Virus record (IMG/VR): IMGVR_UViG_3300001480_000091
Direction: 5' to 3' (one strand)
DNA length: 27,188 bases
Source: a virus
Shown: positions 1 through 27,188 of the stretch, piece after piece
Layout: every line of letters begins with the position of its first letter
How positions within the stretch are numbered: position 1 is the first letter of the stretch
Notes under the pieces: generated by a model
The model's database searches: none
Told to the model about the DNA's origin: nothing
Seen by the model: the letters and a program-made list of their open reading frames with translations, nothing else
Translations under genes and position numbers: made by a program

Positions 1-117
1 CATTTAACACATTTTTAACTGCTTTAAAGTTAATTGCTTTACTTTTAGTCATTTTACTGCTCCTTTCACAAATTATGGGGGTATTTGCATGAATTTGCAC
101 ATTTTTCAAAGGCCCTT
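1..117. repeat. Left copy of an exact 117-bp direct terminal repeat, identical to 27072-27188
   Basis: Read directly: catttaacacattttt...ttcaaaggccctt occurs at both ends of the window. It contains the first 52 nt of the small-terminase gene (ATG at 50-52 on the minus strand) plus its leader. Confidence 0.97.
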
Positions 118-162
118 GCCTCGGTTTCCCATTGGTATATAATGGAATGCTAAGCAGGGGGG
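53..162 (-). promoter_or_regulatory. HNH-terS intergenic region, candidate cos/packaging-recognition region
   Basis: This is the only spacer between the HNH nuclease and terS. It holds G+C-rich blocks unusual for this genome (ggcccttgcctcggtttccc at 111-130, gcaggggggc at ~144-153). ATTTGCA is repeated 10 bp apart (83-89, 93-99). The function is inferred from the HK97-like HNH/cos/terS arrangement. Confidence 0.35.
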
Positions 163-504
163 CTAATTTTTTTTGATTAGCTCCCCATTTTCATTAAACA
201 TTAATCCAGATCTAGTAACTTGATCTTTATGGTGTTCTTCTTCATGACAATCTTTGCAAATACCTTCTAAGTTACCTTCATCTAATGCTATTGAATCATC
301 ATAAACATTTATATTATCTAAATATATTTTATGATGGACTATTCCTGTTCTTCTTTTTTCTTTTGGAATCCATTTACTAATACCATCAACATATACAGGC
401 TTACCACATCTATTACATAATAGGTTTTGTTTCAACCAAACATTCTTTTTTACTTGTTTCCATGCTTTAGAATTATAAAAATCTTTTCTAACTCCATAAC
501 TCAT
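163..504 (-). CDS. HNH endonuclease, packaging-associated type, adjacent to the terminase
   Basis: 113 aa with CNRCG...HHKIY...N...CKDCH (zinc-ribbon CxxC pairs flanking His-Asn-His). It lies directly upstream of terS, as in HNH-dependent cos phages. Confidence 0.9.
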   Translation of the reverse strand: MSYGVRKDFYNSKAWKQVKKNVWLKQNLLCNRCGKPVYVDGISKWIPKEKRRTGIVHHKIYLDNINVYDDSIALDEGNLEGICKDCHEEEHHKDQVTRSGLMFNENGELIKKN

Positions 505-506
505 AA

Positions 507-752
507 TTATTTCTTTTTAATTATTTTTTTTATTTTAGTTTCTACTATTTTAGCAGTTTCTTTTTTTTCTTCCTTATCTTCTACTTTAGCAGTTTCTACT
601 TTCTTTTCTTCAGTTCCTATGATTTCTCCTACTCCAGCTTCTGTTAATTGTCTAGCTCTTTCTTCTGATACATTTTCTAATACATCTTTACCAGCAACCA
701 TATTTTGCTTTTTCTCTGTATCAAAATAATTTTTAATAACTTTTACTTTCAT
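507..752 (-). CDS. Small conserved-looking phage protein with an E/K-rich repetitive tail, function unknown
   Basis: 81 aa ORF with SD AGGAGGA 7 nt upstream. The N-terminus is MKVKVIKNYFD...SEERARQL. The C-terminus has repeated ETAK(V/I) units, mirrored by a DNA repeat TTTAGCAGTTTCT near 547 and 586. Confidence 0.7.
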   Translation of the reverse strand: MKVKVIKNYFDTEKKQNMVAGKDVLENVSEERARQLTEAGVGEIIGTEEKKVETAKVEDKEEKKETAKIVETKIKKIIKKK

Positions 753-761
753 AATATCCTC

Positions 762-980
762 CTATCCAAATAATCTTCTTACATCTTCTTCAGTTCCTAT
801 TTGTTCATTTTCTTCTACTGAACTAATTAGAATATTCATTAAAGATACAAAAGACATATCTTTCATTTCTTCAATAGATATTCCTAATCTCTTTGCTAAT
901 GCTATAACTTCATATTCATCTACAGGCTCATTGCTTTTGTTATTGTGGGGAAGTTTCTTATATTCCCCTTGAAATGGGTG
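762..980 (-). CDS. Open frame without its own start, a putative frameshift extension (gpT-like part) of the 958-1296 product
   Basis: 72 sense codons (HPFQGEYKKLPHNN...ISIEEMKDMSFVSLMNIL...RRLFG*) in a genome where random frames close quickly. There is no ATG/GTG/TTG before codon 39. It overlaps the end of ORF 958-1296 in the +1 frame, and its stop sits inside the next gene's RBS. Confidence 0.4.
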   Translation of the reverse strand, partial: HPFQGEYKKLPHNNKSNEPVDEYEVIALAKRLGISIEEMKDMSFVSLMNILISSVEENEQIGTEEDVRRLFG

Positions 981-1296
981 CTACTGCTAATGATATTACT
1001 TCATTTATCCAATTAGTATTATCAAATAGTCCATCAATACCTTTTAAGAAATCTTCAAATGTAGTAACTTGACTTGGATCTGCTTCTTCTATCATTACAT
1101 AAGATATTCTTAATACTATATCAGTTAAGTCATCAATAGATGTTATCATTTCAGATTCTTCTTTATCTTGTAATTGAGTTAGATCTTGTAAGTCTTTTAG
1201 CAGCTTCCTTCCTGTGTCATTCTTATACTTGAATTGAGTATAAGCACTAGACTTCATTTCATATTCTTTGTTTCCTATCTTGATTATCCTTTTCAT
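958..1296 (-). CDS. Acidic 112-aa protein, tail-assembly-chaperone (gpG)-like by size, composition and two-frame architecture
   Basis: The start is taken at MKRIIKIGNKEYEMK (ATG 1294-1296), preceded by AAAGGAGGAAAA. The longer ORF-track start at 1431 runs through a non-coding structured region. The TAC call is an inference, not a homology result. Confidence 0.55.
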   Translation of the reverse strand: MKRIIKIGNKEYEMKSSAYTQFKYKNDTGRKLLKDLQDLTQLQDKEESEMITSIDDLTDIVLRISYVMIEEADPSQVTTFEDFLKGIDGLFDNTNWINEVISLAVAPISRGI

Positions 1297-1625
1297 TTTT
1301 CCTCCTTTGACATTTTTGTGTCTTATCAACCCACATAGCATAATGCCGAGAAAAAGACACCCTTTCCCATCCATATAGGCAGTCCTTCCCACTTTATGAA
1401 TACCATTAAGAATAGATAGCAAAAAAATCAATAAAAAAATAAAAGGGAAATTAATATGAAAAAATCTATCTATCCTTAATGCTACTCAAAAAGAGTAGCA
1501 ATCAAAGGCACTTCCTCAAATGATAGGATGCAGCAGGTGTCCTTTTATAGACACCACTAGGAATAGATAGAATTATTTAAATCAGATGCTAATGGTCAAA
1601 ATAATTTATCTGTTCCTAATGCTAT
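1297..1625 (-). promoter_or_regulatory. ~330-nt non-coding, structured, repeat-rich element (candidate late-operon control region or cis-acting RNA)
   Basis: This is the largest ORF-free stretch in the genome and is visibly richer in G+C. It has four TARGRAYAGATAR boxes at 1407-1419(+), 1466-1478(-), 1558-1570(+) and 1606-1618(-). Hairpins lie at 1536-1555, 1481-1499 and 1318-1360. Confidence 0.5.
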
Positions 1626-2018
1626 CTATAAACATCTTCTTTTATATTTGTATTGTATTAGAGGTTTACCTTTTGAGTTTTTATCCCATTTATGAACTTT
1701 CTCAAATTCAGTTAATAAGTATTCTATTATTTCTCTTTGTTCTCTTGTAGGTTCATATTCTTGTTGATTTACATACTTAAATATCCTATTTATAGCATTA
1801 TATGTTTCTATGTCTTTATACTCAATAAGATGTAGATATTGATGTGCTACAGGCATTAATATTGCTCCATTTGGTATTATAGGTTTTCCACCATCTTCTC
1901 TTTTTACTATGTGATGAAAAGTCAAATCTTTTCTAACAAGTCGATAGTTCATCCAATCCATATTTGATAATGGTTGATAAATTTTTAACATCTCTCTTGT
2001 TATTTGCTTCATATCCAC
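1626..2018 (-). CDS. Second HNH-family nuclease-like protein (cysteine-free type)
   Basis: 130 aa with LTFHHIVKREDGG...NGAILMPVAHQYLHLIE, a His-His...Asn...His...His pattern typical of small phage HNH proteins. Confidence 0.7.
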   Translation of the reverse strand: MDMKQITREMLKIYQPLSNMDWMNYRLVRKDLTFHHIVKREDGGKPIIPNGAILMPVAHQYLHLIEYKDIETYNAINRIFKYVNQQEYEPTREQREIIEYLLTEFEKVHKWDKNSKGKPLIQYKYKRRCL

Positions 2019-2023
2019 CCACC

Positions 2024-2047
2024 AAAAAAAGCAGTATCTCTACTGCT
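2024..2047 (-). terminator. Intrinsic terminator after the late-regulator gene
   Basis: The minus strand reads AGCAGUA-GAGA-UACUGCU followed by U7 (stem 2030-2036/2041-2047, A-run 2024-2030 on the plus strand). Confidence 0.7.
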
Positions 2048-2103
2048 CTACAATTATCTACAATACCATATTAGCATATATAATATGGGAAATGTGGGAA
2101 TTA

Positions 2104-2475
2104 TTACTTTCTTAAGTAACTTCTTAATTTCTTTGGTATAGTTGTTCTATCATAATTCATCTTTTCAGCTACCTTCTCCCAACTTAATAAATCTAGAAAT
2201 CTATATCTCATTATTTGTCTTATTTCACTATCTTCTACTGATTCAATATAACTTTCTATTTTCAGATATTCTTCTAATGCTGATACTCTTGCACTTATCC
2301 ATTTCTCTATTATAACTACTCTTTTTTCTTGGATAGATTCAGTTGATGTTATTCCTGATATTTCTTTATCTAGTTTAGTTGCAGATACACCATATCCAAA
2401 TTCAGCAAGTCTTTCTTCTAGGTCTTTTATTTCTTTTCTTAACCAATAATATTTACTTAATTCTTTTTCAGTCAT
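2104..2475 (-). CDS. Late-gene transcriptional regulator, sigma-70 region-4 / DUF1492-like (RinA/ArpU/Ltr-type position)
   Basis: 123 aa. The N-terminus has YYWLRKEIKDLEERL. The C-terminal HTH reads IRQIMRYRFLDLLSWEKVAEKMNYDRTTIPKKLRSYL. It sits at the end of the early region, upstream of HNH/terS. Confidence 0.65.
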   Translation of the reverse strand: MTEKELSKYYWLRKEIKDLEERLAEFGYGVSATKLDKEISGITSTESIQEKRVVIIEKWISARVSALEEYLKIESYIESVEDSEIRQIMRYRFLDLLSWEKVAEKMNYDRTTIPKKLRSYLRK

Positions 2476-2491
2476 TTTTCTATCCCCTTTT

Positions 2492-2560
2492 TTATTTGCT
2501 TTCTTTTACTATTATTACTAATGTTACACATATTATAAAAGTAATTGCTATTGCTACCAT
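2492..2560 (-). CDS. 22-aa hydrophobic peptide (MVAIAITFIICVTLVIIVKESK)
   Basis: ATG preceded by AAGGAG at 8 nt. It fills a gap between genes and is below the ORF-track size cut-off. Confidence 0.4.
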   Translation of the reverse strand: MVAIAITFIICVTLVIIVKESK

Positions 2561-2564
2561 TTTA

Positions 2565-2642
2565 TCATCTCCTTTTAAATATTGTTATTATTAATCCTGC
2601 TACACTGACTATTAATAATATTGTTCCTGATATTACAAACAT
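2565..2642 (-). CDS. 25-aa hydrophobic peptide (MFVISGTILLIVSVAGLIITIFKRR)
   Basis: An ATG ORF between two genes with no clear SD. It is possibly translationally coupled. Confidence 0.25.
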   Translation of the reverse strand: MFVISGTILLIVSVAGLIITIFKRR

Positions 2643-2650
2643 AAGACTTA

Positions 2651-2875
2651 TCAAATCCATTTATCAACTTTCACCAACTTTTTAGGCATTGGTTTTTGAA
2701 ATTCTCTATACATAACACAACTTCCGTTGTTTACTATCATAGCTTCTTGATATATATTCCTATCTAATGTATCTAATGCAGTAAAGCAATAATCTTCATT
2801 ATCGAAGTTGAATATATGTTCATAAGGACTTCCTACACCATTTACTGCTCTTTTTCTTCCCCATAGTTCAAACAT
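2651..2875 (-). CDS. Hypothetical protein (74 aa)
   Basis: ORF with SD GGGAGGA upstream of the ATG. Confidence 0.7.
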   Translation of the reverse strand: MFELWGRKRAVNGVGSPYEHIFNFDNEDYCFTALDTLDRNIYQEAMIVNNGSCVMYREFQKPMPKKLVKVDKWI

Positions 2876-3009
2876 TTCTCATCCTCCCAAAATTGTTTGT
2901 CACATTCCTGCATATTGTCTATCACTCTTAAATCAGTCAATATTCTTCCTATTAATATTGTTTCAACTATTACCCCTATTATTATTAGAATTATTATTCC
3001 TAATATCAT
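2842..3009 (-). CDS. 55-aa protein with an N-terminal transmembrane helix (MILGIIILIIIGVIVETILIG...)
   Basis: ATG preceded by AAAGGAGAAAACAA. It overlaps the 3' end of ORF 2963-3154 and the 5' end of ORF 2651-2875 in other frames. Confidence 0.45.
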   Translation of the reverse strand: MILGIIILIIIGVIVETILIGRILTDLRVIDNMQECDKQFWEDEKCLNYGEEKEQ

Positions 3010-3154
3010 TTGTTTTCTCCTTTATTCTTTTTAATCTTACTTCTTCTGTTCTACCATTAAACTGATTCAATATATCTTTCATTTCTTTTAGATCTCCTAT
3101 GTCATATTTCTTGTAGTCTAATTCATAATATAATCTTATTAATAATTCATACAT
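2963..3154 (-). CDS. Hypothetical protein (63 aa)
   Basis: TAATG overlap with the upstream gene. The Asn-rich C-terminal tail is probably a read-through of the TM-coding frame of 2842-3009. Confidence 0.55.
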   Translation of the reverse strand: MYELLIRLYYELDYKKYDIGDLKEMKDILNQFNGRTEEVRLKRIKEKTNDIRNNNSNNNRGNS

Positions 3155-3543
3155 TATACTTTATACTTCATACTTTCAAATTGTTCTTTTGTCACTATAC
3201 CTCTTAAATTTTCTATTGGGAAAAATTCTATTTCAAAATCCCCAGTAAAAACTCCTATTTCTTTTTTATCATCATTAATTGCTACAACTTCAAATACGTT
3301 TGTATCTTCTTTATCAATATCATTTTCCATAAATAATCTAACTAAATCCCCTAATTCTATTAAATCTATTATGTTTGGACTTGATTTGATAATATAATCA
3401 TCAACTGTTGCTTCATTATTATCTAAATCATATACACAATATTTTTTCATACTTTCTTTATCAGGTTCAATAATTTCTATAACTTTACCTATTTTTATTT
3501 CTCTACTTAATGTTTTAAAACGAACATAATCTCCTACTTTCAT
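3154..3543 (-). CDS. Hypothetical protein (129 aa)
   Basis: ORF with SD AAAGGAGAA. It has two GD(Y/L)VR-type beta-rich segments. Confidence 0.8.
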   Translation of the reverse strand: MKVGDYVRFKTLSREIKIGKVIEIIEPDKESMKKYCVYDLDNNEATVDDYIIKSSPNIIDLIELGDLVRLFMENDIDKEDTNVFEVVAINDDKKEIGVFTGDFEIEFFPIENLRGIVTKEQFESMKYKV

Positions 3544-3546
3544 TTT

Positions 3547-3786
3547 TTATTCTCCTTTAATATATTTAAACTCATCTAATGAAGCATTATGTAATTCTTC
3601 CAACTTTACTAGCATCCATTGACTTGTGTTGAAGTTTTTACATAATTTATCATATAAATTCTTTGCATAATCATAGTCAAAGCAATGAAACTTACTAGAA
3701 TTTGTATCAGTCCATCCTATATCTTTAAAATATGGCTTCCAATAACGATTATTGAATTTTAATAAAATTATATACTTATCTTTCAT
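3547..3786 (-). CDS. Hypothetical protein (79 aa)
   Basis: ORF with SD GGAGAA upstream. Confidence 0.8.
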   Translation of the reverse strand: MKDKYIILLKFNNRYWKPYFKDIGWTDTNSSKFHCFDYDYAKNLYDKLCKNFNTSQWMLVKLEELHNASLDEFKYIKGE

Positions 3787-3793
3787 AATCTAT

Positions 3794-3961
3794 TTATTCT
3801 CCTTCTATATGTTGGCTTCTATATTGTTCTAACCAAAATACTAATTCTTCTATTTTAGTTATTATATTTATTTTTTCTATACTGTTTTTAGTATCGTTGT
3901 ATAAATAATCATCTATTTTACTTAAATATTCTTCTAATTCATCTATAAACTCATTAGTCAT
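3794..3961 (-). CDS. Hypothetical acidic protein (55 aa, MTNEFIDELEEYLSKIDDYL...)
   Basis: ATGA stop/start overlap with ORF 3958-4254. It fills an otherwise empty 170-nt gap and is below the track cut-off. Confidence 0.55.
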   Translation of the reverse strand: MTNEFIDELEEYLSKIDDYLYNDTKNSIEKINIITKIEELVFWLEQYRSQHIEGE

Positions 3962-4254
3962 TGTTTATTCTCCTTGTCTAATATTTCTAATAAGTGTTCT
4001 CTACTTACTAATGGATAATTATAAAAATAATCTTCGTTTTCGTTTATATATTCTCTTACTTCTTTTATGATATTATTTAGTCTTTCTATTTCTCTATTTG
4101 CTCTTACAATATATTTTTGACTTTCTACTCTATCTCCTGCAATTTCTCCTGCTATAAATCTTAAATCATTTATTTTGTTATCTAAATCTTTATAATATGT
4201 TTCTATATCTTCATAATCTTTAATTTCTTTAAAATCAGTTTCTATTCTATTCAC
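3958..4254 (-). CDS. Hypothetical coiled-coil-like protein (98 aa)
   Basis: ORF overlapping its neighbours by 4 nt at both ends. Confidence 0.8.
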   Translation of the reverse strand: MNRIETDFKEIKDYEDIETYYKDLDNKINDLRFIAGEIAGDRVESQKYIVRANREIERLNNIIKEVREYINENEDYFYNYPLVSREHLLEILDKENKQ

Positions 4255-4520
4255 TCTTTTTCACTTCCTTTTAGTTCTTTTATATAATTTTTAATATTAA
4301 ATGGTGTATAGCCTTCTACTAAATTTTCATCATAATCATAATCAGGTGTATATTCATATAATTCTAATTTTTCCAATTCATTTATTATATTATTTAGTCT
4401 ATCTCTTTCATTTGCTATTTTCATAATTGCATAAAATAGGTTTCTTGCAGGTTCTTCTAGTTGCTCTACTCTATTCTTTTCAAATGTTCTTAATGTTTCT
4501 ATTAGTTCTTCTTCACTCAT
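4251..4520 (-). CDS. Hypothetical coiled-coil-like protein (89 aa)
   Basis: ORF with a 4-nt overlap with its neighbours. Confidence 0.8.
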   Translation of the reverse strand: MSEEELIETLRTFEKNRVEQLEEPARNLFYAIMKIANERDRLNNIINELEKLELYEYTPDYDYDENLVEGYTPFNIKNYIKELKGSEKE

Positions 4521-4696
4521 CCATTATTACCTCTCATCTTATTTTCACATAATTCATAATTCCCTATTGTTTGTAAACATTCATCCATTGTCATTGGTTT
4601 CTTTTCAGTTTTTGGTGGATATGTAAACAATGCTACAAATCCAAACATACATAATATACAACCTAGTAACCCTATTGCCATTGCTTTCTCTACCAT
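4517..4696 (-). CDS. Small membrane protein (59 aa from MVEKAMAIGLLGCILCMFGFVALF...)
   Basis: The internal ATG at 4694-4696 has a strong SD (AAGGAGATTAAA). The ORF-track start at 4717 has none. There is one clear TM helix. Confidence 0.7.
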   Translation of the reverse strand: MVEKAMAIGLLGCILCMFGFVALFTYPPKTEKKPMTMDECLQTIGNYELCENKMRGNNG

Positions 4697-4759
4697 TTTA
4701 ATCTCCTTATTTTCCATTTATAATAAATTATTAGAAGAATATTATGTTTTCTTTTAGCT

Positions 4760-5008
4760 CTATATAGTTTCCTTTTCCAAATCAATTCCTGCATCTATAT
4801 TAGCTCTTAAGATTCTTACCTTTCTTTCATGATCTATATACCCTTTGTTATGTTTTAGTTTATATTGGAGTTGTCTTATTCTTAATTGATTATAAAAAGT
4901 ATCATCCCAATCTTCATCTGGTCTTTTTTTTTGCACTTTTAAAACATAATCTAAATAATTACATATATCTCTTATATCATTTGTATCTAGTATTACAGTA
5001 GCACTCAT
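4760..5008 (-). CDS. Hypothetical protein (82 aa)
   Basis: ORF with SD AAAAGGAGAA. Confidence 0.75.
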   Translation of the reverse strand: MSATVILDTNDIRDICNYLDYVLKVQKKRPDEDWDDTFYNQLRIRQLQYKLKHNKGYIDHERKVRILRANIDAGIDLEKETI

Positions 5009-5070
5009 AATATTCTCCTTTTAGATAAATTGATATTATTTTTATCCAACCAAATCCACTTTTGAATTTT

Positions 5071-5116
5071 ACATAATGACATAATTCTCTCAAATTCATT
5101 TTCTTATGTCTTATGT
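5071..5116. repeat. Imperfect inverted repeat ACATAATGACATAA / TTATGTCTTATGT with a 19-bp spacer
   Basis: Read in the 206-nt non-coding gap directly downstream of the recombinase gene. The arms are 5071-5084 and 5104-5116, with one bulged base. Confidence 0.4.
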
Positions 5117-5214
5117 GTAGTTTTTCCTTATATTTCATAATTGTTTTCAATAAATTCCTATTACTTAAATTTTTTTGTGAATATTCTTATTTTCATTTTT
5201 CTAAATTAATTATT

Positions 5215-5832
5215 CTAAATATAAAAATCCTGTCTTGCTTTTTGTTGATCTTCATCATCCCAACATATATAAATCATTGTTACTTGTGGACTAGAATGAT
5301 TTAACATTTTTTGTAGAGTTATAATATCTTTTGTTTGTTCATAAAAAGTTCTTGCAAAACATTTTCTAAGTGAATGACATCCCACTAAATATTTAATCCC
5401 TAACTCTTTTGTATATTTTTTTATTCTATTCCATGCTTGTTGTGATGTTATTGGAATATTATGCCCTTTTCTTGATGGGAATAAATATTCTCCTTCATAT
5501 AAGTTATTTCTATTGATGTAATCCATAACATCTTTAAATAATTTTGGATTCAATTCCCAATATTGTTCTTTTCTAGTTTTATTTTCTCTTATATACATAA
5601 TCCCTTTTAGAAGATTTTCATTAACTTGCAATTTAAGCAGATCATTAATTCTAAAAGCTGTATTTAATCCTAGCTTTACCAGAATATAATCTCTATCATA
5701 CATTTTCTTTTTAAGTTCATTAGATTCATTATCTCTTTTCTTTTGAAGCATTATCATCAAATTAGAAGCATCTTCTTTTTTTAATGGTCTAACTGTGCTT
5801 CTACCATATTTGATTGGAAAGTATCTAGACAT
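5215..5832 (-). CDS. Tyrosine recombinase (phage-integrase family), catalytic domain only
   Basis: 205 aa with the catalytic signature in order: TAFRINDL (Arg), ENKTRKE (Lys), CHSLRKCFA (His-x-x-Arg), LNHSS (His), TMIYI (Tyr). There is no room for an N-terminal arm or core-binding domain. Confidence 0.85.
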   Translation of the reverse strand: MSRYFPIKYGRSTVRPLKKEDASNLMIMLQKKRDNESNELKKKMYDRDYILVKLGLNTAFRINDLLKLQVNENLLKGIMYIRENKTRKEQYWELNPKLFKDVMDYINRNNLYEGEYLFPSRKGHNIPITSQQAWNRIKKYTKELGIKYLVGCHSLRKCFARTFYEQTKDIITLQKMLNHSSPQVTMIYICWDDEDQQKARQDFYI

Positions 5833-6063
5833 TTAATCCTCCTTTATCATTTCACGAATTTTTTTCATTCCTTCCATTATTTGTTTTAATATCTCTGATG
5901 CTACTTTTTTATTTATATTATCTAATTCTTTACATACATACTTATATGCTATTGTTGTATCTTCATCAGCTTCTGATAAATCATTATTAATCATAGCTTC
6001 TGTTACTTTACTTAAAATTGATCCTGCTATAAATAACTGCGTTCCACTTAACTTTTTTTTCAT
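5833..6063 (-). CDS. Hypothetical acidic protein (76 aa)
   Basis: ORF whose start overlaps the methyltransferase stop. Confidence 0.7.
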   Translation of the reverse strand: MKKKLSGTQLFIAGSILSKVTEAMINNDLSEADEDTTIAYKYVCKELDNINKKVASEILKQIMEGMKKIREMIKED

Positions 6064-7043
6064 TATTTATCACTTCCTAACTTATCAAAGTCTGTAAATA
6101 TACTTGTTTGCCCATTTGCATTTATTCCATTCAACCTATCGACTGCAATTTTGTGATATTTTGGGTTTAATTCTATTCCTATGTATTTTCTGTTTAATCT
6201 CTTTGCTGCAACACAAGTTGTTCCACTTCCAACAAAGGTATCTAAAACTACCCCTCCCTCATCACTAGAATTGATTATTAAATTCTCAATAATATTTAAT
6301 GGTTTTATTGTTGGATGTTCAAATTTATCTTTATCCAATACATTACAAGGCGTAACATAATATTTCTTTTTTGTTTCAACTGTGCCGTTTAATTTAACGC
6401 CATTTTCTCTCGCAAATACACAATACTCTGTATCACTTAAATATGTATTGTTGCAAGTGGGAATAGGGTTTGTCTTATGCCAAGTAAGTAAATCTAAATT
6501 GCAACCAAGATCATCAAAATAATCTATAATTTGTCTTAATTGACCTTTACTACACCAAATATAAATATTTATTTTTTTCATAACTCTACAAAGTTCGTCT
6601 AATATATCATTAGAAAAACCTTTTGAAATAAAATAAGTATTTTCTCTATTGTCAATAGCATCAGCTATAACTCTTAATCTTTCACTTTCTTCATCTTTTC
6701 CATGCTTTCTAACATAATCTTCGTATGTTTTTCTTTCTGGTGTGATATTCATATCAGTAAGGTTTATTTCACTATGATAATTTCTTTTTTTTGTACCAAA
6801 ACAACCACCACCACTAGAATAACCTGTACCTACTTTTCTTTTAGTTATATCAGTATCTAATGAGTACATTTCTTTTTTTTGACTATATTTTCTTTTTGCT
6901 ATATCACTACTACCATTTCCACCAGCACAAAATTGATATGGTGGATCAATTATAACCAAATCAATACTGTTATCAGGAATATTCTTTATTAATTCATAGC
7001 AATCTCCTAGTTGAATCGTATTTATGATGTCCTCAAATTTCAT
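6063..7043 (-). CDS. Orphan DNA methyltransferase, beta-class amino-MTase (N6-A or N4-C)
   Basis: 326 aa. The catalytic motif DLVIIDPPYQF is near the N-terminus. EHPTIKP and the AdoMet motif VLDTFVGSGTT are near the C-terminus (circular-permuted beta order). There is no adjacent restriction gene. Confidence 0.9.
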   Translation of the reverse strand: MKFEDIINTIQLGDCYELIKNIPDNSIDLVIIDPPYQFCAGGNGSSDIAKRKYSQKKEMYSLDTDITKRKVGTGYSSGGGCFGTKKRNYHSEINLTDMNITPERKTYEDYVRKHGKDEESERLRVIADAIDNRENTYFISKGFSNDILDELCRVMKKINIYIWCSKGQLRQIIDYFDDLGCNLDLLTWHKTNPIPTCNNTYLSDTEYCVFARENGVKLNGTVETKKKYYVTPCNVLDKDKFEHPTIKPLNIIENLIINSSDEGGVVLDTFVGSGTTCVAAKRLNRKYIGIELNPKYHKIAVDRLNGINANGQTSIFTDFDKLGSDK

Positions 7044-7085
7044 TTATCCACCACCTTAATAACCTCGTATCTATCTTTTCTATCA

Positions 7086-7439
7086 CTATTTATCACTTCC
7101 TAAACACTTGCTATAATTTTTCTTGATTCTTTTAAATACTTCTTTTGCTGATAAATAACCTGCTACTGAATCATACTTTTTTTCACTATTTGTTAAACAT
7201 CCCATTATTTCTAGCAAATCCTGTTCTGCTCCATATGTTGCCATACCTTGAATAACAGATATTAATCTTTCTGGAGATTCAGCTTCTTCTTGATTAGGCT
7301 TATAGATTATTATTTGATATGAAGGATATTCTATTTTAGGATCAACATTGAAAAAACTCCTATCGTAAAATTCATATGGAATATTTTCTTTATCCAGCAT
7401 TACTTTTAACTTAAATATTTCTTTATATGTAACTATCAC
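7086..7439 (-). CDS. Hypothetical protein (117 aa, GTG start)
   Basis: ORF with a GTG start preceded by GAGGAG. It ends ...CLGSDK, as does the methyltransferase. Confidence 0.75.
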   Translation of the reverse strand: MIVTYKEIFKLKVMLDKENIPYEFYDRSFFNVDPKIEYPSYQIIIYKPNQEEAESPERLISVIQGMATYGAEQDLLEIMGCLTNSEKKYDSVAGYLSAKEVFKRIKKNYSKCLGSDK

Positions 7440-7445
7440 TCTTTA

Positions 7446-7727
7446 TCACTCCTCTGGCATTTCAAAAATCTTAATCATATTGCACAAAATTTTACTTTTA
7501 ACTTCTATATCAGCTGTTTCATATGGAGAATTTACTATATTAACTTCTGTATATATAAAATTTTCTATTTTATCTAATACTTCTAATGCTCTTTCTTTGG
7601 TGTTATATTTTCCTAAAAACCAATTTGGATTTTCGTTATAATATCCTCTTATTTCTTTATTTAGCATTATAACTGCCTTAATGTTTACTAAACAACTTTT
7701 ATCTTGACTTCTTATCCATAATTCCAT
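7446..7727 (-). CDS. Hypothetical protein (93 aa, MELWIRSQDKS...)
   Basis: ORF with SD AGGAGGAAA. Confidence 0.8.
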   Translation of the reverse strand: MELWIRSQDKSCLVNIKAVIMLNKEIRGYYNENPNWFLGKYNTKERALEVLDKIENFIYTEVNIVNSPYETADIEVKSKILCNMIKIFEMPEE

Positions 7728-7764
7728 ACTAATTTCCTCCTATCCTATCAATATAAAATCTTAA

Positions 7765-7941
7765 TCATTCATAACAATGCTTATTAAATACTATGCTGTT
7801 TTTATTTAATATTTCTTCTTTTAGTTCATCTGTTAATGGATTATAAATAAAATATTTGAATCCATATTCTTGGAATTGAATATAACTTTTAGTAACTTGT
7901 TTTAATCCTTCAAAATGGATTATTGTATTATTTTCACTCAA
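7765..7941 (-). CDS. Possible 58-aa ORF with a TTG start
   Basis: An open frame fills a 206-nt gap. The only start candidate is a TTG overlapping the upstream stop, and there is no clear SD. Confidence 0.3.
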   Translation of the reverse strand: MSENNTIIHFEGLKQVTKSYIQFQEYGFKYFIYNPLTDELKEEILNKNSIVFNKHCYE

Positions 7942-8116
7942 TTAATATCAACTCTTTTCTATTTTTACCTTTTTTAACTCTTTTTTTATAAGTAGGAGTT
8001 AAATAGAATTTTATTGTTTTTTCTTGCACATTAAATTGTTCTGCTAATTCTTTAATTGAACCAACACCTAGACATTTTTCTCCCTTATACAATGCATACT
8101 CTTTTATTTCTTTCAT
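7934..8116 (-). CDS. Small putative DNA-binding protein (HTH-like)
   Basis: 60 aa. The GSIKELAEQFNVQEKTIKFYL segment looks like a helix-turn-helix, and the tail is basic. Confidence 0.6.
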   Translation of the reverse strand: MKEIKEYALYKGEKCLGVGSIKELAEQFNVQEKTIKFYLTPTYKKRVKKGKNRKELILIE

Positions 8117-8374
8117 TTACACTCTTTTGTTTTCTTCCTTCTCAATCATATTTAGCAATATACAAAATCTATACCAATAATGTTTAGCATTATTCTTTTG
8201 GCAATACATTCTTCTTAGATCATCTGACAATGTTTCATTTCTTTCATTAGCATCTTTCAATTCTTTTAAAGTCTTATAATATTTTCTTTTCCAATAATAT
8301 CTGTTTTTATCAATTGTTAGTTCTCTATATGCTTTTTTTATTTTTCTTTTAATTTCTTTAAATTTTTCCTTCAT
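8117..8374 (-). CDS. Hypothetical basic protein (85 aa)
   Basis: ORF with SD GGAGAAG. Confidence 0.7.
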   Translation of the reverse strand: MKEKFKEIKRKIKKAYRELTIDKNRYYWKRKYYKTLKELKDANERNETLSDDLRRMYCQKNNAKHYWYRFCILLNMIEKEENKRV

Positions 8375-8750
8375 TATTCTTCTCCAATATTTTTAGTTTA
8401 AATAAATCTCTTTCTTGATAGTATGGAATGCCATGATATATAGGTAATATTCCTTTATGACATTGAAGTAAAATATCACATGGAGTAATATCTTCAATTA
8501 TTACTAAGTCATTCTTTACTGAAAAATATAATTGGAGCTTTCCATAGCATTTTATGAACAATTCATCTATAGGAATATCTATTGAATAGATTCCATCTTT
8601 TTTTCCACATTCAGTTAAACTAGGCATTATTTCAAAAGTTAAATGTTTATATGATTTTTTAAAATACATTTTTAATCCTTTTAATTTTTTTCTAAAATCA
8701 TTTTCATCCAATATCACTATATTTTTCTTCAATAAATATGTATTAACCAT
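8358..8750 (-). CDS. Hypothetical protein (130 aa)
   Basis: ORF overlapping its neighbours. Confidence 0.75.
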   Translation of the reverse strand: MVNTYLLKKNIVILDENDFRKKLKGLKMYFKKSYKHLTFEIMPSLTECGKKDGIYSIDIPIDELFIKCYGKLQLYFSVKNDLVIIEDITPCDILLQCHKGILPIYHGIPYYQERDLFKLKILEKNNEGKI

Positions 8751-8919
8751 TAATCTCTTTAACCTGTTTTATAATCATTAGTAAATAATTATATTGCCAA
8801 ACTGACATATCTCTAATATTAGTAATATTGCATACTTTTTTTATCCAATCTAATTGAATATAATATTTATTTAAAATTTCATATAATCTTTCTATTTGTT
8901 CTTCATTTATTTTTTCCAT
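8743..8919 (-). CDS. Hypothetical protein (58 aa, MEKINEEQIERLYEILNKYY...)
   Basis: ATG preceded by AGGAGGAATT. It has an 8-nt overlap with ORF 8358-8750 and is below the track cut-off. Confidence 0.6.
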   Translation of the reverse strand: MEKINEEQIERLYEILNKYYIQLDWIKKVCNITNIRDMSVWQYNYLLMIIKQVKEING

Positions 8920-8927
8920 AATTCCTC

Positions 8928-10139
8928 CTAATCAAATCTTTGATTTAATTTGTTGTAAGAATATTTAGTCATTCCTAAAGAACCATTTCTATTTTTTCCA
9001 ATTAAGAAACTAATATCTACTTGATCCTTACTAATATTCTTATCTTGTAATTCATCATGCATTAATATTACTGTTGTTGCTGATTGTTCTAATTCCCCTG
9101 AATCTTTAAGTTCTGATATTTTTGGTAATTGTTTATTATCTGCACTTCTATTTAATTGGCTAACTAAAAATATTGTGCAGTCATAGTCTAAACTTATTTG
9201 TCTAAGTTCTTTTACTATTTCAGTTAAATTCTCATATAAAGTAGATTCCTTTTTTGATTTAATTAATCCTACATGGTCTATAAATGCTATAGTATGTCCA
9301 TTCTTACATTCATTCATAATCTTTCTTCTAATACTTGCTACTGTCTGTCCTTGCGAATATATTTTTATTTTCTTTCTTGAAATATTTTCACAAGCATTTT
9401 TTATTATTTCTTGTTGATATTCAGTTTCTGGATTATCTAAATAATTCATGTCTATCTTAGAATTAATAGAAACTAATCTCTGATATAATTGTTTTTCAGA
9501 TATTTCCATATTGAAATATAAGCAGTTATATTGATCTGATAAATCCTCTAATAAATTTAGACAAAAACCACTTTTACCTAATCCTGTTCTTGCAGCTATT
9601 ATCACTAAGTCATGTTCTTGGATATTAGCAGTATCAGATAATTTTTTAAATCTAAAACTTATATTTTTATTTTTAGCATTTATTAATTGAAATATTTCTT
9701 TTCCATTTAGTTTATTTTCATCTAATTTAATATTCATGCTTTCTAGTTTATGTATAACTTCTAGCATTTCTTCTTTTGATATTTGTTTATTTTTGAATTG
9801 ATTAATAACTTTCATCATTTCATTGTCTATATACTTTTGAAATAATAAATCTTGAAAGTAATCATAATCATTAACTTGCAATAAAGTATCTGATAATAGT
9901 TCAGTTAATCTTTGAACAATTTTAGTAGCAGGATATTTAGTAGTGAATGAAGATTTATATGATTCTACTAATCCAATAATGTTTATAGATTGAATATCTT
10001 CATACTGCTTTTTTAATAGCTTAAAAATAAATTTGTTTTCATCCAATAGGAAATGTTGTTCTGTTATTACTGTTCTTTTAAATAATTCTGGTTTTAGTAA
10101 TAAATGTCCTAATACAATTTCTTCTATGTCATTATTCAT
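8928..10139 (-). CDS. Replicative DNA helicase, DnaB-like
   Basis: 403 aa. It has an N-terminal DnaB-type domain (EEIVLGHLLLKPELF), Walker A (ARTGLGKSGF), Walker B-like (IAFIDHVGLI), and LVSQLNR...GELEQSA motifs. Confidence 0.9.
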   Translation of the reverse strand: MNNDIEEIVLGHLLLKPELFKRTVITEQHFLLDENKFIFKLLKKQYEDIQSINIIGLVESYKSSFTTKYPATKIVQRLTELLSDTLLQVNDYDYFQDLLFQKYIDNEMMKVINQFKNKQISKEEMLEVIHKLESMNIKLDENKLNGKEIFQLINAKNKNISFRFKKLSDTANIQEHDLVIIAARTGLGKSGFCLNLLEDLSDQYNCLYFNMEISEKQLYQRLVSINSKIDMNYLDNPETEYQQEIIKNACENISRKKIKIYSQGQTVASIRRKIMNECKNGHTIAFIDHVGLIKSKKESTLYENLTEIVKELRQISLDYDCTIFLVSQLNRSADNKQLPKISELKDSGELEQSATTVILMHDELQDKNISKDQVDISFLIGKNRNGSLGMTKYSYNKLNQRFD

Positions 10140-10783
10140 TAAAGTTCTTTATAGTAACTAATATTATTTTCTTTTTCTTTTTGTTTAGGTTTTTTATTAC
10201 TAAATTCATCTATGTAATTTTTAACATCTGTTATTGTTTCTAATTTATTTTGTTTCCAATTAAATAAAACTCTATCTATATACTTTATTGTTTTAGCATT
10301 ATGTAACATTGCTTCTTTTATAGCTAATACTATAATTTCTTCATCATAATCCCAATTCTTAATAACTTCTATTTCTATAGGAGATAAAACTCTACCTAAA
10401 TTTTTTTCTACTACATCAAAAATACTTTCTTTATATATTTCTTTATCTTCTTCTTCTTTATTCTCTTTGGCGTTTTGGCAATACCCCTGTTGCCATTTGG
10501 CAATACCCCTAATCTTAATTTTTCTTTGTTTTATCTCATTTCCTTGCCTTATGTATTCAACTTCTAAGTAGTTTTTATCTTTTAAGCTATTAATCCATTT
10601 ACTTATTGTGCTAGGATCAACTTTATATAAATTAGCAAAGTAAGTATTACTGGCATAACATTCTCCAGATTTATCTAATAAAGATGTTATTTCTCCATAT
10701 AATATTTTTTCATTTGCTTTTAGTTCTGTATCATATCTTACATCTGCTGGAATAACAGCATAGTAATTTGGTTTTTTTTCCAT
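10139..10783 (-). CDS. Replisome organiser / replication initiator with a C-terminal DnaD-type domain
   Basis: 214 aa. The N-terminus is winged-helix-like (YASNTYFANLYKVDPSTISKWINSLKDKNYLEV). The C-terminus reads IEVIKNWDYDEEIIVLAIKEAMLHNAKTIKYIDRVLFNWKQN. It lies directly upstream of the helicase. Confidence 0.85.
   Translation of the reverse strand: MEKKPNYYAVIPADVRYDTELKANEKILYGEITSLLDKSGECYASNTYFANLYKVDPSTISKWINSLKDKNYLEVEYIRQGNEIKQRKIKIRGIAKWQQGYCQNAKENKEEEDKEIYKESIFDVVEKNLGRVLSPIEIEVIKNWDYDEEIIVLAIKEAMLHNAKTIKYIDRVLFNWKQNKLETITDVKNYIDEFSNKKPKQKEKENNISYYKEL
10474..10510. repeat. Two direct 15-bp repeats TTTGGCAATACCCCT spaced 22 bp apart (putative origin iterons)
   Basis: Exact copies at 10474-10488 and 10496-10510, with GGCAA/TTGCC dyad symmetry. 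They form a G+C-rich island inside the inter-domain linker of the organiser gene. Confidence 0.5.
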
Positions 10784-10793
10784 ATCTTTCCCC

Positions 10794-11066
10794 CTAATAT
10801 CTAAATAATTTATAAGTTGAAAGACTCATAAGAATTGTTGTAACTGCAAATGTTACTAAATAAGTTAATACTCCTGTTAATGTAGTTGTTTGTGATCCTA
10901 ATAATGCTAAAATTCCAACTACAATGCTGTAAAAGAATAATGTTATAAAGAATACACTTTCTTTTGCGTTTCTTCTCTTTTCTTCTCTTTTTGCTTTCTT
11001 AATATTTTCCATTCTTGCTTTCTTATAATTATTATTTATAATTTCCATCATTTTTTTATCTTCCAT
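10794..11066 (-). CDS. Membrane protein (two predicted TM helices, basic N-terminus)
   Basis: 90 aa ORF with SD AAAAGGAGAAAAAGGGAA and hydrophobic segments FFITLFFYSIVVGILALLG and VLTYLVTFAVTTILMSL. Confidence 0.7.
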   Translation of the reverse strand: MEDKKMMEIINNNYKKARMENIKKAKREEKRRNAKESVFFITLFFYSIVVGILALLGSQTTTLTGVLTYLVTFAVTTILMSLSTYKLFRY

Positions 11067-11090
11067 TTCCCTTTTTCTCCTTTTCTTTTT

Positions 11091-11300
11091 TTATTTACTT
11101 TCTTTTTTAAATAATGTGTAATAGTCTTTGTCGAAGTATTCACATAACTTATCAATCTCACTTATTGTCCATTCAGTTTTTCCTGCTAATCTATTGCTTA
11201 TTGCAGGTCTACTCATTTCTAGTAATTTAGCAAGTGAAGTTTGTGATTCTCCTTTTTTTGCCATTTCTCCAACAAGTTCTGGATAATAAACTTTCTTCAT
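11091..11300 (-). CDS. Cro-like / XRE-type HTH regulator, first early gene
   Basis: 69 aa with ESQTSLAKLLEMSRPAISNRLAGKTEWTISEIDKLCEYF (HTH plus a DUF739-like tail). It is the first gene after the early promoters. Confidence 0.8.
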   Translation of the reverse strand: MKKVYYPELVGEMAKKGESQTSLAKLLEMSRPAISNRLAGKTEWTISEIDKLCEYFDKDYYTLFKKESK

Positions 11301-11317
11301 TACTGCTCCTTTCTAGA

Positions 11318-11360
11318 CAAACAAAAACACCACCTAAGATTGAGTATCTTAAGTGGTGTT
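11318..11360 (-). terminator. Leader terminator/attenuator between the early promoters and the cro-like gene
   Basis: The minus strand reads AACACCACUUAAGAU-ACUCA-AUCUUAGGUGGUGUU. This is 15 bp with one G-U wobble that only works in the minus sense, followed by UUUGUUUG. It ends ~18 nt before the ATG. Confidence 0.6.
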
Positions 11361-11402
11361 TAACTACTTCAAATTGATATTATGTTAACTACTTAAGATA
11401 CA

Positions 11403-11464
11403 ATTATAAGTTGTTTATGTTCCCCTTACAATTACATCTTACAATACCTGTTTTTTATAGTCAA
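11403..11464 (-). promoter_or_regulatory. Two tandem sigma-A-type early promoters
   Basis: P1 is TTGACT (11464-11459), 17 nt, TAAGAT (11441-11436). P2 is TTGTAA (11431-11426), 17 nt, TATAAT (11408-11403). Both face the early operon. Confidence 0.55.
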
Positions 11465-11568
11465 CTTTTTTTTCAATTTATTTTTTAACTTTACACATTA
11501 ATATTTTACAATGATGGTTTTTTATCAATTTAAGCAGTTATTCTTAACAATGAACCTTCATATCCTTA

Positions 11569-11856
11569 TTAATATAAAATAAGGTTTATAATTAATAATC
11601 CTATTATAAAATATAATAAAGATATAATATGCTTTACAATTATTTCTTTGATCTGTTTCTTTTTTAAATAATTTTGTTTTCTTTTTTCTATCATCTTGTA
11701 ATATTCTATTTCAGTATATAATTTGTCTTTGTAGCAATATTCAATGTTAAGCAATTTCCAACCCATAGAAGTATAATCTCCAATTCTATAGGGTGGATTA
11801 GTATTTCTATATCTTTCTAAAATACTGCCATCTCTTTTTTGATAAGTTACCTTCAT
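11569..11856 (-). CDS. Tail-anchored membrane protein (95 aa) in a moron-like position
   Basis: The start is taken at ATG 11854-11856 (MKVTYQKRDG...). The track's TTG start at 11922 lies inside the terminator U-tract and promoter. The C-terminal TM helix is IISLLYFIIGLLIINLILY. Confidence 0.6.
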   Translation of the reverse strand: MKVTYQKRDGSILERYRNTNPPYRIGDYTSMGWKLLNIEYCYKDKLYTEIEYYKMIEKRKQNYLKKKQIKEIIVKHIISLLYFIIGLLIINLILY

Positions 11857-11893
11857 CACTTCCCCTACTCCACCTCCTTTTTGAGGGTGGTAT

Positions 11894-11922
11894 ATTTTAC
11901 CATAATTTTTAATTTTATTCAA
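11894..11922 (-). promoter_or_regulatory. Promoter for the moron gene
   Basis: TTGAAT (11922-11917), 17 nt, TGgTAAAAT extended -10 (11902-11894), immediately after the late terminator. Confidence 0.45.
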
Positions 11923-11956
11923 ACAAAAAAAATAAGACTAGAAATAATCTAGTCTT
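11921..11956 (-). terminator. Intrinsic terminator ending the late (structural/lysis) operon
   Basis: The minus strand reads AAGACUAG-AUUAUUU-CUAGUCUU followed by AUUUUUUUUGUUU, ~110 nt after the endolysin stop. Confidence 0.75.
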
Positions 11957-12064
11957 TTTTGCCTTATATTTTGATTTTTAAGTTTTGGTGATACATTATA
12001 CCTTTTTTGTGTTTTCATTAGAATTTACTATACTTTTGCTATCAATTTCTTGATGATTTCATTT

Positions 12065-13000
12065 TTATTTAACTCTTAATTTTTGTCCTGGGTATATTAA
12101 GTTTACGTTCTTAATATTATTCCATTTTGCTATTTGATTTACTGTTGTTCCATATTGTCTTGCTATTTTAGTAAGATTATCTCCACTTCTTACTGTGTAA
12201 TAAGTTGCTGCAAGTTTTTTAACTCCTACTTTTTGATTTACTATATTTTGAACTGCTTGATAATCATAACCTGCTTGTGTTAAGCGATTCTTTCTATCTT
12301 CTCCATTACCCCATTTTTCTTGTAATACTTCATTAGCAAGTTCTTCATTTGATTTTTTACTAGGTTGAGATGGTTTAACTACAGGATTTGATGTTCCACT
12401 AGGATTAGCGTATTTTTTCCATGTATCAGCATCACCATAGAAGTAATTTAGATCAACATTTCCTCCATAAGTAGATATTCTACCTCTTGAAGTATATTGC
12501 CATAATATGTAAAAAGGCCACCATTTTACTACTGGTTTATTTCCTGAATTTCCTGTATTTGCTCCATAATCTGCTACCCATAATCCATAATCAGCATTTG
12601 CTACTGAACTCCAATTATAACTATTTATTGGTGAACGTGAAGCATATAATATAGCTCTTACTCCTGTTTTCTCATAGACTCTATCTAAAAATGCTTTTAC
12701 CCATGCTACGTTGCTTAAATTTCCACTTTCCCAATCTAAAACTAGAATAGCTTCTTTTATATAACCTTGTATATTTTTTAGAAACCAATCTGCTTCTCCT
12801 ATTGCTGAATTACCTAAATCAGGTCTAGCAAAGTGATAAACTCCTAAAAGTTTTCCATCTTTTTTTGCTCTTTGATATGCTTTATCACATTCTTCATCTA
12901 CATAGCCAATACCTTCTGTTGCTTTGCATATAACAAAGTCAACATCATTACCAAAGGTGATTCCTCTTTGATGATGTGAAATATCAATTCCTTTTAACAT
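12065..13000 (-). CDS. Endolysin: GH25 muramidase + Cpl-7/CW_7-like repeat + LysM
   Basis: The N-terminus has GIDISHHQ...[10 protein letters not shown]...GVYHFA...LDWE (GH25). The middle has [30 protein letters not shown] (CW_7-like). The C-terminus has [30 protein letters not shown]...IYPGQKLRV (LysM). Confidence 0.92.
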
Positions 13001-13207
13001 TTATTTATCTCCTTTCTTATAATAATTATGATTAGATATGCCTGTAATGATACCTAAAAAAGTAGATATAGATGCTATTGTTAATATTATCTTTTCAGTA
13101 TCAAATCCATATATTTGTCCTAATGATCCTATTAATGTTATTAATGCATCAACAAGAATTAACAATATCCATTTTAAAGTATTATATGCTTTATTACTTA
13201 ATTTCAT
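13001..13207 (-). CDS. Holin
   Basis: 68 aa with two TM helices and a charged tail (YYKKGDK). It is directly upstream of and abutting the endolysin, with SD AGGAGGTTAAT. Confidence 0.8.
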   Translation of the reverse strand: MKLSNKAYNTLKWILLILVDALITLIGSLGQIYGFDTEKIILTIASISTFLGIITGISNHNYYKKGDK

Positions 13208-13216
13208 ATTAACCTC

Positions 13217-13492
13217 CTATACTATTTTATATGTTTGAACTTCTTTAACTATGTCTTTAACAAAAGAATTGCCTTTTAACTTGAAATAAAGTTGACTAGA
13301 CAATTCTATTGCTTCTAAATCATATTTGTGGATTTCTTTTTTCTCTTTGCAATTATCATAGATTTGTAATATGTCATTTCTTAATGAGCATTTAACACCT
13401 TCAATTAGTGATAAACTCAACTTTAGAAATCCTAATATTACTCCTGATGCAAACATTATTTGAACCCAATATGTAGCTATGAATTTTAACAT
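13217..13492 (-). CDS. Membrane protein of the lysis cassette (possible second holin or holin partner)
   Basis: 91 aa with an N-terminal TM helix (ATYWVQIMFASGVILGFL), sitting between the tail fibre and the holin. Confidence 0.6.
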   Translation of the reverse strand: MLKFIATYWVQIMFASGVILGFLKLSLSLIEGVKCSLRNDILQIYDNCKEKKEIHKYDLEAIELSSQLYFKLKGNSFVKDIVKEVQTYKIV

Positions 13493-13509
13493 TTCTCTTT
13501 ACCTCCCCT

Positions 13510-15420
13510 TTAACATGCAATTATATAATTTATTACTATATATGGTTGTAAAGTGCTTGTAGTTCCACCTAATTCAGTTACTTCTGTCATTGCATAAGCA
13601 GTTCCACCAATACCACCATTATTTAGTGCTTGTCTATTAAAATTATCACTTCCTGTTGGTACTTTTGATTTATATGCAATTTGTGCATAATTTGCACTTG
13701 AACGACCTACTTTTGCATAAGCATTTGATAAATTATCTGTTTTACTACCACCTGTTTCTCCTAATGTATCAAATGAAGTATCACTAGATTTATAACCTAC
13801 AGGAACTCTACCTTGTAAATCAGGAATATTAAATGTTGTAGAACCATCTCCTGCTCCATAAGTTGTTCCTATTACACTAAATAGATTTGCATAATCATCT
13901 CTACTTACTGCACTTCCATCACATATTAACCACCCACTAGGAGCAGTAGAACCTGCATACATTTGTATAGAACCTGTTATTACTCCGCCAAGTGGATGTC
14001 CATTTAGTTCTATACTTGTATTCAATTCAGGGAAGCAATTAACTCCAACAGACCTTTTTAATCTATCAAAGTAAACAATTGGAATACCTCTATCTAATGT
14101 CAGATTATATGTTGTTTGTCCTAATAAGTCTTGAACTAATACTTGGACATCCCATTGATAGTTATTATCTAAATTTAATGTTGATGTAACATTGTCTTGC
14201 AATGTTACATATGAACCATAACTACTATCGGTTACTTTCTTATATCTTGTTTTTAATGTTATTGTATTATGACTATCTAAACTAGAATAATTAGCATCTA
14301 CATTTATATTTGTATTTGAATAGTAATTATTCTCTCTTTGCAGAGTAATAATTGCAGTAGGCAATTCCCAATTTAGAACTTCTAACTCTAATGTTTGTGT
14401 TGTAGTAAATCCTCTTGAATCAGTTAGAGTTACTACTGCATTTGTGTTTGTTGATAAATTTAATGCACCAATATTAAAAGTGGCAGTTGAACCACTTAAT
14501 GTTGTTGTATATTCAGTTCCATTTATTGTAGCTTTAATACTACTAAATGTTGCATATTTATATGCAGTTGCATTTGATACATCTATTTCTAATGTGCTTT
14601 GATTTCTTATTATTTGTTGATTATCTCCTGTTATTGCAGTTGTTGTTGAATTACTATCTAAATAACTTGCATCAAATGTAGGAGATGCATCTACTATTGT
14701 CATTGTATAGTCTTTATAACTTGCACTTAATTCAGTATTTCCACTCATTGCACAAACAGTTTCTCTTACTGCTAATGTCTTGCTATTAGGACTTAATGCT
14801 CTCAATGTGTTTCTTTCAGATTCAGTTAATTCTAAAGTATAATTTCCTCTATAGTTAGATGCTAAATCTCTTATTATTAATTGAGTATTTCCCCCTGCTT
14901 CTATCTTTACTCTTATATTATAAAGTGATGCAGGATTTGATATGTTATATACAGGATTTTGTATATCAGTAAAATTACTACCACTTGTTAATGTAGGATA
15001 CCTTGCTATTGCAGTTAATGGAGTCCAATCAGTAGTTAATCCACTTGATGCAGGTGCATAAGCAGAAGAACCACCTTTAGCAAAATAAGCATAAGCATAT
15101 CCACTTAAAGCTCCATCATCATTATGTGTTACATCTATTGTTCCACTTGTTGTTTTTGTTTCTCCAGAAGATACACTATTGAAACTTATACTTGCTACAT
15201 ATCTATCATAATTTTCTCTATTATCATGCCAATATAGAGTTAAAGTTGATGCACTTGATGAACTCCACCCAGATCTATTTTGTGATGAAATTGATGCCGA
15301 TAATGTAACATTAGAAGTATTATTAGGTGTGCTTGTAGAATTTTCAGTAAAACTAACTGATAATCCATAATATGCTCCATATGAGGCATATATATTTGTA
15401 TATTTAGAAGCACTTGCCAT
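13510..15420 (-). CDS. Tail fibre / receptor-binding protein with a C-terminal phage tail-collar domain
   Basis: 636 aa, Ser/Thr/Asn-rich. The C-terminus has MYAGSTAPSGWLICDGSAVSRDDYANLFSVIGTTYGAGDGSTTFNIPDLQGRVPVG (collar motif). It is the last tail gene. Confidence 0.85.
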   Translation of the reverse strand: MASASKYTNIYASYGAYYGLSVSFTENSTSTPNNTSNVTLSASISSQNRSGWSSSSASTLTLYWHDNRENYDRYVASISFNSVSSGETKTTSGTIDVTHNDDGALSGYAYAYFAKGGSSAYAPASSGLTTDWTPLTAIARYPTLTSGSNFTDIQNPVYNISNPASLYNIRVKIEAGGNTQLIIRDLASNYRGNYTLELTESERNTLRALSPNSKTLAVRETVCAMSGNTELSASYKDYTMTIVDASPTFDASYLDSNSTTTAITGDNQQIIRNQSTLEIDVSNATAYKYATFSSIKATINGTEYTTTLSGSTATFNIGALNLSTNTNAVVTLTDSRGFTTTQTLELEVLNWELPTAIITLQRENNYYSNTNINVDANYSSLDSHNTITLKTRYKKVTDSSYGSYVTLQDNVTSTLNLDNNYQWDVQVLVQDLLGQTTYNLTLDRGIPIVYFDRLKRSVGVNCFPELNTSIELNGHPLGGVITGSIQMYAGSTAPSGWLICDGSAVSRDDYANLFSVIGTTYGAGDGSTTFNIPDLQGRVPVGYKSSDTSFDTLGETGGSKTDNLSNAYAKVGRSSANYAQIAYKSKVPTGSDNFNRQALNNGGIGGTAYAMTEVTELGGTTSTLQPYIVINYIIAC

Positions 15421-17117
15421 TAATTACCACCTCCTGCTACACTTACTAATCCTATTCCATCATTTACTAGAGTAGAACCATTATATATTTCTATAGGTAT
15501 AAATCTTAATTTATTACATAGAGTTATTTCTTCTTCTACTACACTCTTTTTCATATGAAATTCATCCTGTGCTACCCAATAGATTTTATTATTATTTCTA
15601 TCATATCCTGCAAATCCAACTTCATTATTCATTAATACATAACTACCATCTACACCATACATTTTAAGTCCATTTTTATTTAGTTCTGCTATTAATGTAT
15701 TAGATTCATCAAACACTTCTATTTGTCCATTTTGATTTAAGTTACTACCTAATTTTAATGTTCCACCTTTGATTAAATCAGCAGTTAGATTAATTACATT
15801 TATTTGCTCCATATTTAAAACATTATCTATTGTCCATGCACTATTGAATTGTCCATTTATTCCTGTATTACTAAATCCTATACCACCATTATTTATCATT
15901 ATTACATTAGTAGCATCTTCTTTTGGTAATGTATCTACTATTAGGATTTTATCTCCTTCATATATTACATATGAATCACTTAATGCACTCCATATTTGTG
16001 AAGTAGCTTGTTGTAGTTCATTATTCAATGTTACTTGAATAGTTGCAGTTGATTCTCTTATTACTTCATCAGTCTTTCTTTCTATATTGCTTACTAGATT
16101 AGATAATTGTGGGGTAAAGTTTCCAAATTCTAATTGTATATATTGTTCTAATATACAATCATAATCATATGAAATTATATGTGTTAATAGGTCAATTCCT
16201 AGTCTTTCATCAATGACTTGTATAGTATCTCCTATATCACTTATTTTCTCTACATTAGCACTTAAACTATAATTTACACTAGGGACTTGATGTTCTTCTA
16301 CATAATGAGTTGCTTGTGCATATAAATCTTCTACTAATGCTTGTTTATATGCAGCTTCATCTAAATTTCCATCTTCATCTCTATAGTTATCTTCTTCAAT
16401 GTTATCTTGACTAAATGATATTGTTTTTGTAAATGGAACTACATATGGATTCAATGCTTCTACATATACACTTACATTTGGATCAATTGCATTTAGTAAT
16501 ATTCCATCTTTTCCTACAGGCATTAATTTTGTAACTACATCATCCCAATTATAAGTTGCAGTTATGTTTTTCAAATTTTTAGCATATCTTATTGTTACAC
16601 CATTATCTTGTCCTATTGAATCATATATACCTATAGTCCAATTATCTCTTACTAAATGTCCACTCCATCTTTCTAAAACAACTTGTATTGCTTCATATAA
16701 AGATTTTCTTACACATCTATAACTTGCTATATTAGTTACATTTGAAATTGTATTAAATGGACTTAAATCACTTGTTGCATTATTCAAATGATCTAGAGCA
16801 TCATTACAATTCTTATCTACTACATAACTATCTTCTATTAAGTAATTAACGCTATCATAGAATACATGATTTGCTTTTATTCTGATTTTACTTCTAGTCT
16901 TTTCTACATTAGTTATTCTAAATGCTTGTTCTCCTTGTGGTGTATTAGCAACTATTATATTTCCTGATACTAAATAATCTATATAATCTAAAGGAGCTTC
17001 TACACTTAAGTAGAAAGCTCCATTATCTTCTTTATGAATTACTGCTTTAGTAGTCTTTAATATTTTATCTCCATTAGTGGTATATATCTTATCTAATGTT
17101 TGAAATATCTTTAACAT
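15420..17117 (-). CDS. Tail-associated protein (Tal / baseplate hub, 'minor structural protein' type)
   Basis: 565 aa located after Dit. The N-terminus (LKIFQTLDKIYTTNGDKIL...AVIHKEDNGAFYLSVEAP) resembles siphovirus Tal N-terminal regions. Confidence 0.8.
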   Translation of the reverse strand: MLKIFQTLDKIYTTNGDKILKTTKAVIHKEDNGAFYLSVEAPLDYIDYLVSGNIIVANTPQGEQAFRITNVEKTRSKIRIKANHVFYDSVNYLIEDSYVVDKNCNDALDHLNNATSDLSPFNTISNVTNIASYRCVRKSLYEAIQVVLERWSGHLVRDNWTIGIYDSIGQDNGVTIRYAKNLKNITATYNWDDVVTKLMPVGKDGILLNAIDPNVSVYVEALNPYVVPFTKTISFSQDNIEEDNYRDEDGNLDEAAYKQALVEDLYAQATHYVEEHQVPSVNYSLSANVEKISDIGDTIQVIDERLGIDLLTHIISYDYDCILEQYIQLEFGNFTPQLSNLVSNIERKTDEVIRESTATIQVTLNNELQQATSQIWSALSDSYVIYEGDKILIVDTLPKEDATNVIMINNGGIGFSNTGINGQFNSAWTIDNVLNMEQINVINLTADLIKGGTLKLGSNLNQNGQIEVFDESNTLIAELNKNGLKMYGVDGSYVLMNNEVGFAGYDRNNNKIYWVAQDEFHMKKSVVEEEITLCNKLRFIPIEIYNGSTLVNDGIGLVSVAGGGN

Positions 17118-17118
17118 A

Positions 17119-17820
17119 TTACAACCACCTACTATACATTCTTATATTTGCACTTGTTATTGTTCCACCTAGAGCAATTGTATTATTTCCAGATTCTAAT
17201 CTAAAGTCATCATAATCTCCTGTTACTATTCTATTTAGTAATGTTCCATCATTAGGATTATATGCTTCTAATTTTTCTATATCTATTTCTATTTCAGTAT
17301 TATCTCCCATTACTATATTAAATACTTGATTACCTTCTAATGATATTGTTATTGTTCCTGTTCCTTCAATATACATAATTGGTTTCGAATAGATATTACC
17401 TTTATTTCTTACAATATTATCTCCACTTATTAAAGTAATTGGTGTTTCATTTACTTCATACTTAAATGGTTGACAATGCATTGTTATTGTTGCAGTTTTA
17501 AACTTTAATAGTTTTTCATAATCTATTTGTTCTAATATTTCAAAATTATAATATTTATCGGTTTCAGTTGAAAAGATTATTGTTCCACTTTGATTAAAAT
17601 AACTCATTATTTCATCTAGATCATAACTTCCATACAATCCTATAGTCATTTCTTTATCATATGCACTATAACCTAATCTTGTAACTATATCTCCATCTCT
17701 ACCATCAATTTCTTCAGTATTTGTTCTGATAGATGGTTTTGTTATTGGAGGCATTTCATTTATTGCTAATCCATTTATTGTAGTTGAATTAACACCATTT
17801 ATTATTACATAATTTCTCAT
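17119..17820 (-). CDS. Distal tail protein (Dit)
   Basis: 233 aa located directly after the tape measure. It has the INGVNS...EEIDGRDGD motif typical of siphovirus tail-component proteins. Confidence 0.85.
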   Translation of the reverse strand: MRNYVIINGVNSTTINGLAINEMPPITKPSIRTNTEEIDGRDGDIVTRLGYSAYDKEMTIGLYGSYDLDEIMSYFNQSGTIIFSTETDKYYNFEILEQIDYEKLLKFKTATITMHCQPFKYEVNETPITLISGDNIVRNKGNIYSKPIMYIEGTGTITISLEGNQVFNIVMGDNTEIEIDIEKLEAYNPNDGTLLNRIVTGDYDDFRLESGNNTIALGGTITSANIRMYSRWL

Positions 17821-17830
17821 TTTACACCTC

Positions 17831-20014
17831 CTAAGTATAAATAGTATCAGTAACTGTCTTTACAATAAATTTTCCATACTTTTCATCATCCATAACTATA
17901 TCCATATCTTGTAATGCTTCTTTCATTGCACTTGCCATTAGTCTATAATTAGCATCATAAGATACACTTGGATTTATTGTTGGATTTACACTAGCTTCTA
18001 TTCCTGCATTTAATTGTTTCATTGCTACATCTACATCTTTTAATGCTTGTGGTATTCCTTCTTCAATACCCTCACCAATTCCAGCACTGATTTGAACTCC
18101 TATAGTATCTCTCATTAATGTTGATGGAGAATGAATACCAAATATCTTTTTGAATTTAGCAGTTATTTGTTCTTTTACTTCATTTACTTTATTATTCAAA
18201 TAACTTCCTATTCTACCAAATCCATCACATATTCCTTTGATGATATTCTTTCCTAATTCTCCCCAATTTGTATTAGCAATGCTATTTCTAAATCCTGTTA
18301 CCATTGCTCCAATTATATTAGGTATTGCAGTTAACATTTGAGGTATTGCTTCTATTAATCCTTTTCCTAATGCTAACATTAATTGTAATGCTGCTCCTAT
18401 AATTTTAACTATCATGTCAGGTCTAGTTAATGTTTCTACTAACTTTTGAATTACTTTAGGTAACATTGCTACTAATTGAGGTATTGCATCTACAATTCCT
18501 TCTATTAATGCTACTAATAAATCAATTCCTGTTTCTATTATTAATGGTAAGTTTTCTATTATTGTATTTATTATTGTTTCTATGCATTGAACTAATGTAG
18601 GTATCAATTGAGGTATAGATTGGATTATTCCTTGAACTAATGCAACTAATAATTGGATACCCATCTCAATTATTGTAGGTAAGTTTTCAGTTATAAATCC
18701 TACTATAGCATTTATGATTTGACTTATTGCATTTGATATTCCTTCCATATTAGAAGTAATCATACTCAATAATGCATTAATCATATTTGTAATTGCAGTT
18801 AATAATTGAGGTAATAAATCCAATAATAATTGTGCTATTTGTGGTATTAATGTTTGTAATAATGTTACTACCCCACTCAATATACTTGGTGCAAGTTGTA
18901 TTATTGCATTTCCTACATTATTAAAGACATTAGTTATAGTTTCTGCTAATGCTTCAGGACTACCACTACCATTTAAGAAGTTATCAAATGCTGCTTTCAT
19001 TGAGTTAACTGAACCACTTATTGTTTTTTCAGATTCTTTAGCAGTTGTTCCTGTTACTTCCATTTGTTCTTGAATTACATGGATTGCTTCATAGACATCA
19101 CTTAAATTATTAATGTCATATTTAACACCTGTTAATTTTTCAGCATCTGATAATAATCTTTCCATTTCAGTTTTAGTTCCACCATAACCTAATTTAAGAT
19201 TATCTAGCATTGTATAGTTTTGTTTAGCAAATCCTTGATATGCGTTTTGAATACTAGACATATCAGTTCCAAATTTATTTGCATTATCACTCATATCTCT
19301 AAATGCCATATCAGCTACATCTGCTGCTTTTTCAGTATCTCCACCTAGTGATTGTAATAATGATGCACTAAAACTTGTAACACCTGCCATATATTCATTT
19401 GCACTTACACCTGCAGTCTTATAGGCATTTTTTGCATTCTCTATTACTTTATCAGAACTCTCTTTAAATAATGTTTCTACACCACCTAAATTTTGTTCTA
19501 AATCAGCATAACTTTTAACACCTGCTCCTACTAATCCTGCTAATGCTCCACCTATTGCAGTTGTTACTTCCATCATTTTTTTAGCAACATCTTTAGCAAT
19601 TTCTCCTACTTTTTTAAGTCCTTCTCCTAACTTACTTAAATCAATCTTTGTTGTGCCTTTTAGTTCTTCATTCATGTTTTTTAGAGCATTTTCACTTTTA
19701 GCAATTTCTACACTTAATCCTCTATATTGTTCTTTTTGTTCTTCAGTCAAATTAGCATAATTACCCATTTGTCTTTGTGCTTCTTTTAATGTTTCTAATC
19801 TTTGTGTAGTTGCTTCAATATTCTTTTTTAATACATCTTGTTTTTGTGCTAACAATTCAGTATTCTTTGGATCTAGTTTTAATGCTTGATTTAATTGTTT
19901 TAATTCAGAATTAGTTGAATATACTACTTTATTTACATCTTTTAATGCTGATTCTAATTTTGTTGTATTTCCACCAATCTCAATAGTAATTCCCTTAATG
20001 TTCTTACTTGCCAT
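17831..20014 (-). CDS. Tape measure protein
   Basis: 727 aa with an N-terminal coiled coil, a hydrophobic repetitive core and the FGIHSPSTLMRD motif. It is the largest tail gene. Confidence 0.92.
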   Translation of the reverse strand: MASKNIKGITIEIGGNTTKLESALKDVNKVVYSTNSELKQLNQALKLDPKNTELLAQKQDVLKKNIEATTQRLETLKEAQRQMGNYANLTEEQKEQYRGLSVEIAKSENALKNMNEELKGTTKIDLSKLGEGLKKVGEIAKDVAKKMMEVTTAIGGALAGLVGAGVKSYADLEQNLGGVETLFKESSDKVIENAKNAYKTAGVSANEYMAGVTSFSASLLQSLGGDTEKAADVADMAFRDMSDNANKFGTDMSSIQNAYQGFAKQNYTMLDNLKLGYGGTKTEMERLLSDAEKLTGVKYDINNLSDVYEAIHVIQEQMEVTGTTAKESEKTISGSVNSMKAAFDNFLNGSGSPEALAETITNVFNNVGNAIIQLAPSILSGVVTLLQTLIPQIAQLLLDLLPQLLTAITNMINALLSMITSNMEGISNAISQIINAIVGFITENLPTIIEMGIQLLVALVQGIIQSIPQLIPTLVQCIETIINTIIENLPLIIETGIDLLVALIEGIVDAIPQLVAMLPKVIQKLVETLTRPDMIVKIIGAALQLMLALGKGLIEAIPQMLTAIPNIIGAMVTGFRNSIANTNWGELGKNIIKGICDGFGRIGSYLNNKVNEVKEQITAKFKKIFGIHSPSTLMRDTIGVQISAGIGEGIEEGIPQALKDVDVAMKQLNAGIEASVNPTINPSVSYDANYRLMASAMKEALQDMDIVMDDEKYGKFIVKTVTDTIYT
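18425..18695 (-). repeat. Tandem ~44-aa (132-nt) internal duplication in the tape measure (approximate bounds)
   Basis: ENLPTIIEMGIQLLVALVQGIIQSIPQL... is followed by ENLPLIIETGIDLLVALIEGIVDAIPQL... The DNA word ggtaagttttc recurs ~132 nt apart. Confidence 0.6.
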
Positions 20015-20038
20015 GATATTCTCCTTTCTTATAAATAC

Positions 20039-20064
20039 TAAAAAAACTACCCATAAAGAGTAGT
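20039..20064 (-). terminator. Weak intrinsic terminator/attenuator between the major tail and tape measure genes
   Basis: The minus strand reads ACUACUC-UUUAU-GGGUAGU (7 bp including a G-U wobble) followed by U6-7. A second perfect 7-bp hairpin lies at 20071-20088. Confidence 0.45.
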
Positions 20065-20093
20065 CTTTTTACTACTCATAAGAGTAGTAGTTA

Positions 20094-20654
20094 TTATAGA
20101 TTTGCCTCATATACTTCATCAAAGAATGCTGTATATGCAGCTGTATTTGTTCCATCTTCTTCCATTTTTACCATTACATTTTGATCTGATATTCTAGAGT
20201 TAATAGTAATGTTTAATTCATCTGTAACAGGTGTTTTAGATGTTTCTATTGTTTGAGAAGCTACTGATGGTCTAGATACTGAACATTGATAGAACCAATA
20301 TCTTGTTCCTTTTGAATCTCCTTCAAATTGGCATCCTAATGCAAAGTCTTTAAATGAATCTCCACTATTTTCAATGAATGCTCCATTTCTATCTTTTAAT
20401 TGTCCTAATATTTTTTCTCTAAAATCATTATTGATTAATGCAACTTCTAATGTTCCTGTATAACCTTGATTAGCATAATCACTAAAATATTTTGTATTAT
20501 CAGCAAAGAAATCAGCACTTTCTCCTTCAGGATCTAGTGATAGATTAACTGCTCCTGGTAATGTAAATATATCTCCATATGTTACTTGACTTCCATTATA
20601 AGTAATTGGAGCAATATGAACATTTGATAATCCAAATTTTACTTTATTTGCCAT
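20094..20654 (-). CDS. Major tail protein
   Basis: The start is taken at MANKVKFGLSNVHIAPI (ATG 20652-20654, SD AAGGAGGTAAAC). It is 186 aa and sits upstream of the tape measure. Confidence 0.85.
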   Translation of the reverse strand: MANKVKFGLSNVHIAPITYNGSQVTYGDIFTLPGAVNLSLDPEGESADFFADNTKYFSDYANQGYTGTLEVALINNDFREKILGQLKDRNGAFIENSGDSFKDFALGCQFEGDSKGTRYWFYQCSVSRPSVASQTIETSKTPVTDELNITINSRISDQNVMVKMEEDGTNTAAYTAFFDEVYEANL

Positions 20655-20699
20655 GTTTACCTCCTTATATTTCAAATAAAAAAGCACAATTATATGTGC

Positions 20700-21014
20700 T
20701 TAAATTTCATAAAAATTATGATAAATTCTCTCATCTTCATCCCATACTTCATTTTCTACATCATATGGAATTTTATTATTTGTTAATAATTCCTCGATAG
20801 CTTTTTCTAATGCTATATCTTTTTTTTCAGTAACTAATTCAATTTCAAATTCATATGGTCTATAGTAAGTTATTCCATCTGCCTTAAATGTTTCTGGACT
20901 AATTTCTCTATATGCTACAAATGGTGGAATTATTTTTTTATTTGAATCAAAATGGTCATATGCTACAGGAATACTCAATGTTTTTAATAAGTCATAAATG
21001 TCTTTATGTTCCAT
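20700..21014 (-). CDS. Tail completion/terminator-like protein (called by position)
   Basis: The start is taken at MEHKDIYDLL (SD GGAGGTTAAT). It is 104 aa, between the gp10-like protein and the major tail protein. Confidence 0.5.
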   Translation of the reverse strand: MEHKDIYDLLKTLSIPVAYDHFDSNKKIIPPFVAYREISPETFKADGITYYRPYEFEIELVTEKKDIALEKAIEELLTNNKIPYDVENEVWDEDERIYHNFYEI

Positions 21015-21015
21015 A

Positions 21016-21384
21016 TTAACCTCCATTTTTTATTATGTTTTCTACATCAGTTTCATATTGCTTTACTGCCTTTTGTTCTACAGGATAAATATGAACTTTA
21101 GGAGTAGTTAGCCCACCATTCCTTTTTAAATGTGGCTTTTCAAGTAAATGAGTAAGTTGATAATTAGTAGCATTATGAACTATACATTCAACAAAACCTT
21201 TACCTTTATCTGTTTTAACTCTCCATCCTTTTCTATATGAACCTGTAAGTTTAGGAGATGTGTTTTTTAATTCAGACACAGCTTCTTTTGCTACATCTTG
21301 TGCATCTTTAGTTATTGCTTCTTGAATATCATTAGAATATTCATTTAAAATATCCTTTATTTCAAGAATGCTTTTATTAGCCAT
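21016..21384 (-). CDS. HK97 gp10-like head-tail joining protein
   Basis: 122 aa with TGSYRKGWRVK...NYQLTHLLEKPH, characteristic of the gp10-like family. Confidence 0.7.
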   Translation of the reverse strand: MANKSILEIKDILNEYSNDIQEAITKDAQDVAKEAVSELKNTSPKLTGSYRKGWRVKTDKGKGFVECIVHNATNYQLTHLLEKPHLKRNGGLTTPKVHIYPVEQKAVKQYETDVENIIKNGG

Positions 21385-21691
21385 TTATACCAATCTTCCT
21401 AGCACATACTAAAACAATATCAAACTTATTTTTAGGATCAATTGTTCTTATTACCATGTATCTTTCATTATTCCATTCTAATTCTTCTTCTCCATTGTAA
21501 TTTAGTCTTTTAACAACAAATTCACAACTAGGAGTTAATCCTACCTCTACAGCACTATAAAATTCATTAGTTTTCACACTTTGCTTTTTAGCATAGCATT
21601 TAGCACTTTTTTCAGAGGAATTGATAATATTTCCTATCTCATCCTCTGTTTTACTGGTGCTAATTAAATAAATAATCTCACTATATTGCAC
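21377..21691 (-). CDS. Head closure / head-tail adaptor protein
   Basis: 104 aa located after the connector. The C-terminal pattern is YNGEEELEWNNERYMVIRTID. Confidence 0.65.
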   Translation of the reverse strand: MQYSEIIYLISTSKTEDEIGNIINSSEKSAKCYAKKQSVKTNEFYSAVEVGLTPSCEFVVKRLNYNGEEELEWNNERYMVIRTIDPKNKFDIVLVCARKIGING

Positions 21692-21953
21692 TTTCTATAT
21701 ACTCCTTAGTATGTCTTAAAACATCTTTTTGTATATTATATGAATTTGAATATAGTTCAGCATTGTCTACATCTAAAAAACTTAATACATAAGTTATTAT
21801 TGCAGTTTTAATTAAACTATCAGGATTATCTATTAGAGTATCGACTATGCCGATACTTTTAAGGTCTAATTCAGCTGCTCCAATCCATATGTTAATCATA
21901 TTATCGAAATCAGAATGATTTATACCTTGAATTTTTTTTATTTCTTCTAGCAT
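21681..21953 (-). CDS. Head-tail connector (gp6-like)
   Basis: 90 aa located immediately after the capsid gene. Its helical pattern (IWIGAAELDLKSIG...AIITYVLSF) is typical of this slot. Confidence 0.65.
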   Translation of the reverse strand: MLEEIKKIQGINHSDFDNMINIWIGAAELDLKSIGIVDTLIDNPDSLIKTAIITYVLSFLDVDNAELYSNSYNIQKDVLRHTKEYIESAI

Positions 21954-21974
21954 AGCCTTACCTTCTTTCTACTA

Positions 21975-23147
21975 CTAAACTGTTTCTGGTTTAGCAATTA
22001 ATGTAAATGCTTTATCAGCTACTGCATTAGTTCCTACATATTGTCTACCTAAAATTCTAATTAAATCAGAAGTCATTAGAGTCTTATCATCAAATTTAAG
22101 ATCAACTCCATCTCCTTCTGGGTAGTTAGCTAAAGTACCATGATCGAAATCTCCTACTATAGCATATACTTGTCCAGTTGTAGCTGTTCCATATGCTGGT
22201 AAAGTATTATTAAATCTAACTCTTATACCATCAAATATATCAGCAGCATAATTATTAGCTAATTGTACTCTCTTAAATTCAGCATAAGTTAATTTATTCA
22301 TAACTATAGTATAATCTCCAGCTTCATCACTAAGATTAGCTATAGCATTGAAAACAGTTCCCATTGCTGGAGCTTCTGTAATCTTATTAGCAGATACAGT
22401 ATCATAAATACCATCACTATTAGCTGTTAATGATTGTGGTAATGCAGCAATTTTAGCAATTAAACTATCAGCTGTCTTTTTAACAATTTTATATGTTAAT
22501 TCATCATAAACATATCTTAGGAAATCTTCTCCTCGTAATCCATATACCTCATCTGAAATAGAAATCCATTTCTTTATAGAAACTGGCTTTAATTCTACAA
22601 TTCCTAATACTAAACTTTCTTCAGTAACTGCTCCAGATCCTTCTGCATGTTCTACAGCATCAGTAGCACTTGCTTCAAAGTTTACTTTTAAATTACCTTG
22701 TACAGATACTTTTCTAACTAATGACATAATGTCATCTTTTTCCCATGCTGTTTTAACAATATCATATACAAAATCTGGTACTGCTACTGTTGATGATGAT
22801 CCTGTAATAGTACCAGCATTTTCTGATAATAATGCTCTCATTTCTTCATTATTACCTTTTACATATTCTGCAAAAGCATTAATATACTTTTCAGAGTTTC
22901 TAAATTCTTTCATTTCTTCATTCATACTTTTTACCTCAACTTTCTTTACTTCTTTTACTGCAAGAGATTTTTCTTCCATTTCTTTTGCAGTTTCTTCATT
23001 TTTTTCTTGTTCAGCTATTTGTTCAACTTCTTCATTTAAAGCATCAGCTTCTTTTTCTAATTCTTCTACTTGTTCAGTAGTTTCAGCATTTTCAACTTCT
23101 TCTCTAAGTTCAACTTTTCTAGCTTCAATTTCTTCTTTTCTTGACAT
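21975..23147 (-). CDS. Major capsid protein, HK97 fold, with an N-terminal coiled-coil (delta/scaffold-like) domain
   Basis: 390 aa with an E/K-rich first ~80 aa and a typical HK97-family body. It has a strong SD (AAGGAGGG) and lies downstream of the prohead protease. Confidence 0.92.
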   Translation of the reverse strand: MSRKEEIEARKVELREEVENAETTEQVEELEKEADALNEEVEQIAEQEKNEETAKEMEEKSLAVKEVKKVEVKSMNEEMKEFRNSEKYINAFAEYVKGNNEEMRALLSENAGTITGSSSTVAVPDFVYDIVKTAWEKDDIMSLVRKVSVQGNLKVNFEASATDAVEHAEGSGAVTEESLVLGIVELKPVSIKKWISISDEVYGLRGEDFLRYVYDELTYKIVKKTADSLIAKIAALPQSLTANSDGIYDTVSANKITEAPAMGTVFNAIANLSDEAGDYTIVMNKLTYAEFKRVQLANNYAADIFDGIRVRFNNTLPAYGTATTGQVYAIVGDFDHGTLANYPEGDGVDLKFDDKTLMTSDLIRILGRQYVGTNAVADKAFTLIAKPETV

Positions 23148-23198
23148 AATTGCCCTCCTTATATTTTTAGTTCTTTAAAGGCATCCTATATTCCTATT

Positions 23199-23266
23199 CA
23201 GCTCTCCAGCTGTCTATTAATACAACTTAGTTGCTCTCCAGCAACAAAAAAACATCTCTCCAGATG
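23199..23266 (-). repeat. Three hairpins sharing the core CUGGAGAG with covarying flanks (GGAG loops)
   Basis: The minus strand has CAUCU-GGAG-AGAUG (23253-23266), UUGCU-GGAG-AGCAA (23231-23244) and CAGCU-GGAG-AGCUG (23199-23212), all in the protease-capsid intergenic spacer. Confidence 0.65.
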
Positions 23267-23281
23267 CTTTTCCATAATTGT

Positions 23282-23884
23282 TTAACCTAATTTTGCTAAT
23301 ACTGATTCTTTTAGCTTTCTTAGTTCTTCTAATCTTTGTTTTTCTTCATGTTCTTTTCTTATTTGTTCTCTCCTAGCTAAGAAATCACTATTATTAATAT
23401 CTCTTGCTACTGATACATCAGTTGCATTGTAAAATGGTTGATCTACTACTGATACATCAAATAATTTACCTATTTTAGTAATTGTTCTTGTATCAGTATC
23501 ATAATCATATGTATCTTCTTCTACAGTGAATGCAAATGATTGTTTATCTATTAATTTACTTTTTACAGCATTAAATATATTTTTATGTTCTGTAATATCA
23601 TCTTGTAATGTAGCATCCATAAATAAACCTTTATCATCTACATCTAGTTTTAATGATTTATTTCTAGTTCTTGCTAATACCATAAATGAATCATTGTGAT
23701 TGTATCTAAGAACTACATCTGACATATCAGCTTCATCAAATGCTGTAGGTGCTATTATTTCAGTATATCCATATGTTTCTGGACTATTGAATACTGCTGC
23801 ATAACCTTTAATTTCCATTTTTCCTTCATCTGTATCTTCTGCCCTGAATTGTAAATCTAATTTTCTAGTTTCCTTCTCCTTCAT
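23282..23884 (-). CDS. Prohead maturation protease (HK97 / S78 family)
   Basis: It has EIKGYAAVFNSPE...RYNHNDSFMVLARTRN...LKLDVDDKGL motifs. The start is chosen at the second Met of MKMKEKE (SD AGGAGG, 8-nt spacing). Starts at 23890 or 23932 are also possible. Confidence 0.88.
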   Translation of the reverse strand: MKEKETRKLDLQFRAEDTDEGKMEIKGYAAVFNSPETYGYTEIIAPTAFDEADMSDVVLRYNHNDSFMVLARTRNKSLKLDVDDKGLFMDATLQDDITEHKNIFNAVKSKLIDKQSFAFTVEEDTYDYDTDTRTITKIGKLFDVSVVDQPFYNATDVSVARDINNSDFLARREQIRKEHEEKQRLEELRKLKESVLAKLG

Positions 23885-25115
23885 TTTCATTTCCTCCTTC
23901 TTCATCTGTGTTATTAGTATCAGTAGAATCATTACCTAACTGATAATCATTAGCTATATTACTGTCTATATGGTTTAAATCTTGAAGTATAACATCTCCA
24001 TCTTCTCTTGGTGCTAAATTAAACACTTCTCTTAATTCATTTACTGTCATAATGTTATTTGCATATCTTAATAATTCTATTTTTGTCTTATTACTTGCAT
24101 ATTGTAATCTATTACTTTCAAATAATATTTCATGTCCAAAATACTTTTGTGTTGAAGTGAATATTTTATTTGAAAACTCTAGACTCATTTGTAATCCTAT
24201 AGGTTCTAATATTGATTCATAAAAAGCATTCCATTGATCTTCTGAATATTTAGATTGGATAATTTCTTCACTTATACCAAAATAAGATAATAATTTATCA
24301 TCTATGCTCTTTACTTGACTATCACTAGCTGTAGTTGGCTCTATTTTTACAGGAGTAAAATCTGTTGTTGCATCTAATCCACCTATTCCAGATTTATCTC
24401 CACCTTTAACAAAATCAGAAACAAATTGATCTCTCATTTTCTTAACATCTTCTGGCTTTAACATTGCCTTTGTAGATTTGATTACACCTTTAATTGATTG
24501 AGTAGTTTTAATTGCATTTACAATTCCTTCATCCAATACATGTTTAATAGATAATGTTTTTATAATTGGTTTAGGACTACCACCAAATAATCCATCTTCT
24601 CCTACAAATCTTGTTAAATGAATACAATCATCATATGCTACAAATCTTTCTTTAGTTCTGCCAAACTTGAACTTTAACCATATTTGTCCTTTATATTCAT
24701 AATATTTTCCTTCACTAAAATTTAATGGATATAATCCTGTTACATTCAAATTTTCATCTCTTTGAACATAAATAAAAGAGTCATTATATAACTCTAAATT
24801 ACTTATTACTTGATAATAAAATTGATAAGCATTTTGAACTTCATTAGGTCTTTTAGCTAACAAAGAATACAAATTATCTTTTAAATTTTCCATTTTACCA
24901 GCAAAGTTTCTTATATGTCTAGGATGCATTTTAGCTCCATTTCTTGCTATAGCATCTATGCACTTTAATACATCAGGATCATTTTCAAAATCTCCCTTAT
25001 ATGGAGTAAATACAGCTTTTCTATCATCTAATATTTTTACTTCTGTTGCTGTTTCTGGTGCAGTTGTATTCTTATCATTACCAAATATGTTGCTAAACCA
25101 ACTTCTTAGTTCCAT
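23865..25115 (-). CDS. Portal protein (HK97 family)
   Basis: 416 aa with a TAATG overlap with terL and an acidic C-terminus. It sits between the terminase and the protease. Confidence 0.92.
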   Translation of the reverse strand: MELRSWFSNIFGNDKNTTAPETATEVKILDDRKAVFTPYKGDFENDPDVLKCIDAIARNGAKMHPRHIRNFAGKMENLKDNLYSLLAKRPNEVQNAYQFYYQVISNLELYNDSFIYVQRDENLNVTGLYPLNFSEGKYYEYKGQIWLKFKFGRTKERFVAYDDCIHLTRFVGEDGLFGGSPKPIIKTLSIKHVLDEGIVNAIKTTQSIKGVIKSTKAMLKPEDVKKMRDQFVSDFVKGGDKSGIGGLDATTDFTPVKIEPTTASDSQVKSIDDKLLSYFGISEEIIQSKYSEDQWNAFYESILEPIGLQMSLEFSNKIFTSTQKYFGHEILFESNRLQYASNKTKIELLRYANNIMTVNELREVFNLAPREDGDVILQDLNHIDSNIANDYQLGNDSTDTNNTDEEGGNENEGEGN

Positions 25116-26800
25116 TATTTAACCTCCTCACTAATATAATTTAAGTATTCTTGTTGTCTATTGATATAAATGACATATGCATCCATTAAAGAGGCAGCTC
25201 CATCAATTCTTTGCCTTGCTTTTTCCTTTGATAACATAATGTTTTCATTGTCATCAACTTTAACTACAACATTTGATAGATTCCACTTTAAAATTGGATT
25301 ATTGTTATAATTTATCTTTTTATCCATTAAATCAGCTTTCATTTGTTTTAATGGTGCTGATTCAGTCTTATAACCTTGTCTTATTTCTTGCATTGTAAAC
25401 CCATATGAAGTCATTTCATCACACCAAAATTGAGCATTCCAACTATCATAACCTACCCATAATGGTCTTAAGTCATTTTCTTGAACTTGTTCCAAAAACC
25501 ATGATGTTACATCATGATAATCAATTTTGGATGTTCCTGATAATCTTAATAATCCATTTTTTAACCATTTATCATATGGGATTTTATCTTCTGTAACTTT
25601 TTTCTCTAAAAAGTTAGCTGGAATCCAATACATTTGCTTTACTCTTATTTTTCCTTTTACAACACCTAATAATGTTGCACAAGTTAAGTCTGTAGTGCTT
25701 GACAAATCACATCCACCAATGCAGTAGCAATCTTTCCAATCAGAATAGATTTCTTCATTATTCAAATCTTCAAATGTAAGCCATGCATTTATACTATTTT
25801 GTCTTACATTGAAATCTTTACATAATAAGTTGACTAACTCTATTGGATTATTTTTTGCTCTTTCTACTTTTTCTCTTAAATTCTTTATTGATTTAATTTT
25901 TCCTAATGCTGGATTAGCTTTATACCAGCATTCTTCATTTGTCCATTCTTTTTCATTGTCTAATTCATAAATAATTGGTAATAGAACATCATCTTGTATT
26001 GAACCTTCTATTACTTGTGCAGCATAGTCATATTCAATATCAAATACATTTTGTCTTACAGTTCCCATAGTAGAAGTTTCTAATAATAATGGCTGTTCTC
26101 TTGCACTCATAGAATCATACATGACATCTAATAAATTTTTATCTTTCCATGCATGGACTTCATCAGCAACTACTAAATGTGCATTTAAACCATCTAATGA
26201 ATTGCTATCAGATGCTAATGCTCTAAATGATGAATCAGTAGCATCATAATATATTCCACCTATTAGACATCTTATTCTTTTTGCTAGAGATGGACTTTTT
26301 TTTATCATTTTCTTGCTTTCTTCCCAAACAATTTTTGATTGATCTCTTTTAGTAGCAATAGAATATATTTCTGCTCCACCTTCTCCATCTTTAGTAAGCA
26401 TAAAATTAGCTATTCCAGAATCTAATACAGATTTTCCATTTTTTCTAGCAACAAATAATATTGCTTTTCTATATTGTCTAAAACCTGTATCTTTATCTAC
26501 AAATCCAAACAATGCTTGTAGAAATGCTTTTTGAAATAGTTCTAATTTAAGTGGTTTTCCATTCCATTTGCCTTTAGATTGTCTACAATATTTTTCTATA
26601 AAATGAATACATCTTAAAGATTTTTTTTCATCAAAAATATAAGTATGATTTTCATTTTCTCCTGTTACTTTATTAAAAAAAGAAACCTTTTGTGGTTTCT
26701 TCAATTTTTTTACTAAATTTTTATATACTGTCTTTACTTTTATTCCAACTTTATTTGGATTTTTTTTAATCCATTCATAGTATTCTTCAATATATGTCAT
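25115..26800 (-). CDS. terL: Terminase large subunit
   Basis: 561 aa with Walker A (VARKNGKS), Walker B-like (LVVADEVHAW) and a C-terminal nuclease region. It has an ATGA overlap with terS. Confidence 0.95.
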   Translation of the reverse strand: MTYIEEYYEWIKKNPNKVGIKVKTVYKNLVKKLKKPQKVSFFNKVTGENENHTYIFDEKKSLRCIHFIEKYCRQSKGKWNGKPLKLELFQKAFLQALFGFVDKDTGFRQYRKAILFVARKNGKSVLDSGIANFMLTKDGEGGAEIYSIATKRDQSKIVWEESKKMIKKSPSLAKRIRCLIGGIYYDATDSSFRALASDSNSLDGLNAHLVVADEVHAWKDKNLLDVMYDSMSAREQPLLLETSTMGTVRQNVFDIEYDYAAQVIEGSIQDDVLLPIIYELDNEKEWTNEECWYKANPALGKIKSIKNLREKVERAKNNPIELVNLLCKDFNVRQNSINAWLTFEDLNNEEIYSDWKDCYCIGGCDLSSTTDLTCATLLGVVKGKIRVKQMYWIPANFLEKKVTEDKIPYDKWLKNGLLRLSGTSKIDYHDVTSWFLEQVQENDLRPLWVGYDSWNAQFWCDEMTSYGFTMQEIRQGYKTESAPLKQMKADLMDKKINYNNNPILKWNLSNVVVKVDDNENIMLSKEKARQRIDGAASLMDAYVIYINRQQEYLNYISEEVK

Positions 26801-27123
26801 AGTTCATCATTATCAAAATCATCAAAATTATCAGATAATTCTTTAGGAATTAATTCATATACTTGCTTTATAGTTGAATTATAATTTTTTATCATTGCAT
26901 TGTATTGAGTAATTGCTGGATTAGCTCTATCAATAAAATATTTTCCTTGATCCATCTGTGTAACTACTCCATTTTTTGTAATTTCACTTTTTAATTTTGC
27001 CATTGTTTTTTTCATGAACTCTAATTCTTTAATTAAAGCTAATCCTAACATAGACTTATCTTCTGGCATCTCATTTAACACATTTTTAACTGCTTTAAAG
27101 TTAATTGCTTTACTTTTAGTCAT
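26797..27123 (-). CDS. terS: Terminase small subunit (P27-like)
   Basis: The start is taken at MTKSKAINFK (ATG 27121-27123, SD AGGAGCAG). The track's start at 27180 lies in the leader. It is 108 aa with ...DRANPAITQYNAMIKNY... and an acidic tail. Confidence 0.82.
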   Translation of the reverse strand: MTKSKAINFKAVKNVLNEMPEDKSMLGLALIKELEFMKKTMAKLKSEITKNGVVTQMDQGKYFIDRANPAITQYNAMIKNYNSTIKQVYELIPKELSDNFDDFDNDEL

Positions 27124-27188
27124 TTTACTGCTCCTTTCACAAATTATGGGGGTATTTGCATGAATTTGCACATTTTTCAAAGGCCCTT
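27072..27188. repeat. Right copy of the exact 117-bp direct terminal repeat
   Basis: Base-for-base identical to 1-117. Confidence 0.97.

What the first reader, a model, noticed from the sequence alone, without database searches (positions are those of the whole stretch)
762..1296. A tail-assembly-chaperone-like gene pair needing a +1/-2 shift heads the packaging operon, while the normal MTP-TMP slot is empty
Seen: ORF 958-1296 (112 aa, acidic, MKRIIKIGNKEYEMKSS...FEDFLKGIDGLF...) stops at 958-960. A second frame stays open for 72 codons from 980 to the TAG at 762-764. It has no ATG/GTG/TTG before codon 39 and no SD before that ATG, and its stop lies inside the RBS of the next gene. The frames overlap only in GCA CCC AUU UCA AGG GGA AUA UAA, and frame 2 is +1 relative to frame 1. 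Candidate shift sites are CCC_A (tRNA-Pro re-pairing on CCA) or the G4 run (GGA to GGG by -2). Established: siphovirus tail assembly chaperones are made as gpG and a frameshifted gpGT from two overlapping frames of about these sizes, usually by -1 slippage, and the genes sit between the major tail protein and the tape measure. Here those two genes (20094-20654 and 17831-20014) are separated by only 79 nt of hairpins and no ORF. Inference: the chaperone has been relocated to the first position of the late operon and uses unconventional recoding. This would be an unusual gene order and an unusual shift direction.
Basis: partly seen in the sequence, partly recalled or inferred. Interest (0 to 1): 0.7.

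Follow-up and report, generated by a model that had tools for sequence, protein, structure and literature searches.

The report
Relocated tail chaperone gene, +1 frameshift
This small phage has moved its two-frame tail assembly chaperone gene from its usual place between the tail tube and tape measure genes to the front of the late operon. It appears to make the long form by a +1 ribosome slip on a rare proline codon, an unusual layout for one of the most position-conserved genes in tailed phages.

Summary
ORF1 (958-1296, minus strand, 112 aa) overlaps a 72-codon frame (765-980, stop 762-764) that is +1 relative to it and has no start codon before codon 39.

- **Conservation.** The arrangement holds in 61 distinct related loci with ORF1 45-100% identical.
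- **It is a tail assembly chaperone (G/GT pair).** A profile built only from genes lying between the major tail and tape measure genes of other phages hits exactly one open frame in the window, ORF1 (E 1e-19). hhalign between the two families gives 99.1% probability. The downstream part matches only the frameshifted frame of those chaperones.
- **It was relocated.** Phages with a tail tube protein at least 50% identical to this one have a 55-86 nt gap between the tail tube and tape measure genes. More distant relatives carry this chaperone family in that slot and shift -1 on A-runs.
- **The shift site.** It is an invariant rare CCC followed by A or T. The G4 run is not conserved, so a -2 slip there is unlikely.
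- **Accessory hairpin.** About half of the variants, including the window, have a hairpin 7 nt downstream.

The shift is inferred from comparison, not from protein data. It is a new variant of a known system.

The parts
958..1296 (-). G reading frame: the short tail assembly chaperone form (112 aa, stop at 958-960)
   Evidence: ORF and translation. phrog_709, E 1.4e-14. It is the only open frame in the window hit by a profile of chaperones from the normal slot, E 1e-19. hhalign gives 99.1% probability.
762..974 (-). T reading frame (+1): 70 codons plus TAG, read only as the C-terminal extension of the 177-aa GT fusion
   Evidence: No start codon before the conserved part. Conserved as protein in all relatives. 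Its profile matches only the -1 frame extension of the Streptococcus phage chaperones.
975..978 (-). Proposed +1 shift site CCC_A (Pro107 codon 976-978 plus the skipped A975)
   Evidence: CCC followed by A or T is invariant in 70 loci, 61 of them distinct. CCC is 4 of 190 Pro codons in the window. The shift is bounded by the +1 frame TAG just upstream and by the onset of +1 frame third-position variation.
947..968 (-). Hairpin GGGGAA-N10-TTCCCC starting 7 nt 3' of CCC; candidate stimulator
   Evidence: MFE -8.7 kcal/mol. A stem of at least 5 bp is present in 29 of 54 variants, against a shuffle mean of 2.75 and maximum of 8. Arm variants are compensatory, and the rare CCC codon is used in the 3' arm in 26 variants. 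It is absent in about 25 variants.
20015..20093 (-). Empty normal chaperone slot: 79-nt gap between the major tail and tape measure genes, with two hairpins, the second followed by a T-run
   Evidence: Sequence. The gap is 55-86 nt in all 34 measurable relatives with a major tail protein at least 50% identical.
20094..20654 (-). Major tail (tube) protein
   Evidence: phrog_88, E 7.7e-52; Pfam Phage_TTP_1
17831..20014 (-). Tape measure protein
   Evidence: phrog_58, E 9.8e-95, and many other tape measure PHROGs
2104..2475 (-). ArpU/DUF1492-like late transcription regulator upstream of the pair
   Evidence: phrog_36, E 2e-16. Conserved upstream neighbour in relatives.
163..504 (-). HNH endonuclease downstream of the pair, followed by the small terminase gene
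   Evidence: phrog_119/144; Pfam HNH. Conserved order G/T, HNH, small terminase, large terminase.

Best explanation
ORF1 and the +1 frame downstream of it are the gpG/gpGT-type tail assembly chaperone of this siphophage.

**How it most likely works**
- Most ribosomes translate ORF1 to its stop and make the 112-aa G form.
- A minority slip +1 while tRNA-Pro holds the rare CCC codon (976-978) in the P site. The tRNA re-pairs with CCA, A975 is skipped, and translation continues in the T frame.
- This gives a 177-aa GT fusion with the junction ...LAVAP-FQGEYKK....
- A GGGGAA/TTCCCC hairpin 7 nt downstream probably increases the shift in this sub-lineage.
- By analogy with lambda, G and the G part of GT coat the tape measure protein, and the T part recruits the major tail protein.

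**Evolution**
In the ancestor of this clade the gene pair moved out of the slot between the major tail and tape measure genes. It now sits first after the late regulator, upstream of HNH and the terminase genes. Its recoding signal differs from the -1 A-run slippage used by most homologues that remain in the normal slot.

**Shown:** homology, relocation, conservation of the two-frame layout and of CCC.
**Inferred:** the shift itself, its efficiency, the role of the hairpin, and the binding partners.
For: **Identity**
- The profile of the close family against 17 genes lying between the major tail and tape measure genes gives hhalign probability 99.1%, E 4.9e-19, over 108 columns.
- The profile of those normal-slot genes hits only 961-1485(-) among 431 open frames of the window, E 1e-19.
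- The close-family profile scores 24-38 bits on the Streptococcus phage 'pi2 protein 40' genes, which lie between the tail tube and tape measure genes in six phages.
- 96 of 99 family representatives are phrog_709.
- The T profile hits only the -1 frame extension of the Streptococcus genes. T domains share the ...LGxSxxDL...ATQxDxDxF end.
- In-frame G+T fusions exist (P0385, P0389).

**Relocation**
- Major tail protein at least 50% identical: gap of 55-86 nt.
- Major tail protein 39-48% identical: gap of 520-1096 nt holding this family.
- In every close relative with enough flank, the pair lies upstream of HNH and the terminase genes, and after the ArpU-like gene where that gene falls inside the fetched flank.

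**Frameshift**
- The T frame is 69-76 codons in all complete loci.
- 47 of 61 distinct loci have no ATG/GTG/TTG in the open stretch upstream of the junction.
- CCC followed by A or T is invariant although CCC is 2% of Pro codons.
- Variation switches to +1 frame third positions just after CCC.
- A precedent exists for +1 shifts at CCC in low-G+C Listeria phages (PMC5009743).
Against: - No protein data exist. The GT product and its junction are not observed.
- No slow or stop codon follows CCC consistently: the 0-frame A-site codons AUU, AUA, UUA and UUU are common. The source of pausing is therefore unclear.
- The hairpin is missing in nearly half of the variants.
- 14 of 61 loci have an incidental TTG, and some also an ATG, a few codons upstream of the junction. 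A few relatives have ATG or TTG at T codon 5. Independent T synthesis cannot be excluded in those.
- Structure searches gave no significant match.
- Pfam chaperone families are hit only below threshold.
Confidence: 0.85

Rival explanations
1. The T frame is a separate small gene translated from its own start, either non-canonical or coupled to ORF1 termination, with no frameshift.
For: Gene callers report 74-78-aa products for 161 relatives by using TTG, GTG or ATG codons 2-9 codons upstream of the conserved motif. 14 of 61 distinct loci have such a codon, and a few have ATG or TTG at T codon 5 right after the AGGGG run.
Against: - 47 of 61 distinct loci, including the window, have no start codon at all in the open stretch, which is only 1-5 codons long in 46 of those 47.
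- The first start in the window is codon 39, inside the conserved helix, and has no Shine-Dalgarno sequence.
- The ORF1 stop moves by up to 11 codons between relatives while T conservation always begins at CCC.
- Homologues in the normal slot are classical frameshifted G/GT pairs, and some are in-frame fusions.
Confidence: 0.06
2. The shift is a -2 slip of tRNA-Gly on the G4 run (AGG_GGA), not a +1 slip at CCC.
For: The window and many relatives have A GGG GA, which allows GGA to GGG re-pairing.
Against: The run is AGGCAA, GGGCGA, AGGAAC or AGAGGG in about 15 distinct relatives that keep the same +1 T frame. +1 frame third-position variation (CAA/CAG at column 22, GGG/GGC at column 25) already lies at the start of the run and inside it.
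Confidence: 0.04
3. The frame break is a sequencing or assembly error or a decaying pseudogene, and the real gene is one ordinary ORF.
For: In-frame G+T fusions exist in distant relatives.
Against: The same +1 relation is seen in 61 distinct sequences from many independent metagenomes and metagenome-assembled genomes. The junction has no homopolymer longer than 4 nt. Both frames are under protein-level constraint.
Confidence: 0.02
4. The pair is homologous to chaperones but has taken on another role connected with DNA packaging, and tail assembly here needs no chaperone.
For: Its position next to HNH and the terminase genes. The T core is a small three-helix unit that looks like a DNA-binding motif.
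Against: - G and T domains, their sizes and the low-level recoding layout are all retained.
- The tail tube and tape measure proteins are orthologous to those of relatives that keep the chaperone in the slot.
- No other chaperone candidate exists in the 27-kb genome.
- Function was not tested.
Confidence: 0.03

Closest known systems
Phage lambda gpG/gpGT tail assembly chaperone (Levin 1993; Xu, Hendrix, Duda 2004, 2013, 2014; as summarised in PMC5009743)
   Same: There are two overlapping frames of similar sizes. The second has no start of its own and is made as a C-terminal extension by low-level ribosomal frameshifting near the end of the first.
   Different: Lambda shifts -1 on G_GGA_AAG, and its genes lie between the major tail and tape measure genes. 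Here the shift is +1 at CCC_A and the genes lie about 6.4 kb upstream of the major tail gene, ahead of the terminase genes. No sequence similarity to lambda G or T was tested or found.
The 'prophage pi2 protein 40' gene plus its unannotated -1 extension in Streptococcus phages (Javan340, Javan181, IPP18, phiGBSVK-A, Javan100, Javan372), and the phrog_709 genes of IMG/VR siphophages L118-L158
   Same: Same protein family for G (hhalign 99.1%) and for T. The tail tube and tape measure proteins are related.
   Different: Those genes sit in the normal slot and shift -1 on A_AAA_AAG or A_AAA_AAA. They are annotated only as hypothetical proteins.
+1 frameshifting at CCC in Listeria phages PSA, A118 and A500 (cps and tsh genes; Zimmer 2003, Dorscht 2009, via PMC5009743)
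   Same: The host and phage are low in G+C. A rare CCC proline codon sits in the P site and a +1 slip follows. For PSA cps there is a downstream RNA structure.
   Different: In the Listeria phages the genes are the capsid and major tail protein, and the stimulator is a stop codon (CCC_UGA) or a pseudoknot. Here the gene is the chaperone, CCC is followed by a sense codon, and there is only a simple hairpin that is not universal.
Pfam Phage_p2_ORF12 (PF20962) and Phage_TAC_15 (PF21822)
   Same: Single distant family members give weak hits (E 9e-4, 0.005, 0.018). Several of the top BFVD fold matches are annotated chaperones.
   Different: No member reaches the curated cut-off, and the window protein has no Pfam hit.

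Membership tests
gpG/gpGT-type tail assembly chaperone | [quoted passage not shown] | tested here: met
   Window. In 47 of 61 distinct relatives there is no start codon in the open stretch, and the T frame is always 69-76 codons.
gpG/gpGT-type tail assembly chaperone | Gene position between the major tail protein gene and the tape measure gene | tested here: not met
   The 79-nt gap in the window holds no ORF. The pair lies ahead of HNH and the terminase genes. The feature is met by homologues in the sister clade and in Streptococcus phages, so the exception reflects relocation, not a different family.
gpG/gpGT-type tail assembly chaperone | Sequence homology of G and of T to chaperones identified by position and frameshift | tested here: met
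   G: hhalign 99.1%, E 4.9e-19; hmmsearch E 1e-19. T: only the -1 frame of the Streptococcus genes is hit, per-sequence E 1e-6 to 8e-6. The C-terminal motif is shared.
gpG/gpGT-type tail assembly chaperone | Membership of a curated chaperone family (Pfam, NCBIfam) or fold match to a solved chaperone | tested here: inconclusive
   No Pfam hit for the window protein. Only sub-threshold hits in relatives and none in NCBIfam. Foldseek against PDB found nothing. Against BFVD, annotated chaperones rank 2-4, 10 and 15; ranks 2 and 3 have E 0.35-0.6 and TM about 0.57, and the others are weaker.
gpG/gpGT-type tail assembly chaperone | G binds the tape measure protein, T binds the major tail protein, both are absent from virions, and a G:GT ratio of about 30:1 is needed | not testable with these tools
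   Needs biochemistry or genetics.
CCC-type +1 programmed frameshift (as in Listeria phage PSA) | Rare CCC codon at the shift site, with the next base allowing tRNA-Pro re-pairing in the +1 frame | tested here: met
   CCC followed by A or T is invariant in 61 distinct loci. CCC is 4 of 190 Pro codons.
CCC-type +1 programmed frameshift (as in Listeria phage PSA) | A stimulator next to the site (stop codon, rare A-site codon, or downstream RNA structure) | tested here: inconclusive
   No stop or rare codon follows CCC. A hairpin 7 nt downstream occurs in 29 of 54 variants, with compensatory arm changes, but is absent in the rest.
CCC-type +1 programmed frameshift (as in Listeria phage PSA) | Frameshift product demonstrated | not testable with these tools
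   Needs mass spectrometry or a reporter assay.

The most novel reading that the evidence does not exclude
An entire, widespread clade of roughly 27-30 kb siphophages of gut and rumen Bacilli has permanently moved its tail assembly chaperone out of the tail module to the first position of the late operon. It expresses GT by a +1 slip at a rare CCC codon, whereas most of the orthologues I found in the normal slot use a -1 A-run slip. This would be a natural demonstration of three things. Adjacency of the chaperone gene to the tape measure gene is not needed for tail assembly. Recoding signals of opposite direction are interchangeable between orthologues. Annotation by synteny systematically misses such chaperones.
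Probability: 0.8. Interest if true: 0.55.

Novelty: new variant of a known kind. Interest (0 to 1): 0.5.

Why it matters
- **Synteny rule broken.** The position of the G/GT gene pair just upstream of the tape measure gene is one of the most dependable synteny rules in tailed-phage genomics. It is used to annotate chaperones that have no detectable sequence similarity (PMC12859696 states the rule and raises an atypical location as an open possibility for cluster DJ phages). Here a whole clade breaks the rule while keeping the protein family, the two-domain design and low-level recoding. The chaperone therefore acts in trans wherever it is encoded.
- **Annotation.** phrog_709, now labelled 'unknown function', and the Streptococcus 'pi2 protein 40' genes can be annotated as tail assembly chaperones with an unannotated frameshift extension.
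- **Recoding.** The data give a matched set of orthologues using -1 A-run slippage or +1 CCC slippage, useful for studying how recoding signals are exchanged. They also give a compact +1 cassette (CCC_W plus a hairpin 7 nt downstream) that can be tested in low-G+C Firmicutes.

Tried and rejected
- **tblastn and megablast against cultured phages.** The fused protein and the first 8 kb of the window found nothing. Only a distant family member (P0317) reached cultured Streptococcus phages.
- **Pfam on the window proteins.** No hit.
- **Structure.** AlphaFold models were of moderate quality only: G pLDDT 72, T pLDDT 66. Foldseek against PDB gave nothing. Against BFVD it gave only non-significant matches, although annotated chaperones were enriched at the top for G and the T search was uninformative.
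- **One alignment of the fusion with G-only and T-only homologues.** MAFFT misaligned it, so it was not used.
- **Ungapped alignment of the junction (A5).** It does not register the 3' arm of the hairpin because loop lengths differ. I counted stems with my own script instead of the covariation tool, so the covariation evidence is descriptive only.
- **Rfam and tRNA scans of the window.** Nothing found, and no phage-encoded tRNA-Pro.
- **Literature searches.** No description of a relocated chaperone gene turned up. This covers only the library held.

Full report
**Setting**

The window is a complete small siphophage genome.
- Its first and last 117 nt are identical, so the unit is 27,071 bp. 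G+C is 27.3%.
- All genes run on the minus strand.
- In transcription order they are: small terminase, large terminase (25115-26800), portal, protease, capsid (21975-23147), neck and adaptor, tail completion, tail terminator, major tail protein (20094-20654), tape measure protein (17831-20014), Dit, Tal, fibre, holin, endolysin, early genes, an ArpU/DUF1492-like regulator (2104-2475) and an HNH-like gene (1626-2018).
- A 330-nt spacer follows, then the pair in question, an 81-aa K/E-rich protein (507-752), HNH (163-504), and the small terminase again.

**1.

- ORF1 (958-1296) is 112 aa.
- The +1 frame is open from 980 to the TAG at 762-764 (72 codons), and its first possible start is codon 39.
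- The TAG lies in the TAGGAGGA ribosome binding site of the next gene.
- The frames overlap in GCA CCC ATT TCA AGG GGA ATA TAA.
- The gap between the major tail and tape measure genes is 79 nt. It consists of two hairpins, the second followed by a T-run.

**2. The two-frame layout is conserved, so it is not an error**

- ORF1 has 455 homologues in metagenome proteins. All of the 120 best hits listed are 112-152 aa and cover only the G part (60-67% of the 177-aa fused query); none is fused to a T part.
- I collected 72 related loci from IMG/VR, GTDB genomes and metagenomes. Of these, 70 retain the junction and 61 are distinct there.
- In all of them the T frame is +1 relative to G. It is 69-76 codons long in all 57 complete cases.
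- In 47 of 61 there is no ATG, GTG or TTG between the last upstream +1 frame stop and the junction. That open stretch is only 1-5 codons in 46 of those 47.
- The other 14 carry an incidental TTG that arises from the E-L/V-A coding of the G frame (five also have an ATG further upstream). Gene callers use codons of this kind to report 74-78-aa proteins.
- The T peptide is conserved from the junction onward: P(F/Y)QG(E/N)YK ... DEYEVIALAKRLGISIEEMKEMSFVSLMNILISS ... ATQEDIDKYFG. In contrast, the G frame beyond SP(I/L)S varies in sequence and length, by 4-15 codons.

**3. What it is**

*Weak direct evidence.* ORF1 matches phrog_709 ('unknown function'), and 96 of 99 representatives of the wider family do too. 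There is no Pfam hit. Fold searches were not significant, although annotated chaperones rank 2, 3, 4, 10 and 15 in BFVD.

*Streptococcus phages.* A distant family member (P0317) finds the 'prophage pi2 protein 40' genes of 11 Streptococcus phages.
- In the six I inspected, the gene lies directly between the tail tube gene and the tape measure gene. It is followed by an almost unannotated gap of 180-280 nt; two records call a ~40-aa ORF there.
- That gap carries a -1 frame extension reached through A_AAA_AAG or A_AAA_AAA. The extension reads ...ESYLSCCKETGLSIDDLKHISIGMAL...KATQADFDxF.
- The close-family G profile scores 24-38 bits on these proteins.
- The T profile hits only that -1 frame.

*Relatives found through the major tail protein.*

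| Major tail protein identity to the window | Loci | Gap between the major tail and tape measure genes | Content of the gap |
|---|---|---|---|
| At least about 50% | 34 measurable | 55-86 nt | No ORF |
| 39-48% | 38 measurable | 520-1096 nt | A member of this family (34-121 bits) |

Among the normal-slot loci whose extension I examined, it lies in the -1 frame after an A-run in most, and where the full extension was read it typically ends ...ATQEDFDKF.

*Profile tests.*
- hhalign of the close family against 17 normal-slot proteins gives 99.1% probability, E 4.9e-19, over 108 columns.
- A profile made only from normal-slot genes hits one of 431 open frames in the window, ORF1, at E 1e-19.
- In-frame G+T fusions also exist (P0385, P0389).

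The pair is therefore a gpG/gpGT-type chaperone, and the window holds no other candidate.

**4. Relocation**

Wherever the fetched flank of a close relative reaches far enough, the order is the ArpU-like regulator, sometimes the second HNH, G/T, sometimes cargo genes, HNH, small terminase, large terminase, portal. The pair is never next to tail genes. Together with the identity split in section 3, this indicates a single translocation at the base of the clade. The clade is found in rumen and gut metagenomes and in Bacilli metagenome-assembled genomes.

**5. How the long form is made**

*Bounds on the shift.* It must occur after the +1 frame TAG that ends at window position 981 and before the point where variation becomes third-position in the +1 frame (CAA/CAG, GGG/GGC, TAT/TAC, AAG/AAA).

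*The site.*
- The only invariant slippery element in that 12-nt window is CCC followed by A or T.
- CCC accounts for 4 of 190 proline codons in this genome, against CCA 110 and CCT 76. It is nevertheless fixed in all 61 distinct loci.
- A +1 slip moves tRNA-Pro from the poorly decoded CCC to CCA or CCU. The same logic is documented for Listeria phages PSA, A118 and A500 (PMC5009743).
- The predicted product is 177 aa with the junction ...LAVAP|FQGEYKK....

*The G4 run.* It is not conserved (AGGCAA, GGGCGA, AGGAAC), so the -2 alternative is unlikely.

*The hairpin.*
- In the window, GGGGAA(968-963)-N10-TTCCCC(952-947) starts 7 nt after CCC, with an MFE of -8.7 kcal/mol.
- A stem of at least 5 bp at this place occurs in 29 of 54 variants. 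Shuffles give a mean of 2.75 and a maximum of 8.
- The arm pairs vary in a compensatory way: GGGGAT/ATCCCC, GGGAAT/ATTCCC, GGGGAGTT/AACTTCCC, GGGGACT/AGTTCCC and GGGGAG/CTCTCC.
- The 3' arm uses the rare CCC codon in the T frame in 26 variants.
- It is absent in about 25 variants, mostly the more divergent ones. I regard it as an accessory stimulator, not part of the core signal. The sequences are related, so these counts are descriptive.

*Gaps in the mechanism.* No slow codon follows CCC and the phage carries no tRNA. The efficiency is probably low, as expected for a G:GT system. This is inference.

**6. Comparison and novelty**

- The system works like lambda G/GT and belongs to the same functional class by homology to genes in the normal position.
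- It fails the positional criterion because it was moved.
- A +1 direction is a known minority state: 350 forward against 2368 backward cases in SEA-PHAGES (PMC10885494). One normal-slot relative (L135) also appears to need +1 at GCT CCC G.
- My searches of the held library found no description of a chaperone pair displaced from the tail module. A recent paper treats an atypical location only as a hypothesis for phages lacking a recognisable chaperone (PMC12859696).
- I rate it a new variant of a known kind, of moderate interest.

**7. Limits**

- The frameshift, its site and its efficiency are inferred from comparative sequence data only.
- The host and its tRNA-Pro set are unknown.
- The binding partners are assumed by analogy with lambda.

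Noticed in passing
window 1-117 and 27072-27188: The first and last 117 nt are identical, so the contig is a circular assembly and the genome unit is 27,071 bp. The small terminase gene starts inside the repeat.
   Followed up: partly
window 20015-20093 (-): The 79-nt gap between the major tail and tape measure genes consists of two hairpins. The second (aaaaagactactc...gggtagttttttt) looks like an intrinsic terminator or attenuator placed directly after the major tail gene.
   Followed up: no
window ~60-190: A G+C-rich island lies between the HNH stop and the small terminase start. It contains a 12-bp hairpin (157-186) in an otherwise 27% G+C genome. It may be the cos or pac region of an HNH-dependent packaging system.
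   Followed up: no
window 1626-2018 (-); L001 1088-1482, L002 3129-3523, L015 3942-4330: The second HNH-like gene is intact in the window and in L003. In several close relatives (L001, L002/L018, L010, L015, L016) it is split over two frames near codon 58. It is either a decaying gene or another recoding site.
   Followed up: partly
P0130, P0218 and relatives; L029 and L055, T codon 5: Some relatives have ATG or TTG in place of the conserved Tyr at T codon 5, right after the AGGGG run. An independent T-only product is conceivable in those lineages.
   Followed up: no
L135 3365-3442; L132 3400-3421: Two relatives with the chaperone in the normal slot also need a +1 change of frame. L135 does so at GCT CCC G and may be an intermediate state. 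L132 does so on an A8 run, which may be a homopolymer miscount.
   Followed up: no
L073-L078 (Streptococcus phages Javan340, Javan181, IPP18, phiGBSVK-A, Javan100, Javan372): The 'prophage pi2 protein 40' genes are annotated as hypothetical proteins. They are tail assembly chaperones with an unannotated -1 extension reached through A_AAA_AAG or A_AAA_AAA. phrog_709 is labelled 'unknown function'.
   Followed up: yes
L007, L008/L009, L015, L048, L051, L054, L060, L065 and others, between the T stop and HNH: Many relatives carry 1.3-2 kb of extra cargo between the chaperone pair and HNH. In L007 and L008 it looks from its sequence (untested) like a nucleotidyltransferase gene. The site downstream of the pair seems to be a hotspot for insertions.
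   Followed up: no

Follow-up and report, generated by a model that had tools for sequence, protein, structure and literature searches.

The largest non-coding gap of the window (the whole stretch of DNA analysed, 27,188 nt of the IMG/VR virus record IMGVR_UViG_3300001480_000091), at 1297–1625, is tentatively read as a transcribed spacer RNA of the minus-strand operon, comprising two tandem, partly decayed cassettes followed by a G-rich leader. The cassette is a structured element shared by over a hundred uncultivated phage contigs from gut and rumen. It consists of an R box (GCAUAGAGUAGAUAU), a variable insert of 2–152 nt and an F box (AUAUCUAUUCUAUGG), with the small hairpins hpR and hpF flanking the boxes, and its arms can either pair with each other into a long helix or fold back separately, both folds being conserved. 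The features of the region are collected in Table 1.

Table 1. Features of the gap, of its two cassettes and of the third cassette-like copy (positions in the window)
Feature	Position	Strand	Sequence or remark
Cassette 1	1536–1635	−	Order hpR1, R1 box, 35-nt insert, F1 box, hpF1
hpR1	1619–1635	−	AUGUUUAUAGAUAGCAU; holds the stop codon of the HNH-like ORF
R1 box	1606–1622	−	GCAUUAGGAACAGAUAA; the earlier note's box 1606–1618
Insert 1	1571–1605	−	35 nt, A+U-rich; structure at chance level (z about 0)
F1 box	1554–1570	−	CUAUCUAUUCCUAGUGG; the earlier note's box 1558–1570
hpF1	1536–1555	−	GGUGUC-UAUAAAAG-GACACC
Spacer between cassettes	1500–1535	−	UGCUGCAUCCUAUCAUUUGAGGAAGUGCCUUUGAUU; kept in close relatives only
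Cassette 2	1390–1499	−	Order hpR2, R2 box, 46-nt insert, F2 box, decayed hpF2
hpR2	1481–1499	−	GCUACUC-UUUUU-GAGUAGC
R2 box	1466–1482	−	GCAUUAAGGAUAGAUAG
Insert 2	1420–1465	−	46 nt, U-rich, predicted unstructured
F2 box	1403–1419	−	CUAUCUAUUCUUAAUGG
hpF2 remnant	1390–1404	−	GGUAUUCAUAAAGUG; intact form in L007, GGUACUUAUAAAGGUGCU
G-rich conserved leader	1360–1395	−	AAAGUGGGAAGGACUGCCUAUAUGGAUGGGAAAGGG
Leader hairpin	1318–1360	−	Outer stem GUGUCUU/AAGACAC, small inner hairpin, conserved loop AUGUGGGUU
Shine-Dalgarno GGAGG of the phrog_709 gene	1301–1305	−	ATG of the gene at 1296–1294
Third cassette-like hairpin	20027–20087	−	In the 79 nt that separate the major tail and tape-measure genes

The 1297–1625 gap

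An earlier note on this DNA had described the stretch as a non-coding element richer in G+C than its surroundings, in a genome where almost every other gap is below 100 nt. The last statement is only roughly true, six other gaps measuring 134–268 nt next to the 329 nt of this one; the rest stands, as a credible ORF is absent from 1297–1625 and the G+C content of the region is raised, if modestly (0.29–0.35 versus about 0.22–0.31 nearby). A 157-aa ORF starting with TTG was rejected as a spuriously extended form of the 112-aa ATG gene. The four copies of a 13-mer reported in that note (1407–1419 and 1558–1570 on the plus strand, 1466–1478 and 1606–1618 on the minus strand) are all present, as are three hairpins (1536–1555, 1481–1499 and GUGUCUU-N29-AAGACAC at 1318–1360) and a helix of 16 contiguous pairs between 1404–1419 and 1466–1481, with a single G-U in the minus sense. 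In the whole window the degenerate 13-mer pattern is found four times where 2.07 copies are expected, and four or more also turn up in 16 of 100 shuffles; the count alone is within chance, and it is the clustering, the arrangement and the homology of the copies that carry the signal.

The minus strand of the gap folds at −96.8 kcal/mol (z = −4.8) and the plus strand about as well (z = −4.7), so the fold energy of the whole region gives no choice of strand. Its 3′ part, 1297–1400, is no more stable than shuffles (z = −0.5). The minimum-energy fold contains a long-range rod, in which the spacer between the cassettes pairs with the 3′ module; since this register is lost, as judged by eye, in the relative L007, the pairing is treated as fortuitous and the rod was rejected. 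The region had resisted assignment to any RNA family when the earlier note was made, and the databases agree: in the window no Rfam 15 family reaches its gathering threshold, the matches at E up to 10 are microRNAs and snoRNAs at chance level, and a tRNA cloverleaf is found by neither ARAGORN nor RF00005.

Three cassette copies in one genome

Cassette 1 is matched by model R1 at 1538–1631 on the minus strand with 30.2 bits (E = 1.6e-5), the plus strand scoring 13.9 bits. In the predicted fold its long helix consists of 10 + 9 + 5 + 8 pairs; the box helix has one C × A mismatch, nine of nine extension pairs are formed, and the 3′ half of hpR1 (1623–1631) has an alternative pairing, nine out of nine, with the 5′ half and the loop of hpF1. 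Folding of this cassette is equally good on both strands. The relative L001 is 97% identical here, in L002 insert 1 is swapped for another sequence, and the layout of the hpR1 type recurs in L010–L014, L033, L034 and L038.

Cassette 2 scores 11.6 bits with model R1 (E = 2.9, not significant) and is assigned to the family on its architecture and on its positional homology with L001, L002 and L007, the arms co-varying. Apart from the 16 contiguous pairs mentioned above, its extension is paired at six of seven positions. An A-U replaces the G-U pair of the box helix in L001, a matched deletion of one base per arm maintains the helix in L007, and in L002 and L007 the stem of hpR2 is conserved with a variable loop. 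The sense fold is at −32.5 kcal/mol (z = −5.9) versus −20.1 for the antisense. hpR1, hpF1 and hpR2 are present in the window, and hpF2 is decayed here and in L002; degenerate copies such as those of the window could be relics without function. The tandem duplication seen by the earlier note thus takes the form of two related, partly decayed units.

The third copy is matched by model R1 at 20014–20096 on the minus strand (33.9 bits, E = 1.4e-6). Its sense strand folds at −31.4 kcal/mol (z = −6.4) versus −15.1 for the antisense, and its central helix is followed by a run of seven U residues.

The cassette family and its genomic contexts

The exact 20-base pattern ATATCTATTCTATGGTNNNNATAA is carried by 109 contigs of IMG/VR and by 16 of MAGs, and the dataset for the family comprises 150 distinct R-to-F pairs. 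The cultured phages of INPHARED gave no match with the region, both flanking proteins and a canonical cassette as queries, Rfam over 33 canonical loci returned only tRNAs and one ROOL RNA, and a description of the cassette was not found in the literature searched by exact sequence and by keyword. Of the 150 pairs, 121 have an R-to-F order running with the ORFs, 3 run against them and 26 are ambiguous; with 121 of the 124 clear cases in the orientation of the genes, the sense transcript is indicated. Relatives carry several copies per contig, with tandem arrays of up to three cassettes. Their upstream neighbours include genes for a RinA-like regulator, portal, minor head, Holliday-junction resolvase and HNH proteins, and the downstream ones terL, scaffold, ParB-like and phrog_709 genes. 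Such diversity argues against the cassette being a RinA operator, a cos/pac site or an origin.

Activators of the DUF1492/RinA/ArpU type act just upstream of packaging genes, and the earlier note had suggested that the gap serves the activator of this type encoded at 2104–2475 as binding array and late promoter. The gap does lie downstream of that gene, and no other single kind of gene lies upstream as often as the RinA-like phrog_36 genes (8 of 98); however, about 90% of the cassettes have other upstream neighbours, and the third copy lies in the tail module. A consensus promoter scan of the region revealed no site above chance, and a promoter-like sequence in insert 1 (TTGACC-16-AATAAT) was rejected, as it is not conserved in L001 or L002. 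Together with the pairing of the arms described below, these points leave the activator array very unlikely.

Phages with the HNH–terS–terL layout usually have a cos site nearby, and repeats with bendable A+T-rich loops close to packaging genes could suggest a cos/pac site or a replication origin, as proposed in the same note. That function is extremely improbable for an element which is present in three copies in this genome and in several per contig elsewhere, in varied contexts, many of them far from the terminase genes, and whose selection is of a strand-specific, RNA-like kind. The stretch at about 100–190, between HNH and terS, which is the richest in G+C and has a 12-pair hairpin, makes a better cos candidate.

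Of the functions proposed in the earlier note, a cis-acting leader RNA comes closest to these results. In its put- or nut-type variant the hairpins would modify RNA polymerase for read-through of the late-operon terminators, and this would suit structure selected in the sense RNA, a location that is close to where the packaging operon begins here and precedes terL in several relatives, and the overlap of the third copy with a terminator-like hairpin that has a U run. Other cassettes, however, follow portal and minor head genes or precede scaffold and ParB-like genes, and as many as three may stand in tandem; moreover, the constant part of the cassette is a long perfect helix and not a defined loop pair, and no antiterminator family of Rfam is matched. 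Processive antitermination, which so many different positions do not favour, is therefore considered quite unlikely.

Two alternative folds

In the sense strand the R and F boxes and nine more bases pair into a helix of 23 pairs. In 75 cassettes 97.4% of the positions over these 23 pairs are paired, with double-sided changes at 17 of the 23; none of 500 shuffles attains these two figures, and in slid controls 27–54% are paired. The box pairs comprise 1920 Watson–Crick, 158 G-U, 8 A-C and 14 other combinations, and across 150 cassettes the G-U pairs number in the hundreds versus about 20 A-C. The nine-pair extension also shows many G-U and at most five A-C per position, its true partners exceeding shuffled ones in 2000 of 2000 trials. 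Of 149 cassettes, 122 have the long helix as their minimum-energy fold. Arms in which G-U is common and A-C rare are strand-specific and covary as base pairs, matched indels included, which is not what a double-stranded DNA operator predicts. The suspicion voiced in the earlier note that the structure is formed in the minus, transcribed sense is borne out by this strand-specific G-U covariation, and the comparison with related phages proposed there yields relatives whose boxes and stems covary.

The long helix contains fixed G-U pairs and one G × G mismatch, conserved in 142 of 150 cassettes. The mismatch is explained by the second fold, in which the outer nine bases fold back as hpR and hpF, since both G's pair inside these hairpins. 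The family consensus of hpF is GGUGYYU-AUAA-ARRCACY, with covarying stems. The stems of the two small hairpins comprise 6.26 pairs versus 5.42 in chimeras and 6.46 versus 5.29 (none of 300 chimera sets is as high), and in the sense versus the antisense strand the values are 6.3 versus 4.2 and 6.5 versus 4.6. hpR and hpF thus covary as well, and two alternative folds are conserved. Kissing loops of hpR and hpF were rejected, their loop complementarity being better read as the long helix running through the loops, and so was a cloverleaf closing stem outside the two hairpins (2.92 versus 2.84 in shuffles).

A folded single-stranded DNA element, REPIN- or attC-like, with one strand recognised by a transposase or recombinase, could share many of these properties. 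Folded DNA of the same strand also tolerates G-T pairs, and that strand would be the lagging-strand template if replication runs with transcription; since all genes lie on one strand, orientation to transcription and to replication are indistinguishable. The REPIN architecture is identical (two small hairpins or one long one), the cassettes are likewise inverted doublets, and their variable centre and conserved mismatch fit; an element of this kind would explain the spread, the arrays and the gain and loss of whole units. On the other hand, no Y1/HUH transposase (RAYT) or integron integrase is found among the window gene families listed (the first 25 of 129 matched families), and the attC core RYYYAAC/GTTRRRY is missing from the boxes. 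Some cassettes are or enclose a tRNA with the boxes as its acceptor stem, which indicates a role at the RNA level, and the distribution of one insert family, given below, is unlike the movement of a whole unit. Overall, a DNA element is improbable.

Inserts, tRNAs and exchange of units

Inserts are hypervariable (91 clusters among 131) and on average barely structured (mean z = −0.5, with 9% below −2), so a cargo role is not general. Nevertheless, RF00005 scores as tRNA the cassettes of L034 (326–443), L055, L059, L070 and L085, in which the box bases form the acceptor stem, ARAGORN calls five cassettes, and real or near-real tRNAs are found in or as cassettes in L118 (Trp), L006 (Glu) and L070 (Arg). 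About half of 33 scanned loci contain tRNA matches, partly the cassettes themselves, and L052 also carries a ROOL RNA. A general tRNA-likeness was rejected, as a T-arm-like hairpin abuts the F box in only 14 of 126 inserts of at least 40 nt.

The tRNAs and tRNA-model matches, the T-arm-like hairpins and the presence of cassettes in RNA-gene islands with tRNAs and, once, ROOL could mean that the cassette is mainly an expression scaffold for the small RNAs of the inserts (tRNAs, mimics, anti-defence decoys), the window copies being empty or decayed shells. Given, however, that the tRNA-like inserts are a minority, that inserts of 2 and 9 nt occur and that those of the window are unstructured and A+U-rich, a scaffold as the main function is unlikely.

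L003 and L004, as well as the window and L002, differ by whole units, the break points falling in the F box or hpF. One insert family is found with five to six different flanking hairpins, which fits recombination within the boxes and not whole-unit movement. As these comparisons show, gain, loss and swapping of whole cassettes also have their break points in the invariant boxes.

The G-rich leader and the neighbouring genes

The cassettes are followed by the G-rich leader (1318–1395, minus strand), read as the 5′ leader of the next gene, which is conserved but rarer than the cassette family. Its blocks AAAGUGGG, GGnCUrCCU and UGGGAA do not change across four lineages. The outer stem of the leader hairpin becomes UGUUUAG/CUAAACA in the L034 type, and the inner stem, GGCA/UGCU in the window, is GGCU/AGCU in L097. 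Few lineages with this hairpin are known, and its stability is not above that of shuffles; RNAalifold on the leader was uninformative (−2.5 kcal/mol), the hairpin having been misaligned by MAFFT. Viral and metagenome scans for more leader homologues gave near-identical lineages and chance matches only. A G-quadruplex formed by four GGG tracts of the leader was rejected, as one tract is broken in the L097 type.

The HNH-like ORF, whose stop codon lies in hpR1, has no solved relative and matches the Pfam HNH family only below threshold. It is the upstream neighbour of a minority of cassettes (as read from the identity list) and hence not their obligate partner. In L017 and L018 it is directly joined to terL, which speaks against the activator array and, by inference, places the late promoter upstream of the gap, in 2019–2103.

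Proposed function

It is quite possible, judging from sequence, that the cassette is a mark for mRNA processing and stabilisation within the operon. The long helix would be the cleavage site for a host ribonuclease. For plain helices such as those of the window the candidate nuclease is RNase III, which takes about 20 or more mostly regular pairs of double-stranded RNA, a length reached by the 23-pair helix; in those relatives whose insert is a tRNA or resembles one, with the last seven pairs as its acceptor stem, the candidates would be RNase P and RNase Z. Once cut, the two halves would refold into hpR and hpF. hpR would then form a cap at the 3′ end of the upstream RNA, which carries the HNH-like ORF and, if the terminator is read through, the regulator gene, and hpF one at the 5′ end of the downstream RNA with the chaperone-like gene, HNH, terS and so on, whereby the upstream and downstream RNAs would acquire separate stabilities.

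There is also a small chance that the cassettes constitute a phage RNA system swappable by recombination, in which a constant, bistable leader–trailer helix would take almost any insert, be it a tRNA, a tRNA mimic or an unknown small RNA; the insert would be cut out by nucleases of the host that act on tRNA or on double strands, and the flanking mRNAs would be re-capped by the helix. Phages would exchange this cargo at the invariant boxes, like in an integron for small RNAs, and it might act as decoys against tRNA-targeting or RNA-sensing host defences.

As a processing and capping mark, the cassette would reveal the way in which small Firmicutes-type phages divide up their long operon transcripts; should the inserts be cargo, it would offer a new phage route to carry and exchange small RNAs beside tRNAs and the ROOL RNA. 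With its helix covariation, second fold and strand bias, it is among the better-supported structured elements obtainable from sequence alone. The signature GCATAGAGTAGATAT ... ATATCTATTCTATGG may be used by annotators to recognise the family; it accounts for puzzling "repeat-rich" gaps and is a warning against calling them operators, origins or cos sites.

Comparison with known systems

Leader–trailer processing stalks are present in rRNA and tRNA operons, and RNase III sites lie between the genes of phage T7 and of Bacillus phage SP82. As in these systems, the long helix of the cassette is made from sequences flanking a variable RNA; like the T7 and SP82 sites, the cassettes lie between genes of one transcript and are conserved between sites, and their 23 pairs would be long enough for RNase III, cleavage leaving hairpins at the new ends. 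In contrast to both, the cassette sequence is unrelated, its arms also fold locally, with that fold selected too, and the enclosed RNA is hypervariable and sometimes almost absent; cleavage here is predicted only.

Polycistronic RNA is also cut by excision of tRNAs or tRNA-like structures, the tRNA punctuation known from mitochondria and MALAT1/mascRNA. In some relatives the distal seven pairs of the helix are an acceptor stem with U−1, A73 and U74, so RNase P and RNase Z could cut there. The tRNA-like cassettes are a minority, though, and neither cassette 1 nor cassette 2 is tRNA-like; an unusual feature in comparison with tRNA precursors is that the leader and trailer of the cassette are paired for 16 more pairs.

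With the put RNAs of HK022 and the nut RNAs of lambda the cassettes share cis-acting hairpins in the sense transcript of a phage operon, but they are found in many positions and in arrays, and it is a long helix that is constant, not specific loops. The attC sites of integrons are likewise strand-specific, imperfect inverted repeats in which one unpaired position is conserved and a centre of similar length varies; cassettes also sit right after stop codons and are exchanged as whole units. They differ in the missing core sequence, in having no integron integrase among the listed window gene families (the first 25 of 129 matched families) and in the tRNA-like members, which point to RNA and not to DNA.

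Finally, unlike REP/BIME elements and REPINs, the cassettes are phage-borne, with no RAYT among the same listed families (the first 25 of 129), have a conserved linear box beside each palindrome, keep a strict orientation to transcription and include some tRNAs. Both are nonetheless intergenic, transcribed imperfect palindromes, arranged as inverted doublets and in clusters, which fold as two small hairpins or as a single long one, and REP/BIME elements and REPINs have been proposed to be mRNA stabilisers, the function that we infer for the cassettes.

Genome context of the non-coding gap

The window represents a circular phage contig, since its ends overlap exactly over 117 nt (1-117 / 27072-27188), giving a unit length of 27,071 bp. 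All its genes lie on the minus strand, and by its PHROG matches (terminase, portal, protease, major tail, tape measure, endolysin, integrase, and DnaB-like helicase) it can be described as an ordinary temperate siphovirus. No non-coding stretch of the genome is longer than the 329-nt gap, as its initial description implied, but six other gaps measure 134-268 nt, and its raised G+C content is real but modest. The four 13-mers, the three hairpins, and the 16-pair helix, which has one G-U in the minus sense, are all located where the earlier note placed them. The whole region folds far more stably than shuffled sequences on both strands (z about -4.8 and -4.7), so that folding energy alone picks no strand, and for its 3' third (1297-1400) stability does not exceed that of shuffles. 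Rfam and ARAGORN gave no match over the window.

The PHROG 709 gene following the gap, located upstream of HNH-terS, ends at 958 and continues in the +1 frame to 762, the extension comprising ca. 30 conserved residues without a start codon. This two-frame layout is kept in four relatives (L003, L006, L007, and L008, from 4001) and resembles the programmed frameshift of tail-assembly chaperones; there is no chaperone pair between the major tail and tape-measure genes of the window.

Features of the gap, its surroundings, and the cassette family
Feature	Position	Strand	Remarks
DUF1492/RinA-like regulator	2475-2104	-	PHROG 36, E = 2e-16; Pfam DUF1492 sub-threshold
Terminator-like hairpin with U run	2049-2028	-	between RinA-like gene and HNH-like ORF
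130-aa HNH-like ORF	2018-1626	-	HH..N..H motif; Pfam HNH match sub-threshold only, E = 0.032
Non-coding gap, 329 nt	1625-1297	-	between HNH-like ORF and PHROG 709 gene
Cassette 1	1536-1635	-	model match 1538-1631, 30.2 bits, E = 1.6e-5
Cassette 2	1390-1499	-	11.6 bits, E = 2.9
3' module	1318-1395	-	
PHROG 709 gene	1296-958	-	starts directly after the gap; continued in the +1 frame to 762
81-aa ORF		-	between PHROG 709 gene and HNH gene, in sense-direction order
HNH gene	504-163	-	clear; then terS in sense direction
terS	26797-27123	-	ATG start, not the TTG ORF of the ORF list
Third copy	20014-20096	-	33.9 bits, E = 1.4e-6
hpR		sense	small hairpin, 5' of R box; consensus GCUAYCU-UUAU-AGGUAGC
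R box		sense	between hpR and insert; GCAUAGAGUAGAUAU
F box		sense	between insert and hpF; AUAUCUAUUCUAUGG
hpF		sense	second small hairpin, 3' of F box; consensus GGUGYYU-AUAA-ARRCACY
Oversized tRNA-like genes, 91-124 nt	L034 326-443; L055 3970-4089; L059 9015-9138; L085 1284-1401; L070 8938-9028		

The cassette family and its copies in the window

Neither the DNA of the region nor its two flanking proteins are matched among the INPHARED cultured phages, and relatives were gathered from IMG/VR contigs encoding relatives of the flanking proteins. The related loci L001 (97% identity), L002 (94%), and L007 (78% in parts) carry near-identical copies, and many more-distant contigs have at the equivalent place a cleaner version of the same cassette (Table). 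Each of the four 13-mers is a box core, two belonging to R boxes and two to F boxes; R is distinguishable from F because two fixed positions differ. A 20-base pattern covering the F box and the foot of hpF was found, as an exact match, in 109 IMG/VR contigs and in 16 MAG contigs labelled Firmicutes, Clostridia, Bacilli, 'Tenericutes', Coprobacillus, Christensenellaceae, and Ruminococcaceae, plus one Methanobrevibacter, which we guess to be a binning error. The loci together yield 150 distinct R-to-F pairs, whose inserts range from 2 to 152 nt.

When a covariance model built on the long helix was run over the entire window with filters off, it recovered cassette 1 on the minus strand, with only 13.9 bits on the plus strand, and an unexpected third copy filling the 79-nt gap that separates the major tail gene from the tape-measure gene. 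The latter is strongly strand-specific (-31.4 kcal/mol sense, -15.1 antisense), and the seven U following its central helix suggest a possible double role as terminator or attenuator. Cassette 2 is too diverged for the model; it nevertheless has the family architecture, folds at -32.5 kcal/mol sense vs -20.1 antisense, and its arms change together, a G-U of the window being A-U in L001 and each arm being one base shorter in L007. Its hpF is decayed in the window and intact in L007, and both window inserts are A+U-rich and unstructured. The two copies in the gap are thus worn members of the family, and the tandem duplication proposed earlier holds in this sense, not as textbook copies. The gap region very probably belongs to this family of strand-specific folded repeats. 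The stop codon of the HNH-like ORF falls within hpR of cassette 1 (1626-1635), as it does in L010-L014, L033, L034, and L038, and in L022 such an ORF has cassettes on both sides.

The 3' module is regarded as a separate leader element, rarer than the cassette. It comprises the conserved blocks AAAGUGGG, GGnCUrCCU, UGGGAA, and AUGWGGGUU and a hairpin whose outer (GUGUCUU/AAGACAC vs UGUUUAG/CUAAACA) and inner (GGCA/UGCU vs GGCU/AGCU) stems compensate between lineages. With viral and metagenome scans included, it was found in only four lineages, directly 5' of a ribosome-binding site or a tRNA.

Two alternative folds on the sense strand

The R-to-F order is co-directional with the surrounding ORFs in 121 of the 150 cassettes, opposed in 3, and unclear in 26. 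Pairing of box positions 2-15 comprises 1920 Watson-Crick, 158 G-U, 8 A-C, and 14 other combinations, position 8 being G-U in 129/150. Past a conserved G x G mismatch the helix continues for nine further paired bases, in which the 3' half of hpR and its loop pair with the 5' half of hpF and its loop. At each of these positions 92% or more of the cassettes are paired, at two of them mostly as G-U (104/149 and 82/149), with A-C in no more than 5 at any position; true partners form 8.65 pairs vs 8.20 for shuffled ones (0/2000 shuffles as high). When 75 cassettes were aligned by MAFFT without gaps, pairing over the 23-pair helix came to 97.4%, with two-sided changes at 17 pairs; none of 500 shuffles reached these values, and sliding the partner by 1-3 columns lowered pairing to 27-54%. 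Changes between A-U and G-C pass through G-U, hardly ever through A-C, as expected of an RNA helix on the sense strand and not of a protein site in double-stranded DNA.

The far strands of hpR and hpF, lying outside the long helix, covary with the near strands: the stems average 6.46 pairs for hpR and 6.26 for hpF, vs 5.29 and 5.42 in chimeras (0/300 chimera sets as high for either), and are about two pairs longer in sense than in antisense. This fold explains the invariant G x G mismatch, each G having a C partner in its own small hairpin. The long helix is the minimum-energy fold in 122/149 cassettes, by ca. 4.5 kcal/mol on average, and a further closing stem outside hpR and hpF was tested and is absent. 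Across the family, covariation of both helix and hairpins shows the cassette to be a transcribed-strand structure with two conserved alternative folds. Since both are conserved, an explanation must cover the long helix as well as the two hairpins competing with its outer part.

Inserts and exchange of units

RF00005 scores five cassettes (L034 326-443, L055, L059, L070, and L085) as tRNA, the last six R-box and first six F-box bases contributing to the acceptor stem. These oversized genes have a D arm, a T arm, and a greatly enlarged middle. ARAGORN called L070 and, only with an intron allowed, L059, and found no tRNA in L034, L055, and L085; its five calls include an ordinary-length tRNA-Glu (L006) and a complete tRNA-Trp enclosed in L118. 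In the tRNA-like members, position -1 is taken by the conserved U preceding the stem and the discriminator position by the A that follows it, with the fixed G-U pair at -2/74; these features suit RNase P and, in Firmicutes, the CCA-less RNase Z pathway. Such cassettes are a minority, a T-arm-like hairpin at the F box being found in only 14/126 inserts of at least 40 nt.

Among the 131 inserts of at least 35 nt there are 91 sequence clusters, and the mean folding z vs shuffles is -0.5. The selected constant part is the helix with the two hairpins, and the loop accepts almost anything. A pure cargo scaffold, contradicted by such hypervariable and mostly unstructured inserts, is improbable; a cargo-exchange reading, less likely than the one preferred below, would be considerably more novel. 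Exactly one unit, running from an F-hpF junction to the following one, sets L003 apart from L004; L002 resembles the window downstream of hpF1 and has different cassettes upstream of it; and one insert family has five or six different flanking hairpins. These unit-wise differences show that the invariant boxes serve as short stretches of homology at which units are gained, lost, or swapped. An element of the REPIN or attC type, working as single-stranded DNA, would fit the architecture, the variable centre, and this exchange, the more so as DNA tolerates G-T pairs and the directions of genes and replication are confounded; with tRNA members, no attC cores, and no matching enzyme among the 25 of 129 matched gene families listed for the window, however, we consider it unlikely.

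Neighbouring genes

In 98 arrays the nearest upstream ORFs include those for RinA-like regulators (8), minor head and portal proteins, Holliday-junction resolvases, nucleases, and HNH proteins, and the nearest downstream ones include those for large terminase (7-8 ORFs, counted across several overlapping PHROG families), scaffold, ParB-like, methyltransferase, and PHROG 709 proteins. With such diverse neighbours the cassette is not bound to a single gene or module. Rfam scans of 33 loci gave tRNA matches in about half of them, some being the cassettes themselves, and cassettes tend to lie in RNA-gene islands. L052 2718-3838 (-) carries a ROOL RNA (RF03087, 167.8 bits) together with two tRNAs and two successive cassettes.

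The multiple, varied positions fit poorly with the roles first suggested for the gap. The leader-RNA proposal stands as to an RNA structure on the sense strand, but its put-like antiterminator form is quite unlikely. A RinA-type binding array with a promoter, at odds also with the strand-specific changes of G-U type, is very unlikely, and an origin or a cos/pac site is scarcely credible. In L017 and L018 the HNH-like ORF directly abuts terL without a cassette, and because of this the late promoter is more likely to lie in the 85-nt gap at 2019-2103 than in 1297-1625. A more plausible cos candidate is the G+C-rich stretch with a hairpin at about 100-190. This stretch, between the HNH gene and terS, is the G+C-richest (0.39) of the first 4 kb, and its G+C-rich hairpin (157-186) has 12 pairs.

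Proposed function and relation to known elements

Comparison of the loci shows cassettes that lie inside operons independently of neighbour identity, are sometimes fused to tRNA bodies, and are exchanged at the boxes. We prefer a 'cut, then cap' reading because it is the simplest one using both folds, and hold the package as a whole only tentatively. The long helix would serve as a nuclease entry site, and after cutting its halves would fold into hpR and hpF, which would shield the upstream message at its 3' end and the downstream one at its 5' end, respectively. RNase III is the candidate nuclease for plain helices, as in the window, and RNase P with RNase Z where a tRNA body is present. In the window the cut would part the RNA of the HNH-like ORF, including the regulator gene if the terminator at 2049-2028 were read through, from the packaging and late RNA. 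Precedents are the intergenic RNase III sites of T7 and the Bacillus phage SP82, rRNA leader-trailer stalks, and tRNA punctuation.

Rfam 15 has no family for the cassette in the window or the 33 canonical loci, no INPHARED record matches it, and the literature search found no paper giving the box sequences or describing such an element. A member of none of these groups, the cassette resembles processing stalks, REPINs, and tRNA punctuation.

Follow-up and report, generated by a model that had tools for sequence, protein, structure and literature searches.

The question raised by this locus is why the short spacer between the prohead protease and major capsid genes of a phage should carry three small hairpins with one and the same loop. 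The locus lies in a window (the whole stretch of DNA that was analysed) of 27,188 nt from an IMG/VR virus record. All genes of the window are on the minus strand, and by Pfam and PHROGs assignment they form a typical late operon of an HK97-type siphophage (Table 1), in which the capsid gene is followed by connectors, tail genes, a holin and a lysin, and then by replication and regulatory genes. The spacer comprises 134 nt on the minus strand, from the protease stop codon (23282-23284) to the capsid ATG (23147-23145).

Predicted fold of the protease-capsid spacer

The presence of three hairpins with GGAG loops in front of the capsid gene, which had been read from the sequence of the window alone (hereafter the original prediction), was borne out. 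The core CTGGAGAG occurs three times in the window, counting either strand, and all three occurrences are within the spacer; 0.20 were expected and none of 100 shuffled sequences reached three. One-mismatch variants of the core outside the spacer occurred at the chance rate. The hairpin cluster is single in the window, and lone U-GG..-A hairpins elsewhere were at background (5 seen versus 7 expected). Each of the hairpins folds on its own, with predicted energies for hairpins 1, 2 and 3 of -11.8, -6.6 and -5.6 kcal/mol and z-scores of -5.2, -4.7 and -2.9, respectively; the fold of the whole leader had a z-score of -4.3 against shuffles.

Hairpin 1 contains the inner palindrome CAUCU-GGAG-AGAUG (23266-23253). 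Its predicted extension into a longer helix does exist, but with 12-14 bp, formed by pairing of an A/G-run with the U-run, rather than with the 10 bp first proposed. An 11-bp closing helix, P0, is formed by 23286-23276 and 23227-23216; it surrounds hairpins 1 and 2 to give a three-way junction, which folded alone (23286-23216) at -22.6 kcal/mol with a z-score of -4.0. The stem of hairpin 2 has 6 bp. P0 and the coding-embedded version described below had been missed in the original prediction.

Table 1. Genes and RNA features of the window, with coordinates
Feature	Position	Strand	Basis and remarks
Small terminase	26797-27180	-	Pfam/PHROGs
Large terminase	25115-26800	-	Pfam/PHROGs
Portal	23865-25115	-	Pfam/PHROGs
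Prohead protease (Peptidase_S78), upstream partner of the element	23282-23932	-	Pfam, E = 8e-35
P0 5' strand, GUUAAACAAUU	23276..23286	-	Closing helix of three-way junction; holds protease stop codon UAA (23284-23282)
Hairpin 1 (P1), GGAAAAGCAUCU-GGAG-AGAUGUUUUUUU	23246..23273	-	Loop 23261-23258; U-run 23252-23246; terminator-like
Hairpin 2 (P2), GUUGCU-GGAG-AGCAAC	23230..23245	-	6 bp; loop 23239-23236; abuts hairpin 1
P0 3' strand, AGUUGU-A-UUAAU	23216..23227	-	Includes part of UUAAUA block
Hairpin 3 (P3), CAGCU-GGAG-AGCUG	23199..23212	-	Loop 23207-23204
Conserved segment, AGGAAUAUAGGAUGCCUUUAAAG	23173..23195	-	Alignment and fold; least certain part
Capsid translation start	23143..23160	-	SD AAGGAGGG (23160-23153); ATG 23147-23145; small hairpin GGCA..UGUC over start codon
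Major capsid protein (HK97 fold, N-terminal delta/scaffold domain), 3' of the element	21975-23147	-	Pfam Phage_capsid, E = 2e-13
Late regulator	2104-2475	-	phrog_36/DUF1492 protein

Between hairpin 3 and the capsid start, the conserved segment may form a fourth small hairpin (AGG..CCU in the window and GGCA-GUUA-UGCC in relatives), as judged from modelling. In the predicted fold of the window phage, UGCCUUU of this segment can pair with the SD. The SD pairing probability ranged from 0.03 to 0.78 across relatives, and a riboswitch-like SD sequestration was dropped as a general feature; as the sequestration was not conserved, no clear expression platform was found. The small hairpin over the capsid start codon covaries in relatives (GUCA/UGAC, GACA/UGUC).

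Other kinds of element were searched for at the same place. No tandem DNA repeat array was detected at the spacer by TRF, and no promoter-like site was found on the minus strand between 23148 and 23281 in a scan for -35/-10 hexamers with 16-18 nt spacing and A2 and T6 in the -10. No tRNA gene was found in the window by ARAGORN; CAGCUGGAGAGC and UUGGUAGA resemble D-arm sequences. Pfam and PHROGs scans of 40 minus-strand ORFs of the window gave no candidate for an RNA-binding protein.

Covariation and distribution in related phages

The original prediction had proposed aligning the spacers of related phages and examining them for covariation. With the capsid protein as query, 80 viral, 10 genomic and 80 metagenomic loci were retrieved, mostly from rumen and gut samples; the host is an uncultured low-GC Firmicute, known as Firmicutes or Bacillales MAG contigs. 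Taking 200 nt upstream of each capsid start yielded 101 distinct sequences, 22 of which have a real protease-capsid spacer of 92-201 nt (L275 was left out, its apparent gap of 240 nt being a probable gene-call error). The same architecture was present in all 22 unique spacer-bearing relatives: hairpin 1 (10-14 bp), a U-run, hairpin 2 abutting, an AU-rich linker and hairpin 3, the last being absent only from L016 and L018 (20 of 22). The stems vary between phages, and also among the three copies in one phage, with their complementarity kept. On a plain MAFFT alignment, RNAalifold independently predicted this fold together with P0 around hairpins 1 and 2. At least nine distinct complementary helices occupy the P0 position in relatives (ACAAUU/AGUUGU, AAGAC/GUCUU, AUGUC/GACAU, AUAUCU/AGAUAU, ACGAUU/AAUCGU, AGCAU/AUGCU, AUGAUU/AGUCAU, ACAAUUU/GAAUUGU and UCUC/GAGA). 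P0 belongs to the layout of all 22 and continues outward through UUAA or UUAUAA, which carries the protease stop codon and pairs with the UUAAUA block, and this block is invariant in the 14 GGA-type leaders of alignment A1.

As plain MAFFT mis-registered stems with unequal loop lengths, base pairs were counted in a hairpin-anchored alignment (A4) of 24 distinct leaders, in which gaps were written as N. Paired cells amounted to 96.9%, compared with 65.9% in shuffles and 37-57% in slid-partner controls, a percentage that is inflated by the artificial anchors fitted to the structure. The number of double changes is not inflated in this way, and compensatory changes on both sides were found for 23 of the 27 base pairs. 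The covariation score was 0.879 versus 0.247 in shuffled alignments, and none of 500 shuffles reached the observed values. By helix, double changes were present at 6/6 pairs of P0 and at 5/6 pairs of P2, where 98.6% of cells were paired; ten positions of P1 were paired in 26/26 leaders, with 2-5 pair types each, and the inner four positions of P3 in 24/24, with up to five pair types.

The U-run after hairpin 1, U7 in the window, is conserved in all 26 leaders, and the outer 3' strand of P1 is always U, even opposite G (for example A-U 12 and G-U 12). This indicates that in the low-GC lineages the U-run is conserved in its own right, as it would be in an intrinsic terminator, and the earlier description of hairpin 1 as terminator-like agrees with the sequence in this respect. 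In the window phage, the stem of hairpin 1 has only two G-C pairs and was not recovered by a terminator scan; stronger stems are found in L017, L055 and L167.

The loops are identical or nearly so among the two or three hairpins of one phage, the stems of which differ, and the loop varies by lineage. GGAG is the commonest class, found in the window and in many other leaders; GGAAU was found in L015, L219, L472 and L498, GGAC in L224, GGUAGA in seven distinct leaders, GGUG in L018 and GGAUUU in L026, and mixed or intermediate states in L013, L014 and L437. The loop always starts with GG, no loop starting GGC or GGG was seen, and the closing pair is almost always U-A (U-G or A-U in 3 of 76 hairpins). 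Loop starts are 22-26 nt apart for hairpins 1 and 2, and 29-34 nt apart for hairpins 2 and 3 (22 nt in L017). An unbiased screen of the 101 upstream regions for two nearby hairpins with any shared loop yielded 29 cases, of which 26 were listed as GG-initial; L013 and L026, in the same screen, are GG-initial in another register. An RNA partner for the loops was rejected, as the complement of each lineage's loop (CTCC, TCTACC, ATTCC, GTCC, CACC) had no consistent nearby site within 3-4 kb on either side of the capsid start or, for the window, in the whole 27 kb.

In higher-GC relatives without a spacer, the protease stop codon overlaps or abuts the capsid start. In many of these, codons x-L-E-S-x in the C-terminal tail of the protease, past the S78 domain delimited by Pfam, form two or three GGAG hairpins, which lie 57-120 nt before the stop codon and in most cases have a spacing of exactly 21 nt. 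There is no U-run and no linker in this version, and a further CGCC-GGAG/GGAC-GGCG hairpin is often located 3' of these hairpins. On either side of the 8-nt core lies a third codon position, and the two bases were Watson-Crick paired in 75 of 79 distinct hairpins (G-C 38, A-U 35 and U-A 2, the last with Ser changed to Arg; the others were G-U 2 and mismatch 2). A global shuffle gave a mean of 36.6 Watson-Crick pairs and a maximum of 54 in 10,000 shuffles. As GC-driven codon bias could mimic third-position pairing, the shuffle was also performed within the genomes that have both types, and 28 of 31 hairpins were paired compared with 16.2 expected (P = 0.0006). This indicates that the hairpins are held at the nucleic-acid level even where protein is also encoded. 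Many other matches to CTGGAGAG in high-GC relatives are ordinary codons in unrelated genes (e.g. C-W-R-A in a downstream gene) and were set aside.

Three pattern scans of IMG/VR were performed, for tandem cores of the GGAG, GGUAGA and GGAAU types. Among the matches listed, every architecture-positive one sits between S78 protease and capsid genes (L152, L167, L316, L385, L437, L472, L498 and L501), and those with identical stems (L083, L382, L392, L412, L509 and L516) are coding repeats, collagen-like and others, and not the element. The leader type tracked the protease lineage and the first approximately 50 codons of the capsid gene, and not the body of the capsid gene. Protease and capsid-body identities were 80% and 32% for L437 versus L015, and 60% and 25% for L385 versus L055; for the GGUAGA phages L009 and L055 compared with the window, the capsid bodies were 79-80% identical and the L055 protease 50% identical (the L009 protease was not recovered). 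GGAG loops are also found where the accompanying proteases share only 45-50% identity (L167), as well as in high-GC lineages whose proteases are distantly related. No close cultured phage was found, and the element was absent from Butyrivibrio phages Arian and Arawn, Enterococcus phage 9184 and Lactococcus phage bIL285; a single GGAG hairpin is present in Staphylococcus phage PhiSepi-HH1. The coding repeat had no match by blastn among 50,697 phage records.

The original prediction that the hairpin structure, and not a linear site, is under selection was upheld by the differing but complementary stems of relatives, by the RNAalifold consensus and by the third-position compensation within the protease frame. 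On these sequence comparisons, the junction of the S78 protease and capsid genes very probably carries a selected, strand-specific RNA structure that presents three matching GG-initial loops.

Known RNA families and rival explanations

No covariance model of Rfam 15 matched the window or 12 related loci at the gathering score, and a search of the leader with E up to 10 returned only two chance-level matches. No published description of the element was found in the literature; a 2023 catalogue of approximately 10,000 candidate viral RNAs may include it, but gives no description of it in the text (PMC10690425). These searches agree with the earlier statement that no element of such form had been described. 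The element is apparently a real, well-supported structured RNA, undescribed as far as checked, that goes beyond the three palindromes first reported. For each family that was tested, at least one of the defining features is missing from the element; this includes dispersed palindromic repeats of the REP/BIME or MITE kind, as there is one cluster in the window and the structured scan matches listed are all at the protease-capsid junction.

The lambda nut boxB hairpin bound by N is similar in its stem of 5-6 bp, in its small GNRA-like loop that begins with G, is lineage-specific and is repeated per genome, in its place beside a terminator (here, a terminator-like hairpin), and in that a lineage-specific loop implies a co-evolving phage protein. 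The element differs from boxB in its three copies within one 90-nt unit in the middle of the late operon, its stems, which differ between the copies, and its Firmicute hosts; no N-like protein was named by Pfam or PHROGs in the window, and such scans would not necessarily detect one. ANTAR dual hairpins are likewise tandem small hairpins with matching loops, read by an oligomeric regulator (only proposed here) and next to a terminator (here, a terminator-like hairpin). However, ANTAR loops are hexaloops with A1 and G4, whereas the loops GGAG, GGAAU and GGUAGA start with GG, and the ANTAR terminator is an alternative fold, whereas here the terminator-like hairpin is the first hairpin itself. 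The version inside the protease frame resembles the TURBS of caliciviruses and influenza B virus, in which a structure in the last approximately 100 nt of the upstream ORF places a G-rich motif before a stop/start overlap. TURBS are eukaryotic and their UGGGA motif pairs with 18S rRNA, and the window has a spacer of 134 nt; we know of no bacterial counterpart. In the HIV-1 packaging signal, the SL2 (GGUG) and SL3 (GGAG) tetraloops are reportedly bound by nucleocapsid (PMC7599994). These adjacent hairpins expose the guanines of the same two tetraloops to a structural protein of the virus. The likeness is confined to form, as the type of virus and the function (genome packaging) are different and no zinc-knuckle protein was seen here.

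Several rival explanations were weighed at the RNA level. The SD-like loops might act as a ribosome decoy, standby site or 5' stabiliser, keeping 30S subunits or terminating ribosomes close to the RBS of the capsid gene and so raising initiation or blocking 5'-3' decay of the RNase J type, which we consider rather unlikely. GGAG and GGUG are complementary to CUCC and CACC in the 3' tail of 16S rRNA; GGAGG is present in the third hairpin of high-GC relatives (CC-GGAG-GG), and in related phages the true capsid SD is itself in a hairpin loop (GUUA[GGAGG]UAAC, UUUUAAG[GGAGG]UUUAAAA). The prevalence of GGAG together with very divergent proteases and the lack of GGC- and GGG-initial loops point the same way, and there are precedents in Bacillus, the STAB-SD and the SP82 polypurine stabiliser (listed as references 106 and 179 of PMC3997798), in which a strongly expressed Gram-positive or phage gene has SD-like purines a long way upstream of its true RBS and ribosome binding is proposed. 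However, known STAB-SDs are single-stranded polypurine tracts near the 5' end, whereas the motif of the element is locked in a 4-6-nt loop in triplicate, and a stem-closed 4-nt loop cannot pair fully with another RNA. GGUAGA, GGAAU, GGAC and GGAUUU offer only three bases complementary to the 16S tail, fewer than the four looked for, and seven distinct leaders have an invariant GGUAGA loop although their own RBS is GGAGG. The suggestion of an SD decoy or standby site was not supported as a general explanation, as whole lineages with GGUAGA or GGUG loops keep the architecture and GGUAGA is a poor complement of the anti-SD. The same lineages weaken the earlier suggestion of host CsrA-type sites, in which GGA loops together with the GGA of the SD would bind CsrA dimers, repressing the capsid gene or titrating CsrA as CsrB and RsmZ do. 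GGA in a short hairpin loop is a hallmark of CsrA sites, and the CsrA/RsmA leaders and sponges (hag, glgC; CsrB, RsmZ) likewise offer several GGA-loop hairpins, upstream of or including a GGA-containing SD, to a dimer in a multivalent manner; here, three GGA loops lie 46-100 nt upstream of a GGA-containing SD, and most loop classes begin with GGA. GGA is present in every loop of the window and of the GGA-N lineages, but not in the GGUAGA (7 leaders) and GGUG (L018) lineages. CsrA sites are A(N)GGA(N) hexaloops (SELEX consensus RUACARGGAUGU), whereas the loops here are 4-nt GGAG closed by U-A and C-G pairs with C-U before the GGA. CsrA leaders also differ from the fixed three-way junction at one gene junction and from the in-frame version, and no CsrA gene (PF02599) was found among the window ORFs with Pfam and PHROGs. 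CsrA binding is considered improbable, and as a general explanation it is not supported. A structural punctuation without a specific binder is intermediate in likelihood between these two, and is also doubtful: hairpin 1 would end transcripts or protect 3' ends, an RNase (Y, E-like or III) would cut the linker or the long helix, and hairpin 3 would guard the new 5' end, so that the capsid message outlives the protease message, and conservation of the loops would reflect stability (GGAG and GGAA belong to the GNAR tetraloops). The U-run conserved as U, the position of hairpin 3 just 3' of the linker, and the UUAAUA invariant in the 14 GGA-type leaders of A1 as a single-stranded AU-rich context between structured blocks are all compatible with this, and the GGAG tetraloop is reported as a stable loop type in SRP RNA (PMC8515804). 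Stability, however, leaves unexplained the joint change of one phage's loops to GGUAGA, GGAAU or GGAC; the in-frame version has neither the U-run nor the linker, and P0 pairs the supposedly single-stranded UUAAU.

Two further rivals place the signal outside RNA structure. The three CTGGAGAG direct repeats could bind a lineage-specific late activator, for which the phrog_36/DUF1492 protein is a candidate, at a capsid promoter TTGCTG-16-TATTAA. The repeats are 22 and 32 bp apart, about two and three helical turns, lineage-specific cores would be expected of a co-evolving DNA-binding protein, the late regulator gene is present in the window, and there is a weak -35/-10-like arrangement with conserved TTG and TTAATA; the promoter scan of the spacer was nevertheless negative, and a duplex site gives no reason for complementary variable flanks or for the covarying distant strands of P0. 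Alternatively, the overlapping 25-codon ORF (MEKHLERCFFVAGEQLSCINRQLES), noted in the original prediction and confirmed to exist in the window, might be a real small gene or leader peptide with the palindromes as a by-product. It is in frame with the protease, and its ATG is at the same place in several relatives, but it is absent in L004/L005, L012, L013, L015, L219, L437 and L472; the length and frame vary between relatives, and the amino acids change with every compensatory change of the stems (HLERC versus ELESS). The persistence of the hairpins in coding sequence by compensatory third-position changes, with the covariation of P0, argues against both, and we regard the DNA-level sites as very improbable and the small gene as scarcely credible.

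Proposed function and meaning for phage biology

The reading that we prefer, at a likelihood just short of even and from sequence comparison, is that the element is a cis-acting RNA that would show its three matching loops to a trans-acting binder and so control capsid translation or mRNA fate, with hairpin 1 as a leaky terminator. The three identical loops would form a multivalent operator for one binder, most likely an oligomeric RNA-binding protein. This binder would be phage-encoded rather than host-encoded, because the loops change in concert between lineages, which the host ribosome and CsrA would not. Binding might tune the capsid output relative to the protease post-transcriptionally, through translation initiation, mRNA stability or both. 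The first candidates for the binder would be the co-inherited neighbours, namely the protease, or the N-terminal scaffold domain of the capsid protein as an autoregulator. The occurrence of GGAG with divergent proteases argues for a universal partner instead, at least for the GGAG loop. The uniformity of the loops could also stem in part from a shared origin of the hairpins.

In the low-GC lineages, hairpin 1 and its U-run might be a leaky intrinsic terminator or a 3'-end protector for the packaging, portal and protease genes, and the AU-rich linker with hairpin 3 might provide a protected 5' end for the capsid message. As P0 covaries, the read-through RNA should also matter, and termination would then be partial. 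A terminator before the gene of the most abundant structural protein is counter-intuitive. Because the protease stop codon is inside P0, ribosomes ending protease synthesis must open the junction, which would allow a possible coupling of the two genes.

A more specific and rather doubtful version of the operator reading is that the element is the RNA operator of an assembly-coupled feedback in HK97-type phages, in which the loops would be bound by an unassembled head protein encoded beside the element (the N-terminal scaffold domain of the capsid protein or the S78 protease), and capsid synthesis would thereby be held back or released. If this were true, the loop and the protein would co-evolve as one recombination module, the tolerance of hairpins inside the protease frame would be explained, and the element would represent a new class of autoregulation for the structural genes of tailed phages.

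The stoichiometry of capsid to protease or portal protein in phages, hundreds versus a handful from one late transcript, is mostly credited to RBS strength. In a wide range of uncultured phages from gut and rumen, the present analysis places a covariation-supported RNA structure precisely at the junction of the protease and capsid genes. If the element serves as an operator to which a phage or host factor binds, it would make head-protein stoichiometry accessible to testing, add a new candidate RNA family with which viral metagenomes can be annotated, and supply a compact, lineage-specific RNA-protein pair that might serve as a tool. If it is only a terminator and stabiliser, it would still be of use for marking operon punctuation in phages of Firmicutes.

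Hairpins at the capsid ribosome-binding site

A hairpin of 4-5 bp covers the start codon of the capsid gene, and a hairpin is found at the equivalent position in five related phages or contigs (L004, L011, L012, L014 and L219). Its second pair covaries with capsid codon 2 between the window (GGCA..AUG-UC) and the relatives (GUCA..AUG-AC and GACA..AUG-UC). The conserved block downstream of the third spacer hairpin, AGG..GAUGCCUUUAAAGAAC, folds as GGCA-GUUA-UGCC in the related loci L011 and L015; in the window, an alternative pairing of this block with the capsid Shine-Dalgarno and start codon is possible.

Other lineages carry GGAGG, the genuine Shine-Dalgarno of the capsid gene, within a hairpin loop, as in UUUUAAG[GGAGG]UUUAAAA and GUUA[GGAGG]UAAC. 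This display format is identical to that of the upstream GG-loop hairpins.

Coordinates of the features in the window and in related loci; negative positions count from the capsid ATG
Feature	Genome or locus	Position	Strand
HNH endonuclease gene	window	163-504	
DUF1492/phrog_36 transcriptional regulator	window	2104-2475	-
Integrase-family protein	window	5215-5832	-
Capsid start-codon hairpin	window	23143-23154	-
Conserved block after third hairpin	window	23173-23195	-
Portal/protease overlap	window	23865-23932	
Small terminase	window	26797-27180	
Shine-Dalgarno-loop hairpin	L009/L010/L225	about -19	
Shine-Dalgarno-loop hairpin	L068, L073, L076, L204, L210	about -18 to -20	
UACUU[CAACG]GAGUG hairpin	L023, L029, L036, L042, L044, L050 and about ten more loci	about -97 to -128	
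Single GGAG-loop hairpin	L532 (PhiSepi-HH1)	-75	

Genome context and inheritance of the leader

One end of the window carries an HNH endonuclease gene and the opposite end the small terminase, an arrangement that suggests a nearly complete genome of ~27 kb, circularly permuted and with every gene on one strand. A 24.7-kb MAG contig assigned to 'uncultured Firmicutes' (L201) bears a copy 99% identical to the window. The DUF1492/phrog_36 regulator is likely a late-gene activator, and an unusually short integrase-family protein (205 aa) is encoded midway through the early region. The portal gene and the longest protease ORF overlap by 68 nt, and the true protease start is probably an ATG further downstream (MKMKEKETRKL).

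When the capsid genes of five related loci (L009, L055, L385, L437 and L167) are compared with the window, a recombination boundary falls within the N-terminal delta/scaffold domain of the capsid. Protease, leader and the initial ~50 codons of the capsid gene form one unit of inheritance, while the capsid body may show 22-32% or 80% identity.

Related and look-alike hairpins

The sequences CAGCUGGAGAGC and UUGGUAGA(A), at window 23199-23266, are similar to AGCUGGGAGAGC and UUGGUAGAGC, which are common tRNA D-loop/stem sequences. A search with ARAGORN found no tRNA, and the likeness is probably a coincidence. Another hairpin, UACUU[CAACG]GAGUG, recurs at the protease tail codons Y-F-N-G-V of relatives that lack the GG-loop hairpins, and this may simply reflect a conserved peptide.

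The cultured Staphylococcus phage PhiSepi-HH1 has a single GGAG-loop hairpin, UUGAUUU[GGAG]AAGUCGG, with CTGGAGAG close to it within the protease tail. This might represent a degenerate or minimal version of the three-hairpin element in a tractable host.
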